Source of the DNA: Candidatus Poribacteria bacterium
GTDB lineage: Bacteria > Poribacteria > WGA-4E > PCPOR2b
NCBI GenBank assembly: GCA_965116925.1
Contig: OZ220744.1
Location: forward strand, 4,704,001 to 4,768,000
Length of the DNA: 64,000 nucleotides
Direction: 5' to 3'
Part shown: in pieces, positions 1 through 64,000 of the stretch
Position numbering within the stretch: the first letter of the stretch is position 1
Layout: the number at the start of each line of letters is the position of its first letter
Notes under the pieces: generated by a model
Database searches by the model: none
Told to the model about the DNA's origin: nothing
Seen by the model: the letters and a program-made list of their open reading frames with translations, nothing else
Program-made: the position numbers and the translations under genes

Positions 1-471
1 CCCACGATCTGCAAGTGAACTGAGTTTTGAACACATATTCAGATAAGTCGCCTTGGACGCTTCATCGCTGAGCAGGTTAATACAAGCAGTCTCATCTAGG
101 TGGTTTATTGAGTTGTGGAGCAAGATAATATCAAACTGCTTTCCTGCGGGTTCAAAGGCTTGAAAAGTAACCGGTTCAAATTTTACCTGATTGTATCCGA
201 GAATCCCACCTAGCTTCCTAAACTTTGCCTCCATCCCAGAGCGGCTCCCCTCCGTTTCCGGTTCGAGGCATACAACCTCTTTAGCACCCATACAAGCCGC
301 ATAGAAACTGTGTAAGCCGCTCCCTCCGCCGATATCAAGCACTCGCCTATTTTCGAGAACAATGTTCTCGAACAAAGTCTTCAGGTGGAATTGAAGGTTT
401 CCTCTATTTGGATATAACCCTTCTTTGATAACGGTGGAGAGGTACTCTTCAAGGTCTGGCTGGGTTGACAT
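1..471 (-). CDS. Class I SAM-dependent methyltransferase (runs off window start)
   Basis: Manual translation from ATG at 471: MSTQPDLEEYL...RRVLDIGGGSGLHSFYAACMGAKEVVCLEPE; motif I VLDIGGGSG; open to position 1; absent from the ORF track. Confidence 0.8.
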   Translation of the reverse strand, partial: MSTQPDLEEYLSTVIKEGLYPNRGNLQFHLKTLFENIVLENRRVLDIGGGSGLHSFYAACMGAKEVVCLEPETEGSRSGMEAKFRKLGGILGYNQVKFEPVTFQAFEPAGKQFDIILLHNSINHLDETACINLLSDEASKATYLNMCSKLSSLADRG

Positions 472-482
472 CTCTGCACCCG

Positions 483-1064
483 TCACGGATCTTCAGCCAC
501 TGGTGCCGATGGCAGATCCCCTGTATCAAGGAAATCCTCCAACTCAACGCCGAGTGCACCGGCAATCCGGTTGACGGAATTGAAGAACCCGACAACTTCG
601 ACGACATCGAAAATCGTTTCGTCATCCAAGCCGTGCGATCTGAGTAGATCCAGATCTGATGGTTGAACTGTATAGGCAGCAAGGGTGACCTTCTCTGCAA
701 ATTCTAGGATCGCTCTCGTAGTTGCATCCAAATCCGCAGAGTGGAAATCTGTTTTGATCTGACTAACCAGTTGATCTTCGTTGACCTGTTCCCGCAGGTC
801 TTCACCGTGCGCTTGCACTCAGTATCGGCAGCTATTAATTTGCGAAACCACTGTCGCTATCATCTCCCGTTGCGCCCGACTCAGTTTGGAAGGACCGAAC
901 ATCGCGACTTCATACTGGTTGATGAACACTTTGAGGCTTTCCGGCTTGATGCTGAACAACTTGACGATATTGTAAACTCGCCCGGCACGCTTGATTCCTG
1001 CTTCATACTCTTCCTTGACGATACCTATCGCCTCTGATTCGGGAACGGTTCGGATCCATGCCAT
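483..1064 (-). CDS. AhpD/carboxymuconolactone-decarboxylase-like peroxidase-related protein, probable selenoprotein (CxxU, Sec82)
   Basis: ORFs 819..1064 and 483..818 are in frame, separated only by TGA 819-821; joined motif REMIATVVSQINSCRY-U-VQAH matches the family NxCxYCxxxH; hairpin GACCTG-CGGGAA-CAGGTC follows. Confidence 0.88.
783..800 (-). promoter_or_regulatory. Candidate bacterial SECIS for TGA 819-821
   Basis: 6-bp perfect stem GACCTG/CAGGTC, loop CGGGAA starting 24 nt after the UGA. Confidence 0.7.
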
Positions 1065-1087
1065 TTTCTGTTACCTTGAGGTTGAAG

Positions 1088-1117
1088 TTGACATCTAAAA
1101 AGTTATGGTGCTATAAT
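1088..1117 (+). promoter_or_regulatory. Sigma70-type promoter
   Basis: TTGACA-N18-TATAAT with TG before the -10. Confidence 0.6.
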
Positions 1118-1240
1118 GACACACCTTTTATCGGAGTCCAAGAAACGGAATCGGGGTTTCTTAGTCCCTATGGACTTGAAACGTCGGAATCAATCTTCCG
1201 GTTGCGGCTTTTCAAACAAAATGGTAACAAAGCTGAAAAC

Positions 1241-1417
1241 TATAGTGAATTCTAAAAATATCTGTTAGATTATGATCCCCTTTCGCAAACTAACAGTTCG
1301 CGTGACTTATGGCAGATTCCCCTTTACATCGGAGACATGCACTGTGTGCCGTACCCCTGCCAACAAGTTTCTGACGAGCTCGTTCACAGTGTCTCATTAA
1401 TTCTGAAATCTACTATA
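1241..1417. mobile_element. MITE-like element, family B (TATAGT...ACTATA imperfect TIRs)
   Basis: Ends TATAGTGAATTCTAAAAATA and GTGTCTCATTAATTCTGAAATCTACTATA match the ends of the element at 28489-28590 in reverse orientation. Confidence 0.6.
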
Positions 1418-1444
1418 AATAGCCCATGGAGGACACCTCCCCTC

Positions 1445-2143
1445 ATGCGAACACGGGAACTCATTGAACCCGATATAGTCACCATCCCCGAAGGAGATTT
1501 CCTTATGGGAAGCGACAACGGTGCGGTGAACGAACGGCCTATCCACCGTGTATGGGTGGACACTTTCGGCATCGCCCGATACCCTGTGACCAACCGGGAG
1601 TATAAGTCCTTTATGGAGATGACAGACCATTCGCCGCCACGGTTTTGGGGTGAGTCCAAGTTTCAACACCCAGACCAGCCGGTTGTCGGACCCAGTTGGT
1701 ATGATGCCGTCGGCTATTGCGAGTGGTTAAAGGATTTGGTTGGCAAACCCTATCGTCTCCCAACGGAAGCAGAGCGTGAAAAAGCAGCGCGGGGTGGATT
1801 GGAAGGTAGGGACTATCCGTGGGGCGATGAGCTGCACGAGGACCATGTGGGCGGGCGGAATGCCCCGCATCTTCCAGTTGGGACTGACGGTCCTAACGGT
1901 TATGGGCTTTACAATATGTCAGAAGGCGTCCACGAATGGTGCGCTGATAATTACGATCCAACTTACTACGAAATCTCACCGGATCGCAATCCGACCGGTC
2001 CACAACACAGCGATCGCCGTGTGGCACGCGGCGGTTCATGGCGTCATAGTGTCCGCTTTGCTCGCTGTGCGGCACGGAGCAGTCTCAGTCCAGAAAAGCA
2101 GTTCAGCGACTTCGGATTCCGATGCGCGATGACAATTGAGTAG
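1445..2143 (+). CDS. Formylglycine-generating enzyme (SUMF1/FGE-sulfatase) domain protein
   Basis: FLMGS, YPVTNREY, RLPTEAEREKAARGG, NGYGLYNM..VHEW, RGGSW, GFRC motifs; GGAGGA upstream of ATG 1445. Confidence 0.88.
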   Translation: MRTRELIEPDIVTIPEGDFLMGSDNGAVNERPIHRVWVDTFGIARYPVTNREYKSFMEMTDHSPPRFWGESKFQHPDQPVVGPSWYDAVGYCEWLKDLVGKPYRLPTEAEREKAARGGLEGRDYPWGDELHEDHVGGRNAPHLPVGTDGPNGYGLYNMSEGVHEWCADNYDPTYYEISPDRNPTGPQHSDRRVARGGSWRHSVRFARCAARSSLSPEKQFSDFGFRCAMTIE

Positions 2144-2228
2144 TTGTCTTTCATGGTGCAATGACCCAATGTACTAATGAACGAACGAACCCAATGGCCT
2201 TCACGTTTTACGTTTCACGTTTCACGCT

Positions 2229-3155
2229 ATGAAATCTTCACTGATTTGCATTGTTGGTCCCACCGCTGTCGGCAAAACGGAAATAGCGATTCAACTCGCG
2301 CAGTACCTCGACGCCGAGATTGTGTCGCTCGATTCACGGCAGATCTACCGGAAGATGGACATCGGTACGGCAAAGCCAACACCGGACCAACAGCGAGCGG
2401 TGCCCCACCACCTCATTGATTGTGTGGGGGTGGACCAATCCTTCTCTGTCGCAGAATATCAGCGATTGGCAGATAGCACGATTAAAGAGATTCAGGAACG
2501 TGGCAAACGGAGGATGGTTGTCGGCGGGGCGGGACTGTATTTTCGGGGTCTCATTGATGGGCTTTTCGACGGTCCCGGTGCGGATGCCGAGATTCGATCG
2601 AAACTCCAGCGAGCAGCGGACGAACACGGCAACGTCGCTCTGCATGAACAGCTGCGCCGATGCGATCCGGAGACCGCGGATCGGGTGCACCCAAATAACC
2701 GCGTCAAAGTCATTCGTGCCTTAGAGGTTTACGAACTGACAGGGAAACCCATTTCTGCCTTACAACAACAGTGGAAGAGGAATAAATCCCGCTACCCATT
2801 CCGGGCATTCGGGCTTAACATGCCGCGTGAGGCACTTTATCGGCGGATTGAAGATCGCGTGGATCAGATGGTAGAGGTCGGCTTAATTGAAGAGGTCAAA
2901 GGGTTATTAGATCAGGGCTACCCACGCAACTGCGTCGCAATGCAAAGTTTCGGATACAAGGAGCTCATCGAGTATCTCGACGGAAATCGAACTCTTGATG
3001 AAGGGATTGCACTCTTAAAACAGAACACCCGCCGATTCGCTAAACGGCAGTTAACATGGTTTTGCAACGATCCACGAATTGAATGGCTAGACATCTCTCC
3101 GTTTTCATCAATAGACGGAATTGTGGATAACCTTCTAGCAAAGAACCCCGTCTAA
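2229..3155 (+). CDS. miaA: tRNA dimethylallyltransferase
   Basis: GPTAVGKT, DSRQIYRKMDIGTAKP, PHHLID, TRRFAKRQLTWF. Confidence 0.97.
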   Translation: MKSSLICIVGPTAVGKTEIAIQLAQYLDAEIVSLDSRQIYRKMDIGTAKPTPDQQRAVPHHLIDCVGVDQSFSVAEYQRLADSTIKEIQERGKRRMVVGGAGLYFRGLIDGLFDGPGADAEIRSKLQRAADEHGNVALHEQLRRCDPETADRVHPNNRVKVIRALEVYELTGKPISALQQQWKRNKSRYPFRAFGLNMPREALYRRIEDRVDQMVEVGLIEEVKGLLDQGYPRNCVAMQSFGYKELIEYLDGNRTLDEGIALLKQNTRRFAKRQLTWFCNDPRIEWLDISPFSSIDGIVDNLLAKNPV

Positions 3156-3213
3156 TGGATAAAATGCCAGTATCAAAAGTGCGAGATCTGTATAAAACCT
3201 GTATAGCAGAAAC

Positions 3214-3302
3214 GCTCATGTTAAGAAAACGTGCAACAGCGGGCGGGGTGACCCCGCCCCTACGATTTCGTTTCGCGTTTTGCACTTACTTTTTATATGA
3301 GC
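3214..3302. mobile_element. MITE-like element, family A (GCTCATG...TGAGC ends) with GTAG-REP-like palindrome
   Basis: Inverted copy of the 7217-7346 type; internal GGGCGGGGTGACCCCGCCCCTAC. Confidence 0.7.
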
Positions 3303-3326
3303 CAGCAGAAAAAATGGAACTTTTTC

Positions 3327-3749
3327 ATGGCTGAAGAAGTGGTGGTAATAGAGAAAATCATAGCAAAAGAACCGCTTACAAAGGAAATGATCGACGCAGG
3401 TGCTAACGTCTTGCGTCATCTCAATAAAGCGAATTTTGATGTTCAGGCGGCTTTGTGGATCTACCGGTTGGAATCAAATTCTTGGCGTCTTGTTTTTGCT
3501 CTGCCCGAAGTAGAAAAAGATGGACCGCTGAAAAGTTATACGAAAATACGGCGTATCCTCTCCCAGATTCCAGACAACCAACCCCGTCTGACTCTATCCG
3601 ATATCAAGGTATCCGAAACCGATCATGGCTTGATTACTGCATTGCGAAAGAGAAATAGTCTTGCGAATAAAGAGTTTCCGCAACATGTTTATCATGTCGG
3701 AGGACGCGACCACCACGTTGACGAGGGATATATCTATCAACTACGGTAA
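3327..3749 (+). CDS. Hypothetical protein
   Basis: Open frame; the upstream ATG 3297 falls in the repeat end, so ATG 3327 is preferred. Confidence 0.6.
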   Translation: MAEEVVVIEKIIAKEPLTKEMIDAGANVLRHLNKANFDVQAALWIYRLESNSWRLVFALPEVEKDGPLKSYTKIRRILSQIPDNQPRLTLSDIKVSETDHGLITALRKRNSLANKEFPQHVYHVGGRDHHVDEGYIYQLR

Positions 3750-3783
3750 CACTACAAAATAAAAAACAGACTGGAGGTAAACA

Positions 3784-6700
3784 ATGGCAGCAAGGGAAGG
3801 TTACACAGAGCTACAAGCAAGAGTTTTGGCAGCCCGCCGTGTCTGGAAACGAACACTCTTTTGGACCGGCTGTGCAATTGCTATCGTTGGACTGATCGTG
3901 ATTCTCGCCGGTGCAGCGATCGTAGACCTGCTGATGCCGCTACCGGGCAGCATTCGCCTTGCGCTGCTGATCGGTGTTATTGGGGCTGTAGGCTACCTGC
4001 TCTATAGATATCTCATTCAACCGCTTCGGGCAAAACTGACGCCGCATGATGTCGCGCTCAACGTCGAGCGGAAGCACCAAGACCTTGAAGATCGCCTCGT
4101 TAGTGCCCTCCAGTTTGGCGAGGTGGAAACCGACGATCCAATCAAATCACATCTGTTGCAGCGACTGGTCACGGATGCCGTAGAACGGACTGAGGGAATT
4201 GATTTCAGAACCACAGTCGATAAAAGCAAAAAACGCAAGCACATCGGTATTGCGGTTGCCGCACTCACCGGATGCGCGCTAATCGCACTAATTTTTCCCA
4301 CCGAACTTAACACTTCTCTGAATCGCCTGCTCAGTCCTTGGGAAAAAACCGAGCCCGTGTTTACAACTAAACTGACCGTCGAACCGGGGAACGCCCGCAT
4401 TTTACGGGGCCGAAGCCTTGCAATCAACCTCGAAGTGACCGGCAAAGCTGCCGATAAAGCGCGGCTTATTTATACAAAGGGAAACCCAATCGCTGACACC
4501 ACCTCTCTTCCCCCCGCAAGCGGGGGGATACAGGGGGGGCGTCAAGAAATTGATATGGTGCGAATCGAGGGTGAGAAGCGCAGGTTTGGCTATGAAATCT
4601 TCAACATCAATGAGAATATGGAGTACTATGTAACAGCGAACGGAGCAGAATCGGAACGTTACACCGTTGAAGTGTTCGACACCCCCAAAGTTACCGCGAT
4701 TGAGATTGCCTATACCTATCCCGAATACACAAAATTGAAACCGATTATACAGCAGGGAGAGGGAAATATCCGCGCTGTCGTCGGATCTCAAGCAGAAGTC
4801 CGTATTACGACCAACAAAGCCATCCAATCAGCAACGCTCACAGTGGAGGCAGAAGATTCGGTCCCCATGCTTATCCCCGATGGACGCACGCTCACCATGA
4901 CTCTTGATGTGTTGAACGACGGAAAGTATACCGTTAAACTGCTCTGCGTTGATGGCTTTAATAACCAAGCTCCAATCGAATACACCATTACAGCAATCCC
5001 CGATGAACCGCCTGAAATCGCCATCAAGGAGCCGGGCAGGGACATCAAAGCCACAAAATTAGAGGAGGTCAGAGTCCTCGCAGAAGCGACAGATGACTAC
5101 GGCGTTGAAGAAATGACGTTGATGTACAGCATCGGATCCGGTGAACCGCAAGAATTGCCAATAGAATCCGTTGAGGTTAAAGCGGATAAAATAATCTCCG
5201 GTGCTTACGTTTTCTATCTCGAAGAGCTCGATGTGGAGCCGGGGGAGCTTATCTCCTATTATGCCCAAGCTATCGATAACAATACGCGGACGGGACCAGG
5301 GACAAGCACCTCTGAACTCTATTTCATCGAGGTACGTCCGTTCAATGAACGGTATATGCAGATGGATGCAGAAGGGCAGCAAGCTCAACAAGAAGGACAA
5401 CCGTTCCCCAATCTAATCGCAGATCAACGGACAATTATCAAGAAAACATGGAAGCACATCCACTCCCGTCCGTCCCCCATGACGGAGGACTACCAATCTG
5501 CTGTCAAACAGATAGGGGTAGAACAGGAGCAACTCAAAGACAAAACGCAACGGGTTACTGATGAGTTGAGCATGTCGATGCGCGACGCAAACGTAGACCC
5601 TGAAATGCTGATGAATCTGGAGGCAGCCGTCGCCAAGATGGGTGAAGCGACTGATGAACTCTATGCTGTAAAACCGAAAGCGGCGCTGCCACACGAACAG
5701 GACGCCCTCGAACTTCTCACCAAAGCCATGATGGAGTTAGATAAGGTCTTGACACAGATGCGATCGGGTGGCAACCGAGAAGTCGCCGATAATATAGAGA
5801 TGGATATGGAGGATCTCCAAGACACGATTGAGCAAGATCAAAACGAGTTGGACGATCAGATGCGCGAGGGTACGCAAGAGCTACTGGATCAAGCGAGAGA
5901 TATGCTCGCCCAACAGGAACAACTCACGGAACAGAGCCAACAGCTGGCACGGGAGGGACAGCCTTCACAACGAGAGATGCAGCAAAACAGCCAACAAGAG
6001 GGACGGTTGGCGCAACAAGCGCAGCAGATGGCAGAACAAGCCCAACAGATGGGTCAGTCAGTCGGGCAGGGTGCAGGAAACAGTACAGGACAGCGTATGG
6101 TTCAAGCGGGCGAAGCATTGGAACAAGCATCTGAAAATATGGAGGCAGCTTCAGAGAACATGGGGGCTGGACAGCCACAGATGGGGGCTGCGAAGGGACA
6201 AAAAGCCGAAGAAAACCTGCAGCAGGCGATTGAGGAACTTGAGAAGGTCGCGGCACAGTACACCGATCAGGCCCTTGAGGATGTGACCGAATCACTCGAC
6301 CAACTTACGGCTGAACAATCGGAGATACGAGAGCAAACGGAAACGCTTGAGGAAGAAACTCGACAGGATGGCATTAGCGTTGAAGATGCGCGGAATGCTT
6401 CTGAGTTGGCGAATCAACAGCGAACCCTCCGCCGAGACCTTGAGCAACTGCAACGCAATCTCTCAAATCTGCGGGAGGCACTTAACGAAAATGAACCCCA
6501 AGCGGCCCGAAATGTCGCGGACGCAAATCGTCGTATCATTGAGGAACAGGCATCTGGGAATATGGAGGACGCACAACGGGCATTGCAGTGGCGGAACTTC
6601 CAATCTTCAGAGCGAGAGCAGCGGGAGGTGCTCGATACCCTTTTGGATGCGCGAAATGACCTACAACAAGCTAGGACAAATCTAGCGGAGACCGAGGAGG

Positions 6701-7188
6701 AGCGACTCGACGCAGCGTTGGACCAGATCGAAAGCTGGGCAGCCCAGATGGAGGATATCCAGCGTGAGCTCGAGGCAATGGACAATCAGGAGACTCCACT
6801 AACGCCTGAACAGGAGGCACGGCAACAACAGTTGTCCGAGCAGCAGGAACAGATACAGCAGCGCGCCCAAGAGGCAATGGAAGCACAGCAGCAAGGGGAT
6901 GCTCAGGGGGAGGAACAGGCACAAGTGGGCGGCGCGGAGTCGGACCGTGAACTCAGGGAACTCTGGCTTGACGCGATTCGTGCTATGGACAATCGTCCCG
7001 GAACCCGGAGGGCACCGTTTCCCGTCTACGATTTCTCTCTGCGTGAACTCAGGAAACTTGAGCGAGCGATTGAAGAACGTCTGGCTACAATTCAAGAAAA
7101 GAAACAACTCGCACAGGTGCTCAAAGAGGATGTGCCGCCTGAATACCGGAGACTGGTCGATCAGTACTATGAATTTCTGGCAAAGTGA
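3784..7188 (+). CDS. DUF4175-type membrane-anchored long coiled-coil protein
   Basis: N-terminal TM helices, DRLVSALQF, Ig-like segment, DEPPEI..P, ATDDYGV, Q/E-rich coiled coil, C-terminal VPPEYRRLVDQYYEFL; GGAGG RBS. Confidence 0.8.
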   Translation: MAAREGYTELQARVLAARRVWKRTLFWTGCAIAIVGLIVILAGAAIVDLLMPLPGSIRLALLIGVIGAVGYLLYRYLIQPLRAKLTPHDVALNVERKHQDLEDRLVSALQFGEVETDDPIKSHLLQRLVTDAVERTEGIDFRTTVDKSKKRKHIGIAVAALTGCALIALIFPTELNTSLNRLLSPWEKTEPVFTTKLTVEPGNARILRGRSLAINLEVTGKAADKARLIYTKGNPIADTTSLPPASGGIQGGRQEIDMVRIEGEKRRFGYEIFNINENMEYYVTANGAESERYTVEVFDTPKVTAIEIAYTYPEYTKLKPIIQQGEGNIRAVVGSQAEVRITTNKAIQSATLTVEAEDSVPMLIPDGRTLTMTLDVLNDGKYTVKLLCVDGFNNQAPIEYTITAIPDEPPEIAIKEPGRDIKATKLEEVRVLAEATDDYGVEEMTLMYSIGSGEPQELPIESVEVKADKIISGAYVFYLEELDVEPGELISYYAQAIDNNTRTGPGTSTSELYFIEVRPFNERYMQMDAEGQQAQQEGQPFPNLIADQRTIIKKTWKHIHSRPSPMTEDYQSAVKQIGVEQEQLKDKTQRVTDELSMSMRDANVDPEMLMNLEAAVAKMGEATDELYAVKPKAALPHEQDALELLTKAMMELDKVLTQMRSGGNREVADNIEMDMEDLQDTIEQDQNELDDQMREGTQELLDQARDMLAQQEQLTEQSQQLAREGQPSQREMQQNSQQEGRLAQQAQQMAEQAQQMGQSVGQGAGNSTGQRMVQAGEALEQASENMEAASENMGAGQPQMGAAKGQKAEENLQQAIEELEKVAAQYTDQALEDVTESLDQLTAEQSEIREQTETLEEETRQDGISVEDARNASELANQQRTLRRDLEQLQRNLSNLREALNENEPQAARNVADANRRIIEEQASGNMEDAQRALQWRNFQSSEREQREVLDTLLDARNDLQQARTNLAETEEERLDAALDQIESWAAQMEDIQRELEAMDNQETPLTPEQEARQQQLSEQQEQIQQRAQEAMEAQQQGDAQGEEQAQVGGAESDRELRELWLDAIRAMDNRPGTRRAPFPVYDFSLRELRKLERAIEERLATIQEKKQLAQVLKEDVPPEYRRLVDQYYEFLAK

Positions 7189-7216
7189 AACATGACGTGT
7201 GAATTTAATAGTTAAG

Positions 7217-7445
7217 GCTCATGTAAAAAGAAAGTGCAAAACACGAAGCGAAATCGTAGGGGCGGGGTCTCCCCGCCCGCCGTAAGGGTTGGGGGACCCA
7301 ACCCCTACGAATATTCGGTTTCTTTGCACTAAATCTTAACATGAGCGTAGGATTCGCTCATATAAAAAGAAAGTGCAAAACACCATGAGAAACCGAGTTT
7401 TTTCTTCAAAACTCGGTTTCTATTGCATGATTTCTTAACATGAGC
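7217..7445. mobile_element. Two tandem family A MITE-like elements (7217-7346, 7356-7445) with different internal palindromes
   Basis: Both start GCTCAT(G/A)TAAAAAGAAAGTGCAAAACAC and end TTAACATGAGC. Confidence 0.75.
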
Positions 7446-7499
7446 CATAGGATTATACGGACTCTATGATCAATTTATAACACGGAAGGATTCATCTTC

Positions 7500-8318
7500 A
7501 TGGAAAACACCGAAACCGTTACCCTCACCCCCGCACAACGGCTGCATTTTGACATCTACGGTTTTGTATTGCTAGAGAACGTCTTGACTACCGACGAAGT
7601 GGCTCGCATGAAGGACGCGCTCCATCGGATGAAAGCCGATCCGGATCTTGAGTCCAAGCGGGTCTACACCCACAAGCGTGGTGAGCATCATATACTGCTG
7701 GGCAATCTGGTAGAGTATGATCCCGCCCTGCTAGAATACGCCGCCCATCCCAAACTGGTGCCGCTCGTTGAGGAGGTGGTCGGTGGCAAGGTCCGCCTTG
7801 AGGAGACCGAGGCGATTATCAATCGCAGAGATCCGGAGGCAGATACTGAGGAACTCCACAAACGACGCTATAACCCCACCGGATTTCATCGCGGAACGCA
7901 GCACGGCTGGGGAACCTACATCGAACAGAGCAAATTCCACTGCATCTTTGTCAAGACATTGACCTACCTCACCGATGTGGGACCCGACGATGGCGGCACC
8001 TGTTTTATCCCCGGCAGCCACCGGCTCACTTGGGACAGGGAAGAGATGATCGAAGCCGCCCTCTCCGATGACAAGCTGATCTATCAGGTAGAGGCAACCG
8101 CCGGTTCTGTTTTGCTCTTTCCAGAATCACTCATCCACAGCACGACCGCTATCCGTAGCGACAAGGAACGCACAATCCTAGTCGCTGGGTATACCCCACC
8201 GATGGTGCGTGAGTGGCCCGGTAACGAGGTTAGTCCTGACTTCATCGAAACCCTACCCGAAGATATTAAGCCACTCATTTCCGGAAGCGATAGCTGGCGT
8301 TGGGAAAGACGATATTGA
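7500..8318 (+). CDS. PhyH-family Fe(II)/2OG oxygenase with HxG motif
   Basis: FDIYGFVLLENVL, YLTDVGPDDGGT..IPGSH, distal H in ESLIHS; first iron motif is HRG. Confidence 0.85.
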   Translation: MENTETVTLTPAQRLHFDIYGFVLLENVLTTDEVARMKDALHRMKADPDLESKRVYTHKRGEHHILLGNLVEYDPALLEYAAHPKLVPLVEEVVGGKVRLEETEAIINRRDPEADTEELHKRRYNPTGFHRGTQHGWGTYIEQSKFHCIFVKTLTYLTDVGPDDGGTCFIPGSHRLTWDREEMIEAALSDDKLIYQVEATAGSVLLFPESLIHSTTAIRSDKERTILVAGYTPPMVREWPGNEVSPDFIETLPEDIKPLISGSDSWRWERRY

Positions 8319-8454
8319 CAGTGATTCGCGTTAAAAGAAAGTGTAAAATGCTAAGAGCGTGAAACGTGATGCGTGAAACGTAAAGAAAATTGGTTCATTG
8401 GTTCATTGCGTCGTGACAAAAGAATGAGAAAACGATAAAAGAGGATAAGAATAA

Positions 8455-8763
8455 ATGCCAAACGTTAAGATGTATACAACCAGTTTCTGCCCATACTGCT
8501 ACAAGGCGAAAGGTATCCTTGACAGGATGGGAATCGACTTTGAAGAAATCAACATCAAAGGGGATCCCGCGATGCGCGATGAAATTGAGAAGCTAACCGG
8601 TCGCCGCGATGTACCACAAATCTTTATTGATGATCAACATATCGGCGATGACGACGATTTAGCCGAACTCGCAGCATCGGGAAAACTGAATGAAATTTTT
8701 AACATAGAAGGAGAAACAGATGGCAGAGATAAGAAACGGAAGCGATGGTTTGGAAGAGCGTAA
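8455..8763 (+). CDS. grxC: Glutaredoxin (Grx3-like)
   Basis: CPYC active site, VPQIFI. Confidence 0.85.
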   Translation: MPNVKMYTTSFCPYCYKAKGILDRMGIDFEEINIKGDPAMRDEIEKLTGRRDVPQIFIDDQHIGDDDDLAELAASGKLNEIFNIEGETDGRDKKRKRWFGRA

Positions 8764-9691
8764 CATCATCATTATTGGTGGCGGCACGGCAGGTTTCGCC
8801 GCTGGGGTTTACACCTCACGGGCAATGCTGGAGCCGCTACTCATCACCGGAGACGCACTCGGTGGACAACTCTCACTGACCCTCGACCTTGAGAACTATC
8901 CGGGCTTCTTCGGCACCGAAGCCGCAGAGTTTATTACAGGGATGCAGAAACAGGCAGAGCGTTTTGGGACCGAAGTAAAGTTTGACATGGTGACGGAGGT
9001 AGACTTCAACCGCCACCCATTCTACTTGAAAACTTATGACCAAGAATATCTCGCGAAATCGGTTATCATCTGCACCGGTGCTTCACCGCGAACACTGGAC
9101 ATCCCCGGCGAGGAAGGATACGGCGGACGTGGTGTCTCCTACTGCGCCACCTGCGATGGATTCTTTTTCCAGAACCAACGGCTTATCGTTGTCGGTGGCG
9201 GCGATGCCGCCCTTGAGGAGGGGATATTCCTGACAAAGTATGCGTCGGAGGTCTATATCGTCCACCGCAGAGACCAGCTTCGTGCCAGCCAAATTATGCA
9301 GGAACGCGCCTTCAAGAACGATAAGATCAAGTTCATCTGGGATACGGTTGTCGAAGAGATCCAAGGGGACGACGAAAAGGTCACCGGTGCGCTGCTCAGA
9401 AATGTGAAGACCGACGAAAAGCAGGTGTTCCCGATTGACGGCGTTTTTATCTTCATTGGACACATCCCGAACACCGAGCTATTCAAGGGTGTGATCGACA
9501 TGGATGAGCAGGACTACATCGTTGTGGACAAACTACAGCGTACCAATATCGACGGTGTCTTTGCAGCAGGCGATGTACATGATCACATCTTCCGTCAAGC
9601 GATAACGGCGGCGGGTGCCGGTGCCGCCGCAGCTATCTCCGCCGAAAAGTTCATCGCTGAGTTAGAGAACCGCGCTTATCCGGGGCAGTAG
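8720..9691 (+). CDS. trxB: Thioredoxin-disulfide reductase
   Basis: GGGTAG, GVSYCATCDG, VGGGDAALEE, HRRDQLRA, GVFAAGDV; GAAGGAG RBS. Confidence 0.96.
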   Translation: MAEIRNGSDGLEERNIIIIGGGTAGFAAGVYTSRAMLEPLLITGDALGGQLSLTLDLENYPGFFGTEAAEFITGMQKQAERFGTEVKFDMVTEVDFNRHPFYLKTYDQEYLAKSVIICTGASPRTLDIPGEEGYGGRGVSYCATCDGFFFQNQRLIVVGGGDAALEEGIFLTKYASEVYIVHRRDQLRASQIMQERAFKNDKIKFIWDTVVEEIQGDDEKVTGALLRNVKTDEKQVFPIDGVFIFIGHIPNTELFKGVIDMDEQDYIVVDKLQRTNIDGVFAAGDVHDHIFRQAITAAGAGAAAAISAEKFIAELENRAYPGQ

Positions 9692-9781
9692 GTATTCAAA
9701 CAGAGGAAGAATTAGTTTTGAGGAAAGCATCTACCTTAGCGAATTTCTTCAGCACAGAAGAAATTATGAAGGAAATAAAAG

Positions 9782-10888
9782 ATGTTAAAAATCATTGACA
9801 ACGGGGTCATTTCCCACCAGAGCGAACGGGGTGCTTATATGCCTGTAATTACCCCCCTCGCAGACGGCAGTTTCATCGCCTGCCAGCATGTCGGGGAAGG
9901 GCTAGGCACACCGGACAATCACATCGAGATCCTTCGTTCAACGGACGGGGGCGCAACATGGGTCAACGAAGGGAGTATCCATCCCGATGGCGTACCTACG
10001 GATGGATGGTGTTACCGGGGTCCAAAGATCAGCGAGGTGCCCGACGGTCGCTTGGTGATGAACGCAACCCGTTTTGAGACGGAAGGCGACACGCTCTTTG
10101 ACACGGAATCGGAAGCCTTGCAGCGTCCGGAGATATTGCTGTTCTGGTCAGAAGATCGGGGCAAAACGTGGTCAGCACCGCAGGTCGTACCGGTAGACCT
10201 GCCGCCCGAAAAGTACACATGGAACGGGGCGGGACCGCTTCTACAACTCGCGCCGGATCGGTGGATGTACCCCCTCGAAACGTGGAAGCCGGAAGGGTAT
10301 GAAGGTCCGCCCGATCAGAAGGCAGCAGCGGTATTCTCCGCGGATCAGGGACAAACGTGGGGAGAGTTTACCGTCGTCGCAGATGACCTCACAGGCGCAT
10401 TGCTCTGGTGGGATCAGATGTGCTCCCTCTTGCCGGATGGACGGATCTATACCCTGATCTGGACGCACCAGTACGGAACCTCCGAGGATCTGACGAACCA
10501 CTGGGTAATCTCCGAAGACGGTGGACGCACCTGGTCCGAACCCCGACCGACGAATCTGCGCGGTCAGGTCTGCACCCCCATCCCGCTGCCTGACGGTCGC
10601 GTGGCGGCGATCTACAATTTCCGACACGAACCCCAAGGCATCCATGTGGCACTGACCGAAGACCTTGAACATTTCGACGTGGAAAATGAAGTCGTGGTCT
10701 TTGACGCCGGAAAAGAGGCGACCCTCGGCGAACCTGAGAACGAGAACTTCCTCGCTGAACACATGCAGATCGCTTTTGGCAAGCCCGGCGGGACAACCCT
10801 GCCGGACGGGGATATAATGACCTATTTCTGGTGTACGGTGGCGGGAGTCACCCATACGCGCTGGGTAAAATTACGATTGGAAGGTTAA
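9782..10888 (+). CDS. Sialidase/BNR (Asp-box) repeat protein
   Basis: Asp-boxes STDGGATW, SEDRGKTW, SADQGQTW, SEDGGRTW. Confidence 0.8.
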   Translation: MLKIIDNGVISHQSERGAYMPVITPLADGSFIACQHVGEGLGTPDNHIEILRSTDGGATWVNEGSIHPDGVPTDGWCYRGPKISEVPDGRLVMNATRFETEGDTLFDTESEALQRPEILLFWSEDRGKTWSAPQVVPVDLPPEKYTWNGAGPLLQLAPDRWMYPLETWKPEGYEGPPDQKAAAVFSADQGQTWGEFTVVADDLTGALLWWDQMCSLLPDGRIYTLIWTHQYGTSEDLTNHWVISEDGGRTWSEPRPTNLRGQVCTPIPLPDGRVAAIYNFRHEPQGIHVALTEDLEHFDVENEVVVFDAGKEATLGEPENENFLAEHMQIAFGKPGGTTLPDGDIMTYFWCTVAGVTHTRWVKLRLEG

Positions 10889-10996
10889 TGCCCCGGTAAC
10901 AGAAACGTGCTACTATAAACAGCGGGGCAAGATGCCCCGCCTACCGGATAGGGATAGACAAAAAACTAAATGACGCGGTAATGGAAAGGAGTTCAG

Positions 10997-11758
10997 ATGG
11001 ATTGGCAGAAAAATTCAGGACAACTCAAAGATGCCTTTGACCGAGATGGATTTGTGGTCATTCCCGGCTTCTACACCCCGCAAGAGACAACGGCATTAAA
11101 CGCTCATATCGACCAGTTTATCGCGAAGACGCTGCCCCAATTGCCATCGGAGGCAGCCTTTTACGAAGTCAAGGATCAGCCCGAAAGCATTATGCGGTTG
11201 CAGGGCATGGCATCTTACGACGACCATTTTAAGGAACTGACCGAGAGTGACCGGTTTGCCAAACTGGCGGAATTGCTGCTAGACGATGGGGTTATAAGTA
11301 AGAACATGGAATGGTTCACGAAACCCGCCCACAGCGATGCAGAGACACCACCCCATCAGGACGGGTTCTACTTCATGCTCGAACCGAACGAGGCGTTGAC
11401 GTTGTGGTTGGCACTAGATACGGTGAATGACGAGAACGGCTGCATCCACTATGTACGGGGTTCTCACCGTCGAGGTATGCGCCCCCACGATCAGACAGCG
11501 GTATTCGGGTTTTCCCTAGGAGTCACAGACTACGGCGAATCGGACTACCAAGAAGAGGCAGCTATTCATGCTGCGCCGGGCGATATGATCGTGCATCACT
11601 GCATGACAATTCATCGCGCAGGTTCCAATTCCACCCCAAACCCACGCCGGGCACTGGGGCTTGTCTATTACGCCCAACGTGCCAAGGCGAATGCAGAACG
11701 TCAGGCGGCGTACAAGAAAGAGCTCATGGAACGGTGGAAAAAAGAGGGAAAAATTTAG
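10997..11758 (+). CDS. PhyH-family phytanoyl-CoA dioxygenase-like protein
   Basis: FDRDGF, TPPHQD, WLALD..ENGC...GSH, IHRAGSN..RR. Confidence 0.9.
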   Translation: MDWQKNSGQLKDAFDRDGFVVIPGFYTPQETTALNAHIDQFIAKTLPQLPSEAAFYEVKDQPESIMRLQGMASYDDHFKELTESDRFAKLAELLLDDGVISKNMEWFTKPAHSDAETPPHQDGFYFMLEPNEALTLWLALDTVNDENGCIHYVRGSHRRGMRPHDQTAVFGFSLGVTDYGESDYQEEAAIHAAPGDMIVHHCMTIHRAGSNSTPNPRRALGLVYYAQRAKANAERQAAYKKELMERWKKEGKI

Positions 11759-11830
11759 TGCGCTTCAGTTCTAAAAGCAGTTACGGACGCAGATTGCGCT
11801 GATTTTCGCAGATAAAAATAGAAAAACGAA

Positions 11831-11902
11831 ACTCATACAACCCGGAGAAACCGAGTTTTGAAGAAAAAACTCGGTTTCTGTGAACTATTTCTTAACATGA
11901 GT
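11831..11902. mobile_element. Family A MITE-like element (degenerate)
   Basis: ACTCAT...AGAAACCGAGTTTT-loop-AAAACTCGGTTTCT...TTAACATGAGT. Confidence 0.6.
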
Positions 11903-11923
11903 GATCACTGATAGGAGTAAGCA

Positions 11924-12700
11924 ATGCTGACCGATGCACAACTCTACCATTTCGCTGTTCACGGCTGGGTGCTTCAGGAGGACGTATTCAGTTCCGAAGA
12001 AATCGATGCCTTCAAGCGCGGACTAGATCACCTCTATGAACGCAAAATCTCGACGATGAAGGACACCGAGGACATCAAGAACATCAACAACATGGTGAAC
12101 TACGACCAGATCTATCGGGATTGGATCATGTCGCCAAAGATCACCCCCGTTCTGAAGCAGCTCTTGGGAACGCCGCCACGTTTTGAGTGTTGCCACGCGA
12201 TGATAAAATCTCCGCACCCCGACCGATCGACGCGGCGCGATGAACTTCGGGATGCGGAAAAGATGGGGTGGCACCGCGGCATTCGACCGAAATATGGTAT
12301 CGTGCCAGCGAACAACCATCCCTACATCAACACAACATTTCTCAACAATGCCACCTACCTAACGGACGTTGACCCTGAACATGGTGGTACGATGATTCTG
12401 GACGGCTCACATCGAATCGAGGCGCAGGATTGGAAAGAAATTTTCGATCCCGCAATGGTAGTTCAGATTGAAGCAAAGGCAGGATCGGTGATGCACTTCA
12501 CGGAGGCATTGGTTCACACCGGCGTCCCGATCCTCTCCGAGCGAACCCGTTATACGATGTTCTACGGCTTCACCCCACCGTGGATGCAGTGTTGGCCCGG
12601 CTGCAGCCCGACGCAGGAAGTTATTGATGCCAGCGAAGGGGAGCTCAAGGAAATCCTCGGAGGTCGCACCGGATATATGGGACAGTATGGACCTGAGTGA
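11924..12700 (+). CDS. PhyH-family Fe(II)/2OG oxygenase with HxG motif
   Basis: GWHRG, YLTDVDPEHGGT...GSH, FTEALVHTG; paralog of 7500..8318. Confidence 0.85.
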   Translation: MLTDAQLYHFAVHGWVLQEDVFSSEEIDAFKRGLDHLYERKISTMKDTEDIKNINNMVNYDQIYRDWIMSPKITPVLKQLLGTPPRFECCHAMIKSPHPDRSTRRDELRDAEKMGWHRGIRPKYGIVPANNHPYINTTFLNNATYLTDVDPEHGGTMILDGSHRIEAQDWKEIFDPAMVVQIEAKAGSVMHFTEALVHTGVPILSERTRYTMFYGFTPPWMQCWPGCSPTQEVIDASEGELKEILGGRTGYMGQYGPE

Positions 12701-12755
12701 GTGGGAACCTCCGCACCCAAAATTTGAATCTCTTGCAAGAAGGAGAAAATATCCG

Positions 12756-13562
12756 ATGTTATCCGATTTGGAAGTTGGACAATTTTGGACATTCGGGTTC
12801 ACTGTTTTGAGAGGTTGTCTAAGTGGAGAAGAGGTAGACCGTCTACAGGAGGCGCACCGTCGCGTCATTGCAGAAGCACCGGTCTACAACTATTTCGCCG
12901 AAAATGGGACACGGATGCTCAGTCCTTTTGTCCAAGCGGACGATGCTTTCGCAGATTTAATTGAGCAGCCCGGTGTGATGGAAGCCATGCGCGATATCTG
13001 GGGAACGGAGTGCCTCTACATCGCCGGTAGTGATATGTGGGCGAACCGAGACGATACCCCTTGGCACACCGACGGTCAGCCGGGACGACACACCCTCACA
13101 CTCAAGACCGCCATATACCTCGACGAGCAATCCAAGGATTTCGGATCGTTGAACCTGATTCCCGGCAGCCACCATCCCGAATACTCTGCGGCACTCTTCC
13201 GTTCTTGCGGTTACTGGGATAGGGGGAGACCCCGTCTACGCCTCGATCCCCATGCCATTCCGGGAGTTCTCTCCGTCCAGACCTGTCCCGGGGACGTTGT
13301 GTTATGGGATAACCGACTGTGGCACTCCGCCTTCAAACGCAAGGACGGTCAGCCCCGTCGGACAATGTTTATCGGCTATATGCCGGATCCCCAAGATGAC
13401 CTGCTCGCGCTCAAAGACCTGCGAACAACGGTTGAAACCCAGATAACTGAGCAGCAACCGTTCGTCTATAGCAAGGAAATGATGGACAAGGGTGGTCCTA
13501 GGCGTAAGAAGATGGCAGCACGGCTAGAGGCATTGGGTGTGGAAAAAGTGAGAGAGTCATAA
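12756..13562 (+). CDS. PhyH-family dioxygenase
   Basis: PWHTD, IPGSH, PGDVVLWDNRLWHS; AAGGAG upstream of ATG 12756. Confidence 0.88.
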   Translation: MLSDLEVGQFWTFGFTVLRGCLSGEEVDRLQEAHRRVIAEAPVYNYFAENGTRMLSPFVQADDAFADLIEQPGVMEAMRDIWGTECLYIAGSDMWANRDDTPWHTDGQPGRHTLTLKTAIYLDEQSKDFGSLNLIPGSHHPEYSAALFRSCGYWDRGRPRLRLDPHAIPGVLSVQTCPGDVVLWDNRLWHSAFKRKDGQPRRTMFIGYMPDPQDDLLALKDLRTTVETQITEQQPFVYSKEMMDKGGPRRKKMAARLEALGVEKVRES

Positions 13563-13610
13563 CTTCCCGACAGGAAAACCAACAAAAACACTCAAAAAGA
13601 AGGAAAGACA

Positions 13611-14702
13611 ATGACCAACGGATCCTGTTCGCTGCGCGTCGGCGTGGTTGGCTGCGGTGGGTTTGGGCGTAACGCTTATATCAACAATGTCGTCGAAAAC
13701 CGTGACGCTAGTCTGGTCGCACTCTGCGACATTGATATAGAACAGGCGGAAGGGGCAGCACGTGAGGTCTTTGATGAGGGAGGCAGAGAGCCACGTCCGA
13801 CGCTTTACACAGACTATAAAGCGATGATCGACCAAGAATCCCTCGATGTGGTCATGGTTGGAACGATGGCAGACGTCCGTCCACGTGTGGCTATCTATGC
13901 GTTGAATGCCGGTGCCCACGTCCTCGCTGCCAAGCCGATGGCGCCTTCTTTAGCAGAGGCAGAGGAGATGCTCCAGAAGGCAAAGGAAGCAGACAGGATT
14001 CTGATGGTCGGTTATAACTTCCGATTCCGCGATGATGCACAAATTGTGCACCGCTTTATCCGTGATGGTGGTATCGGGGGGCCTCGCTTTGCCCGCGCTT
14101 GGTCATTTGCCGCTAGCGTACCGATCCGCGGATCGCACTACAAAGCGGGGTCGGGTGGAGGTTCACTCGCCAGAACGGGGATTCACCCAACGGATCTGGC
14201 AATCTGGTTTCTCGGTAACCCACCCCTCATCTCGGTACATGGGCAGGCACTCTCACGTTTTGCCGACCTTCCCGCGCTGCCCTCCGAATTGGAACCCCTC
14301 CGAGGCGACTACGACGATCCAGATCTGGTCAGCGGCTATGTCCAGTTCGCCGATGGGGTCACGTTGTCTGTCGAGAGTATGTGGATGGCACCGCCGCAGA
14401 TTGGCGATCACGGTGTCGAAGTGTGGGGGACCCAAGGCTACGCTTCGGTGACACCGTTGCGATTGCTGACTTGGCAGGATGGCGATTACGTTGATGTGAC
14501 CGAGCAGGTTGCGCCCGGTGTTGCGGATTCCTTCCACGACCATTCGAGCAACCGGCTACGCCGCGAGGTCTTTCACTTCATCGACTGCGCCCTTGGCAGA
14601 GAGACACCCCTCATAACGCCGGAAGAGATGTGGACGGATCAGGCAATTGTTGATGGAATTTACGCCGGCACGAAAATAGTGAAACAAAAGGAGGGGCACT
14701 GA
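13611..14702 (+). CDS. Gfo/Idh/MocA family oxidoreductase
   Basis: VGVVGCGGFG, HVLAAKPMA, VGYNFRF, GIHPTD. Confidence 0.9.
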   Translation: MTNGSCSLRVGVVGCGGFGRNAYINNVVENRDASLVALCDIDIEQAEGAAREVFDEGGREPRPTLYTDYKAMIDQESLDVVMVGTMADVRPRVAIYALNAGAHVLAAKPMAPSLAEAEEMLQKAKEADRILMVGYNFRFRDDAQIVHRFIRDGGIGGPRFARAWSFAASVPIRGSHYKAGSGGGSLARTGIHPTDLAIWFLGNPPLISVHGQALSRFADLPALPSELEPLRGDYDDPDLVSGYVQFADGVTLSVESMWMAPPQIGDHGVEVWGTQGYASVTPLRLLTWQDGDYVDVTEQVAPGVADSFHDHSSNRLRREVFHFIDCALGRETPLITPEEMWTDQAIVDGIYAGTKIVKQKEGH

Positions 14703-14853
14703 AAGTATTTTGGGCAGCGTTTTGTTGAGATATGAATATCGACCTACAACCAACTCGATCTGTCGGGACTGAGAGCAGTTCCCGTAGGTCGGGCGATTGC
14801 TGCAAGAAGGAGGAGGTATTCGACGTTATTCGATAGTGTCGTGTCATGGACAG

Positions 14854-14892
14854 AAAAAAGCGGTATCAACCCCGTGAAAATGGGTGGATACC
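14854..14892 (-). terminator. Rho-independent terminator for the minus-strand sigma/hypothetical pair
   Basis: Minus strand GGTATCCACCC-loop-GGGTTGATACC followed by GCTTTTTT. Confidence 0.55.
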
Positions 14893-14933
14893 ACCGACAT
14901 CAGATTTGATTCTCTATATCTACGGAGAAGCTT

Positions 14934-15707
14934 CTAATGGTCATCAAGAAAGGTTTCAGGATCATATCCTGCACTGCCATAGTCAACAAATTTTACGCCG
15001 GGATACATAGTCCTATAAGCACCCGAAGTCAACTCTTCAACTGTAAAAAGCCCCCCAAGTGCATCTGGATCTGAAGATCTCGCATGAGTCGCAAGAGCGA
15101 ACCGGGGAAATCTGACAATCTCCTCATCAGGATCGTCACTAACGGTTTCGCCCCACTCAATATATACCAAATCGCGATAGAGCGGGTAGACTCTGTCGTT
15201 GTCATGCTGATAGACGCCATTCACAAAATCGTGGTCCCCCTGATTCCACAGTTTAATCAGAACACGGTACATCATTTCGTGTTCATACATATCCCCTTTC
15301 TGGTAATTAGGAAACTGTATCCAGACCGGCGTGAGATCCGAGGGAAATCCGTTGGGAACTTCAGGAAAATCCCCCTTTTCAACAGGGGACTCCTCCAACT
15401 CTTGTAAAAGTGCATCTAGTTCATCATCGGTTATATCCGGAAGGGGTGTTGAAACAGCATCATCACCGGATAATTCCTCTGTCTCTGAAACCAATGCCCC
15501 TTCGAGCGATTCGGCAGCTGGAGAACCAGAAACGGAAGTTTGTTGATTCGCTGTTGGATAATGGGGCTCTATCGTCAACAGATGCTCTGGCACCGGCTCG
15601 ACATCACCGTAGTACCAGTGGCTTCCGAAATAACTTCCCACAACGAATAGCGCAGCGAACATAATCGCCCCACCTATCCATAGTTTCGGCTGACTCGTGA
15701 AAGACAC
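14934..15707 (-). CDS. Hypothetical protein with N-terminal membrane anchor and acidic linker
   Basis: LWIGGAIMFAALFVVGSYF hydrophobic stretch; AGGAGG RBS upstream of GTG. Confidence 0.7.
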   Translation of the reverse strand: MSFTSQPKLWIGGAIMFAALFVVGSYFGSHWYYGDVEPVPEHLLTIEPHYPTANQQTSVSGSPAAESLEGALVSETEELSGDDAVSTPLPDITDDELDALLQELEESPVEKGDFPEVPNGFPSDLTPVWIQFPNYQKGDMYEHEMMYRVLIKLWNQGDHDFVNGVYQHDNDRVYPLYRDLVYIEWGETVSDDPDEEIVRFPRFALATHARSSDPDALGGLFTVEELTSGAYRTMYPGVKFVDYGSAGYDPETFLDDH

Positions 15708-15809
15708 GGCTTGTCACCTCCTATCATGGGAGGTAGGTGTGAATTCTCAATAAGAGCTAAGCTCACCCTCCCGATAACATTGAAATTTAGCGCAATTTAT
15801 CAAGATCTC

Positions 15810-16481
15810 TCAGTTATTCTTCTGATGCTGAGAAGCGTTAAGGTAACCTTTTTTCAATTTCGCACAGGCAGTGTTAATCAGTTGACTCACACGCCCCTTC
15901 GTTACACCAAGCACTTTAGCTATCTCAACCCCCTTTTTCCCCTCAAAAAATCTCAACTTTAAGGCCCGGCGTTCTCCCTCAGACAAATCCGCTAAAAGTT
16001 GGGGGAGCAACTGCTCGAATTGCTCAATCTCAACATGGTGAATTACCTCTTCATCAACTCCTCCACACTGACACGCATCGGCTGCCAACCCATCAATCGA
16101 CGGATTGTTCCTAAGTGGGTCAGGACCGCCCTGATAAAATTGGGATTCAGCAGAACTTGTATCATCAAGGGATAAAAATGGTGTTGACCGGAGGTGTTTT
16201 TTCCCTTCATCCCAGAGCTTACCACACACCTGAGAACGAATAAACGTGGTGAAACTCGCACCACTTTCATGTGCAGGGTCATACGTCGGAACCGCTTCGA
16301 GAACGGTCTCATACGCGATTTGGCGCAAATCCTCTTTCACGCACTGAAGTCGTTGGTCGCGGCGGATGGCACACGCCACACATCGATTGATTGACTCCTT
16401 GGCGGATAGAGGCGATTCTGGATCGATATAGAAAGGACACTTCGCTGAGTTTTGCGGATTTCGTTGTTGTGTCATGGTCAC
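15810..16481 (-). CDS. Sigma-70 family (FliA/WhiG-like) RNA polymerase sigma factor
   Basis: EDLRQIAYETVLEAVPTYDP...GASFTTF (region 2); LSEGERRALKLRFFEG...EIAKVLGVTKGRVSQL (region 4). Confidence 0.85.
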   Translation of the reverse strand: MTMTQQRNPQNSAKCPFYIDPESPLSAKESINRCVACAIRRDQRLQCVKEDLRQIAYETVLEAVPTYDPAHESGASFTTFIRSQVCGKLWDEGKKHLRSTPFLSLDDTSSAESQFYQGGPDPLRNNPSIDGLAADACQCGGVDEEVIHHVEIEQFEQLLPQLLADLSEGERRALKLRFFEGKKGVEIAKVLGVTKGRVSQLINTACAKLKKGYLNASQHQKNN

Positions 16482-16593
16482 ACCTCTTTCTAAATAGGGG
16501 TTGATTTGCTTCTATCACCTTCAAGAGGATCTCGCCTTTACTATATATATTGCGCTCGTTTGGGAAAGTTTAGCTTTTTTTTATATTTTTTTC

Positions 16594-16683
16594 GCTCATG
16601 CTCAGAAATCGTGCAACAGAAACAGAGTTTTTTCTTGAAAACTCTGTTTCTTTTCGTGCTTGGCATTTTCCTTTGACGTGAGC
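16594..16683. mobile_element. Family A MITE-like element
   Basis: GCTCATG...AGAAACAGAGTTTT-loop-AAAACTCTGTTTCT...CGTGAGC. Confidence 0.6.
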
Positions 16684-16701
16684 CAAAGGGTTTACGTGCT
16701 T

Positions 16702-17262
16702 TCAGAGAAACGCCTTCTCTCTCGCTTCCGCCGAGCTATCCCACGCACGGTCATATTCATAATCGTCCCGACGCGCCAACAGTGCCCGTAAATCGTGTCG
16801 CAGCTCCTCCACGGTAGGCCTTCCAACAAACCACCAACCGTTGTAAATCTTGTAGATCTCGCGATCGCTGTCAAGAACGAAGGTATAAGGGATGGGAATC
16901 GGAGAATGGTTGGGATCCGTGTTGTCTACGATGTCTAATTCATTGATCAACGCCCGATCAAGGTCAATCAGGAAGGGCCACGTCGCACCGATACGCTCAC
17001 GAAGTGCCCTCGTTGTTTCCTCATCATCGACGGAGACAGCGATTAGCCTACAGTAGTTGACCTCCAATTCGGGCTGCAAATCCTTTGCATAATTCTCCAA
17101 CTGGAGAACATCCTTCGGTCAATATGCCCCACGCCAAAAGACCAAGATTGTGGGCCAGCCACGCATCAAATCCTCCAGCGTTCTGATTATGCCATCCTGA
17201 TCGGGACGTTCAAAGTTTGGGAATTTGTTACCGGATATCATCAAATCTTCACGGATTTTCAT
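16702..17262 (-). CDS. AhpC/TSA-family redoxin, probable selenoprotein (RGAY-U-PKD, Sec48)
   Basis: AAGGAGG RBS then ATG 17262: MKIREDLMISGNKFPNFERPDQDG...PTILVFWRGAY-TGA(17119-17121)-PKDVLQ, in frame with ORF 16702..17100; hairpin follows. Confidence 0.85.
17093..17108 (-). promoter_or_regulatory. Candidate bacterial SECIS for TGA 17119-17121
   Basis: Stem TTCTCC/GGAGAA, loop AGTT starting 16 nt after the UGA. Confidence 0.6.
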
Positions 17263-17326
17263 TGTGATTTCCTCCTTACGAGAGCGCATGAAATTTTTGC
17301 GGCGTTCGCTAGGTGAAATAACCTAT

Positions 17327-17354
17327 GTAGGGAACGCAGATCTGCGTTCCCTAC
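17327..17354. repeat. Perfect 28-bp GTAG-type palindrome (REP-like)
   Basis: GTAGGGAACGCAGATCTGCGTTCCCTAC; identical copy at 47794-47821. Confidence 0.8.
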
Positions 17355-17383
17355 GGAAACCTTTTCTTAATCAAGGAAGCAAT

Positions 17384-18547
17384 TTAGGGTTGTACTGTTT
17401 CCCAGCGTTCCGTCTCCCATGAGCGTTCAATCGCACCCAACACCTTAGCCACAGCCAACGCCTCACGAAAGGCAGGCTCACCTTGAAGTCCATCCCGAAT
17501 CGACTTCAAGAACTGATAGGATTCGATCATTTTCAAATCTTCGTAGCCTAAACCGACACCGGGACCGGGGTTGAAATGTGCATGAAACGGGTGTTCGGGA
17601 CCACTCATAATACGGGTGTAGCCATTAGGCGTGCTATCGTCGTCAGAGAGCAACAGATGGAGTTCGTTCATACGCTCAAAGTCCCAGTTTAGCGCACCGC
17701 GTGTGCCGTGCACCTCAAACGCCATCTGACATTCGGGACCATTTATGACACGACATCCTTCCAGTGTGCCGTGTGCTCCATTGGCAAATTGCACCAGCGC
17801 ACCGACATAGTCTTCGTTAGTGACTTCGCCCGTTGGACCATCTGTGCGGACAGAAAAATGCGTACCTTCGCCGGGCGTAGCAAGCGGCCGTTTTGAGAAG
17901 AAAGTCTCGCGGTTGCCCACCAAACGGTTGATCGGACCGGCAATCATCTGCGCCATATCAACGACATGCGACATCAGATCACCCAAAGTGCCCAACCCCG
18001 CCACCTCGCGCTGAAAACGCCACGACAATACAGCGTGCGGATTGCTGGCATAACCCGCAAAGAAACGCCCCCGATAGTGTGTGAGCCTGCCGAGACGGCC
18101 TTCCTCAATCAGTTGCCGGGCATACTGCACAAGCGGCGTCCATCGGTAATTATAACCCACACAGGTCAACACACCAGCTCGTCGCGCAGCATCTTCGATC
18201 GCAGCCGTCTCTCGTGGATTTCGACCAACAGGCTTCTCGCAGAAGATATGCTTCCCCGCTTCGGCAGCCGCTGTCGCAATTTCGAGATGCATACTGTTTG
18301 GCGCGGTAATGTTGACAAGTTGCACCTCCGGATCAGCGATAACCTCTCTCCAATCCGTAGCGTATCGTTCAAAGCCCAAAAACGTCTGTGCTTCACGAGC
18401 ACGGGCTTCCACCTCATCGGCGCAGATGACTAGGCGTGGCTGAACCCCACAGTCCTGAAAGCGGATCGGAATCTGTCGGTAGGAGCGGCTGTGCACAGTC
18501 CCCATCCACCCCATACCGATGACACCGATACCTATCGTTCGTGTCAT
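17384..18547 (-). CDS. Gfo/Idh/MocA family oxidoreductase
   Basis: [28 protein letters not shown]. Confidence 0.92.
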
Positions 18548-18575
18548 AACTGACCTCAGAGTTTAGGGCCTCTTG

Positions 18576-19205
18576 TTAGGTGCGTTCCAACGCGATTTTG
18601 CATATCGTCTTCTCTGCGTCATCGCCGTACCAGAGATTGGCACCATCCCACGTCAAGCCGTGCGGTTCGCCGGGGCATTCAAAAGAATCCAAAACCGCCC
18701 CGGAATTCGGGTCAATTTGGGAGACCACATGCGTGTCGGTGTCCGCACTCCACAACGTCGTTCCATCCCAAGCAATCCCGTGCGGGCGCGTGCCGGGTGA
18801 GGGAAATTCTGCCAATATTTCCCCCGTTTCAGGAGAGACCTTATAGTGCCGGTCTGACTGCACATCGGCGCTCCACAGCGATTCGCCATCCCAAGCGAGC
18901 CCATGCGGACTCGGTCCCGGCGGTGGAAATGAGGTGACAACCTCCAAATCCGACACTCTTAATTTGTACAGGATTTTTTCCCCGATGTCGGAATACCAGA
19001 AATGGCTACCGTCACATTCAAGTCCGCTGGAACCCGCTGTGGGCGGGTTTACGGTAACGATAACCTCACCGGTTTGCGGATTAATTTTGTGTAACGTCCC
19101 ACCACCCTCGACACTCCAGATGGCGTCATCTTGCCAAGCAAGCCCGTTGGTGCCTGGTCCCGGACAATCAAAACTGGTTGCGATTGATGCTTTTAACATT
19201 GTCAA
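18576..19205 (-). CDS. Five-repeat beta-propeller protein (glutaminyl-cyclase-like fold)
   Basis: Five ~41-aa repeats of PG..PHGLAWDG..LW. Confidence 0.7.
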   Translation of the reverse strand: MTMLKASIATSFDCPGPGTNGLAWQDDAIWSVEGGGTLHKINPQTGEVIVTVNPPTAGSSGLECDGSHFWYSDIGEKILYKLRVSDLEVVTSFPPPGPSPHGLAWDGESLWSADVQSDRHYKVSPETGEILAEFPSPGTRPHGIAWDGTTLWSADTDTHVVSQIDPNSGAVLDSFECPGEPHGLTWDGANLWYGDDAEKTICKIALERT

Positions 19206-19263
19206 TCTCCTTCCTATGGTTGAGACAACTATATTTTATCTTCAATTCCAATTTAGCTATCAA

Positions 19264-20481
19264 CTACGGTCTGACCACCGATCCATCTGCTTTTCGATCT
19301 TCGGCGGCATAATTGGGCACCTTCGCTCGTTCAGCGTCCAGAAGTTGTGCCGCCTTCGCTTCGTCAATGTCAATCCCCAGTCCCGGTTGATCATTGGCAT
19401 AGAGGTATCCGCCCTCAAGGATTGCGTGACCGGGGAAGATGTCAAGTTCCTCTTGACTGAAGTGATTTTCCTCCTGAATACCGAAACTCCAACTTGCTAG
19501 ATCCAAGTGCATTGCTGCCGCCTGATTAACGGGATCATTGTCTCCGCCCTCCTGCCACGCCGTATTAACACCGAACCATTCACAGAGGGTAGCAATCTTC
19601 CTGCACGGAGTAATACCGCCGCCCTTCGACACCCGGACTCGGACGAAATCGATAAGTCGTTCAGTGATGAGTGGCGTCCATTCGTGAGGATTAATGAATA
19701 ACTCACCCATCGCCTGCGGGGTGGTGCACTGCTGCCGAATCAGGCGAAACCAATCAATCTGTTCAGGCGACAGGACATCCTCAAGGAAAAAGAGGCGGTA
19801 CGGCTCTAGGAGCTTCGACAACGTTACCGCACACTGCGGACGGAGGTGCTCGTGCACGTCGTGCGTGAGCTTTGGTCCGAAACCTAACTTCGATCGCAGA
19901 TATTCAAACATCTTCGGGATGCTCTCAATATATGCTTCATCATCGAAGGCAGGGGCATTAGACCAAGGGTTCTTCGGCTGCCCCGCTTTATCAGCGTCAA
20001 TGAATCCGCCACCACCGTACCCGCCAAGCTGGCATCGAATGACCGAATACCCTTCCTCCATATAGCGCCGTATATCGTCCTCAAGCTCGACAAAATCGCC
20101 GCCGCCAGCATGGGCATAGCACGGCACGGCAGAACGACACGGACCGCCGAGAAGTTGGTAGACCGGCATCCCAGCCTCTTTCCCCTTGATGTCCCAGAGT
20201 GCCATGTCGATGCCGCCCAATACGGTGTTTGAAATTGCCCCATTCCGCCAGTAACCACTCGTGAGGGTCGACTGCCAAATATCTTCAATATGCCCAACCT
20301 CCCGACCAATCAGGCGAGGCGCAATACACTCCTCCACCGCCGTGACGACTGTTTGTGCATGGTAGTGGTCGCTGGCAGAGCCGATACCGTAGAGTCCCGG
20401 TTGGTCGGTAGTAACCTTCACAATAACCCAAGTCCCATTTACCCGTGTACGAATACATCGAATCTCTTTGATTTTTGCCAT
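19264..20481 (-). CDS. Enolase superfamily dehydratase (RspA/D-mannonate dehydratase-like)
   Basis: YWRNG, GIDMALWDIKGKEAGMPVYQLLGG, HDVHE, FFLED, MGELF, GFGIQE-like SFGIQE. Confidence 0.88.
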   Translation of the reverse strand: MAKIKEIRCIRTRVNGTWVIVKVTTDQPGLYGIGSASDHYHAQTVVTAVEECIAPRLIGREVGHIEDIWQSTLTSGYWRNGAISNTVLGGIDMALWDIKGKEAGMPVYQLLGGPCRSAVPCYAHAGGGDFVELEDDIRRYMEEGYSVIRCQLGGYGGGGFIDADKAGQPKNPWSNAPAFDDEAYIESIPKMFEYLRSKLGFGPKLTHDVHEHLRPQCAVTLSKLLEPYRLFFLEDVLSPEQIDWFRLIRQQCTTPQAMGELFINPHEWTPLITERLIDFVRVRVSKGGGITPCRKIATLCEWFGVNTAWQEGGDNDPVNQAAAMHLDLASWSFGIQEENHFSQEELDIFPGHAILEGGYLYANDQPGLGIDIDEAKAAQLLDAERAKVPNYAAEDRKADGSVVRP

Positions 20482-20856
20482 AGAAAATTTCCCTTTTTGG
20501 TTGTATCCATCGTCCTTTTCAGAAATAGTTCATGATACCTTACAGTTACATGCTGCTTATCGACGAACAAAGCTATAAATTCAACTGTTACAATTTCTTC
20601 TAACATACCCCACTTGGAGTCCGTTGTCAACAAGAAATTGTGCTTATGCTTATAAAGCTGTCCCACATTTTTTTCTTGATTATTTTCTCAAAATCGCCTA
20701 TCATTTCCTTGTTTTCACCCCTATTTTCATGAGGGTGAGTTTGGGCAGAAAATACCTAGAATGGTTGCGCTATAGGTTTTAGTCAATTGAGCCAAGAATG
20801 TTATGCGACATGCTAGGTATCTTCCAACAATCAAAAGTGAAAGGAGACACAAGCAC

Positions 20857-21288
20857 ATGATCTTGACATTTCTAGATAAACATCGAGACATCGGTTTATT
20901 AATCCTTCGGATCGGACTTGGGTGTATGTTCCTCTTTCATGGGCTTCCGAAACTGTTTGGTGGTCCCGAGAGGTGGGAAGGGCTCGGCGGAGCAATGGCG
21001 CGTCTCGGCATTACGTTCCTACCGGCGTTTTGGGGCTTCATGGCTGCGATTTCAGAGTCTTTGGGAGGTATCTGTCTCATCTTCGGTCTCTTCGTTAGAC
21101 CCGCTTGTATCCTTTTGACAATCACGATGTTAATGGCTACCATTTTTCATCTAGGTCGCGGTGATGGCTTGAAAGGTGCTGCACACGCAATCGAAGTCGG
21201 TATCGTTTTCCTAAGCTTGATTCTGATTGGACCCGGTAAATATAGTCTTGATGAAAAACTAAGCTCTGATCCCGGCGACGACGCATAA
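20857..21288 (+). CDS. DoxX family membrane protein
   Basis: GLLILRIGLG.MF..HGLPKL, E..GG, GPGKYSLD; AAGGAG upstream of ATG 20857. Confidence 0.9.
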   Translation: MILTFLDKHRDIGLLILRIGLGCMFLFHGLPKLFGGPERWEGLGGAMARLGITFLPAFWGFMAAISESLGGICLIFGLFVRPACILLTITMLMATIFHLGRGDGLKGAAHAIEVGIVFLSLILIGPGKYSLDEKLSSDPGDDA

Positions 21289-21315
21289 TACTGTTTGACA
21301 CACAGGGAAAATTAG

Positions 21316-22182
21316 ATGGCAGAAAGAGATTACTATGAAGTCCTTGGGGTGGGGCGGAGTGCGTCTCCAGAAGAGATTAAGCGTGCCTACCGCAAGGTCG
21401 CGCTGCAGCATCATCCCGATAAAAACCCGGGAGATAAGACAGCGGAAGAGAAATTTAAAGAAGCCTCAAATGCTTACGATGTGCTATCGGATCCAGAGAA
21501 ACGGAAGATCTACGATATACGCGGGCACGCAGGAGTCCATAACGCTGGATTTCAAGGGTACACGAACTTTGAGGACATTTTCACCAATTTTGGAGATATC
21601 TTTGGGCGTGAGGTTTTTGGGAATTTCGGCGATGTATTCGGCGATGTATTCAGTAGGGAAAACCCTACCGGTTTCGGCCCACAACGCCGCGGTAATCTGC
21701 GAACAAAATTGACAATTCCATTTGAGGAATCTATACTGGGTGCCGAAAAGCGGATTCAGGTGAATGACCGAACCCTTACTATTAAGATTCCTGCGGGGAT
21801 AAAAAACGGTCAATCATTGCGCCTCACCGGTCAAGGAGACCTGACTGCAAGCGGACAGCGTGGCTCGCTGATTGTAAAAATCGCCGTTCAACCGCACCCG
21901 AATTTTAAGCGGGAGAATCTAGATCTCGTAACCCAAGTCACGGTGCCTTTCACACGTGCAGCCTTGGGCGGTAAAGTGCGTGTGCCAACCCTGAAGGGAG
22001 ATATTGATCTGAAGATTCCTGCGGGGACGCAGCCGGACCAACAGCTGAGAGTCCGCGGGGCTGGTGTTGTCGATTCGTCAAAGCGCAAAGGCGATCTACG
22101 CGTCCTGATCAAAATCGAAATCCCACGTTCATTGACAAGAAAACAGAAGGAATTATTAAAAGAACTAGACAAAAACTTATAA
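21316..22182 (+). CDS. DnaJ-class co-chaperone lacking zinc finger (CbpA-like)
   Basis: [11 protein letters not shown] motif, G/F region, C-terminal domain; no CxxCxGxG repeats. Confidence 0.9.
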
Positions 22183-22263
22183 TTCAGTGATAGGTGAGCG
22201 GCAGGGCGGTGGAATGTTTGCCTGCGCCTCACCTATTACACATCACAACAAATAGGCAGCTAA

Positions 22264-22728
22264 ATGAACCCAGAGAAAACCTTAGTTTTGATTAAACCGG
22301 ATGGCGTTCAACGCGGACTCATCGGCGAAATCATCGCTCGCTTTGAGCGCAAGGGACTTAAACTCGTAGGACTTAAATTACTCCAACTCCCAAAAGATCG
22401 AGCGAATCAACTCTACGCGCCACATCAGGGAAAGTTTTTTTACGATTACCTCATCCAATTTATGACTTCGACACCGATCGTAGCGATCGCCCTTGAAGGG
22501 CGAGATGCCATTGACCTAGTGCGTCTAGTAAATGGGGCAACAAGGCCCAACGAATCCCAACCCGGCAGTATTCGTGGTGATTTCTCGATCGATATCACTC
22601 ACAACGTTGTCCACGCCTCAGATTCGCCTGAGAACGCGGAACGCGAGTTAAACATTCTATTTGATCCAAGCGAACTTGTCGATTATCCACGAATTGATGA
22701 CGCGATTCTTTATAGCCCGGATCTGTAG
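22264..22728 (+). CDS. ndk: Nucleoside-diphosphate kinase
   Basis: IKPDGVQRGLIGEII, PGSIRGDF, NVVHASDS. Confidence 0.97.
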   Translation: MNPEKTLVLIKPDGVQRGLIGEIIARFERKGLKLVGLKLLQLPKDRANQLYAPHQGKFFYDYLIQFMTSTPIVAIALEGRDAIDLVRLVNGATRPNESQPGSIRGDFSIDITHNVVHASDSPENAERELNILFDPSELVDYPRIDDAILYSPDL

Positions 22729-22785
22729 TCCACTGTACAACAAGTTGCGTCAGGTGTAACGAAGCAGCATCGCAGAGGAAAAATC

Positions 22786-23805
22786 GTGGCTCAAAACAAC
22801 GACCTACTTTTTAGTACCGACGATTGGGTTGAAATCTGCCGCACGACAGACGAGTGGGAATCAAACCTGATTCAGACAATGCTCGGCAATAAACAGATTC
22901 GTTGCCGCCCTGAATACATACGGAACCCTGATAGGCAACGTCAGATTATCCTTTTCGTTGACCCCGAGGACCTAGTCGATGCCTTAGAAGTCGTTAGTCA
23001 AACCGGTCTAGCAATAACGAATGAGGAATATGAAAATCAGCATGTGGATGGTGAAAGCGACCCCGATTTGGAACGCGATGCAAGGACTTCAGAAAGCGAT
23101 CTTCCACAACCAACGCCGACAGCGGGAACCGCAACCATAATTGCGGAGCGCGAGGGGATCGGCAAAATCGCCCATCACGCCGGACAAGGATATGAGCTGC
23201 AAGTTGGACCAACACCGTATTATATGGTCGAAGAAGATCGATGGGAAGAGTTTACCGATTTTAGTGCCCAACGCCAAGAGTTCTCAATTCTCATCAGGCA
23301 CGAGTATCCCAACCTGTCCCAATGGCTTAGACGAGAGAAGCTATTCGCAGAATTCACCCATTTAGTGGAAGCCACCTATCGTGGTGATGTGCCGCCAGCC
23401 CGCACGGACAACCGACAACAAACCGAATCCGCACCTGACAATGCCGGTGCAGCTGAAGCCCAAATCAACCGCCTTGCCAAGTTCGGTCTGTGGGTATCGT
23501 TGGTTGCCCTGCTAGGCGTGATTGTCCAACTACCGTGGTATGCCAGTCTGATTCTCGCCTTACTCGCTGTCGTCACCGGCTGCATCGCAAAATATCAGAT
23601 TGATCGCAGCAATGGAGCACTCAAAGGAAATCTAATCGCTTTCCTAGCAATTATTATCGCTTGCATTGTGATTGCTATAGCTTGGACACAACGCCAGCCG
23701 AGTCTACCAGAATCATCGGATTTGCAATCCGCCTTCCAACCCCATCAAGCAGACACCCGTTACAACACACAACTGGGGAGCAAAATATGGCTGCTTGTGT
23801 CATAG
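22786..23805 (+). CDS. Hypothetical membrane protein (DUF2007-like N-terminus, C-terminal TM helices)
   Basis: Long ORF; three hydrophobic segments near the C-terminus. Confidence 0.65.
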   Translation: MAQNNDLLFSTDDWVEICRTTDEWESNLIQTMLGNKQIRCRPEYIRNPDRQRQIILFVDPEDLVDALEVVSQTGLAITNEEYENQHVDGESDPDLERDARTSESDLPQPTPTAGTATIIAEREGIGKIAHHAGQGYELQVGPTPYYMVEEDRWEEFTDFSAQRQEFSILIRHEYPNLSQWLRREKLFAEFTHLVEATYRGDVPPARTDNRQQTESAPDNAGAAEAQINRLAKFGLWVSLVALLGVIVQLPWYASLILALLAVVTGCIAKYQIDRSNGALKGNLIAFLAIIIACIVIAIAWTQRQPSLPESSDLQSAFQPHQADTRYNTQLGSKIWLLVS

Positions 23806-24473
23806 TTTTCGTGAAAAATCCTGTTCCCGGTCAAGTTAAAACCCGTCTCACACCTTATCTTTCGCCAGAGCAGGCTGCGTCCCTGTATCAGGCGTTCCTC
23901 GTCGATTGGTGTAGTGCCCTTTCCACAATCTCTACAACTCACCGTGTAATTGCCTATACACCGCCCGAAGGCTTGAACGCCTTGCAAACTCTAATCGGTG
24001 AAGATCCGGTTTATATCCCTCAAGTGGGCGCATCGCTTGGGGAACGCTTAATTGCTGCTGCGCGGTGGGCGTGCGATCAGGATTATGCGAAATTCCTATT
24101 CGTAGGATCGGATAGCCCAACGTTACCGATTCAGTATGTCGAACGCGCGCTTGATTTACTAGAATCGCGCGATATCGTTATCGGTCCCAGTGTGGACGGT
24201 GGCTACTACCTGATCGGCTTTTCAAAGCACGGGGCATCGTTGTCAATCCCCACTATCTTTGAAGAAATCGCATGGAGCACCGAGGTCGTCTTCCGTCAAA
24301 CCCTTAAGAAACTTCAGGAGATTAACGTACAGTTGGGCTTGCTGCTGCCATGGTACGATGTAGATACCCCCACAGGATTGCAGCTATTACGGGATCATCT
24401 GTTTGGGATGGACCTCGCGGGGGAAAATAACCCCGCACCTCAAACATATAGCAAACTGAGAGAGTGGTTCTAA
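23787..24473 (+). CDS. TIGR04282/DUF2064 family nucleotidyl/glycosyltransferase-like protein
   Basis: FVKNPVPGQVKTRL, Q.GASLGERL, GSDSP, GPSVDGGYYLIG, WYDVD; GGGGAG RBS. Confidence 0.88.
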   Translation: MAACVIVFVKNPVPGQVKTRLTPYLSPEQAASLYQAFLVDWCSALSTISTTHRVIAYTPPEGLNALQTLIGEDPVYIPQVGASLGERLIAAARWACDQDYAKFLFVGSDSPTLPIQYVERALDLLESRDIVIGPSVDGGYYLIGFSKHGASLSIPTIFEEIAWSTEVVFRQTLKKLQEINVQLGLLLPWYDVDTPTGLQLLRDHLFGMDLAGENNPAPQTYSKLREWF

Positions 24474-24722
24474 ATCGCCAAAACAAGAAAGGTTTGATGG
24501 TAACTTTATGCCCTAACTATCGTTCTACATACTACGATTAGCATTTTGGTGGTGTGGACTGTAGCGATTAGAATTGGTCCCTGTCTGTAGACTTAATTTA
24601 TGTCAAGCGTATCTTGCGTTGCGAGGTTTACTGCACCATTTTTCGGCTTGACGAAGGTTGAGAGATCGGGTATTATTTCATCCTGCTGACAATAGATTAT
24701 ATAAAAAAATAAAGGATTTTTT

Positions 24723-25166
24723 ATGGGACTCAAAGAACAGTTAAATGAAGATATGAAGCAGGCGATGAGGGCGAAAGACAAAAATCGTCTGTCTGCGATT
24801 CGCATGGTGCGTGGTGCCGTCCGGGATAAGGAAATCAATAGTCAGGTTGAGTTGGATGATGACGGCGTTTTAGAGGTAATCGCCAGCCAGATTAAGAAAC
24901 GGAAGGACGCGCTGGAACAGTTGCGTAAATCCAATCGCGACGACCTCGTTGATGTTGAGACAGAACAGATTAATATATTGCAAGACTTCCTCCCTGCCCA
25001 ACTTTCGATGGAAGAAATCGAAGCCGCCGTTACAGGCGCGATTGAGGAGCTAGGGGCGACATCAATGCGAGATATGGGCAAAGTTATGGGTAAACTTGTT
25101 CCGCAGTTGAGAGGCAAAGCAGACAACTCGGTTATCAGCCAAATCGCCAGACAGAAACTAGGTTAG
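24723..25166 (+). CDS. GatB/YqeY domain protein
   Basis: DMKQAMRAKDK.RLSAIRM, FLPAQLS, DMGKVMG. Confidence 0.93.
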   Translation: MGLKEQLNEDMKQAMRAKDKNRLSAIRMVRGAVRDKEINSQVELDDDGVLEVIASQIKKRKDALEQLRKSNRDDLVDVETEQINILQDFLPAQLSMEEIEAAVTGAIEELGATSMRDMGKVMGKLVPQLRGKADNSVISQIARQKLG

Positions 25167-25170
25167 CGCG

Positions 25171-26598
25171 ATGAACGACCAAACCACTATCCTCGTTGTT
25201 GATCCGGACCAACGACAGCGCGAAACAACTTGTCTCACGCTTGAGCGCGAAAGGTTGCATGTGCTTGCAACCCGCACGATGTACGAGGCGTTAGACCGCA
25301 TCGAACGCTTAGATATTGATGTGTTGATCGCCCCACTCATAGGGGAGCGCATTGACGGACTCAAGCTCCTTGAAGCTGCCTACGATCGGAACCCCGACGT
25401 CGGCGTGATCTTTGCCACAGCACCAAACGTCCTGGAAACCGATGTTGGTATCAAAGCGACGATCCACATGGGAGCAAGCTATTTTCTTCCAAAACCCCTC
25501 AACCCAGCCCAACTGATAGCCCTCCTCCACAAGATATTTGAGAATCAGCGGCTCACCGTAGAAAATCGGCAACTACAGTCCCAGATCGATGAGCGGGTCG
25601 GACTCATCCAATTAACAGGGCATTCACCGAGAATCCAAGAGATCCGGGATCTCATTGCACAAGTTGCCCCAACAAAAGCAACCGTCATGATCCGTGGGGA
25701 ACGCGGCACTGGAAAAGAACTAGTTGCCCGTGCTATGCACCACCGAAGTTTACGGCGGGGCCCCCTCGTTATATTCAACTGTGCAGCCTTGAACGAAGGC
25801 CTTGCAGAATCCGAGCTTTTTGGACACGAACGCGGGGCGTTTACAGGCGCGTATCAGACGCGGAAAGGGCGATTTGAAGCGGCACACGGAGGAACGCTAT
25901 TTCTCGATGAAGTGGGACAATTAAGTTTATCAAACCAAGCAAGGCTCTTGCGAGTGCTTGCTGAGAGGGAGTTTCAGCGCGTCGGTGGGAATGAATTAAT
26001 AGAAATCGATGTTCGTGTCATCTGTGCGACGAACCGTAATCTTGAAAAGGCGGTGGAACAGGAAAGGTTTCTACCGGATCTTTACGATCGTTTGAACGTA
26101 ATCCGAATCGCTCTACCACCGCTCCGTGAGCGAAGCGAGGATATCCCCCTCCTAGTCAAAGCCTTCACAGAAGAATTTTGCCGGGAAAACCGGATGATGA
26201 CCAAGGGTATGACTCCCCGCGCGATGCGAGTGTTGATGACATATGATTGGCAGGGAAATGTGCGAGAGCTGAGAAACTGTATTGAGGGTATGGTTATTAT
26301 GTCGAACCAGCCAGATCTCGACATTGATGATATTCCGGAGCATATTCTCAAATCCGCCGGAGTCAGCTCTCCCGTTATCCTCTCCGCTCCCACCGTTATA
26401 GATACTAGCGCGGCAACCTTGCCTTCATCGGGATTGGACGTTGAAGTCGGGATGTCAATGGCAGAAATTGAGAAGGAAGTTATTCAATCGACACTCCAAT
26501 ATGCTGGCAATAACAGAGCAAAAGCTGCAAAAATCTTAGGGATCTCAAAACGAACAATCTTCAGGAAAATCAAGGAACATAATTTGTGCGACGAATAA
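25171..26598 (+). CDS. Sigma-54-dependent Fis-family activator with atypical receiver domain
   Basis: GERGTGKE, ESELFGHERGAFTGA, LFLDEV, WQGNVREL, C-terminal HTH. Confidence 0.92.
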   Translation: MNDQTTILVVDPDQRQRETTCLTLERERLHVLATRTMYEALDRIERLDIDVLIAPLIGERIDGLKLLEAAYDRNPDVGVIFATAPNVLETDVGIKATIHMGASYFLPKPLNPAQLIALLHKIFENQRLTVENRQLQSQIDERVGLIQLTGHSPRIQEIRDLIAQVAPTKATVMIRGERGTGKELVARAMHHRSLRRGPLVIFNCAALNEGLAESELFGHERGAFTGAYQTRKGRFEAAHGGTLFLDEVGQLSLSNQARLLRVLAEREFQRVGGNELIEIDVRVICATNRNLEKAVEQERFLPDLYDRLNVIRIALPPLRERSEDIPLLVKAFTEEFCRENRMMTKGMTPRAMRVLMTYDWQGNVRELRNCIEGMVIMSNQPDLDIDDIPEHILKSAGVSSPVILSAPTVIDTSAATLPSSGLDVEVGMSMAEIEKEVIQSTLQYAGNNRAKAAKILGISKRTIFRKIKEHNLCDE

Positions 26599-27374
26599 TT
26601 AATTCAACCTCTGTTTCAATTTGCGTCCAATTTGCACTGGGAACTCATCTCTTTGCAGCGAGTAACGATCTCAATAGCAATAGTGGAAATCCGGGCATTT
26701 TTGGCGCGATTCTTGGCGTTGTGGTCCCGGCACTGCTCGTCATTGCCCTCGGAGGGTGTATCTATGTCTGGTTGCGCCGGAACAAACCCTCGCTGACTAC
26801 CTTATTTCCACGGCGACGAACATTAAAAACCTGGGATATATCACCACCGACATATACATCAGCTTCGCCATCTTCGATTTCTCCCCGTGGCACTGTTCGC
26901 CCTGACAGTCCTGATCTATTGACAGAACCGGATAGACAATTAGAACGCGATGAGTATGCCCTTGAGTCTATTGCACTTGTGGACCTAGAGAGGGTGCTAC
27001 CCTTGCGCGAATCAAACCGCATCCAAGAATACTACGAAGCAATTGCGATAATTATCAAGCAGTATGTGGGAGAAAAGTATCAAATTAAGAGCCTCGATAC
27101 TACTACAGGACAAATCCTATCCGCACTCCCCAACGGCTTGACCGATAGCGTTACAGATCATGTTGGTGAGATACTCCTATCATGTGACATGGTTCAATTT
27201 TCTAGGCATCGCCCCTCCCGTTCAGAATTGGACCGTATCTATCAGACAGCACGGGAGTTTCTTGAAAGCCAAATTGTTGGGGTATCCATTGAAGCAGATG
27301 AATTTAAAGTGGAAGAAGCAGCCGAGGAAGATAGTGAGATCTATAAACATTATAGGAGGCAGCTTCAAGACTGA
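26586..27374 (+). CDS. Membrane-anchored protein of the MoxR-associated (BatD/DUF4381-like) type
   Basis: One TM helix, then EYY..IA.IIKQY....YQI....TT.Q....CDMVQF pattern; directly upstream of MoxR; start uncertain. Confidence 0.55.
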   Translation: MRRIINSTSVSICVQFALGTHLFAASNDLNSNSGNPGIFGAILGVVVPALLVIALGGCIYVWLRRNKPSLTTLFPRRRTLKTWDISPPTYTSASPSSISPRGTVRPDSPDLLTEPDRQLERDEYALESIALVDLERVLPLRESNRIQEYYEAIAIIIKQYVGEKYQIKSLDTTTGQILSALPNGLTDSVTDHVGEILLSCDMVQFSRHRPSRSELDRIYQTAREFLESQIVGVSIEADEFKVEEAAEEDSEIYKHYRRQLQD

Positions 27375-27406
27375 ATCTCGGCGTTCGCCCAAATCAAGGA
27401 GCAAGG

Positions 27407-28399
27407 ATGAGAGAATCTGACCTGACAGGGTTGAACGAAAAGATTCAGGAGGCGAGCGCCTTCGTTGAAGAGATTTTTGAAGAAATACGGAAGGTTATCA
27501 TTGGACAGAAGTATATGATCGAGCGGATGATTATCGGATTACTCTGCAACGGTCATATCCTGTTAGAGGGTGTTCCCGGTCTCGCCAAGACAACCGCTGT
27601 CCAAGCACTTTCCAGCACAATTGCCGTCTCTTTCAAACGCTTGCAATTTACCCCTGACCTTCTGCCCGCCGATCTGATCGGCACCCAAATCTATAACCAA
27701 CGTTCAGGCGATTTTTATGTCAAAAAGGGTCCCATCTTCGCTAACCTTGTTCTCGCCGATGAGATTAACCGTGCCCCCGCCAAAGTGCAAAGCGCACTCC
27801 TCGAAGCGATGCAAGAACGTCAGGTCACAATCGGTGATGAGACCTACCCGCTCGACCCGCCATTCCTTGTCCTAGCAACCCAGAACCCAATCGAGCAAGA
27901 GGGAACTTACCCCCTGCCAGAAGCGCAGGTAGACCGGTTCATGCTCAAATTGCAGGTGACCTATCCCTCGCGGGCAGAAGAGCTTTCCATCTTACGACAT
28001 ATCACACGCGAAGAACCTCAACCGATTCAACAGGTTATATCTCCTCAAGAAATTATCCAACTCCGCACAACAGTCCGTGAAATCTACATGGACGAGAAGA
28101 TCGAAAACTATATTGTTGACCTCGTCTGCGCTACCCGTGAGCCAGCAAGGTATCAACTGGATCAACTGACAGATCTCATCGAATACGGCGCATCGCCACG
28201 GGCGACGATCTTCCTCGCAACGGCTGCCAAAGCGCACGCCTTTCTCCGTCATCGCGGGTATGTAACGCCAGAAGATGTCTACGCAGTGGGCATGGATGTC
28301 CTCAGACACCGCGTCATCGTCAGCTACGAAGCGGAGGCGGAAGAGATTTCTTCCGAACAGATTATCAAACAGGTTTTTGAAGGGGTCGAAGTGCCTTAG
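27407..28399 (+). CDS. moxR: MoxR family AAA+ ATPase
   Basis: GHILLEGVPGLAKT, RLQFTPDLLPAD, ADEINRAPAKVQSALLEAM, ATQNPIEQEGTYPLPEAQVDRF. Confidence 0.95.
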   Translation: MRESDLTGLNEKIQEASAFVEEIFEEIRKVIIGQKYMIERMIIGLLCNGHILLEGVPGLAKTTAVQALSSTIAVSFKRLQFTPDLLPADLIGTQIYNQRSGDFYVKKGPIFANLVLADEINRAPAKVQSALLEAMQERQVTIGDETYPLDPPFLVLATQNPIEQEGTYPLPEAQVDRFMLKLQVTYPSRAEELSILRHITREEPQPIQQVISPQEIIQLRTTVREIYMDEKIENYIVDLVCATREPARYQLDQLTDLIEYGASPRATIFLATAAKAHAFLRHRGYVTPEDVYAVGMDVLRHRVIVSYEAEAEEISSEQIIKQVFEGVEVP

Positions 28400-28488
28400 A
28401 AAAGGGTCTAGTATTCTGTGCAATAAATGGGATTAAACTGATATAGATTCGTTCTTCTCCGTGCTCTCTGCGCCTCTGCGGTTGTCTT

Positions 28489-28590
28489 TATAGTAGATTT
28501 TAGAATTAATGGGACACGCCAAACCGGTGCGGTTACAAACCGCACCTACCGGGGGGCGCAAGTGTTTCTTTATTTTTTGAATTCACTATA
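28489..28590. mobile_element. Family B MITE-like element with internal palindrome
   Basis: TATAGTAGATTTTAGAATTAAT...GGTGCGGTT-loop-AACCGCACC...TTTTTGAATTCACTATA. Confidence 0.6.
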
Positions 28591-28642
28591 ATGTCGATAA
28601 TCCACCTCCTAAGTTAGCAAGCCAATCAATGCAAGCAAAAAC

Positions 28643-29431
28643 TTAATTTCTGTTCTCCTCATCCAAAAGTTCCTCCAACTCCGCTAGAAAATCCACCGCA
28701 TCGTCCTCATCTTCGTCGTTCTCTCCTCGTTCCTCCAACTCCTCTTCCACTGATTCCAGATCTGACCGAAACTCAATCAGGTTACTCAAATAACGTTCAC
28801 GGGTAACGTTTTCCGCATCGCCATAGTTCTCGCGCAAACACTCACCACAGAATTTCCCGATGCGTTGAATTCCTAAATTGACCTGATCCAATGCACCTTG
28901 ATGGTCATCTTCCATAAGGCAAAGTTCAGCGTGCGCCATGCTGTTCATCATAAGCATATAGCCTTTATACTGGTAACTTTCCCACGCAATCTCAGAAGGG
29001 GCAAATTTCTTCGCCATATTCGTAGTAGCAAGATTTGTGTCGGTGTCTCGCTTGACATCTGCCCACCGCTTAATGCCCGCAAACAGCAGATAACGGGTAT
29101 ACCTGTCGTAAGACTCTCGGAATAAGACACGCCAATCCTCCGGCGTTAAGCCAAACCCCTCATCGCTACCGTGCTGCTGCTTATAATCCTCAAGTTGTTC
29201 GCAGAAGTACTCATAGTAGGACTCTCGCCCATGGGGTCTTTTGCCATCGGGACGCCCGGACGTATAGATACGCGAAATTGTGAACGCATTCGATTGCACT
29301 ACAACAACCTCTTTGCCTTCCGCCAACTTCAAGACCTTTATCGGGTGAGTAACATCAAACGATAAACTATCTAAAATTTCATCCAGTGCACGTACCAGAC
29401 GCGTGTTTCTTTCAACCTGATTCGTTGCCAT
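28643..29431 (-). CDS. Hypothetical protein resembling PVC-group GRPDGxRPHG proteins (often UvrB/C-motif containing)
   Basis: GRPDGKRPHG, RDTDTNL, YMLMMN; acidic tail; no clear UVR motif. Confidence 0.6.
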   Translation of the reverse strand: MATNQVERNTRLVRALDEILDSLSFDVTHPIKVLKLAEGKEVVVVQSNAFTISRIYTSGRPDGKRPHGRESYYEYFCEQLEDYKQQHGSDEGFGLTPEDWRVLFRESYDRYTRYLLFAGIKRWADVKRDTDTNLATTNMAKKFAPSEIAWESYQYKGYMLMMNSMAHAELCLMEDDHQGALDQVNLGIQRIGKFCGECLRENYGDAENVTRERYLSNLIEFRSDLESVEEELEERGENDEDEDDAVDFLAELEELLDEENRN

Positions 29432-29543
29432 TTTTATCTCCTTCCCATCAGTATGTAGTATGCCATGTTATATTGCTAAGGTTAAGGGCACCCTGTAAAA
29501 TTTCCCAAGAATTATCTCCTTCTATTTCTTCATGCCTCACGTC

Positions 29544-32500
29544 TTATGTTACATAATAATCCTGTAACGGGGTCACAGTAATCTCGCCACGGCGGAGCGC
29601 GTCAATGCCATTGATTGCGGCTGACGCACCTGCGATCGTAGAAAACAGGGTAATCCCGTAATCAATTGCCATCTGCCGAATTAATTCTTCATTTGGACGG
29701 TGCGCATACCCGGTCGGTGTATTGATAATCAGATCGACGGCGTTGTTTTTGACATAGTCGTGGATGGTCGGACGCCCTTTGCCGATACTATGAACCAGCG
29801 TCACCTCCATACCGTTACGACGAAGCACCTTCGCTGTGCCGTGTGTGGCAATCAGTTGAAAGTCTAGATCAACTAGCTTCTTAGCGATGAAGATGATCGC
29901 ACGTTTATCTTTGTTCTTTACGCTGATGAACGCATGACCGCCGAGAGGTAACCCATAGCCTACCGCCTGTTGTGCTTTGGCAAAGGCGATGCTCAGATCT
30001 GCATCAATCCCCATCACCTCACCTGTCGATTTCATCTCAGGACCGAGCTGAGAATTTGCTCCCGGAAAACGATTGAACGGAAACACAGGTGCCTTTACTG
30101 AAAAATAATCCGGCTCAATTTCCCGTGTGAATCCAAGTTCTTCAAGGGTCCTTCCCGTCATGATGCGGGCGGCGAGTTTTGCCAAGGGCACCCCAATGGT
30201 CTTGCTCACAAACGGCACGGTTCGCGATGCCCGCGGGTTGACTTCTAACACATAAATCTCATCGTTTTTTATCGCATACTGTATATTCATCAGTCCGCGC
30301 ACGTTGAGTGCCTTCGCAAGCGCGTCAGTATATTCCTTGAGCGTATCAATCTGCTCCTCAACAAGGGTGTAAGGCGGCAGCACACAGTCACTGTCTCCGG
30401 AGTGGATTCCTGCTTCTTCGATATGTTCCATGATTCCGCCAACGACGGTAAGATTCCCGTCGGAAATCGCATCAACGTCAACTTCGATCGCATCCTCAAC
30501 ATACTTATCGATCAACACAGGATGCTCCGGTGAAGCTGCGACCGCCGAATCCATATATGCCTCTAAAGCCTCCGGATCATAGACAATCTGCATTGCCCGT
30601 CCTCCCAAAACATACGAAGGACGCACCATAACCGGGTATCCAAGCGCAGCGGCAATCGGCTTCGCTTCTTCGACCGAAGTTGCCGTCCCATTTGGGGCTT
30701 GCTTCAAGCCGAGCCCATCGAGCAGCTCTGTAAATTGTTTTCGATCTTCAGATCGTGCAATGTCTTCTGGACTTGTCCCGATAATTGGAACACCCGCTTT
30801 CTGGAGTCCGAGCGCGAGATTCAAGGGTGTCTGTCCGCCAAGCTGTACGATGACCCCGTCCGGCTTTTCTCGATCAACGATGTTCAACACATTTTCGTGC
30901 GTAAGCGGTTCAAAGTAGAGTCGATCCGAGGTATCGTAATCCGTGCTCACGGTTTCGGGATTGCTGTTAACCATAATGGTCTCATAGTTATCCTCTTTAA
31001 GCGCGAGTGCCGCGTGAACGCAGCAGTAATCGAACTCAATTCCTTGACCGATTCGATTTGGACCGCTGCCCAAAATCAAGATCTTCTTCTTCCGGCTGGG
31101 TCTGACCTCATCCTCCATGCCATAGGTGGAATAGTAGTAAGGTGTCTCCGCTTCAAACTCCGCAGCACATGTATCCACTGTCTTAAACGTCGCTTCAATC
31201 CCGTGTTCCTTCCGCAGCCCTCGGATACTCTCTTCAGAGGCGTCCCAAAGCTCCCCTATCTGACGGTCTGAAAAGCCGTACTGCTTTGCCTTGTGGAGCA
31301 GGGAAACGGACGAATCAGGCAGCTGAGAAATATCCAAAGCGTCCAATTTACTCTCGCTTCCGACTTTCCGAATTTCTTCTTCAAAATCGACAATCTCCTT
31401 TATATTATACAGAAAAAATGGATCGATGTGTGTATATCCGTGAATCTGTTCGATACTCATTCCACTTTGGAATGCCTGCTTTATATATAGGATCCGTTCC
31501 ATATTGGGGATGGTCAGCTTCTGCGGAAGCTCTGATACCGGCAATTTCTCAATGGGGTGACTGTCGAGTCCCATCCAACCGTTTTCTAAGGATCTCAACC
31601 CTTTCTGCAAGGATTCCTTGAACGTCCGTCCAATTGCCATCGCTTCACCCACGGACTTCATCATCGTCGTCAGCGTCTCATCGGTGCCAGCAAATTTCTC
31701 AAATGCCCAACGCGGAATCTTTGTCACAACGTAATCAATAGTCGGTTCAAACGATGCAGGGGTTTGGCGCGTAATATCGTTGGGAAGCTCGTCGAGTGTG
31801 TATCCGACAGCCAGCTTCGCTGCGATCTTCGCTATCGGAAACCCAGTTGCTTTCGAGGCAAGCGCAGAACTCCGTGAGACCCGCGGGTTCATTTCAATCA
31901 CAACCTGTTTCCCTGTATCTGGATCGACCGCAAACTGGATATTTGAGCCGCCCGTATCCACGCCAATTTCACGAATAATTTTAATCGCCGCATCCCGCAT
32001 CTGTTGATATTCTTTGTCTGTCAAGGTTTGGGCGGGTGCAACCGTAATGCTGTCGCCGGTGTGAACCCCCATCGGATCAAAATTCTCAATGGAACAGATA
32101 ATCACGACGTTATCCGTCCCATCTCGCATCACCTCAAGCTCAAACTCTTTCCAACCGATTACCGATTCTTCAATCAACACCTCGTTGACCGGACTCAACC
32201 CCAATCCGTACTCGACCATGTCCCGAAATTCTTCAATATTGTAAGCAATTCCACCGCCGGTGCCGCCGAGCGTAAATGCTGGACGGATAATTGCTGGGTA
32301 GCCGATCTCATCAATAATGGCAATGGCATCATCAAACGAATGGGCGATCCCACTTTTTGGCACCGCCAAGCCGATGTGTATCATCGCCTTTTTGAACAAC
32401 TCTCGATCTTCCGCCTTTTGGATGGCGGGAAGTTTCGCACCAATTAACTCAACTCCATACTTATCCAATGTACCCGATTCGGCAAGTGCAACAGAAACAT

Positions 32501-32789
32501 TTAGCCCTGTCTGTCCGCCCAAAGTTGGGAGTAGGGCTTGGGGGCGTTCTTTAGCAATAATTCTTTCGGCGATATCTGCGCCAATCGGTTCAACATAGGT
32601 TCGGTCTGCAAGCTCCGTGTCCGTCATAATCGTTGCTGGATTACTGTTGACAAGGACAACCTCATACCCCTCCTCTTTCAAGGATTTACACGCCTGAGTG
32701 CCCGAATAGTCAAACTCGCAGGCTTGACCGATAATAATCGGACCGGAGCCGATGATTAAAATCTTTTCGATGTCAGTTCGCTTTGGCAT
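29544..32789 (-). CDS. carB: Carbamoyl-phosphate synthase large subunit
   Basis: [17 protein letters not shown], duplicated ATP-grasp domains, MGS domain. Confidence 0.99.
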
Positions 32790-32904
32790 GGTAAATAACC
32801 TTATCGTATTGTTATCGGGACAGAATTTAACGCAAAGGTACGAAGACGCAAGGATTTTTTCCCTTGCTTCATTGCAGCATTGCGTTGTTTGTCTTTCTCA
32901 CGTT

Positions 32905-34083
32905 TTACGTTTTACGCATCATATCTGTAAACCGCTTAAAAAGATAACTCGCATCATGGGGACCGGGAGACGCCTCCGGATGGTACTGCACAGAGAAGAT
33001 TGGATACTCGCTGTGTTCCATCCCTTCAAGGGTTTGATCGTTCAGATTAATATGCGTTACTTTTACATTGTTTGGCAGTGAGTCAATGTCCACGCAGAAA
33101 CCGTGATTTTGTGAAGTAATTTCGACCTGATCTGTGTCAAATCGTTTGACAGGTTGATTTGCGCCACGATGTCCGAATTTGAGTTTGAAACTCTTTCCGC
33201 CGAATGCAAGTCCTAACAATTGATGCCCTAAGCAGATGCCAAAGGTCGGTTTCGTTCCAATCAATTGTCGAATCGTCTGGATACCGTATTCAATCGGCTC
33301 TGGATCGCCGGGACCGTTGGATAAGAAGATACCATCTGGATCCGCGGCGAGAATCTCTGCTGCGGAGGTGTGTGCTGGCACAACTTGCACCTGACAACCG
33401 TGTTGGGTCAGTTGGCGTAAGATATTATATTTGACCCCGAAGTCCACCGCAATGACGCGGAATTGGGGGGCTGACGGCACCTCAATCTCTGTTGTGTCAA
33501 AGTCAATTGTGAGTTGGGAATTTTTATCATTAGCAGTAGCGGTTAAATCAGGAAAGGGGTTTGATTCGGGATTGCGCGTCTCCCATAAGTACGGATTGGG
33601 GCATGTCACGTATTGAACCATGTCCCTCCCGACGAGTCCGTGCCACGCCTGTGCTTTGGCAACCAAACTTTGGGGGTCAAGGTCTTCGGTCGAAAGGACA
33701 CCATCCATGACGCCCTGCACTCTGAGCCGTTTGGTCAATGCACGTGTATCAATACCGTGGATGCCGATAATCCCATTATCTTCGAGGTAGCTACCGAGGT
33801 TGGATTGTGAACGCCAGTTGCTTTCGTAAGCACTATATTCACGCACAACAAACCCTTCCACCTGCGGTCGAATTGATTCGACATCGATATCGTTGCAGCC
33901 GTAGTTCCCGATCAGCGGGTAGGTCATCGTGACAATCTGCCCCTTATAGGATGGATCGGTCAGGATCTCTTGGTAGCCGGTCATGCTGGTGTTAAAAACC
34001 ACCTCACCGGAGGTTTCTCCGGTCGCGCCGAAATGTTCACCTTCAAAAACTGTTCCATCTGCTAATGCGAGAATTGCTTTCAT
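32905..34083 (-). CDS. carA: Carbamoyl-phosphate synthase small subunit
   Basis: [47 protein letters not shown]; start set at MKAILAL. Confidence 0.98.
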
Positions 34084-34146
34084 TGGATTAACCGTCCTTA
34101 CTCTCAAATCGTAATTCGTTTGCAAATTCACAGGATATACAGGTTT

Positions 34147-34413
34147 CTACAAATCTTCTCTGAAGCTTCGGAACCGGGGCGTACGAATCCGTACCTGCTT
34201 GACGTGTCGAGGAACAAGAAAAAGCGTCATCTTTCCGTCATGGATTGATGGAGAAGAAGCAGCTAGCTCTTCTCGTTTGTGCTTTGCCTCTGTAAAGTCT
34301 TCCGCTACACCTACGATCTGGGTGTCGTTCAAAATGATAACGACCTTGCCTTCATACCGCTTTGGATGTTTATAGATTTCTTGGAGCCATTGTTGTGTTC
34401 GCTGTTTCTTCAT
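34147..34413 (-). CDS. Small DUF5678-like protein, possibly truncated
   Basis: YEGKVVII....IVG..D pattern; ends at a TAG in frame with carA. Confidence 0.45.
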   Translation of the reverse strand: MKKQRTQQWLQEIYKHPKRYEGKVVIILNDTQIVGVAEDFTEAKHKREELAASSPSIHDGKMTLFLVPRHVKQVRIRTPRFRSFREDL

Positions 34414-34466
34414 GCGTTTCTCACCCCTTCAGGGAATAAACGGTGTTGCTATCTAGGGCGTACCTC

Positions 34467-35027
34467 TCATCTGCTACGAGCACTGATTTCATCCCTCAGA
34501 ATCGAATATAACTTCATATCATGGAACTGTCCTTTAGTGTAGATATATTCTCGCAAGACGCCCTCCAGGGTCATGCCAGCTTTCTCCATCACGCGAGCGG
34601 AGGCACGGTTTTCAACCATGCAGGTCCCCTCAATCCGATTGAGCCGCCAACTCTCAAAGCCGAATCGGATAATCGCCTGAGCGGTCTCGGTCGCATAACC
34701 CTTACCCCAATACCGCCGACCAATATTGAAGGCGATCTCAGCCCTTTTGTGTTCAAAGTTGACATTGTGCAAGAAGCAGTTGCCAATGACCTTACTGTTT
34801 TCGGTCAGGACAACCCCCCAACACGCAAAATCATCGGCTGTTACCCATGCAATAAAGTCTCTGCTGTCCTCTATCGATTGGTGCGCCCGCCAGAAGAGGT
34901 AGGCTGTCACCTGTGGATCGGAAACCCACTCAAATATATCTTCGGCATCCTCCATCTCTAACGGTCTCAAAAGCAACCTCTTGGTCTCTATCGCAGGCAA
35001 ATCGTTGAAGCACTCGTCCTTAGCCAT
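34467..35027 (-). CDS. GNAT family N-acetyltransferase (RimJ/RimL-like)
   Basis: IETKRLLLRP, YWGKGYATE, N.ASARVMEKAGM..EG. Confidence 0.93.
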   Translation of the reverse strand: MAKDECFNDLPAIETKRLLLRPLEMEDAEDIFEWVSDPQVTAYLFWRAHQSIEDSRDFIAWVTADDFACWGVVLTENSKVIGNCFLHNVNFEHKRAEIAFNIGRRYWGKGYATETAQAIIRFGFESWRLNRIEGTCMVENRASARVMEKAGMTLEGVLREYIYTKGQFHDMKLYSILRDEISARSR

Positions 35028-35091
35028 ACTCTACCCCGCTTAGAAATGACTTCCTCTGTTCTTTTCCGCATTACGTTTCACGTTTCATGCT

Positions 35092-36360
35092 TCAAGTAAC
35101 AACACCGTCACGGATAGTCATCACGGGCCACCCTTTCAATTCCCAACCGTCAAAGGGAGTATTGCGACTTTTGGAGTGGGACTGTGTTACATCTACCGTC
35201 GCAACCTTTTCCGGATCTATCAATGTCACGTCAGCGGCTGCACCGATTGAGAGGGTCCCCCGATCAATCTGCAGAATCTTCGCCGGAACGCAGGTCATCT
35301 TCGCTATCGCGTCCGACAGCGTGAGTTGTCCAGTGTGGATAAGCCGATCAAACACAAGCGGTACGCAGGTCTCTGATCCGATGATGCCCGGTGGGGCTTC
35401 GAGCATCCCCTGCGCCTTCTCAAACGGAGCGTGTGGCGCGTGGTCTGTCGCAATCGCATCAAGTGTGCCGTCCTTGACTCCTTCGATAACAGCGTCAACA
35501 TCAGCTTGTGTGCGTAAGGGCGGGTGCATCTTGGCATTCGTACCATGTTCTTCAATTGCTGCGTCGGTGAGTGTAAAATGATGCGGCATCGCTTCGGCAG
35601 TGACATTGACCCCTCTGCGTTTGCCCCACCGGACAAGATCAACAGATCCCGCTGTGCTGACGTGGAGGACATGGAGGTGCCCGCCGGTCAGTTCAGCGAG
35701 CATGATGTCGCGGGCAACGATAATATCCTCCGCAGCGTTGGGGCTTCCGATTAGGTTCAATCGACGTGACGTTTCGCCGAGATTCATGACCGCCCCCACA
35801 TCAAGGTTATGCTCTTGGCAGTGCACCATCACGGGGAAGCTGTGTTTCGCACTCAACGCCAACACATCGCGCATCAATCCAGCATCCATGACTGTTTTGC
35901 CATCGTCCGATAGCCCAACCACACCGGCTTCTATCAACGCTAGTACATCCGTCAATACTTCGCCATTGAGATTTTTCGTGATGCTACCGATTGGGTACAC
36001 ATTCGCCGCACCATCTTTCCGCGCTTGCGACCGTATCAATTCGATAACGTCAGGCGTATCCGCTACCGGATCGGTATTCGCCATGCACGCAACGGAAGTA
36101 AATCCACCAGCCGCCGCCGCACGGGTGCCCGATGCGATCGTCTCCTTATGCTCAAAACCGGGTTCCCGAAGATGAACGTGCATATCGATCAAGCCCGGCG
36201 TAACAATCAAGTCCGTTGCGTCAATAGTTGGAGAGGCATCAGTTTCAATCCGATCGTCAATCCGATCGATTTTCCCATCACGAATCAGGAGATCGCCAGT
36301 GGTGTCAATCTGGTTGGCAGGATCAATAATTCGACCGTTGCGGATGAGCATCCGACTCAT
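35092..36360 (-). CDS. pyrC: Dihydroorotase (type I)
   Basis: DMHVHLREPG, AAAAGGFT, ATDHAPH, SKSRNTPF. Confidence 0.96.
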   Translation of the reverse strand: MSRMLIRNGRIIDPANQIDTTGDLLIRDGKIDRIDDRIETDASPTIDATDLIVTPGLIDMHVHLREPGFEHKETIASGTRAAAAGGFTSVACMANTDPVADTPDVIELIRSQARKDGAANVYPIGSITKNLNGEVLTDVLALIEAGVVGLSDDGKTVMDAGLMRDVLALSAKHSFPVMVHCQEHNLDVGAVMNLGETSRRLNLIGSPNAAEDIIVARDIMLAELTGGHLHVLHVSTAGSVDLVRWGKRRGVNVTAEAMPHHFTLTDAAIEEHGTNAKMHPPLRTQADVDAVIEGVKDGTLDAIATDHAPHAPFEKAQGMLEAPPGIIGSETCVPLVFDRLIHTGQLTLSDAIAKMTCVPAKILQIDRGTLSIGAAADVTLIDPEKVATVDVTQSHSKSRNTPFDGWELKGWPVMTIRDGVVT

Positions 36361-36911
36361 GAATCGTCCTCCTCGTAGATCGTCGCCTGATCGACCCCAT
36401 CTTCTTCAACCAACTGAACCCGAACAATCTCCTTACGCGAAGTCGGAATATTCTTACCGATGTAGTCCGCTGCAATCGGAAGTTCACGATGCCCCCGATC
36501 AATGAGAACCGCCAATTGAATCGCTGCGGGTCGTCCAAAATCCATGACTGCGTCCATAGCAGCGCGGACAGTACGCCCGGTGTAGAGCACTTCATCAACC
36601 AAGATGACACGTTTTCCTGTGGGATCAAACGGGATTTCTGTGCGATTCACCTTAATTGTCTCATCATATAGGTTCACGTCATCTCGATAGAGCCGCACAT
36701 CAACGACACCGACTGGGACTTCAATCCCTTCGGTTCGCTCCAGATTGTCAGCGATTCGACGCGCCAAATGATCTCCCCGGCTTTTAACACCAATGACTGC
36801 CAGCTCCGCAATTTCTTGGTGACTCCGCTCCAAAATCTCATGTGATATTCGGACCACCGCCCGCCGAATGTCCTCTGCTGTCATGACTTGTGTTTTTTCA
36901 CGCATTTGCAT
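36357..36911 (-). CDS. pyrR: Pyrimidine operon attenuation protein/UPRTase
   Basis: LYRDD, ILVDEVLYTGRTVRAA, DRGHRELPI.ADYIGKN. Confidence 0.97.
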   Translation of the reverse strand: MQMREKTQVMTAEDIRRAVVRISHEILERSHQEIAELAVIGVKSRGDHLARRIADNLERTEGIEVPVGVVDVRLYRDDVNLYDETIKVNRTEIPFDPTGKRVILVDEVLYTGRTVRAAMDAVMDFGRPAAIQLAVLIDRGHRELPIAADYIGKNIPTSRKEIVRVQLVEEDGVDQATIYEEDDS

Positions 36912-36935
36912 AATCTTCCCTCACACCAATACTTC

Positions 36936-37514
36936 TCAAGTTAGATCTTCCCGCCGCTGATACAAGAGGTCAATAATCTCCTGTATCAAGGGAGAATTGT
37001 CAAAACTCCGAAAATTCCAAGGATTTGTCCAAAATTTGTCCAGCGATCGATAGCCAACCTTTTCGTATTCCAAAACCTGAATCATCAACTCAAGTTTATC
37101 AGCAGCTCGCACCAACTTCCCTTCAATAGATGTTGCGTTTTCAAACTCCTCCCAAAGTTGCATATATTTTTTTTGAAGGGGACCAAAATGTTCAAACATT
37201 GATTCAACGGCGGTCCGTTCCCCCGCTTTTTTGACTTCTTCGGGAATATATTTAAGTGTCGGAAACGGTAAATCCCCAACTCGCGCTTCAGCGACCTCGT
37301 GCAATAACGCGAGACGCATCACCTTTTCCACATCCACCGGAACCTCCTGCTCTGTCAACACATCCGCCAGAATCATCGACAAAAGCGACACCCGATAGCA
37401 GTGGTCCGCGATACTCTCGGCATCTTTGATACCGCGAATACGCCAACCGGTACGCGGCAGATTCTTGAGAACGCCAATCTCCTCAATAAAATCTAGTACA
37501 ACCTGTGCATTCAT
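36936..37514 (-). CDS. HD-domain 5'-deoxynucleotidase-like protein (YfbR/HDDC2 family)
   Basis: LKNLPRTGW, ESIADH, ALLHE.AEAR.GD, ADKLE; the track start at 37568 lies inside the terminator, so ATG 37514 is preferred. Confidence 0.85.
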   Translation of the reverse strand: MNAQVVLDFIEEIGVLKNLPRTGWRIRGIKDAESIADHCYRVSLLSMILADVLTEQEVPVDVEKVMRLALLHEVAEARVGDLPFPTLKYIPEEVKKAGERTAVESMFEHFGPLQKKYMQLWEEFENATSIEGKLVRAADKLELMIQVLEYEKVGYRSLDKFWTNPWNFRSFDNSPLIQEIIDLLYQRREDLT

Positions 37515-37534
37515 CAGCAACCAAATCCAGGCAT

Positions 37535-37566
37535 AAAAAAAGCCTCCCCTACACAAAGAGGGAGGC
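37535..37566 (-). terminator. Attenuator terminator of the pyr leader
   Basis: Minus strand GCCTCCC-loop-GGGAGGC-TTTTTTT between the PyrR site and the first gene. Confidence 0.85.
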
Positions 37567-37620
37567 ACTTAACAGTTCAATAGTTTTTGGGATATGCGGA
37601 TAGCCGTAAATCATGTTGAT

Positions 37621-37656
37621 GCCCTTTCCTAACCTCACGGGATCAGATTAAAAGGG
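37621..37656 (-). promoter_or_regulatory. PyrR RNA binding loop (anti-antiterminator)
   Basis: Minus strand CCCTTTTAATCTGATCCCGTGAGGTTAGGAAAGGGC closely resembles the PyrR consensus CUUUAA..ARUCCNGNGAGGYU..AAGG. Confidence 0.85.
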
Positions 37657-37695
37657 AAAAATTTTCATACACGCCAATATCGTTAAACTTATTTA

Positions 37696-37724
37696 AGTGT
37701 AACACAATCGATCTATTTTTGCAA
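37696..37724 (-). promoter_or_regulatory. Sigma70-type promoter of the pyr operon
   Basis: TTGCAA-N17-TACACT with extended TG. Confidence 0.55.
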
Positions 37725-37739
37725 GGGAAATGTTGAGCA

Positions 37740-37768
37740 TTGACATCGTGCGAAAATTCTGCTAAACT
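37740..37768 (+). promoter_or_regulatory. Divergent sigma70-type promoter
   Basis: TTGACA-N17-TAAACT with extended TG. Confidence 0.55.
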
Positions 37769-37837
37769 TAATCCATCAATAAATTTTTGGTTAGCCAGAA
37801 AGTATCATTCCGAATTTAGATCAACGGGAGAATATCT

Positions 37838-38776
37838 ATGTCTATTGATACACCAACCCTTTTAGATGCTTTAGATTCTGTGACAGCGATTCCAATCATC
37901 CCCTTCAAAGATGGCGAAATTGATTACGCAGGACACGTAAAAAATATCAACTACCTGATGCAGAATAACTACCTCGAAGGCGATCGGAAGCGCGTGATTG
38001 CAATCGCTGGGACGAGCCTCATCCACCACGTCAGCTTGGAGGATCAAACCCGTATCATGGACGCCACAGGCCGCGAGATGGCAGGTGATGGGGTTCTGAT
38101 GTCAGGTATTGTGCCGAACCCAATCGGGGATGCAGGGAAACTCATTGAAGCACAGTCTAACCTGCAGCGTCCGCCCGATGTGTATCTGATAATGCCTTTA
38201 ACGGGAATCTCAAATCCTGAAGGTATATATGAACAGTACATGCAGTTTGGCAAACAGTACGGCGAATCCTGCGATGCACGATTCCTCTACTACTTCCGCC
38301 AGAAAAAAGAACTTGATGCAATGATTCGTCTGGTCAATGATTCACCACATTTTATCGGTGTGAAGATTGGCACAGGTGTAGAAGATGTAGAATCAATCAT
38401 TGATGGTGTGGGAGACAGTGGACTTGTGGTATGGGGTATCGGTGATCGATGCACACGCCCGGCAGAACTCGGTACGAAAGGACATACGTCCGGAATCGCT
38501 GTCCTATGCGCCCGTGCCTCCGACGAAATCAACAATGCCCAGCGTCGCGGTGATTACGAAACTTCCCATCAAATTGAAGCGGACATCTTTGGTCTTGAAG
38601 AGATTCGCTTCATGAATGAGCGCCTCTATAACTATTCCGCTGTGATAGAAGCGATGAACCTCAGTGGGTTTAGTGATATCGTAGGCGGCACCGGCGGCCC
38701 ATTTAACCCGCGTGTTCCGTCAGAAATTTCAGCACAGGTACAGGAAGCGATTCAACCGCTCAAGAAGTACCATTGA
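37838..38776 (+). CDS. Divergent dihydrodipicolinate synthase family lyase
   Basis: AIPIIPF.DGEIDY, Schiff-base region FIGVKIG, GHTSG. Confidence 0.7.
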   Translation: MSIDTPTLLDALDSVTAIPIIPFKDGEIDYAGHVKNINYLMQNNYLEGDRKRVIAIAGTSLIHHVSLEDQTRIMDATGREMAGDGVLMSGIVPNPIGDAGKLIEAQSNLQRPPDVYLIMPLTGISNPEGIYEQYMQFGKQYGESCDARFLYYFRQKKELDAMIRLVNDSPHFIGVKIGTGVEDVESIIDGVGDSGLVVWGIGDRCTRPAELGTKGHTSGIAVLCARASDEINNAQRRGDYETSHQIEADIFGLEEIRFMNERLYNYSAVIEAMNLSGFSDIVGGTGGPFNPRVPSEISAQVQEAIQPLKKYH

Positions 38777-38808
38777 TACAGTGGACAATCAAGGAGAATT
38801 AAAAACTT

Positions 38809-39705
38809 ATGAAGGGAAGATTTGAAGGCATTCTGACACCAACGATAACGCCTTTGGACGAAAAAGAGCGGATTGATGAGTTGGGATTTGTGAGGCATCT
38901 CAACCGTTTAATCGATAACGGTGTGCACGGTATTTACCTGCTCGGCACCTCAGGCGAATTCACAACGCTGACAAACACAGAACGGCAACACGCAATCGAA
39001 ATCGCTGCCAACACAGTCGGTGGGCGTGTCCCGATTATCTGCGGTGTGATGGATTCAAGTACGCAACGGGTCGTTCAAAATATTGAAATCGCACAGGATT
39101 TTAATATTGATGCCGTTGCGGCAACGCCACCCTACTACTACCCATCAATCAGCAACGCTGACATCGTCGATTTCTACAAGACTATCGCCCAAAGCACGGA
39201 TCTGCCCGTGGTTATCTACAATATTCCAGTGATGGTGAAAACCGCAATCCCGCCGGAAGTTGTCCGCGATTTAGCGGAGGATGTGGAAAATATCGTCGGA
39301 ATCAAGGATAGCTCAGGGGATTGGACGAACTTTCTCAAGATGCTCGCCTACCTTGAAGACAATGAGGATTTCTCGATCATGCTCGGTTCTTATACCTTAG
39401 CGGGTGGAGCAATCTTGTTCGGGGCAGCAGGTGCCGTTATTTCAATCTCCAATGTCGATCCGAAAACCTCTGTTCAACTGTATGATGCCGCGAAGGCGCA
39501 GCAGATTGATGAAGTGCATCGCCTGCAGAAACAGATCCTTGAACTGAGCAAACTCTACGGCTACGGCGCAGCAATCAGTTGTCTGAAAACCTGCATGGAG
39601 CTGCTCGGCGTTTGCAGCCACTATACCACCAGTCCTCTTCTGCCGGTGGATGATGCAGCGAAAAGTGCATTACAGGAACTGCTGACCAAACATGGGCTGA
39701 TTTAA
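38809..39705 (+). CDS. Dihydrodipicolinate synthase family protein
   Basis: GTSGEF, TPPYY, YNIP, GIKDSSGD. Confidence 0.92.
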   Translation: MKGRFEGILTPTITPLDEKERIDELGFVRHLNRLIDNGVHGIYLLGTSGEFTTLTNTERQHAIEIAANTVGGRVPIICGVMDSSTQRVVQNIEIAQDFNIDAVAATPPYYYPSISNADIVDFYKTIAQSTDLPVVIYNIPVMVKTAIPPEVVRDLAEDVENIVGIKDSSGDWTNFLKMLAYLEDNEDFSIMLGSYTLAGGAILFGAAGAVISISNVDPKTSVQLYDAAKAQQIDEVHRLQKQILELSKLYGYGAAISCLKTCMELLGVCSHYTTSPLLPVDDAAKSALQELLTKHGLI

Positions 39706-39720
39706 GCGAAAAATAGAGAA

Positions 39721-39851
39721 GCTCATGTAAAAAGAAAGTGGAAAATATAAAGCGTAATCGTAGGGGCGGGGTTCCCCCACCCGCAGTAGGGGTTGGGTGA
39801 CCCAACCCCTACGAAAACTCGGTTGCTGGTGTACGCTTTCTTAACATGAGC
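39721..39851. mobile_element. Family A MITE-like element with two GTAG palindromes
   Basis: GCTCATGTAAAAAGAAAGTG...GTAGGGGCGGGG...GTAGGGGTTGGGTGACCCAACCCCTAC...TTAACATGAGC. Confidence 0.75.
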
Positions 39852-39870
39852 CAATAGAGAAAATCCCTCA

Positions 39871-41139
39871 ATGATCGAAATCCAACCCCTCCAAGAACCA
39901 ATCAACACAACAGTCACAGTGCCCGGTTCAAAAAGCTACACCAATCGGGCATTGCTTGTCGCTGCGCTGGCTGAAGGACGTTCTCAATTGACAGGTGCCC
40001 TTTTCAGCGATGATACCCACTATATGTTTCAGGCGTTGCGGAAACTTGGCGTGGGGATCGAGGCGGATGAGGAAGACTGTTCATTTCAAGTAGTCGGAAA
40101 TGGCGGAAAGATTCCTGTCGATCACGCTGAACTCTACATCGGCAATGCAGGCACAGCAGCTCGTCCGCTCGTCAGTTATGTTGCACTCGGCAACGGTGAA
40201 TTTATTATTGACGGCGATGCGCCGATGCGTCGGAGTCGTCCTATTTCGGACCTGCTTGACGCGCTCAAGCAACTCGACGTTGATGTACGTTCAAAATTCG
40301 ACAACGACTTTCTGCCGTTAATTGTTCGAGCAAACGGACTCAAGGGGGGAAAAACCCGCCTCGATGCCAGCAAGAGCAGTCAGTTCTTGACTTCGCTTAT
40401 GCTCGTCGCTCCCTATGCGGAAAAAGGGATGGCGATTGAGGTTTGGGGGGAGATGAAGACACCCTACATTGACATCACTACTTCAGTGATGAAAGGGTTC
40501 GGTGTGGACGTGGCTCACGACAACTACAAATCCTTTCACATTGAAGGTGGACAACGTTACCAACCCCGCGAATACGCCATCGAGCCAGACGCTTCCAATG
40601 CCTCCTATTTCTTCGCTGCGGCTGCGGTCACCGGTGGTCGCGTCCGGGTGACTAACCTTAGCACAGATTCCGCACAGGGCGATGTCCAGTTCGTCAATGT
40701 GCTAGAACAGATGGGCTGCCAAGTGCAACGCTGCGGCGATGATATAGAAGTTATTGGACCAGAACGGCTCAAAGGAATTGATCTGGATATGAAAGCGATC
40801 TCCGACACATCGTTGACTCTCGCCGCAATTTCCCCCTTTGCGGAGAGCCCAGTGACCATTCGGAATATAGAACATACGCGCTATCAAGAAACAGATCGCA
40901 TACATGCCATGGTCACAGAACTCCGAAAACTTGGTGTCCCTGTCGTTGAACGTCAAGATGGGGTTGAGATTTCACCCTCTCTAATTACGCCTGCGGAGAT
41001 TGAAACATATAAAGACCACCGGGTTGCAATGAGTTTTTCGCTGATTGGATTGAAAGTGCCGGGGATTCGGATTAAAGATCCGGGGTGCGTAAGCAAAACC
41101 TTTCCGACTTTTTTTGATGTGTTGGCAAGATTGAGGTAG
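39871..41139 (+). CDS. aroA: 3-phosphoshikimate 1-carboxyvinyltransferase
   Basis: PGSKSYTNR, GNAGTAAR, SSQF, ETDR, DHRVAMSF, KTFP. Confidence 0.97.
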   Translation: MIEIQPLQEPINTTVTVPGSKSYTNRALLVAALAEGRSQLTGALFSDDTHYMFQALRKLGVGIEADEEDCSFQVVGNGGKIPVDHAELYIGNAGTAARPLVSYVALGNGEFIIDGDAPMRRSRPISDLLDALKQLDVDVRSKFDNDFLPLIVRANGLKGGKTRLDASKSSQFLTSLMLVAPYAEKGMAIEVWGEMKTPYIDITTSVMKGFGVDVAHDNYKSFHIEGGQRYQPREYAIEPDASNASYFFAAAAVTGGRVRVTNLSTDSAQGDVQFVNVLEQMGCQVQRCGDDIEVIGPERLKGIDLDMKAISDTSLTLAAISPFAESPVTIRNIEHTRYQETDRIHAMVTELRKLGVPVVERQDGVEISPSLITPAEIETYKDHRVAMSFSLIGLKVPGIRIKDPGCVSKTFPTFFDVLARLR

Positions 41140-41311
41140 AGGGCGATGAGCACCCTAAACAAAGAAGGTAGAGGATAGATGAAAGGTGTTATTTGGACGG
41201 TGGACTAATGATCTAAGGCATGAATATGTGGATAGTTGGCTCGCGGACAAAACGCGAGGCCGAATATGTATAGTTGGCAAATCTGCAGATTCATTTTAGA
41301 GGAGGTACACA

Positions 41312-42307
41312 ATGTTACGTACTTTAATTGGCTGCATCATGATTGTTTTTATGTTCGTAATTATCAGCGCAATAAGTGCAAAGGAGAAACAGATGGAAAC
41401 ATTCAAAGATCTAAAAGTTGGCATGGCAGCACCAGATTTCGCACTCAATGACGGAAATGGAACTGCCCACAGCTTACGCGATTATCTGGGGGAAAAGAAT
41501 GTCGTCTTGGCGTTTTATCCCAAAGACTTCACCGGCGGCTGAACGACAGAACTCCGCTCGCTCCGGGATGAGTTGAGCCAAATTCAGGGGACAGATACAG
41601 TCCTTTTGGGTGTCAGCGTTGATGATGAAGCCTCTCATAAAAAGTTTCAAGAGGAAGAAAATTTTGGATTCCCTCTACTCGCTGATACGGAATTCGCAGT
41701 CAGCAAGGTCTATAGCGGCATCATGGATAGATTTAAGGCTTCTAACCGATCGACCTTCATTATTGACAAAGCAGGATACATTCGTGCAATAGATCGAAAC
41801 GTGAACACGCAAACGCACGGCGAGGATCTCGTTAAACTAATCAATGAAAGCATTCCGGGACCGATTCAGGTCGGACAGCCTGCACCAGACCTTATCGCTT
41901 CCGATCAGGATGGCAACACCTATCAACTCAGCAGCTTCGAGGGGAAAAAGAACGTTGTGCTGGCGTTCTATCCCAAAGATTTCACCGGAGGCTGAACGGC
42001 AGAGGTATGCTCGCTCCGGGATGAGTCGAGTACATTTGCTGAACATGATACACAGGTCTTTGCAATTAGCGTACAAGATGCAGCGTCTCATAAGAGGTTT
42101 GCTGAAGAAAATAATCTTAACTTTCCATTGCTAGTGGACACAGGACGTCATATTAGTTTGCTCTTCGGTGCGACGGACAAACCGGACGGTTTGAGCAGTC
42201 GCATAACGGTTGTCATCGACAAAGACGGAAAGATTATCAAGCTCGATAAACAGGTCAACGCAAGGACACACGGCAAAGACCTAGCTGATTTCTTTGAGGC
42301 GATGTAA
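41312..42307 (+). CDS. Exported tandem two-domain peroxiredoxin (BCP/PrxQ-like), probable di-selenoprotein (Sec77, Sec228)
   Basis: One frame from ATG 41312 (GAGGAGG RBS) to TAA 42305-42307 with TGA at 41540 and 41993, both in YPKDFTGG-U-T (peroxidatic PxxxTxxC position); signal-peptide-like N-terminus; hairpins after both TGAs. Confidence 0.9.
41556..41578 (+). promoter_or_regulatory. Candidate SECIS for TGA 41540-41542
   Basis: GCTCGCTC-CGGGAT-GAGT(T)GAGC; loop starts 21 nt after the UGA. Confidence 0.7.
42008..42032 (+). promoter_or_regulatory. Candidate SECIS for TGA 41993-41995
   Basis: TGCTCGCTC-CGGGAT-GAG(T)CGAGTA; loop starts 21 nt after the UGA. Confidence 0.7.
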
Positions 42308-42447
42308 TCTGCGCGAAAGATGGTACTTCTAAAGCCGAATTGCGAATCTAATTCACGCTGATAGCGCCTTCCATATCGGGCAAAGAATTACTTTACAATT
42401 AGCTACAATATGTGTATACTAATACCCTTGCGGGGTGGGGAAAATCT

Positions 42448-42963
42448 GTGAGAAATATTGTCCTGGTGGGTTTCATGGGAACAGGTAAGACCTCAGTGGG
42501 GAAAAGACTTGCCGAGCGTCTAGGGATGCCGATGATCGATACAGATGATATAATCGCAGAAGATAGCGGAATGGATATCCCCGACATCTTCGCTCGGTAT
42601 GGCGAACCGCACTTTAGGGATTTAGAGAGCACAGCTGTTTGTAAGGCAGCGAATCTAGAGAACCATGTGATCTCAACAGGCGGTGGGGTCGTCCTTCGAG
42701 AATCAAATTTGGATATGCTCAAGCGCAACGGTATTGTCTTCTGTTTGACAGCAACAACAGCAGAGATTTGGCGGCGTGTTAGGAGCGGAACCCATCGTCC
42801 GTTGCTGCAAGCACCCAATCCATTGGGTAGGATCGAGCAGATGCTTATAGAACGTCGTCCCTTTTATGCTCGCGCTGATCACCAGATCGTAACCACAGGA
42901 CTATCAATTAAAGCGGTTACAGATAAAATTGTAGGGATATTTCATTCCGAAAGAATCCTTTAG
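42448..42963 (+). CDS. aroK: Shikimate kinase
   Basis: NIVLVGFMGTGKTSVG, GEPHFRDLE, STGGG, RPLL. Confidence 0.95.
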   Translation: MRNIVLVGFMGTGKTSVGKRLAERLGMPMIDTDDIIAEDSGMDIPDIFARYGEPHFRDLESTAVCKAANLENHVISTGGGVVLRESNLDMLKRNGIVFCLTATTAEIWRRVRSGTHRPLLQAPNPLGRIEQMLIERRPFYARADHQIVTTGLSIKAVTDKIVGIFHSERIL

Positions 42964-43263
42964 AACTTGTTTTAACAAGCAAGAAACAATCCCATGGTGC
43001 TGTGGATTTGTCAATCCACAGCGAGCCGTATCGCAGGGTAGGAGTTGGTTTTCCTAACCCGTCAGGCGAGGGGACCTCGCCTCTACGAAATCAAGCTCCT
43101 ACGATTGACCTGACACGGTTTCCTAAATTATAGCGCGAATGTGCCGCTGAGTAGTAGATTACGGAAGAAACCGAGTTTTGAAGAAAAAACTCGGTTCAGG
43201 GCAAATAACTTTACCCCAAATGGCTTTTCAAAGCTGAAAGGCCTTGCCCAGAGAAATTGATAT

Positions 43264-43704
43264 ATGAACATCTCACTGATTCACGGACCCAACCTTCAAC
43301 TCTTGGGAAGACGACAGCCTGAAATTTACGGTAGCCAGACGCTGGATGACATCAATTTACACCTAATCGAAATCGCTGCGGGACGAAGCGTTAATCTCAA
43401 GATTTTTCAGGCAAATTCCGAAGGTGAAATTGTCTCCTTTATTGGGGACAATATCGACTGGGCGGATGGCGTTATTATCAATCCTGCGGCTTACACGCAT
43501 ACGAGTGTCGCAATCCGGGATGCTCTGTCCGCTGTCAATCTCCCTGTTATTGAGATCCACCTCTCTAACGTGCACACCCGCGAGTCTTTTCGCCAGCATT
43601 CTTACATTTCTCCTATCGCTGTCGGTGTGATTTGTGGATTTGGGGCGCATGGCTATGATTTGGCGTTGGACGCGATGATTCAGGTTTTGCAGCAGGCAGA
43701 TTGA
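43264..43704 (+). CDS. aroQ: Type II 3-dehydroquinate dehydratase
   Basis: HGPNLQLLGRRQPEIYG, INPAAYTHTSVAIRDA, EIHLSN. Confidence 0.97.
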   Translation: MNISLIHGPNLQLLGRRQPEIYGSQTLDDINLHLIEIAAGRSVNLKIFQANSEGEIVSFIGDNIDWADGVIINPAAYTHTSVAIRDALSAVNLPVIEIHLSNVHTRESFRQHSYISPIAVGVICGFGAHGYDLALDAMIQVLQQAD

Positions 43705-43775
43705 TAGGATCGAGGAAAAGCAGATGAGAACAATTTTGGATACTTATTTTTTGAAAAGTGGAAAAGGAGAATTTT

Positions 43776-44333
43776 ATGGCAGCACTCAATGACTTACGAA
43801 ACGGTTTAGTTGTCCGACTCGATAACGTTATGTACACCATTACCGATTGTCAACACGTTAAGCCCGGCAAAGGGGGTGCATTTGCTCGTACAAAACTCAA
43901 GCGGGTCACCGACGGAGCAGTTATCGATCGGACGTTCCGTTCAAAAGACACAATCGAAACCGTTCGCCTTGAAGAACGTGATATGCAATATATGTATAGT
44001 GATGGAACGCTGTTATACTTCATGGATAACGAAACCTTTGAGCAAAATCAACTACCGGAAAACCTCCTGAACGATGGAATGAAGTTCCTCAAGGAAGGAG
44101 AAACGATCCGAGTCAAAGTTGACGAGAATACCCCTGTGGCGATCGAATTACCGACATTTGTAGAACTTAAAATTGTTGAAACAGATCCCGGCTTACGCGG
44201 CGATACCGCCAGCGGCGGGTCAAAGCCAGCAACGCTGGAAACAGGCGGGGTGGTCCAAGTGCCCCTATTTGTTGAAAATGGTACGACAATCAAGGTTGAT
44301 ACCCGTACAGGAACATATGTAGAGAGGGTTTAA
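43776..44333 (+). CDS. efp: Elongation factor P
   Basis: HVKPGKGGAF, PGLRGDTA, KPATLETG, VPLF, DTRTG.YVER; AAGGAG RBS. Confidence 0.97.
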   Translation: MAALNDLRNGLVVRLDNVMYTITDCQHVKPGKGGAFARTKLKRVTDGAVIDRTFRSKDTIETVRLEERDMQYMYSDGTLLYFMDNETFEQNQLPENLLNDGMKFLKEGETIRVKVDENTPVAIELPTFVELKIVETDPGLRGDTASGGSKPATLETGGVVQVPLFVENGTTIKVDTRTGTYVERV

Positions 44334-44336
44334 TCG

Positions 44337-44804
44337 ATGCCGAGAGAAAAATCACCATCCGCTACAGAACTCCTGCAACAAGTCTGCGACATCATGGAAG
44401 AGCGAGATTTGACAGAGGTGCTTCTGCGTGAGGAAGGTATTACTTTGAAGGTCCGGCGAGGCAGTGAACCTGTACCTGTCGCGTTTTCGCAGCCAAGCGA
44501 CATGGTGCCCTTACCAGGTGCGGAACAGGTCGAGTCTTCTGCGGCACCGCTGTCACCAGAAGTGGGAGAACTCGTACGGTCACCGATGGTAGGACTGTTT
44601 TATGCGTCACAATCGCCGGAGGCTGCGCCTTATGTGGAAGCTGGAAGCGTTGTATCCGAAGACGATACTTTGTGCTTGATTGAAGCGATGAAAATTTTCA
44701 ACGAAGTCAAACCGGATTTTCCCTGCGAGATTCTTGAAATTCTCGTTGAAGATACAACGACCGTTGAGTTTGATCAGCCCCTGTTCCGCGTGAAACGGGT
44801 ATAA
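44337..44804 (+). CDS. accB: Biotin carboxyl carrier protein
   Basis: SPMVGLFY, EAMKIFNEV, VEFDQPLF. Confidence 0.93.
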   Translation: MPREKSPSATELLQQVCDIMEERDLTEVLLREEGITLKVRRGSEPVPVAFSQPSDMVPLPGAEQVESSAAPLSPEVGELVRSPMVGLFYASQSPEAAPYVEAGSVVSEDDTLCLIEAMKIFNEVKPDFPCEILEILVEDTTTVEFDQPLFRVKRV

Positions 44805-45087
44805 GGACGGATTTAATTTTCTTCTTCTTATCAAGAACAATTTTGTGCACTTTTATATCGGTCATCCGCCGGAGCAGAACTTTATCCCAACCGCGGCGAT
44901 TGTTGTTACCCAACCCAGACTAGATTTCAGGATTGAAGGACAAAACAACATCTTAAAGTTCCTATTTTTCCTGCTAATCATTGAATCCTGATTGGATTTT
45001 TGCGGGCACCGGTGTAATTACAATAGGAGACCAAATCTAGGACAACGGTGTTGTCCCCTAAAATAATCGGAGATGTAGGAAGGAAGT

Positions 45088-46767
45088 ATGAGAAACGAAC
45101 TCAAACGTCAAAGCTATGTGATTACTGATGGTCCAGATCGAGCAGCAGCGCGCGCCATGTTGATGTTCGGCGATGATGGACTAAAACCTGAAGATCTAGA
45201 TAAACCAATTGTGGGGGTCGCCAATACATGGATTGAGATTGGACCTTGCAACTACCACCTCCGCCGCCTTGCTGCAAAAGTGAAGGAAGGCATCCGGGCA
45301 GCAGGTGGCACGCCTCTCGAATTTAATACAGTTAGCATTTCAGATGGAATTAGTATGGGCACCGAGGGAATGAAGGCATCGCTCATCAGCCGAGAGGTGA
45401 TCGCGGATTCCATCGAACTGGTTTGTCGCGGCAATATGTTTGATGCAGTTGTTACGCTTTGCGGCTGCGACAAAACTGTGCCCGGTACAGTGATGGCACT
45501 TGCCCGTCTAGACATACCCTCATTGACGCTTTACGGCGGGTCAATTATGCCCGGCCGTTTTCAGGAAGAAGATGTGACAATTATGGAGGTTTTTGAGGCG
45601 GTGGGGGTGCACGCTGCAGGCAAAATCACTATCGAAGAACTTGATGACCTCATTAGCAAAGGCTGCCCCGGTCCGGGGGCTTGCGGTGGGCAATACACCG
45701 CCAACACAATGGCAACCGCTGTTGAGATTCTTGGGATGGCACCAATGGGTAGTGGCAGTGTTCCGGCAGTGGATAAAAATAAAGATGATGTCGCATTCCA
45801 AGCCGGTCAACTAGTTATGGAGATGCTAGCCGCTGACCGCCGTCCCAGCCAAATCATCACGCGACGTTCGCTCGAAAATGCAATATCCTCGGTGGCGACA
45901 ACCGCTGGTTCAACGAATGGCGTCCTTCATCTGCTCGCAATTGCACACGAAGCCAATATTCCATTGACGATCGACGACTTTGAAGAAATCCGATCAAAGA
46001 CACCAATCTATGTAAATCTGAGGCCCGGTGGACGTTTCGTTGCCGCGGATCTGCATGAAGCGGGTGGCATTCAGCTTGTCGCCAAACGCCTTATGGAAGC
46101 CGGACGCCTCCACGCCGACGAACTCACCGTAACGGGGCAGACTATCGGTGAAGCTGCTGCTAACGCTGTCGAAACAGAGGGGCAGGAAGTTGTTTTCCCC
46201 GTGTCGAAACCGATTAAACCGACCGGTGGGTTCGCAATACTCAAAGGCAATCTCGCTCCCGATGGCTGCGTCATCAAGTTAGCCGGTCATGATAGAACTG
46301 TCCATAGAGGTCCAGTGCGTGTATTTGAACGCGAGGAAGATACCTTTGCAGCGATTAAGAACGGAACTATCCAGCCGGGTGATGTAGTTGTCATCCGTTA
46401 CGAGGGACCTGCCGGGGGTCCAGGTATGCGAGAGATGCTCGGTGTTACCGCCGCAATTATCGGGGCCGGACTGGGTGAAGATGTCGCCCTCATGACGGAT
46501 GGCAGGTTCTCTGGTGCCACGCACGGCTTCATGATTTGCCACATTGCGCCGGAAGCAGCGCATGGTGGACCGATTGCAATATTACGTGATGGTGATATTG
46601 TGGTGATTGACGCTGAAGCACTTCGGATTGATGTTGAGCTTTCAGACGAGGAAATCCAAGCGCGACTTGATAAATGGACGCCTCCAGCCCCGCGCTACAC
46701 CCGCGGCGTGATGGCGAAATATGCACGTCTTGTGTCATCTGCCTCCGAAGGGGCAGTCACTGGATGA
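45088..46767 (+). CDS. ilvD: Dihydroxy-acid dehydratase
   Basis: [46 protein letters not shown]. Confidence 0.96.
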
Positions 46768-47006
46768 GGCGCGAACAGATGCTGTGTGATACTTGTGGTA
46801 GAGAGGGAGCACGAACCCGCAGAGTTACAGAAACCTACGGCAAGGGTGGAGATTTGATAGTCATTGAGAATATCCCTATGGTGAGCTGCTCCCATTGTGG
46901 AGAAAGCTACTTTACAGCGGATACGCTTCATGAAATTGAGCGTATCAAGCTCCACCACAAGAGTTTTGCTGTTGAACGTCCGGTGCCGGTAGCCAAGTTT
47001 GTATAG
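46764..47006 (+). CDS. YgiT-type zinc finger (MqsA-like antitoxin family), orphan
   Basis: CDTC...[23 protein letters not shown] overlap with the ilvD stop. Confidence 0.8.
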
Positions 47007-47027
47007 AGAATTTCCCCATACAAAGAT

Positions 47028-47828
47028 ATGCAAGATAAAATTGTCGGTCGAAATTCAGTGCTAGAACTTCTACGCCGCGGCAACCGCGAAATTGAACGGA
47101 TACTGATCGCACAGGGAAATAATCACCCGCGCCTCCGGCAAATCCGTGCTATCGCTGAGAAAAATGGCATCCGCTGTGATTTCACGCCACGTCGGGAATT
47201 AGATCCGATAGAAACCGAAGTCCCGCATCAAGGGGTTATCGCCCTTGTCAGTCCTGCCAGTTATATCGACCTTCCGAGTCTCATCACAAACACACAAGAC
47301 TCAAATCATCCACCGTTATTCATTATGCTCGATCAGGTCCAAGATCCCCGGAATCTTGGTGCAATTATCCGCACAGCGGATGCTGTCAATGCCGATGGGT
47401 TAATCCTTCCGAAGGATAGAGCCGCCGGCATCACAACCGCTGCACACAAAGCTTCGGCGGGCAGCTCTGAATATATGCCAATTGCTCAAGTGACCAACCT
47501 TGCCCGAACAATCGAGACCCTCAAGGATGCTGGTATCTGGGTGATTGGCGCAGATCAGACAGCACCAACGCCCTATACTCAGGCAGATTTGACGGCACCG
47601 ACTTGTCTTGTCCTCGGTAACGAGGCAGAGGGTCTCCGTCGCCTCGTTAAGGAGAAATGCGACCTACTGATCCACCTCCCGATGTTCGGACACGTTCCAT
47701 CGCTCAACGTTTCGGTCGCTGCGGGCATTTTGCTTTATGAGGTCATTCGTCAGAGGGGAAATACCGATTCAGTATCAGAGCGTGTGAAAGCGGGTAGGGA
47801 ACGCAGATCTGCGTTCCCTACAATCTGA
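47028..47828 (+). CDS. rlmB: 23S rRNA Gm2251 methyltransferase
   Basis: HQGV, LDQVQDPRNLGAIIRTA, LGNEAEG, SLNVSVAAGILLYE. Confidence 0.94.
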   Translation: MQDKIVGRNSVLELLRRGNREIERILIAQGNNHPRLRQIRAIAEKNGIRCDFTPRRELDPIETEVPHQGVIALVSPASYIDLPSLITNTQDSNHPPLFIMLDQVQDPRNLGAIIRTADAVNADGLILPKDRAAGITTAAHKASAGSSEYMPIAQVTNLARTIETLKDAGIWVIGADQTAPTPYTQADLTAPTCLVLGNEAEGLRRLVKEKCDLLIHLPMFGHVPSLNVSVAAGILLYEVIRQRGNTDSVSERVKAGRERRSAFPTI

Positions 47829-47854
47829 CCGCTCTTATAGGACAAAAAATCATT

Positions 47855-49231
47855 ATGCAGATCAACGACTCAATTACCGTCGAACAACTCAAACCGAAAC
47901 TTGAGCATCTGTTTGAGCTATCGGGAAAGAAGATTTTATCAATTGAAGACACATGGCTTCCCGAAAAAGGGACGCCGGTGTTCACTGTTGCCGGTCAGTA
48001 TACCACGCGAGGGTGGACGGAGTGGACGCAGGGATTTCAATTCGGTTCCGCGCTATTGCAATTCGACGCAACAGATGACGAGCAGTTCCTTGAAATCGGG
48101 CGGAAGAACACAGTCGAAAAGATGGCACCTCATCTGACGCATATCGGTGTACACGACCACGGGTTCAATAACGTCTCGACCTATGGTAATTTACGGCGCA
48201 TGATCCTTGAAGGTCGTATTCCATATAACGATTGGGAACTCCATTTCTACGAACTTGCGCTGAAAGTGTCATCAGCGGTGCAAGCAAGTCGCTGGTCAAA
48301 GATAAAAGATGGGAAAGGCTATATCCCCTCTTTCAACGGTCCCCATTCACTTTTTGCAGACACCATCCGCTCGTTGCGGGCATTGGCGTTGGGACATAGC
48401 CTAGGGCATGTACTGATGGGCGAGAACGATCAGCCAATCACTTTGCTAGAGCGATTGTTACACCACTCCGAGACAACCGCAACCTATAACGTCTACTACG
48501 GCGAAGAACGCGATGCGTTTGATGTACGCGGGCGTGTCGCACACGAATCGGTCTTTAATATGAATGATGGGAATTATCGCTGTCCAAGTAGCCAGCAGGG
48601 ATATTCACCGTTTACAACGTGGACGCGGGGACTCGCTTGGATTATCACAGGCTATGCCGAGCAGCTTGAGTTCTTTGAGACACTGGCAGACGACGATCTT
48701 ACCCCTTACGGCGGGAAGGCAGAGGCAGCCGATCATATACTGAAAGCCGCCAGAGCAACTTCCGACTTTTATATTGAAAACACAGCCTTAGACGGCATCC
48801 CGTATTGGGACACTGGGGCACCGGGGCTGCCTCAACTTGGATCCTATCTCCAACAACCCGCAGACCCGTTCAACGATATTGAGCCTGTCGATAGTTCCGC
48901 AGCCGCTATCACGGCGCAGGGGTTGATCCGACTAGGGAATTATCTCAAGAAACAGGGAGAACAGGCAGCAGGGAAATGCTACTATCAGGCGGGATTAACA
49001 GTTGCTGCGACACTCTTTTCTGAACCGTATCTTTCGGAATCTGACGAGCATCAGGGTTTAATCCTGCATTCAATCTACCATCGTCCAAACGGTTGGGATT
49101 ATATCCCCGAAGGCAGGGCTATTCCGTGTGGCGAATCGTCAATGTGGGGCGATTACCATGCACGGGAACTTGGACTGCTTCTGCTACGGGAATTGAAGAA
49201 TCAACCGTATCTGACTTTTTGGGGGAACTAG
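47855..49231 (+). CDS. Glycoside hydrolase family 88-like (unsaturated glucuronyl hydrolase)
   Basis: WTQGF, HDHGF, WTRGLAW, IPYWD, DSSAAAI, WGDY. Confidence 0.8.
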   Translation: MQINDSITVEQLKPKLEHLFELSGKKILSIEDTWLPEKGTPVFTVAGQYTTRGWTEWTQGFQFGSALLQFDATDDEQFLEIGRKNTVEKMAPHLTHIGVHDHGFNNVSTYGNLRRMILEGRIPYNDWELHFYELALKVSSAVQASRWSKIKDGKGYIPSFNGPHSLFADTIRSLRALALGHSLGHVLMGENDQPITLLERLLHHSETTATYNVYYGEERDAFDVRGRVAHESVFNMNDGNYRCPSSQQGYSPFTTWTRGLAWIITGYAEQLEFFETLADDDLTPYGGKAEAADHILKAARATSDFYIENTALDGIPYWDTGAPGLPQLGSYLQQPADPFNDIEPVDSSAAAITAQGLIRLGNYLKKQGEQAAGKCYYQAGLTVAATLFSEPYLSESDEHQGLILHSIYHRPNGWDYIPEGRAIPCGESSMWGDYHARELGLLLLRELKNQPYLTFWGN

Positions 49232-49277
49232 TAAAGAACAAAAATCTTCATTTTGTAAAAATTAGGGGAATCTATCA

Positions 49278-50018
49278 ATGCAATTAACAGACAAGCAGGT
49301 GCAGCAGTTTCATGAAGAAGGGTACTTGATTTTTGAAAATCTAATCCACGGTGAAAAACTCAAAGCCTATCAGGAACTCTTCGATGATCTCGTTGAGCGT
49401 AGCCTCACCGTCCCACCTGATATACCACACTGGACCTTTGAATTCGGCGAAGACCACAAACCGATTGCGGGATTTTTACACAAAATTCAAGGGGTGTGCG
49501 TTGTTGAACCAAAGGTACTGGATCTCGCTCAAGAGACGGAAATTCTTGACCGAGTGCAAACACTCGTCGGTCCTGACATTGATGTATTCGGCACCAAGTT
49601 CTTTCCCAAGTTGCCGAATGGCGGCACCTCGGTAGACTGGCATCAAGACAACTACTACTTCGGTACAAATACAGACCGAATTGTCAGTTGCGGTATTTAT
49701 CTTCAGGACGCTGACCGTGAGAACGGCTGCCTGAGAGTTGTACCGAAAAGTCATCTGTCTCAAGAGATTGTGGAGCATCACCGAAAGCAGGGGGCACATG
49801 GGAGTTGGACAGAGGTGGACGAATCGAAAGCTGTCGATGTAGAGGTGCCCGGTGGTACGGTGGTCTTCTTCTCATCGAATCTTCTCCATGGGACTTACGA
49901 GAATCGTAGTAATCGCCCCCGCTACAGCACCGCTTGGCACTATATCCCCGCCGATCTGCCTCTAGACCGGTTCCCACGCGGCGGTTACGAAGATCGGCAC
50001 ATTGTTCGGGGGGATTAA
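49278..50018 (+). CDS. PhyH-family dioxygenase
   Basis: QFHEEGYL, WHQD, ENGCLRVVPKSH, LLHG..N. Confidence 0.92.
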   Translation: MQLTDKQVQQFHEEGYLIFENLIHGEKLKAYQELFDDLVERSLTVPPDIPHWTFEFGEDHKPIAGFLHKIQGVCVVEPKVLDLAQETEILDRVQTLVGPDIDVFGTKFFPKLPNGGTSVDWHQDNYYFGTNTDRIVSCGIYLQDADRENGCLRVVPKSHLSQEIVEHHRKQGAHGSWTEVDESKAVDVEVPGGTVVFFSSNLLHGTYENRSNRPRYSTAWHYIPADLPLDRFPRGGYEDRHIVRGD

Positions 50019-50037
50019 TACACCGAAAGAGGGCAAT

Positions 50038-50829
50038 ATGCTCAGTCGTTCTGAAATAGAATCATTTCTTCAAGAAGGCTACGTTATCCGTAGAGGCGTA
50101 TTAAGCCAAACGGATATCGAAACATATCGTGCCGCTGTGGATTCCATCCTTCACAAATGCCGCGTCGAAAAGGTACATGAATATCTGCGCTACGTTGATG
50201 GCGAACAGGATGACATCTGGGGCGTAAATCACATCTTTCATCCAAGCATCAGAGAACAAGCACTCGTCGAATCGCTTGCACATCCCCAAATTTTGGATGT
50301 CATCGAAAGCCTAATTGGGACGCGGTTACGCTATCACCTGTGCACACTGTTGGTGAGTTCGGAACGCAAGCCGTATCACATCAACTGGCATCGGGATTCC
50401 GCACGAGATGGTGAAGTGCCGCTCGAACGACTGCTCGCCAGACTCCGGAGCAGCGTTCAGCTGAATGGGGCGTTGTACGACGATGAGACCCTCTTCATCG
50501 TCCCCGGCAGCCACCGACGGGAAATTACCGGCACTGAACGACATATCATACAGCATTCGCCCAAAGCCGATATGCCCAACCAGATGGCTGTCCAACTGAA
50601 AGCAGGTGATATTGTTTTCTACAACTCCAGTTTGCTCCACAAGGGGTATAATCGATCTGGCGTGATCCGTCAAACGCTGCATTACGCGCTTGTGGTTGCA
50701 CCGCCCGAAGGAGAACCGCCAAACCCGGATAGCCCCACGAGTCAGGAGTGGCTGAACGATTCGGCGTTCCTTGGAAGTCTTAACCCGCGAATCAAACCAC
50801 TTTTCGATAATTGGTTAAAGTATGGATAA
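50038..50829 (+). CDS. PhyH-family dioxygenase
   Basis: FLQEGY, WHRD, VPGSH, LLHKG. Confidence 0.9.
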   Translation: MLSRSEIESFLQEGYVIRRGVLSQTDIETYRAAVDSILHKCRVEKVHEYLRYVDGEQDDIWGVNHIFHPSIREQALVESLAHPQILDVIESLIGTRLRYHLCTLLVSSERKPYHINWHRDSARDGEVPLERLLARLRSSVQLNGALYDDETLFIVPGSHRREITGTERHIIQHSPKADMPNQMAVQLKAGDIVFYNSSLLHKGYNRSGVIRQTLHYALVVAPPEGEPPNPDSPTSQEWLNDSAFLGSLNPRIKPLFDNWLKYG

Positions 50830-50843
50830 TAGAGGAGGGATTT

Positions 50844-51779
50844 ATGGCAACACATCATTTTGACCCAACTGTTTATCACGTCGCAATTGGGGCACACGAA
50901 CCGGTGCTCCACATCGACAGCGGCGATACCGTCGTGACAACAACCGTTGACGCCGGTGGTGTTGACGCTGCCGGGGAGCAAGTCACTGAAGGCGGAAATC
51001 CGCAGACGGGACCATTTTATATCAACGGTGCAGCACCGGGGGATACACTTGCCGTTCACTTTGATCGACTGGTTCCCAATCGCAAGATGGGCAGAACCTC
51101 AACGGTAATTGCTCCGCATGTCCTAGATGCACAATATGTAGCCTCCGATCTACCGGAGAACGGTCGTGGAGACTGGGAAATTGATCTGGACAAATGGACA
51201 GCGACCCTTGTCTCACCGGAAACGAGCCTTGGTCGGCTCACGCTGCCGTTGGAGCCGATGGCGGGATGTTTTGGAGTTGCGCCACCGCGTAAACAGGCAA
51301 TCTCTACAGCAACCTCTTCAACGCACGGCGGAAACATGGACTACCGCGGTTTTTGTGAAGGTGTCACCGTTTATCTTCCCGTCTTTGTGGATGGTGCGCT
51401 GTTTCATATCGGGGATGGACACGCTGTACAAGGTGACGGTGAGATTGTCGGAACCGGGATTGAGATCTCGTTTGACGTGCAGTTTACGGTCAATGTAATC
51501 AAAGGCAAAGAGATCGGCTGGCCTCGCGCGGAAAACGACGACTATATCCTAGCGGCTGGAAATGCGCGCCCCTTGGATCAGTGTGTGCAGCACGCGACGA
51601 CAGAGATGGTCCGCTGGCTTAACGAACTCGGCTTGGAGGGAAATGCTCCCCACATCTTACTCGGTCAGTGTGTAGAGTACGATATGGGCAATGTGTATGA
51701 CCCAGCGTATACGATGGTCTGCAAGGTGAAAAAGAGTATCTTGCGGGATATTGGTTTAACCCTGAATCCGCTGATCTGA
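50844..51779 (+). CDS. Acetamidase/formamidase family protein
   Basis: TGPFYINGAAPGDTLAV, HGGNMD, GDGHAVQGDGE; GAGGAGG RBS. Confidence 0.92.
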   Translation: MATHHFDPTVYHVAIGAHEPVLHIDSGDTVVTTTVDAGGVDAAGEQVTEGGNPQTGPFYINGAAPGDTLAVHFDRLVPNRKMGRTSTVIAPHVLDAQYVASDLPENGRGDWEIDLDKWTATLVSPETSLGRLTLPLEPMAGCFGVAPPRKQAISTATSSTHGGNMDYRGFCEGVTVYLPVFVDGALFHIGDGHAVQGDGEIVGTGIEISFDVQFTVNVIKGKEIGWPRAENDDYILAAGNARPLDQCVQHATTEMVRWLNELGLEGNAPHILLGQCVEYDMGNVYDPAYTMVCKVKKSILRDIGLTLNPLI

Positions 51780-51796
51780 AAGTAGGAAAATTGGTA

Positions 51797-52435
51797 TCAG
51801 AATAGGGTCAACTTGGGGGACTCAGGGGCTTCTAACATTTTACGTTTCGCTTCGGCAATATCATCAATCAGAACCTGTCGGGCACGCGTATACGCTTCGC
51901 CATCCTGCCTCAACACGAATGCCGGATTATAGGTCGCCAAAACGAATGGGGCGTAAAGTGTATCTGTGAACCATTGACCCCGCTCCTCGGTCATGCGAAA
52001 ACCTTTGTGGATGAGGGTATTGGCAGCAGGGCTCCCCATACATAGGATGACCGAGGGGCTAATCAACGTGAGCTCTCCGTCGAGCCATTTTGAGCACGCC
52101 TTAATCTCCCCGGCTTTCGGCGGACGGTTCTTTACCACGCCCCCCTCTCGGACAGCAGCCCGACATCTGAGGACGTTTGTTATCCAGAGTTCGTCACGGT
52201 CTAAGTCGTTCGCATGAAGCACCTCATCAAGCAGAACTCCAGATGGACCCGAAAATGGAATTAGCGTGTGTTCATCCGTCGCTGACGGACCCTCAGCAAC
52301 AATAACAAGTTTGGAGGTAGGATCGCCGTTACCGAAGACAACGTTCAACCGGGTTTCCGCCAGTCCGCAATCGGTACAGACGATCGCTTGTGCTTTCAAT
52401 GCTTCCATTTTTTCAAAAACTTCGGTCATTTCCAT
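51797..52435 (-). CDS. Uracil-DNA glycosylase family 4
   Basis: C..C.L..TR.NVVFG.G, PFSGPSG, TNVLRCR, NRPP...EIKAC, TYNPA. Confidence 0.88.
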   Translation of the reverse strand: MEMTEVFEKMEALKAQAIVCTDCGLAETRLNVVFGNGDPTSKLVIVAEGPSATDEHTLIPFSGPSGVLLDEVLHANDLDRDELWITNVLRCRAAVREGGVVKNRPPKAGEIKACSKWLDGELTLISPSVILCMGSPAANTLIHKGFRMTEERGQWFTDTLYAPFVLATYNPAFVLRQDGEAYTRARQVLIDDIAEAKRKMLEAPESPKLTLF

Positions 52436-52859
52436 CCCTCCTCAAATAAGTGTAGGACGAATAATAACACAGGGGATTGAAGGTTGTCAATTTCTATACC
52501 CAAATGCGGTTGTGTCAGAAAGTTGTTAGTCTGCTGCTTCCATTGGAAAACAACCCAAATCACCAACCGGCGATAGGGTCATTTAATTCTCCCATATTAT
52601 TGCTGAATCACGGATAGACGCGGATTAACAGATTACACGGATAACAGATGCTATCGACAGTTGGCACAAGAACGCGCAATGAATTGCGCTACTACAAACG
52701 GTGGGGAGACCGGCTGCGCCGCCTGCGGATTCGTGTCATCCCGAAATCGCTCAAAAAATGGAAAACTAAATAGCCCTAAACCGGCGAAACTTCCTATTGA
52801 CAAAAAGGGGCTAGGCGTGTATCCTATAAAAGACGCTACAACTGTTTAAGGAGAGAATT

Positions 52860-53942
52860 GTGGAGACATGGGATACAAAACCGAGCTTTGTTCGGTCAGA
52901 CCTTCCATTGATTGACGTTGACATTCATAATCGCGTACCATCGCTAGGCACCCTCTACCCATACCTACCGGACTTTTGGGTTGAGTACTGCAGCACCTCC
53001 GGATTCGGAGGACCCGAAATGGGTGACTACCCGGGAGGCGCACCGACATCAGCACTTCCAGATACGAAACCTGAGGACGGACCGCCGGGATCAGACTTAG
53101 AGTTGCTGCGAGAGCAGACGCTCGATTTCTGGGAAGCGGATTACGGCATCCTGAACTGCGCGTATTGGGTACAAACTGTCCATAATGAATATTTGGCAGC
53201 GGCACTCGCTACCGCGACCAACAACTGGCAGGTCGAACATTGGCTCGATCCAGAGCCGCGCTTGCGCGCTTCACTGGTTGTTTCGAGTCAGAATCCACTC
53301 ACAGCAGCGCAAGAAATTGAACGCATGGGCGACCACCCCGGATTTGTGCAGGTACTGTTACCCGTGCGCTCGTTGATGCCCTATGGCAAGCGACACTATG
53401 ACCCGATTTTTGAAGCTGCTGTCCGCCATAACCTTGTCGTTGGTATCCATTACGGTGGGGCTGCGGGTATTCCCCCAAGTCCGAGCGGTTGGTTTTCGAC
53501 CTACCTAGAGGAATATGCCGGCGCGGGTCAGATTTTCCAAGCCCAAGTCATCAGCTTGGTTACGGAAGGCACGTTCGACCGATTTCCAGATCTGCGAGTC
53601 GCCTTAATTGAAGGCGGCTTTACGTGGCTACCGTCCGTCATGTGGCGGATTGATAAGGAGTGGAGAGGGCTACGTCACATTACACCGTGGATTAGACGAT
53701 TGCCCTCGGACTATATGCGCGAACACCTCCGTTTTACGCTTCAGCCCATGGACGCACCGCCGGATCCCACGCAGTTCCTTCGGATGATTGGGCAGCTCGA
53801 TTCGGACGATATGTTGATGTTTTCAACTGACTACCCACACTGGCAATTTGATTCCCCGGAGGAGGCGTTGCCGATGGGATTACCAGAATCACTGATGAAG
53901 AAGATTCTAGCGGAAAATGCACGAGAGTTCTATCAGCTGTAA
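52860..53942 (+). CDS. Amidohydrolase_2 fold protein (dinuclear oxygenase-like, subunit 1)
   Basis: IDVDIH, GIHYGG, LIEGG..W, STDYPHWQ. Confidence 0.85.
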   Translation: METWDTKPSFVRSDLPLIDVDIHNRVPSLGTLYPYLPDFWVEYCSTSGFGGPEMGDYPGGAPTSALPDTKPEDGPPGSDLELLREQTLDFWEADYGILNCAYWVQTVHNEYLAAALATATNNWQVEHWLDPEPRLRASLVVSSQNPLTAAQEIERMGDHPGFVQVLLPVRSLMPYGKRHYDPIFEAAVRHNLVVGIHYGGAAGIPPSPSGWFSTYLEEYAGAGQIFQAQVISLVTEGTFDRFPDLRVALIEGGFTWLPSVMWRIDKEWRGLRHITPWIRRLPSDYMREHLRFTLQPMDAPPDPTQFLRMIGQLDSDDMLMFSTDYPHWQFDSPEEALPMGLPESLMKKILAENAREFYQL

Positions 53943-54075
53943 AATGTATCAGGGTTGCTTTGCAAATCCTGTTCCAATCCATTTGGGGTGAGCGCATCTA
54001 AACTTGTTTAGCTAGCGAACCCCCAACTTGATCCTGAAAATCCAGAATTTCACGTTCAAAAAGGAGGAAACATAG

Positions 54076-55137
54076 ATGAAAAGCACACGGGAAAAAGTAC
54101 CCGTCATTGACACCGATATTCACAACACCCTTGCATCGCCGGAATCGCTGCATCCATACCTCTCTGAACGCTGGCGCAAGCATCAGGCGATGATAGGTGG
54201 GCGCGGACACGCTGGATCCAACTATCCACGGGGTATGCCCCACGCAGCGCGGCACGATGCCTGGCCCTCATCCGGGCTTTCACCGGGCGCAGATCTTGCC
54301 TTCATGCAGGAGCAATTGCTAGACGCTTGGGATTTTGAATACGGGGTTCTGAATCCATTGATGGGCGGCAGCGGACTCAATCTGGAGTACGTCGCAGCGA
54401 TCGCACGAGCGATTAACGATTGGCAAGTCGAAGAGTGGACTACACCCGAACCGCGCCTGAAAGCATCAATTGTCGTTCCCTATGAAGATGGGGAGTTGGC
54501 AGCGGAGGAGATTCATCGACGTGGTGAAGATCCGAATTTTGTGCAGGTGCTGTTGATTGCACGGACGGACGAACCCTTGGGACGGCGGAAGTATTGGAAG
54601 CTGTACGAAGCCGCAACGCAGTATGATCTCCCAATCGGCATCCACTTTGGTGGTACCGGTGCCGGTCCAATTACCGGCGCGGGTGCACCCTCCTACTACA
54701 TCGAGGACCACGGTGGTATGCCACAAGCGTTCCAGACGCAGGTGATCAGCCTTGTTTGCGAAGGCATCTTTGAACGCTTCCCCACACTCAAGTTTGTCTT
54801 AATTGAAGGGGGTTTCGCTTGGTTCCCACCGTTGATGTGGCGGCTCGATCAGAATTGGAAGAAACTGAAAGAGGAGGTTCCCGATCTGAAAAAGTTGCCG
54901 TCAGAGTATATGAAGGAACATTTTTGGCTCAGTTCGCAGCCGGTGGAAGAACCTCCCAAACGGGAATATTTCGACCTGTTACTTGAGCAGCTCAACGCAA
55001 AAGAGAAGTTAATGTTCGCAACCGATTATCCGCATTGGGACTTCGATGCGCCCGATCGCGCCTTCCCGACGAGTATCGCGCCGGACGTAAGGCGACGGAT
55101 TATGGCGGATAATGCACGCGAACTGTATAACTTGTAG
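54076..55137 (+). CDS. Amidohydrolase_2 fold protein (dinuclear oxygenase-like, subunit 2)
   Basis: IDTDIH, GIHFGG, LIEGG..W, SQPVEEP, ATDYPHWD. Confidence 0.85.
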   Translation: MKSTREKVPVIDTDIHNTLASPESLHPYLSERWRKHQAMIGGRGHAGSNYPRGMPHAARHDAWPSSGLSPGADLAFMQEQLLDAWDFEYGVLNPLMGGSGLNLEYVAAIARAINDWQVEEWTTPEPRLKASIVVPYEDGELAAEEIHRRGEDPNFVQVLLIARTDEPLGRRKYWKLYEAATQYDLPIGIHFGGTGAGPITGAGAPSYYIEDHGGMPQAFQTQVISLVCEGIFERFPTLKFVLIEGGFAWFPPLMWRLDQNWKKLKEEVPDLKKLPSEYMKEHFWLSSQPVEEPPKREYFDLLLEQLNAKEKLMFATDYPHWDFDAPDRAFPTSIAPDVRRRIMADNARELYNL

Positions 55138-55218
55138 AGTTCTGCAAATCAACAAATCGTTCAGGGGTTCGGTTCATGGAGAGTTCATGATATCTGAACC
55201 CCTGATCTTTATACTACA

Positions 55219-55338
55219 TAGGACTTACGCAGCGCGTTCATAAGTCCCCCTGATTTTCATAAGTCCCCCTGACAAGGGGGATTTAGGGGGTTAAAAATCA
55301 AAAATCTACCTCTCGTCTGCTAAATTTGCGTAAGGCCC
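55219..55338. mobile_element. MITE-like element, family C (GGACTTACGCA...TGCGTAAGGCC)
   Basis: Imperfect TIRs; internal duplicated TTCATAAGTCCCCCTGA and CCCCCTGACAAGGGGGATTTAGGGGG. Confidence 0.55.
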
Positions 55339-55368
55339 GCTACATTTCACACAATACAATAGAATCTT

Positions 55369-55800
55369 ATGGCAAAACATGTAGTTGCAACCGTAGACGA
55401 AATTCCGCCGGGTGAACGCAAAATCGTCGAACTTGAAGGACGATCACTCGGCGTTTTTAATATTAATGGCGAGTTTTATGCCGTGCGAAACATCTGCCCC
55501 CATCAGGGTGCTCCCCTGTGCGAGGGACGTTTGACAGGTCTTCTTCAGTCTGATATGCCCGGTGAATACAGATACACCCGCAAAGGCGAAATCTTGCGTT
55601 GTGTTTGGCACGGTTGGGAGTTTGATATCAAAACGGGGCAGTCGTGGTGGAACCCCGCGCAGAAGCGTGTCAGAAAGTACCCGGTGGAGGTAGAGGACGG
55701 GGCGACGGTGGCATCGGGGCTGCAAAAGGGGCCGTACACCGCCGAGACCTATTCTGTATCCGTCGATCAGCAGTATGTGGTTATTGACATGCCTGAATAG
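55369..55800 (+). CDS. Rieske [2Fe-2S] ferredoxin
   Basis: CPHQGAPL and CVWHGWEFD. Confidence 0.93.
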   Translation: MAKHVVATVDEIPPGERKIVELEGRSLGVFNINGEFYAVRNICPHQGAPLCEGRLTGLLQSDMPGEYRYTRKGEILRCVWHGWEFDIKTGQSWWNPAQKRVRKYPVEVEDGATVASGLQKGPYTAETYSVSVDQQYVVIDMPE

Positions 55801-55817
55801 AAGAGTGGAGGCAAACA

Positions 55818-56039
55818 GTGTTACAAACCATTGAAGCTACGATTGATGAACAGGGCAACGTGCGATTATTAGAGCCAATCTAGTTGTCAAAACCACGCCG
55901 AGCATTTGTGACGATTCTTACCGAAGAGCAAGAGCTGCCCGAAACTGCATTGCTCAGTGAAGCTGCACTTGCTGAAGACTAGAATCGTTCTGAGGAAGAC
56001 ACCGCATGGCCACACCTACAACAAGGACAGTTGTCTTAA
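55818..56039 (+). pseudogene. Antitoxin-like gene with two premature TAG stops
   Basis: VLQTIEATIDEQGNVRLLEPI*LSKPRRAFVTIL...ETALLSEAALAED*NRSEEDTAWPHLQ; TAG at 55881 and 55980. Confidence 0.65.
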
Positions 56040-56110
56040 TACCTTTTCCATTTTCTGACTTGTCACAAGCAAAACTAAGACCTGCGGCGGATGCTGAACT
56101 AAAGCATTAG
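56006..56110 (+). pseudogene. Truncated PemK/MazF toxin
   Basis: MATPTTRTVVLIPFPFSDLSQAKLRPA, then stop after 34 aa. Confidence 0.7.
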
Positions 56111-56142
56111 ATGAAAACTCAATTAAAAAGAGATAACTCAGA

Positions 56143-56370
56143 ATGGCAAGGATTGATAAACTAAAGGAAGAAATTGGTTGGTTAAAAATTATATTCGCCA
56201 TCCTGATTGCCACCGACATTTCACTGGTCGCTTGGGTGATTCAGCACTACGGAAAAACCAGCCTCCTTTTGCTTATAGTTGGTACGATAGGGGTGCTCCT
56301 GCTTACACTTGTGATCATTTGGATCAATAGAGTTGCATATCGAAAGATTAATGAATTGGAGGAATTGTAA
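56143..56370 (+). CDS. Small two-TM membrane protein
   Basis: Two hydrophobic helices; 75 aa. Confidence 0.65.
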   Translation: MARIDKLKEEIGWLKIIFAILIATDISLVAWVIQHYGKTSLLLLIVGTIGVLLLTLVIIWINRVAYRKINELEEL

Positions 56371-56462
56371 TGGAATGGTTTGCAGTTGTTGTGCTTGTAG
56401 TGTTTCTCGTTGGCATAGGCATAGTTACACGAGACGCCATAAAAAATGCCAACAAACGTTAA
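56370..56462 (+). CDS. 30-aa single-TM small protein
   Basis: MEWFAVVVLVVFLVGIGIVTRDAIKNANKR; TAATG overlap and GGAGGA RBS. Confidence 0.5.
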   Translation: MEWFAVVVLVVFLVGIGIVTRDAIKNANKR

Positions 56463-56550
56463 CAATAATTCGCCATCCCCACTGCCGGCAGATTTTGGGG
56501 CAAACTTTTTTCGTTAGACTGATATACAGCAAAAGAAATTGGAAGATAAT

Positions 56551-56751
56551 ATGAAAACCAACTGGCGGGATTGTATCGTTAGTACACCCGATATACTACG
56601 GGGCAAGCCGCGTATTAAGGGTACGAGAATCCCTGTAAGTCTTATCCTTGGATATTTGGCAGCAGATCAGACCGCAGACCAGATTATTGCTGAGTTTCCA
56701 GATCTACGGCAAACACAAATTCTCGCATGTCTCGATTATGCACGGAGTTAG
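56551..56751 (+). CDS. DUF433 antitoxin-like protein (3' end likely frameshifted)
   Basis: P.ILRGKPRIKGTRIPV..IL, EFPDL...QI.ACLDYA. Confidence 0.85.
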   Translation: MKTNWRDCIVSTPDILRGKPRIKGTRIPVSLILGYLAADQTADQIIAEFPDLRQTQILACLDYARS

Positions 56752-56773
56752 TAGAAGCTAAGGTGGCAGCTTA

Positions 56774-58042
56774 ATGGAATTGATCAGACCCGCATCAGAG
56801 TCAAGGAGTTCTGTGTCGTTTGACCAACCCTTGGATCAAGCTCATCTGGATATTGATGACAAGAAGCGGGCAAATCTCCTCGCGTGGCGTGGTCAATTCT
56901 CGCCTCAGTTCGTCCAAACTATCCTTGAAAACTATGCCAATAAGGATGATGTAGTTCTTGACCCATTTGTTGGTAGTGGAACAGTATTAGTGGAGTCTGC
57001 TCATCTAGGTCACAAAGCATTTGGTTATGAAGTAAACCCAGCTGCTGAATTGTTGGCAAAGGTTTACACATTTGCTAGTTATAGCAGAAAAGAACGGAAG
57101 TCCCTGATTTCAAATACGGACAGTTACCTATCAAAGTTTATTCCTTTGGGGCTTCCCCTCTTTGAACAAGGTGGCGTAAGTTCTAGTGACAGCATATCCA
57201 TCACGCCTCTTATTTCTAACTTGACTCAACTAAAAAATCGCGATGTTAAAGCTTTGGTTGAAGCCTTAATCGTAAAATTAGATTTGAGGGACTACAGTAT
57301 TTCGACGGAATCCTTCTGGTCAAAATGGAATGAACTCCGTTGCCTTGTTGAAACCTTGCCACAAGCTAAAAAAACGATTTCCGTATCATTGGGAGACGCA
57401 AGATATCTACCGCTAGATGACAACGTTATTGATTTTGTTCTTACTTCCCCGCCTTACATTAATGTGTTCAATTACCATCACAATTACCGCGCTTCGGTTG
57501 AGATGCTGGGGTGGAAGCCGCTTGTATCAGCAAAGTCTGAAATTGGCGCAAATCGTAAGTTCCGGCAGAATCGATTTCTAACAGTTATACAATACTGCAT
57601 TGATATGAGTCTATCGCTATCTGAGTTGGTACGGGTTTGTTGTGATATTGCAAGAGTGGTCTTTGTCGTAGGCAGAGAGTCCAACGTGCACAGAACCGCC
57701 TTTTTCAACGGTGCTATTTTACGCCGCCTTGCGGAAGATGTTGTCGGTATCCAAACGACTTTACAACAAGAACGCAAATTCCAGAACAAATTCGGCAATA
57801 CTATCAAAGAGGATATATTACACTTTATTCCTAGAGGTGCAAGTCCCCCCAGTCCTGCTCTTATTATCAGTCAGGCTCGAGAAATTGGAGAAGAAATGCT
57901 CTCGATTGCACGGCAGACAGTACCAGCAGATAGACGAAAATATCTCGAAGATGCAATCTCGCGCGTACAGGATATAGACCCTTCACCGCAATTCATACCG
58001 TCACAAGCAAAAGAATCATGGCACTACCAACACCACACTTAG
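56774..58042 (+). CDS. DNA amino-methyltransferase (likely N4-cytosine)
   Basis: Motif I LDPFVGSGT precedes motif IV TSPPY; AT-richer than the flanks. Confidence 0.88.
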   Translation: MELIRPASESRSSVSFDQPLDQAHLDIDDKKRANLLAWRGQFSPQFVQTILENYANKDDVVLDPFVGSGTVLVESAHLGHKAFGYEVNPAAELLAKVYTFASYSRKERKSLISNTDSYLSKFIPLGLPLFEQGGVSSSDSISITPLISNLTQLKNRDVKALVEALIVKLDLRDYSISTESFWSKWNELRCLVETLPQAKKTISVSLGDARYLPLDDNVIDFVLTSPPYINVFNYHHNYRASVEMLGWKPLVSAKSEIGANRKFRQNRFLTVIQYCIDMSLSLSELVRVCCDIARVVFVVGRESNVHRTAFFNGAILRRLAEDVVGIQTTLQQERKFQNKFGNTIKEDILHFIPRGASPPSPALIISQAREIGEEMLSIARQTVPADRRKYLEDAISRVQDIDPSPQFIPSQAKESWHYQHHT

Positions 58043-58929
58043 ATAAGCTTAACGCACTGCTTGATAACGACAAACTCCCTATCAACGACAAGGAACGAAT
58101 AGATCATGCCATAGAAAAATATCATGAATGGATACAGGCCATGATTGACACTGAAGGAGAGCAATCAGCCGTTATTAACCGTTTGGTTACCTTGCTCTCC
58201 GAATACAAACAGTTTATTGATCTCAATACCATATTTGATAGTGAGAGTGATTTTCTATATCGGCAAAAAGGACAACTAAAGCTTGATAATACAGTAGTCG
58301 AGGAATTTTTGCCTCACCTGATTTCCAAATCCCTGCCCGAACTTGATGAAGATATGTACGTTGGTCCTCAATCGTGCTTTTCTGCCGCATACTTTACATC
58401 AACTATAACACGGCGCGAATACGGGGGTGGCCTTCATATACGCACAAAAGCTCAAGACTTCACGATTGCAAGAAAACTCTTTATACAAACGTCATATGAT
58501 TCAGATTTTAACAACCAAATCCTAAAACGAGAAACATACCTCGGCTATATATGTGCCGAGTGTAAAACAAATCTTGATAAAACAATGTTTCAGGAGGCCT
58601 CAGCAACCGCACATGATGTAAAAACAGCAGTACCTGGGGCGAAATATTACCTGCTTTGTGAATGGCTTGACATGACTCCTATCAACACTACACCAACCGA
58701 TATTGACGAAGTACTTCTTCTGCGGAAAGCTAAAAGAATTGGTTCACAGGTAAGACATCACTATGCAACATATCAAGGTAGGCAACAAGTTCGTGAGGAA
58801 TATGCGAGATACCTCAATGAGAATCCATTTTCGCCGGAGGTATTTGCCCGCTTTGTGTCCCACATAGCGGGTGTTCTAACTGATACGGATCCGGATGAAG
58901 GAAGCGTGTTAAGCGGAGGCTATTTCTGA
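58018..58929 (+). CDS. Bpu10I-family type II restriction endonuclease
   Basis: DFLYRQKGQLKLDNTVVEEFLP, AECKTNLDKTMFQEA, LLCEWLDM. Confidence 0.85.
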   Translation: MALPTPHLDKLNALLDNDKLPINDKERIDHAIEKYHEWIQAMIDTEGEQSAVINRLVTLLSEYKQFIDLNTIFDSESDFLYRQKGQLKLDNTVVEEFLPHLISKSLPELDEDMYVGPQSCFSAAYFTSTITRREYGGGLHIRTKAQDFTIARKLFIQTSYDSDFNNQILKRETYLGYICAECKTNLDKTMFQEASATAHDVKTAVPGAKYYLLCEWLDMTPINTTPTDIDEVLLLRKAKRIGSQVRHHYATYQGRQQVREEYARYLNENPFSPEVFARFVSHIAGVLTDTDPDEGSVLSGGYF

Positions 58930-58954
58930 ACAAGGAACAACAAGGAAACCACAC

Positions 58955-60145
58955 ATGTCAAAACTAAATATCGCGCTGATCGGTGCAGGCAGACGCGGTG
59001 GGGGTGCACACCTGCCGGTGATTGCCAAACTGAAAGATGTTTACAACCTCGTCGCAATCTGTGATATAGACCAAACGGTCGCTCAACAGTACGCCGAGCA
59101 GTACGGTGCGACCCCCTACACCAACGTCCGAGATCTGGTGGCGCATGAAAAACTGGATGCCGTGGACATCACTGTGCCCGGAGTCGCCCATCACGCCATC
59201 GCTTGTTTCATGGCAGATGCCGGTGTGAACATCATCGTTGAAACGCCAATCGCTGTGACATTGCCAACGACGGATCTCATGATCTCAGCGGCAAAGAAAA
59301 ACAACGTCAAGTTGGAAGTGGCAGAAAACTACTACCGTGCACCACGAGAACGTTTTCTATCCGCTGTGATTGATGCAGGTGTAATAGGCGAGGTAGGGCG
59401 AATCTACCGGATTTTCTACGAAGGCGGCTACCACGGCATGAGTATGCTTCGGCTGCGTGCGAATGGAGAGCCGAAGTCAATCCTCGGTATCGCTCAATCC
59501 ACGCCGGTCATTCCAATCATTGATCGCATGAAACGGCACCACACAAGCGATAACTGGACATTCGGTTTCCTAGAGTTTGACAACAACGCAACCGCCCTGA
59601 TGGTCTATTCCAACGTCATCCATGCCCGTTCGCTGGGGCGTGGGCAGGGCGGCATTTCGCAGATTGACGGCAGCAAAGGAACAATTGTCGGGGAAGAGAT
59701 CCACGTTGTACCTCCCGAAGATCTGGAGAACGGCGCGAAAAGTATCGGTTATCAGCCGAAGCGTACGACAATTGATGTGGATGGAACAGAGGTGATCGAG
59801 AAGATCGAACTGGAGCTTCCTGACCAACTGATTACATGGGAAAATCCGCTAAAGAATTACCCGCTCACCGAGGGACAGATCCCTGTCGCCGACGAACTGT
59901 TGAGTCTCGCAAATGCAATCCTCCATGACACCGAGCCGGCGTACGGAGCACAACTAGGACGGCAAGATCAGGAGATGAATATCGCCATGAGCGAATCCGC
60001 TAAACAGAGTCGAGCTACCTTGACCTTCCCGCTGACCGATCTCACCGAAACCGAGCGCGACATACACGATAGATATGAAGGACAGCACGGCCATCCGATA
60101 GATGATGTCGAAGCTGGTATTGACCTCTTCTTCCCGCGTCAATGA
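58955..60145 (+). CDS. Gfo/Idh/MocA family oxidoreductase
   Basis: IALIGAGRRG, VETPIA, VAENY, YHG. Confidence 0.88.
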   Translation: MSKLNIALIGAGRRGGGAHLPVIAKLKDVYNLVAICDIDQTVAQQYAEQYGATPYTNVRDLVAHEKLDAVDITVPGVAHHAIACFMADAGVNIIVETPIAVTLPTTDLMISAAKKNNVKLEVAENYYRAPRERFLSAVIDAGVIGEVGRIYRIFYEGGYHGMSMLRLRANGEPKSILGIAQSTPVIPIIDRMKRHHTSDNWTFGFLEFDNNATALMVYSNVIHARSLGRGQGGISQIDGSKGTIVGEEIHVVPPEDLENGAKSIGYQPKRTTIDVDGTEVIEKIELELPDQLITWENPLKNYPLTEGQIPVADELLSLANAILHDTEPAYGAQLGRQDQEMNIAMSESAKQSRATLTFPLTDLTETERDIHDRYEGQHGHPIDDVEAGIDLFFPRQ

Positions 60146-61272
60146 TATTCCGCTGATACCAAAGAACTGAAATGTTCCTCGTCCCATTCCGCACCCCACC
60201 CCGGTGCGTCTGGTGGAGACAGGTGCCCCTCTGAAACCAACGGCGCATTCAGCATCCCCCACTCCTGCCCTTGCTGGCGGTTTCCATCGGCGGCAGCGGA
60301 AAAGGACTCGTAGAAATCCGTGTTATCAATACAGCATCCCAGGTGTGCATGAAGGAGTCCAAATAACCCACCCTGACCGTTGAGTTCCACATTCGTCCCA
60401 TACAGTTCAGCGAAGTGAGCCAACTTCAGGACCTGAGTTGTACCGTGCCGAGCATTGACACGGAGGCGGTCTGTTGCGCCGTGGATGAGCCACTGTGAGG
60501 ACAGTCCAATATCGTGCATCAACATCTCCGTCGCCATCACCGGAATTGTTAGCTCTCGGCACAGTTCTTGGTAGAGATTCATCTTCTGTTCATGGAACGG
60601 CTCCTCCAGCCAGACAAAGTCCAATTCCTCCATGACATGCCCTACCTCAATTGCCTCACGCAAGGTATAAGAGCAAACCGGATCGTGGAGCAGTACATAG
60701 TCAGGTCCGACAGCCTCCCGGACCTCACGTAAAATCGGGATATCCGCTTTGCCGCCCTTGTAGGAATGGAACTTGTAGGCACTGATCCCTATCTCTCGTC
60801 CTGCCTCAATGGCTCCCAGATAATCCGCCACCGTGCCATCCCCACCCGTCAGGTAGACAGGGAATTGCTCTCGCACCCGCCCCACCAAGGCATAGACAGG
60901 AAGCCCCGCAGCTTTGCCAGCGATGTCCCAGAGACAGTTGTCAAAATCCCCAAACCAACCGGGCGGTTGGTAAACCCAGCGCGTTCCTTTGTGCAGCATC
61001 TGGTATAGTTTTTCCCGATCCAGTGGGTCCTCGCCCACCACCTGCGCCCGCAAAATCGCGGCCTGTGCAGGAGACATCGTGGTGGTACATCTGCCCGTGA
61101 TGCCAGCATCGGTTTCCACCTGAATAAAGGTCTGTTGAGTTGGCTGATTGCTCGGTAGCCCTTTGTGGGTATACTGAATGCGGCGCAGATTCGGAACTTG
61201 TACCAACTTATGTCCACTGCCCTTGCGCTCTGAATGCTCAAGGACGTAGAGTTTTACAGCTGTGATTTTCAT
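60139..61272 (-). CDS. Mandelate racemase/muconate lactonizing enzyme family protein
   Basis: DNCLWDIAGKAAGLPVYAL, YKFH, LLHD, WLEEP, ATE, PGWG. Confidence 0.9.
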   Translation of the reverse strand: MKITAVKLYVLEHSERKGSGHKLVQVPNLRRIQYTHKGLPSNQPTQQTFIQVETDAGITGRCTTTMSPAQAAILRAQVVGEDPLDREKLYQMLHKGTRWVYQPPGWFGDFDNCLWDIAGKAAGLPVYALVGRVREQFPVYLTGGDGTVADYLGAIEAGREIGISAYKFHSYKGGKADIPILREVREAVGPDYVLLHDPVCSYTLREAIEVGHVMEELDFVWLEEPFHEQKMNLYQELCRELTIPVMATEMLMHDIGLSSQWLIHGATDRLRVNARHGTTQVLKLAHFAELYGTNVELNGQGGLFGLLHAHLGCCIDNTDFYESFSAAADGNRQQGQEWGMLNAPLVSEGHLSPPDAPGWGAEWDEEHFSSLVSAEYH

Positions 61273-61571
61273 AGCGTTTCTCCGTTAAATCGTCTCATGG
61301 ATGTTTCTCTATAAGAAATGGTGTGCAGCAGAGTACGACGTCCGGATAGTGTAGCCGATTGACCAATCTGGATCAACCTCAAAAAATCGATTGCGAGTGC
61401 AAATAGGCTATTTTCCACTTGACGTGCTCACCAATTTCTGCGAAGATAAAATAATATTCAAAATCCCTGTTGATAAAATATAACGAAACTTGCCTGAAAG
61501 AATTGGAGATACGCCCACTAGGGCGAAGTTCCATCTATTTTATCATTACTTACAACTTAGGAGGAGTAGTT

Positions 61572-62474
61572 ATGAAAACTGAATTTCACGGTATATTTCC
61601 GGCGATTATTACGCCGATGACGCCTGAAGGAAGGTTAAACGAAGTCGCTTTTCGCAAAGTCATCGAATTCAACATCCAAGCGGGTGTTCACGGCTTCTGG
61701 GTAGCTGGAGGTACTGGAGAAAGCGTTCTGTTAGAAGACGAAGAGAACAATCGGGTTGCGGAGGTTATTGCAGATCAATCCAACGGTAGAATAAAGAACA
61801 TCATGCACGTCGGTGCGCCGACGACCGCACGGGCTGCCAAGATGGCAGAACATGCCGCCAAGGCTGGCGTTGAGGCGATCTGCTGTGTGCCACCCTTCTT
61901 CTATGGGCGCGACGATGCGGAGATTGTCGAGCATTACCGTATTGTGGCAGCTGCGGCTGACCTGCCCCTGTTTGTCTACAATTTACCCGGTGCCACCGGC
62001 GTAGAAATTACCCCTGCCTTGATGCGGAAAATTCAGGATGGGGTGCCGCAGTTGGCTGGGCTAAAACATTCTGCGGTAACATTCGGTAATGTCCGCGCTT
62101 TTGCCAAGATGGGACTCTTCTGCTTAATCGGAAACAGCCGATTAATGCTGCCTGCCCTGACGATTGGTGCCACAGGCTGCGTAGATGGTCCACCAAACAT
62201 GGCTCCCGAACTTTGGGTAGAGATTTGGAACGCCTACCAAGCTGGAGATTTGGATCGAGCGGAAGCTGCCCAAGACAGGGCTTGTGATGTGGCAGACAGA
62301 GTCATGGCGTGTGGTGGTGGGTTTCACGCTCTCCTCAAGGCAACCCTCAGTGAACGGCTTGGGATCGATTGTGGTCATCCCAGACCTCCCGGATCTCCCT
62401 TGACTGTTGAACAACAGACAGCATTGAGGAAATGTGTCGCTGAACTTGGGTTGACCAATGTCACTGTTTCTTGA
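61572..62474 (+). CDS. Dihydrodipicolinate synthase/N-acetylneuraminate lyase family protein
   Basis: GGTGES, VPPFFY, YNLPGATG, GLKHS; AGGAGGAG RBS. Confidence 0.9.
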   Translation: MKTEFHGIFPAIITPMTPEGRLNEVAFRKVIEFNIQAGVHGFWVAGGTGESVLLEDEENNRVAEVIADQSNGRIKNIMHVGAPTTARAAKMAEHAAKAGVEAICCVPPFFYGRDDAEIVEHYRIVAAAADLPLFVYNLPGATGVEITPALMRKIQDGVPQLAGLKHSAVTFGNVRAFAKMGLFCLIGNSRLMLPALTIGATGCVDGPPNMAPELWVEIWNAYQAGDLDRAEAAQDRACDVADRVMACGGGFHALLKATLSERLGIDCGHPRPPGSPLTVEQQTALRKCVAELGLTNVTVS

Positions 62475-62618
62475 TGAGATCTGTTCTTGTGTAGAAGGCC
62501 CAGGCAAAAAGAAAGTTAAAGTATGAAAGACGTGAAACGTGATGCGTGAAACGTGAAAACTATTTGCTCACTATTTCATTGGTTCATTCGGTTGCCCTAA
62601 TTTAACAGGAGAGAAGTA

Positions 62619-63809
62619 ATGAAGGTCAATCCAGAACAATTGCGAGACGACGGTTATATCATCTTGCGGGAGGTTATCCCCCCGGAACAACTGGACGATG
62701 TTCGCGCTAGTTTTGAGGTGCTTGTTGAACGTCAAAAGGAGATATGGGCACAGGAAGGCAATCGGAGTGTGTGGGAATCCGGGGCGCAGCCGCGGCTGGT
62801 ACATTTCGAGAACCTCATCAACGAAGAAACCGCCAACACCGTTGAGACATGGATGCACGAAAACACCCTAGGTGTCGGAAGTCAACTGTTGAGTGTCCCC
62901 AACCAAACGGGAATTGCCGGGATGATGTTGATGTGTAGTCCTCAACGTGATCACGGTCCAGCCCACTGGCATCGCGATGTTCATCCCATCGACATGGCAC
63001 CTATGGCAAGTCTGCAAGCGGATTTTTTGGAGAACGGACCCAAGTATGTCCAATGGAACATTCCGCTCTACGACGATGATGTACTTTGGGTGGTGCCCGG
63101 CAGCCATCGTCGTCTCAACACCGAAGCGGAAAACCGTCAACTGCTCGAAAATCCCCGCGTCCCTTTGCCGGGAGGCATCCCCGTCGAATTGAAAGGTGGC
63201 GATGGCGTCGTGTACTCTAACTACATTCTGCATTGGGGGAGCAACTACAGTGCCAAGCTGCGCCGAACAATCCACGGAGGGCACACGATTTTTCCGTATT
63301 ACCCGGACTTAAACTTCACGCAGTTTCTCTCCCCGGAGGCACGACAGACCTTCGAGAATTGGACGCAGGCAAGCAGCCGGATGCAGGACCTCACGGAAGC
63401 AGCGTTGCGAGCGATTTTGAAAAAGGATGCTGAAACATACTACGAAGCAGTGGAGGAGCTTCAGCCCGGTGCAGGTGAGAAGGGCAAAATGGTGCTAGCG
63501 ATATATCTCTCCAAGGCAGCATATCACATCCACATCTTGAAAAGCACCGACTTTGATGAGCTGCCGCCGGAGGTTCGCAGGCGTGCCTCTAGCCCACATT
63601 CGATAAGTATCAACTGGGGGCCCCAGTTCGCCGATCGTTTTTCAAAAGAGGAGGCGGATCTCCTCTGGCAACGGTTCGAGGTGCTCGATACCAGACTCCA
63701 AGCGGAGGAAGAGCTTTTCGTTCCCGGGTTCCAGTCTGGTCCGATGCGATACTTCTTTGAAGAAGAGCCGAGCAACTTTGAGGTCGAAGACTTCATTGCT
63801 AGCTGGTAA
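62619..63809 (+). CDS. PhyH-family dioxygenase with C-terminal extension
   Basis: DDGYIILREV, WHRD, VPGSH, LHWGSNY. Confidence 0.85.
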   Translation: MKVNPEQLRDDGYIILREVIPPEQLDDVRASFEVLVERQKEIWAQEGNRSVWESGAQPRLVHFENLINEETANTVETWMHENTLGVGSQLLSVPNQTGIAGMMLMCSPQRDHGPAHWHRDVHPIDMAPMASLQADFLENGPKYVQWNIPLYDDDVLWVVPGSHRRLNTEAENRQLLENPRVPLPGGIPVELKGGDGVVYSNYILHWGSNYSAKLRRTIHGGHTIFPYYPDLNFTQFLSPEARQTFENWTQASSRMQDLTEAALRAILKKDAETYYEAVEELQPGAGEKGKMVLAIYLSKAAYHIHILKSTDFDELPPEVRRRASSPHSISINWGPQFADRFSKEEADLLWQRFEVLDTRLQAEEELFVPGFQSGPMRYFFEEEPSNFEVEDFIASW

Positions 63810-63878
63810 TTATATGGTAGTAGGCACACTCCGTGTGCCGTAACTCTGAAATCTACCATAATCGTGTAGATCTATGTC

Positions 63879-64000
<122 letters not shown>

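Follow-up and report, generated by a model that had tools for sequence, protein, structure and literature searches.

A predicted exported tandem peroxiredoxin with two in-frame UGA codons, each followed by a SECIS-like hairpin, in Candidatus Poribacteria

What does a reading frame encode when it runs through two TGA codons, each placed where a peroxiredoxin would carry its catalytic cysteine? Such a frame lies on the plus strand of a 64,000-nt stretch of a Candidatus Poribacteria genome (hereafter the window, meaning the whole stretch analysed; all features below are on this strand). Translation bore out the frame given in a preliminary description of the locus: a single frame extends from ATG 41312 to TAA 42305-42307, comprises 331 residues and is interrupted solely by TGA 41540 and TGA 41993. 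The whole coding sequence (41312..42307; 331 codons plus TAA, with two UGA codons very probably read as Sec) is defined by this frame, by conservation over the full length and by substitutions that fall mainly at third codon positions, and a Shine-Dalgarno-like AGGAGG (41300..41305), read directly from the sequence, lies 6 nt upstream of the ATG. Judging from the sequence comparisons given below, we consider it very probable that this is one intact gene for a two-domain BCP/PrxQ-type selenoprotein that would be completed by two SelB-dependent insertions and exported, these features being taken together as a joint explanation.

Gene calling treats the locus differently. The open reading frames listed under table 11 are 41312..41542 (76 aa), 41573..41995 (140 aa, TTG start) and 42128..42307 (59 aa, TTG start), so that the standard code yields three pieces, in line with the fragmentation that the preliminary description had foreseen; its remark that the third segment was missing from the list of frames was mostly right, 42128..42307 being the sole listed piece. 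The best match in a library of 1.84 billion representative proteins was the 140-aa middle fragment (residues 88-227), and the full-length relatives found in a 5.8-billion-protein collection (P0002-P0018) have W at both Sec sites. These W residues are TGA codons on short contigs, read with a TGA=Trp code to which the gene caller had presumably switched. None of the NCBIfam models is dedicated to the tandem protein. Public calls that split or truncate the gene, and 'full-length' entries that put Trp at the catalytic sites, keep an antioxidant enzyme that is conserved in a major phylum of sponge symbionts effectively out of sight.

The internal duplication of a BCP/PrxQ domain, with a TGA at each peroxidatic Cys position, was confirmed by several measures. 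Pfam PF00578 (AhpC-TSA) matched in two stretches (240.5 bits, E 3.9e-72), and the two halves of the protein are 49% identical across 140 residues (E 6e-47). Domain 1 (approximately residues 33-180; 41408..41851) is assigned from Pfam, NCBIfam and fold as a BCP/PrxQ-type peroxiredoxin of 1-Sec type without a resolving Cys, and domain 2 (residues 184-331; 41861..42304), for which the identity between the halves also counts, as one of U-x4-C type. Both sites read FYPKDFTGG-U-T, which matches the P...T..C peroxidatic motif, and the active-site residues are P70/T74/U77 and P221/T225/U228; in an alignment of 26 rows T74, C(U)77 and R146 are invariant, and P70, P221, C(U)228 and R297 nearly so. UGA 1 (41540..41542) is taken as Sec77 at the peroxidatic position of domain 1 and UGA 2 (41993..41995) as Sec228 at that of domain 2. 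By profile score each domain is nearest to BCP/PrxQ, at about 88 bits: the single domains scored 87.6 and 89.4 bits against NF006960, under its 140-bit BCP cut-off, which the whole protein exceeded (171.6 bits) only by summing the two domains, and NF053650 gave 170.5 bits against a cut-off of 260.

The two domains differ in their thiols. A resolving Cys five residues after the peroxidatic residue defines the atypical 2-Cys BCPs, and BCPs of 1-Cys type also exist. Cys233 (codon TGC, 42008..42010), a candidate resolving residue five positions past Sec228, is the sole Cys in the mature part of the window's protein and is Cys in all 39 aligned tandem orthologs (TGC in 37, TGT in two), and the residue at the same distance from the first Sec is R, Q or E in 37 of them and C in two. 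With the resolving Cys lost from domain 1 in most lineages, that domain would act as a 1-Sec peroxidase.

An AlphaFold2 model built with the 26-row alignment (pLDDT 91.8, pTM 0.85) contains two Prx folds whose orientation to each other is defined. Residues 1-26 are modelled as a helix of lower confidence (block means 62-65), and residues 19-30 (pLDDT <50) as a disordered linker. Each modelled domain matches BCP, AhpE or BcpB chains with a target TM of 0.82-0.89, and the structure search with this model returned no solved chain spanning both domains.

The hydrophobic N-terminal core noted at the outset was found here and, under a home-made heuristic that combines hydropathy with a small-x-small rule, in 36 of the 39 orthologs. 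The predicted Sec-type signal peptide occupies residues 1-23 (MLRTLIGCIMIVFMFVIISAISA; 41312..41380), with a candidate cleavage site at ISA|KE and an 11-residue Kyte-Doolittle mean of 3.48 over its core; no twin-arginine motif was found in it. After the core, the orthologs usually have, by the same heuristic, a small-x-small site and then a mature N-terminus of acidic character, and three of the 39, with starts as called here, lack a leader so scored. A lipoprotein reading of 'LIGC' (residues 5-8) was rejected, the Cys being too near the N-terminus and unconserved outside the genus. The alternative that survives best concerns this leader: the two-Sec peroxiredoxin might stay in the cell, either held by an uncleaved anchor or started at Met28 as a cytoplasmic enzyme. 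The internal Met28 (KQ-M-ETF) is conserved in the genus, orthologs of one family (f4) lack a clear small-x-small site, so that a membrane anchor is possible there, another genus (g5) has a leaderless single-domain form, and the leader was scored by our own heuristic. However, the core is retained although its sequence diverges, which points to selection on the leader; the AGGAGG is placed for ATG 41312, and a Cys-type tandem relative (P0124) also bears a leader. We regard retention in the cell as unlikely on balance, though it keeps an appreciable share of the probability.

Conservation of the two codons was examined by a six-frame search that reads through stops, in 41 related genomes from 13 genera and four families (52-93% protein identity). 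A tandem gene with two in-frame TGAs was the best match in 39 of them, and the remaining two have single-domain forms. In all 39 aligned tandem orthologs both alignment columns hold TGA, which at this range of identity is, as far as aligned sequences can tell, far beyond chance. A scan of the phylum covered 176 genomes, 159 in the window's order and 17 outside it; in the order, 147 genomes had a full-length match (E <= 2.4e-103) with at least two TGAs, five had single-domain forms only, two had partial matches and five were unmatched at E <= 1e-25, and a tandem-level match occurred in none of the 17 genomes outside the order. Across the homologs both sites carry Cys or TGA and never a real termination, as the reading of these codons as Sec had led one to look for; P0124 aligns a Cys to each, and the Cys homolog P0028 reads FYPKDFTGGCT. 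No natural swap between Sec and Cys was found among the orthologs. One ortholog (G039) carries an extra in-frame TAA.

The segments beyond each TGA evolve as coding sequence. Pairwise differences per codon among the orthologs at positions 1, 2 and 3 were 0.28, 0.25 and 0.49 before TGA1, 0.22, 0.14 and 0.52 between TGA1 and TGA2, and 0.23, 0.15 and 0.49 after TGA2, and the synonymous share of single-base codon changes was 62%, 78% and 74% in the three segments; this third-position pattern, common to all segments, indicates that the parts past each 'stop' are under protein-level selection at least equal to that on the first. Furthermore, independent contigs of a close strain from two runs (X1 and X2) cover 41200-42400; all 31 differences were listed and none touches either TGA, which answers the concern over sequencing error raised in the preliminary description; by our own arithmetic, 26 of the 28 differences inside the coding sequence fall on the third base of a codon. 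Both runs are RNA libraries with contigs of 4.8-5.7 kb; since such long contigs may stem from DNA carry-over, they count as confirmation of the sequence and not as proof of transcription. Contigs of a further run (X5; RNA evidence) bridge each TGA; the letters at the TGAs are not claimed from them, and the parts that they leave uncovered carry no meaning.

In bacterial Sec insertion, SelB with GTP and Sec-tRNA(Sec) is recruited by a hairpin past the UGA. A SECIS-like hairpin follows each TGA here, as had been proposed, and the two are closely alike. Hairpin 1 (41556..41578) consists of GCUCGCUC, the loop CGGGAU and the 3' arm GAG-U-UGAGC after a 13-nt spacer, and is called from conservation throughout the order and synonymous suppression; hairpin 2 (41997..42041) has at its core (42009-42031) GCUCGCUC, CGGGAU and GAG-U-CGAGU, with an extension of the lower stem, and is called from folding and conservation. 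Counting the U of UGA as 1, positions 17-24 pair at both sites with 31-33 and 35-39, leaving U34 bulged, and the distance from UGA to the loop is 21 nt in both. Rules of the bSECISearch type ask for 16-37 nt between UGA and apical loop and for a G in the first two loop bases; both hairpins fit these rules. In folding energy the two differ: hairpin 2 (MFE -18.3 kcal/mol, z -2.14) was equalled in stability by eight of 200 shuffles, and hairpin 1 (-11.2 kcal/mol, z +0.48), whose stability is ordinary, by 128 of 200.

Across the alignment, 91.7% of paired cells could pair (82 sites, 63 of them distinct), compared with 23-40% when the partner was shifted by 1-3 columns. The hairpin covariation score was matched by eight of 500 shuffles; just two of the eight pairs show a double-sided change, a count reached by 242 of 500 shuffles, and strict base-pair covariation is modest. 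With so few double-sided changes, the case for the hairpins rests on conservation and synonymous suppression more than on covariation. Synonymous diversity over codons +5 to +12 was 0.21 at site 1 and 0.16 at site 2 against 0.45 (sd 0.17) elsewhere in the gene, and ten of the 12 lowest among 298 eight-codon windows of synonymous diversity fall just after the two UGAs; the Leu codon in the hairpin region, though six-fold degenerate, is always CTC among the sequences with Leu at this place. This suppression is, on the present alignments, the stronger sign of constraint on the RNA. Against the hairpins, part of the SLRD motif is present in Cys homologs too. In six loci of one family (f2) the GAG of site 1 has become AAA or AAU, with loss of the apical pairs, and a new 3' arm, GAGCGAC, gives those loci a 7-bp stem in an alternative register. 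A search of Rfam over 41200-42400 at E <= 10 returned no SECIS family, with chance snoRNA and lncRNA matches below their gathering scores.

The genome, a single contig of 6.47 Mb, holds the full set of genes for Sec insertion, selA, selB, selC and selD all having been found as the preliminary description had advised looking for. selA (532 bits) is directly adjoined by selB, which has its wing domain, and beside selB lies a tRNA-Sec (anticodon tca, c[2373929,2374022]), one of 48 tRNAs; selD (369 bits) has its own in-frame TGA, and it and four other TGA-bearing AhpC/TSA-family loci of this genome have a hairpin shortly past their TGA. Several further TGA-bearing thioredoxin-fold genes occur in the genome's lineage, and those of this genome include UxxC proteins, which are candidate reductants of the peroxidase.

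With both hairpins and machinery in place, termination could nonetheless be the main outcome at one or both UGAs, the full-length protein then being a minor product or one made only at high selenium supply, with the UGAs serving as a selenium-dependent switch. RF2 is a competitor of Sec insertion, the loss would be compounded over two sites, the first hairpin is of ordinary stability, and a recoding efficiency of 30-40% is given for E. coli (PMC4513850). The products that termination would yield are against this: one of 76 residues would comprise the leader and half of a fold, and one of 227 would stop one residue short of the second active site. Moreover, purifying selection on segments 2 and 3 is as strong as or stronger than that on segment 1, which is sensible only if the full-length protein is the selected product, and a one-TGA paralog (G092) that has Ser and a decayed motif at the first site still keeps its second TGA. 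We therefore hold termination as the main outcome to be improbable.

A still less probable reading is that the UGAs are read through as Trp or Cys, by a near-cognate tRNA or by reassignment of the codon, as the W residues in the public calls of relatives would have it. Yet TGA serves as an ordinary stop in this genome, ending 897 of the 3017 stop-to-stop frames that reach 300 codons and three of eight neighbouring genes in the window whose stops were read, which argues against reassignment, and in four tandem orthologs the terminal stop codon is itself TGA. A peroxiredoxin with Trp as its peroxidatic residue would be inactive, yet conservation extends to the catalytic motif and the Arg, and insertion of another residue than Sec would sit poorly with a complete Sec machinery and a conserved hairpin at SECIS distance. 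Finally, a decaying pseudogene, or TGAs created by sequencing or assembly errors, would suit the three annotated fragments and the ortholog with the additional TAA, but is effectively refuted on sequence grounds by both codons recurring in the 39 orthologs and in 147 genomes from many assemblies, by their retention in an independent contig, and by third-position-dominated substitutions free of frameshifts.

Taking the two-Sec, exported peroxiredoxin as the preferred reading, the SelB-GTP-Sec-tRNA(Sec) complex would be recruited twice per mRNA, each time by a hairpin 13 nt past the UGA, and Sec would enter at the peroxidatic position of each domain, residue 77 and residue 228. The N-terminal leader would direct the product into the periplasm by way of the Sec translocon, and there each domain, by analogy with peroxiredoxin chemistry, may reduce peroxides, at Sec77 and at Sec228. 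For its recycling, domain 2 (U-x4-C) probably forms an intramolecular selenenylsulfide that involves Cys233, and domain 1, as a 1-Sec peroxidase, would take its electrons from an external thiol or from domain 2. No gene for a redox partner was found near the locus, and none for a thioredoxin, DsbD or reductase in the flanks of eight other loci. Among neighbours tried as linked genes, aroA and aroK-aroQ were set aside as operon partners, being common to only about 14 of 80 related loci, as was a 204-aa conserved membrane protein that lies downstream in four f2 loci and whose homolog here is about 4.5 Mb away. A scan for promoters and terminators gave counts no higher than those in shuffles.

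Two UGA-plus-SECIS units in one bacterial ORF, kept across about 150 species, imply that double recoding is efficient enough to be selected. A bolder proposal, which we put forward tentatively and think more likely to fail than to hold, is that Poribacteria routinely complete two recodings 453 nt apart on each mRNA and so produce an exported pseudo-dimeric peroxidase in which a 1-Sec and a Sec/Cys domain of fixed orientation cooperate; under the same tentative proposal domain 2, or a periplasmic Sec-thioredoxin-like partner, might for example recycle domain 1. If it is right, the gene would be a natural reporter of the efficiency and processivity of bacterial Sec insertion and a worked example of multi-Sec proteins arising by domain duplication through a SECIS in the coding region. 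The locus is a natural setting in which the processivity of SelB-dependent decoding could be measured. Considered with the other TGA-bearing thioredoxin-fold genes, an exported selenium peroxidase would point to selenium-based redox defence in the periplasm, in symbionts of a heavily oxygenated, filter-feeding sponge host.

The origin of the tandem was followed in a maximum-likelihood tree built from the domains taken separately (from a quick search, with SH-aLRT as its only measure of support; row L055, with an in-frame TAA, was left out). All first domains formed one clade (SH-aLRT 95), joined there by the G092 paralog's first domain and by three copies that have a single domain; all second domains formed another (SH-aLRT 91), into which that paralog's second domain and the leaderless single-domain form from genus g5 also fall. 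Cys outgroups fell outside both domain clades (95), and the order of families is broadly repeated within each. The tree fits one duplication of a Sec-PrxQ, in which UGA and hairpin would have been copied as a unit ahead of the order's radiation, with partial copies and losses coming later. Since the bacterial SECIS lies inside the coding sequence, duplication of a domain copies the recoding signal too; eukaryotes use a shared SECIS in the 3' UTR. A coding-region SECIS that travels with its domain is in this respect a simple route to multi-Sec proteins, unlike the eukaryotic arrangement. The two domains of P0124 group together, on long branches and apart from both clades, so that its duplication was probably independent.

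Sec-peroxiredoxins are a long-known selenoprotein family. The Sec-'Prx' proteins (PF00578, TxxU), listed with one Sec per protein in the passages concerned (PMC13188914, PMC2398784), share with the tandem protein the Pfam family, the P...T..U motif, a Sec that replaces the Cys of the peroxidatic site and a SECIS hairpin past the UGA; the tandem protein differs in having two Prx domains, two Sec codons, two hairpins and a predicted leader. PrxU of Eubacterium acidaminophilum, an experimentally studied Sec-peroxiredoxin (cited in PMC13188914 as its reference 83), is likewise a peroxidase of thioredoxin fold whose peroxidatic residue is Sec. Against the PrxU model NF040737 (cut-off 270), however, the whole protein scored 135.5 bits and the domains 68.2 and 68.8; with scores so far below the cut-off, and with domains closer to BCP/PrxQ, it is not a PrxU.

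For each domain the best match in family and fold is BCP/PrxQ (NF006960, NF053650; Sulfolobus Bcp1, 3drn; M. tuberculosis AhpE, 1xxu). Domain 2 keeps the C(U)-x4-C spacing of the atypical 2-Cys BCPs, and the tandem protein departs from this group in having a predicted Sec for Cys, a tandem fusion, a predicted leader and a domain 1 without the resolving Cys. The same architecture, a leader and two PrxQ domains, occurs in the metagenome protein P0124 (375 aa), which is 32% identical over 326 columns; P0124 differs in carrying Cys at both U positions, CxxxxC in both domains and longer inserts.

More than one UGA read as Sec in a bacterial ORF is itself a shared feature: 'double selenoproteins' such as MbdU, MduS and UXX-star fusions have been catalogued (PMC13188914), and those named in that account have other folds and motifs, with no duplicated peroxiredoxin among them. 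The single mention of Poribacteria as Sec users that we found concerns a hydrogenase (PMC13582414), and the full-text literature searched contained no description of a tandem or two-Sec peroxiredoxin, although supplementary tables may list such genes. The earlier view of an unusual architecture was a fair one, though the arrangement is not unique, given the Cys-type tandem P0124 and the other two-Sec families. Taken together, these comparisons place the protein in a known enzyme type whose doubled, two-Sec form seems undescribed; it matters for annotation and mechanism more than as a fundamental surprise.

The tandem peroxiredoxin gene lies between aroA (window 39871-41139) and the aroK-aroQ-efp-accB cluster (window 42412-44804), a placement shared by only about 14 of 80 related loci; the gene has therefore moved within the phylum. 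In four loci of family f2, the gene directly 3' of the tandem gene (L092:3991-4602, L118:3985-4599, L142:3997-4602 and L098:4027-4638) encodes a multi-pass membrane protein that is conserved, is about 204 aa long and gave no Pfam match. The homolog of this protein in the window genome (49% identity) is located away from the tandem gene, at G000:C1:214259-214828 on the same contig as the window, and is interrupted by one in-frame TAA.

Single-domain Sec-PrxQ copies were observed at four related loci, L057, L058 and L059 (genomes G011, G005 and G022, respectively) and L060 (G023). The first three carry a leader, resemble domain 1 and were placed inside family f1 by the domain tree; L060 is leaderless and domain 2-like, and was resolved as the sister of all second domains. 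The tandem form seems to be missing from genus g5. Additional in-frame stops were found in three orthologs: L055 (G039) has a TAA in domain 1 and may represent a pseudogene or an assembly error, and L046 (G026) and L062 (G101) each have a third TGA in their 5' region, where it probably precedes the actual start. The tandem gene also has a paralog (L061 on G092:C108; also P0019 and P0020). In the first domain of this paralog Sec is replaced by Ser, and the motif around it has decayed (FCPTDFLIGST); the second domain retains the TGA and the U-x4-C arrangement, and no leader is evident.

The contig carrying the window encodes selA, selB and tRNA-Sec adjoining one another on the minus strand (G000:C1 2373929-2377236), together with selD (6018631-6019551), which is itself a predicted selenoprotein with a TGA at 6018658 (KTCG-U-AAK). 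A second candidate selenoprotein was noted inside the window, an AhpC/TSA-family gene on the minus strand (16852-17232) with an in-frame TGA at 17119-17121 (TILVFWRGAY-U-PKDVLQ) and a hairpin approximately 12 nt 3' of this codon. A further Prx-type gene is represented in the contigs of runs X5 and X19, which part from the window at 41973 into other sequence reading ...LDFTGG-TGA-QR; this is an additional TGA-bearing gene, belonging to a different paralog or organism of the same communities. Outside the window, AhpC/TSA-family loci at G000:C1 996583, 1526723 and 2097953 have one in-frame TGA apiece, in the contexts WU-GSC, WU-PNS and YU-PHC, respectively, with hairpins downstream. Across the window genome, 7 of the 20 AhpC/TSA matches contain a TGA, which suggests that the thiol-redox proteome of Poribacteria is rich in selenium.
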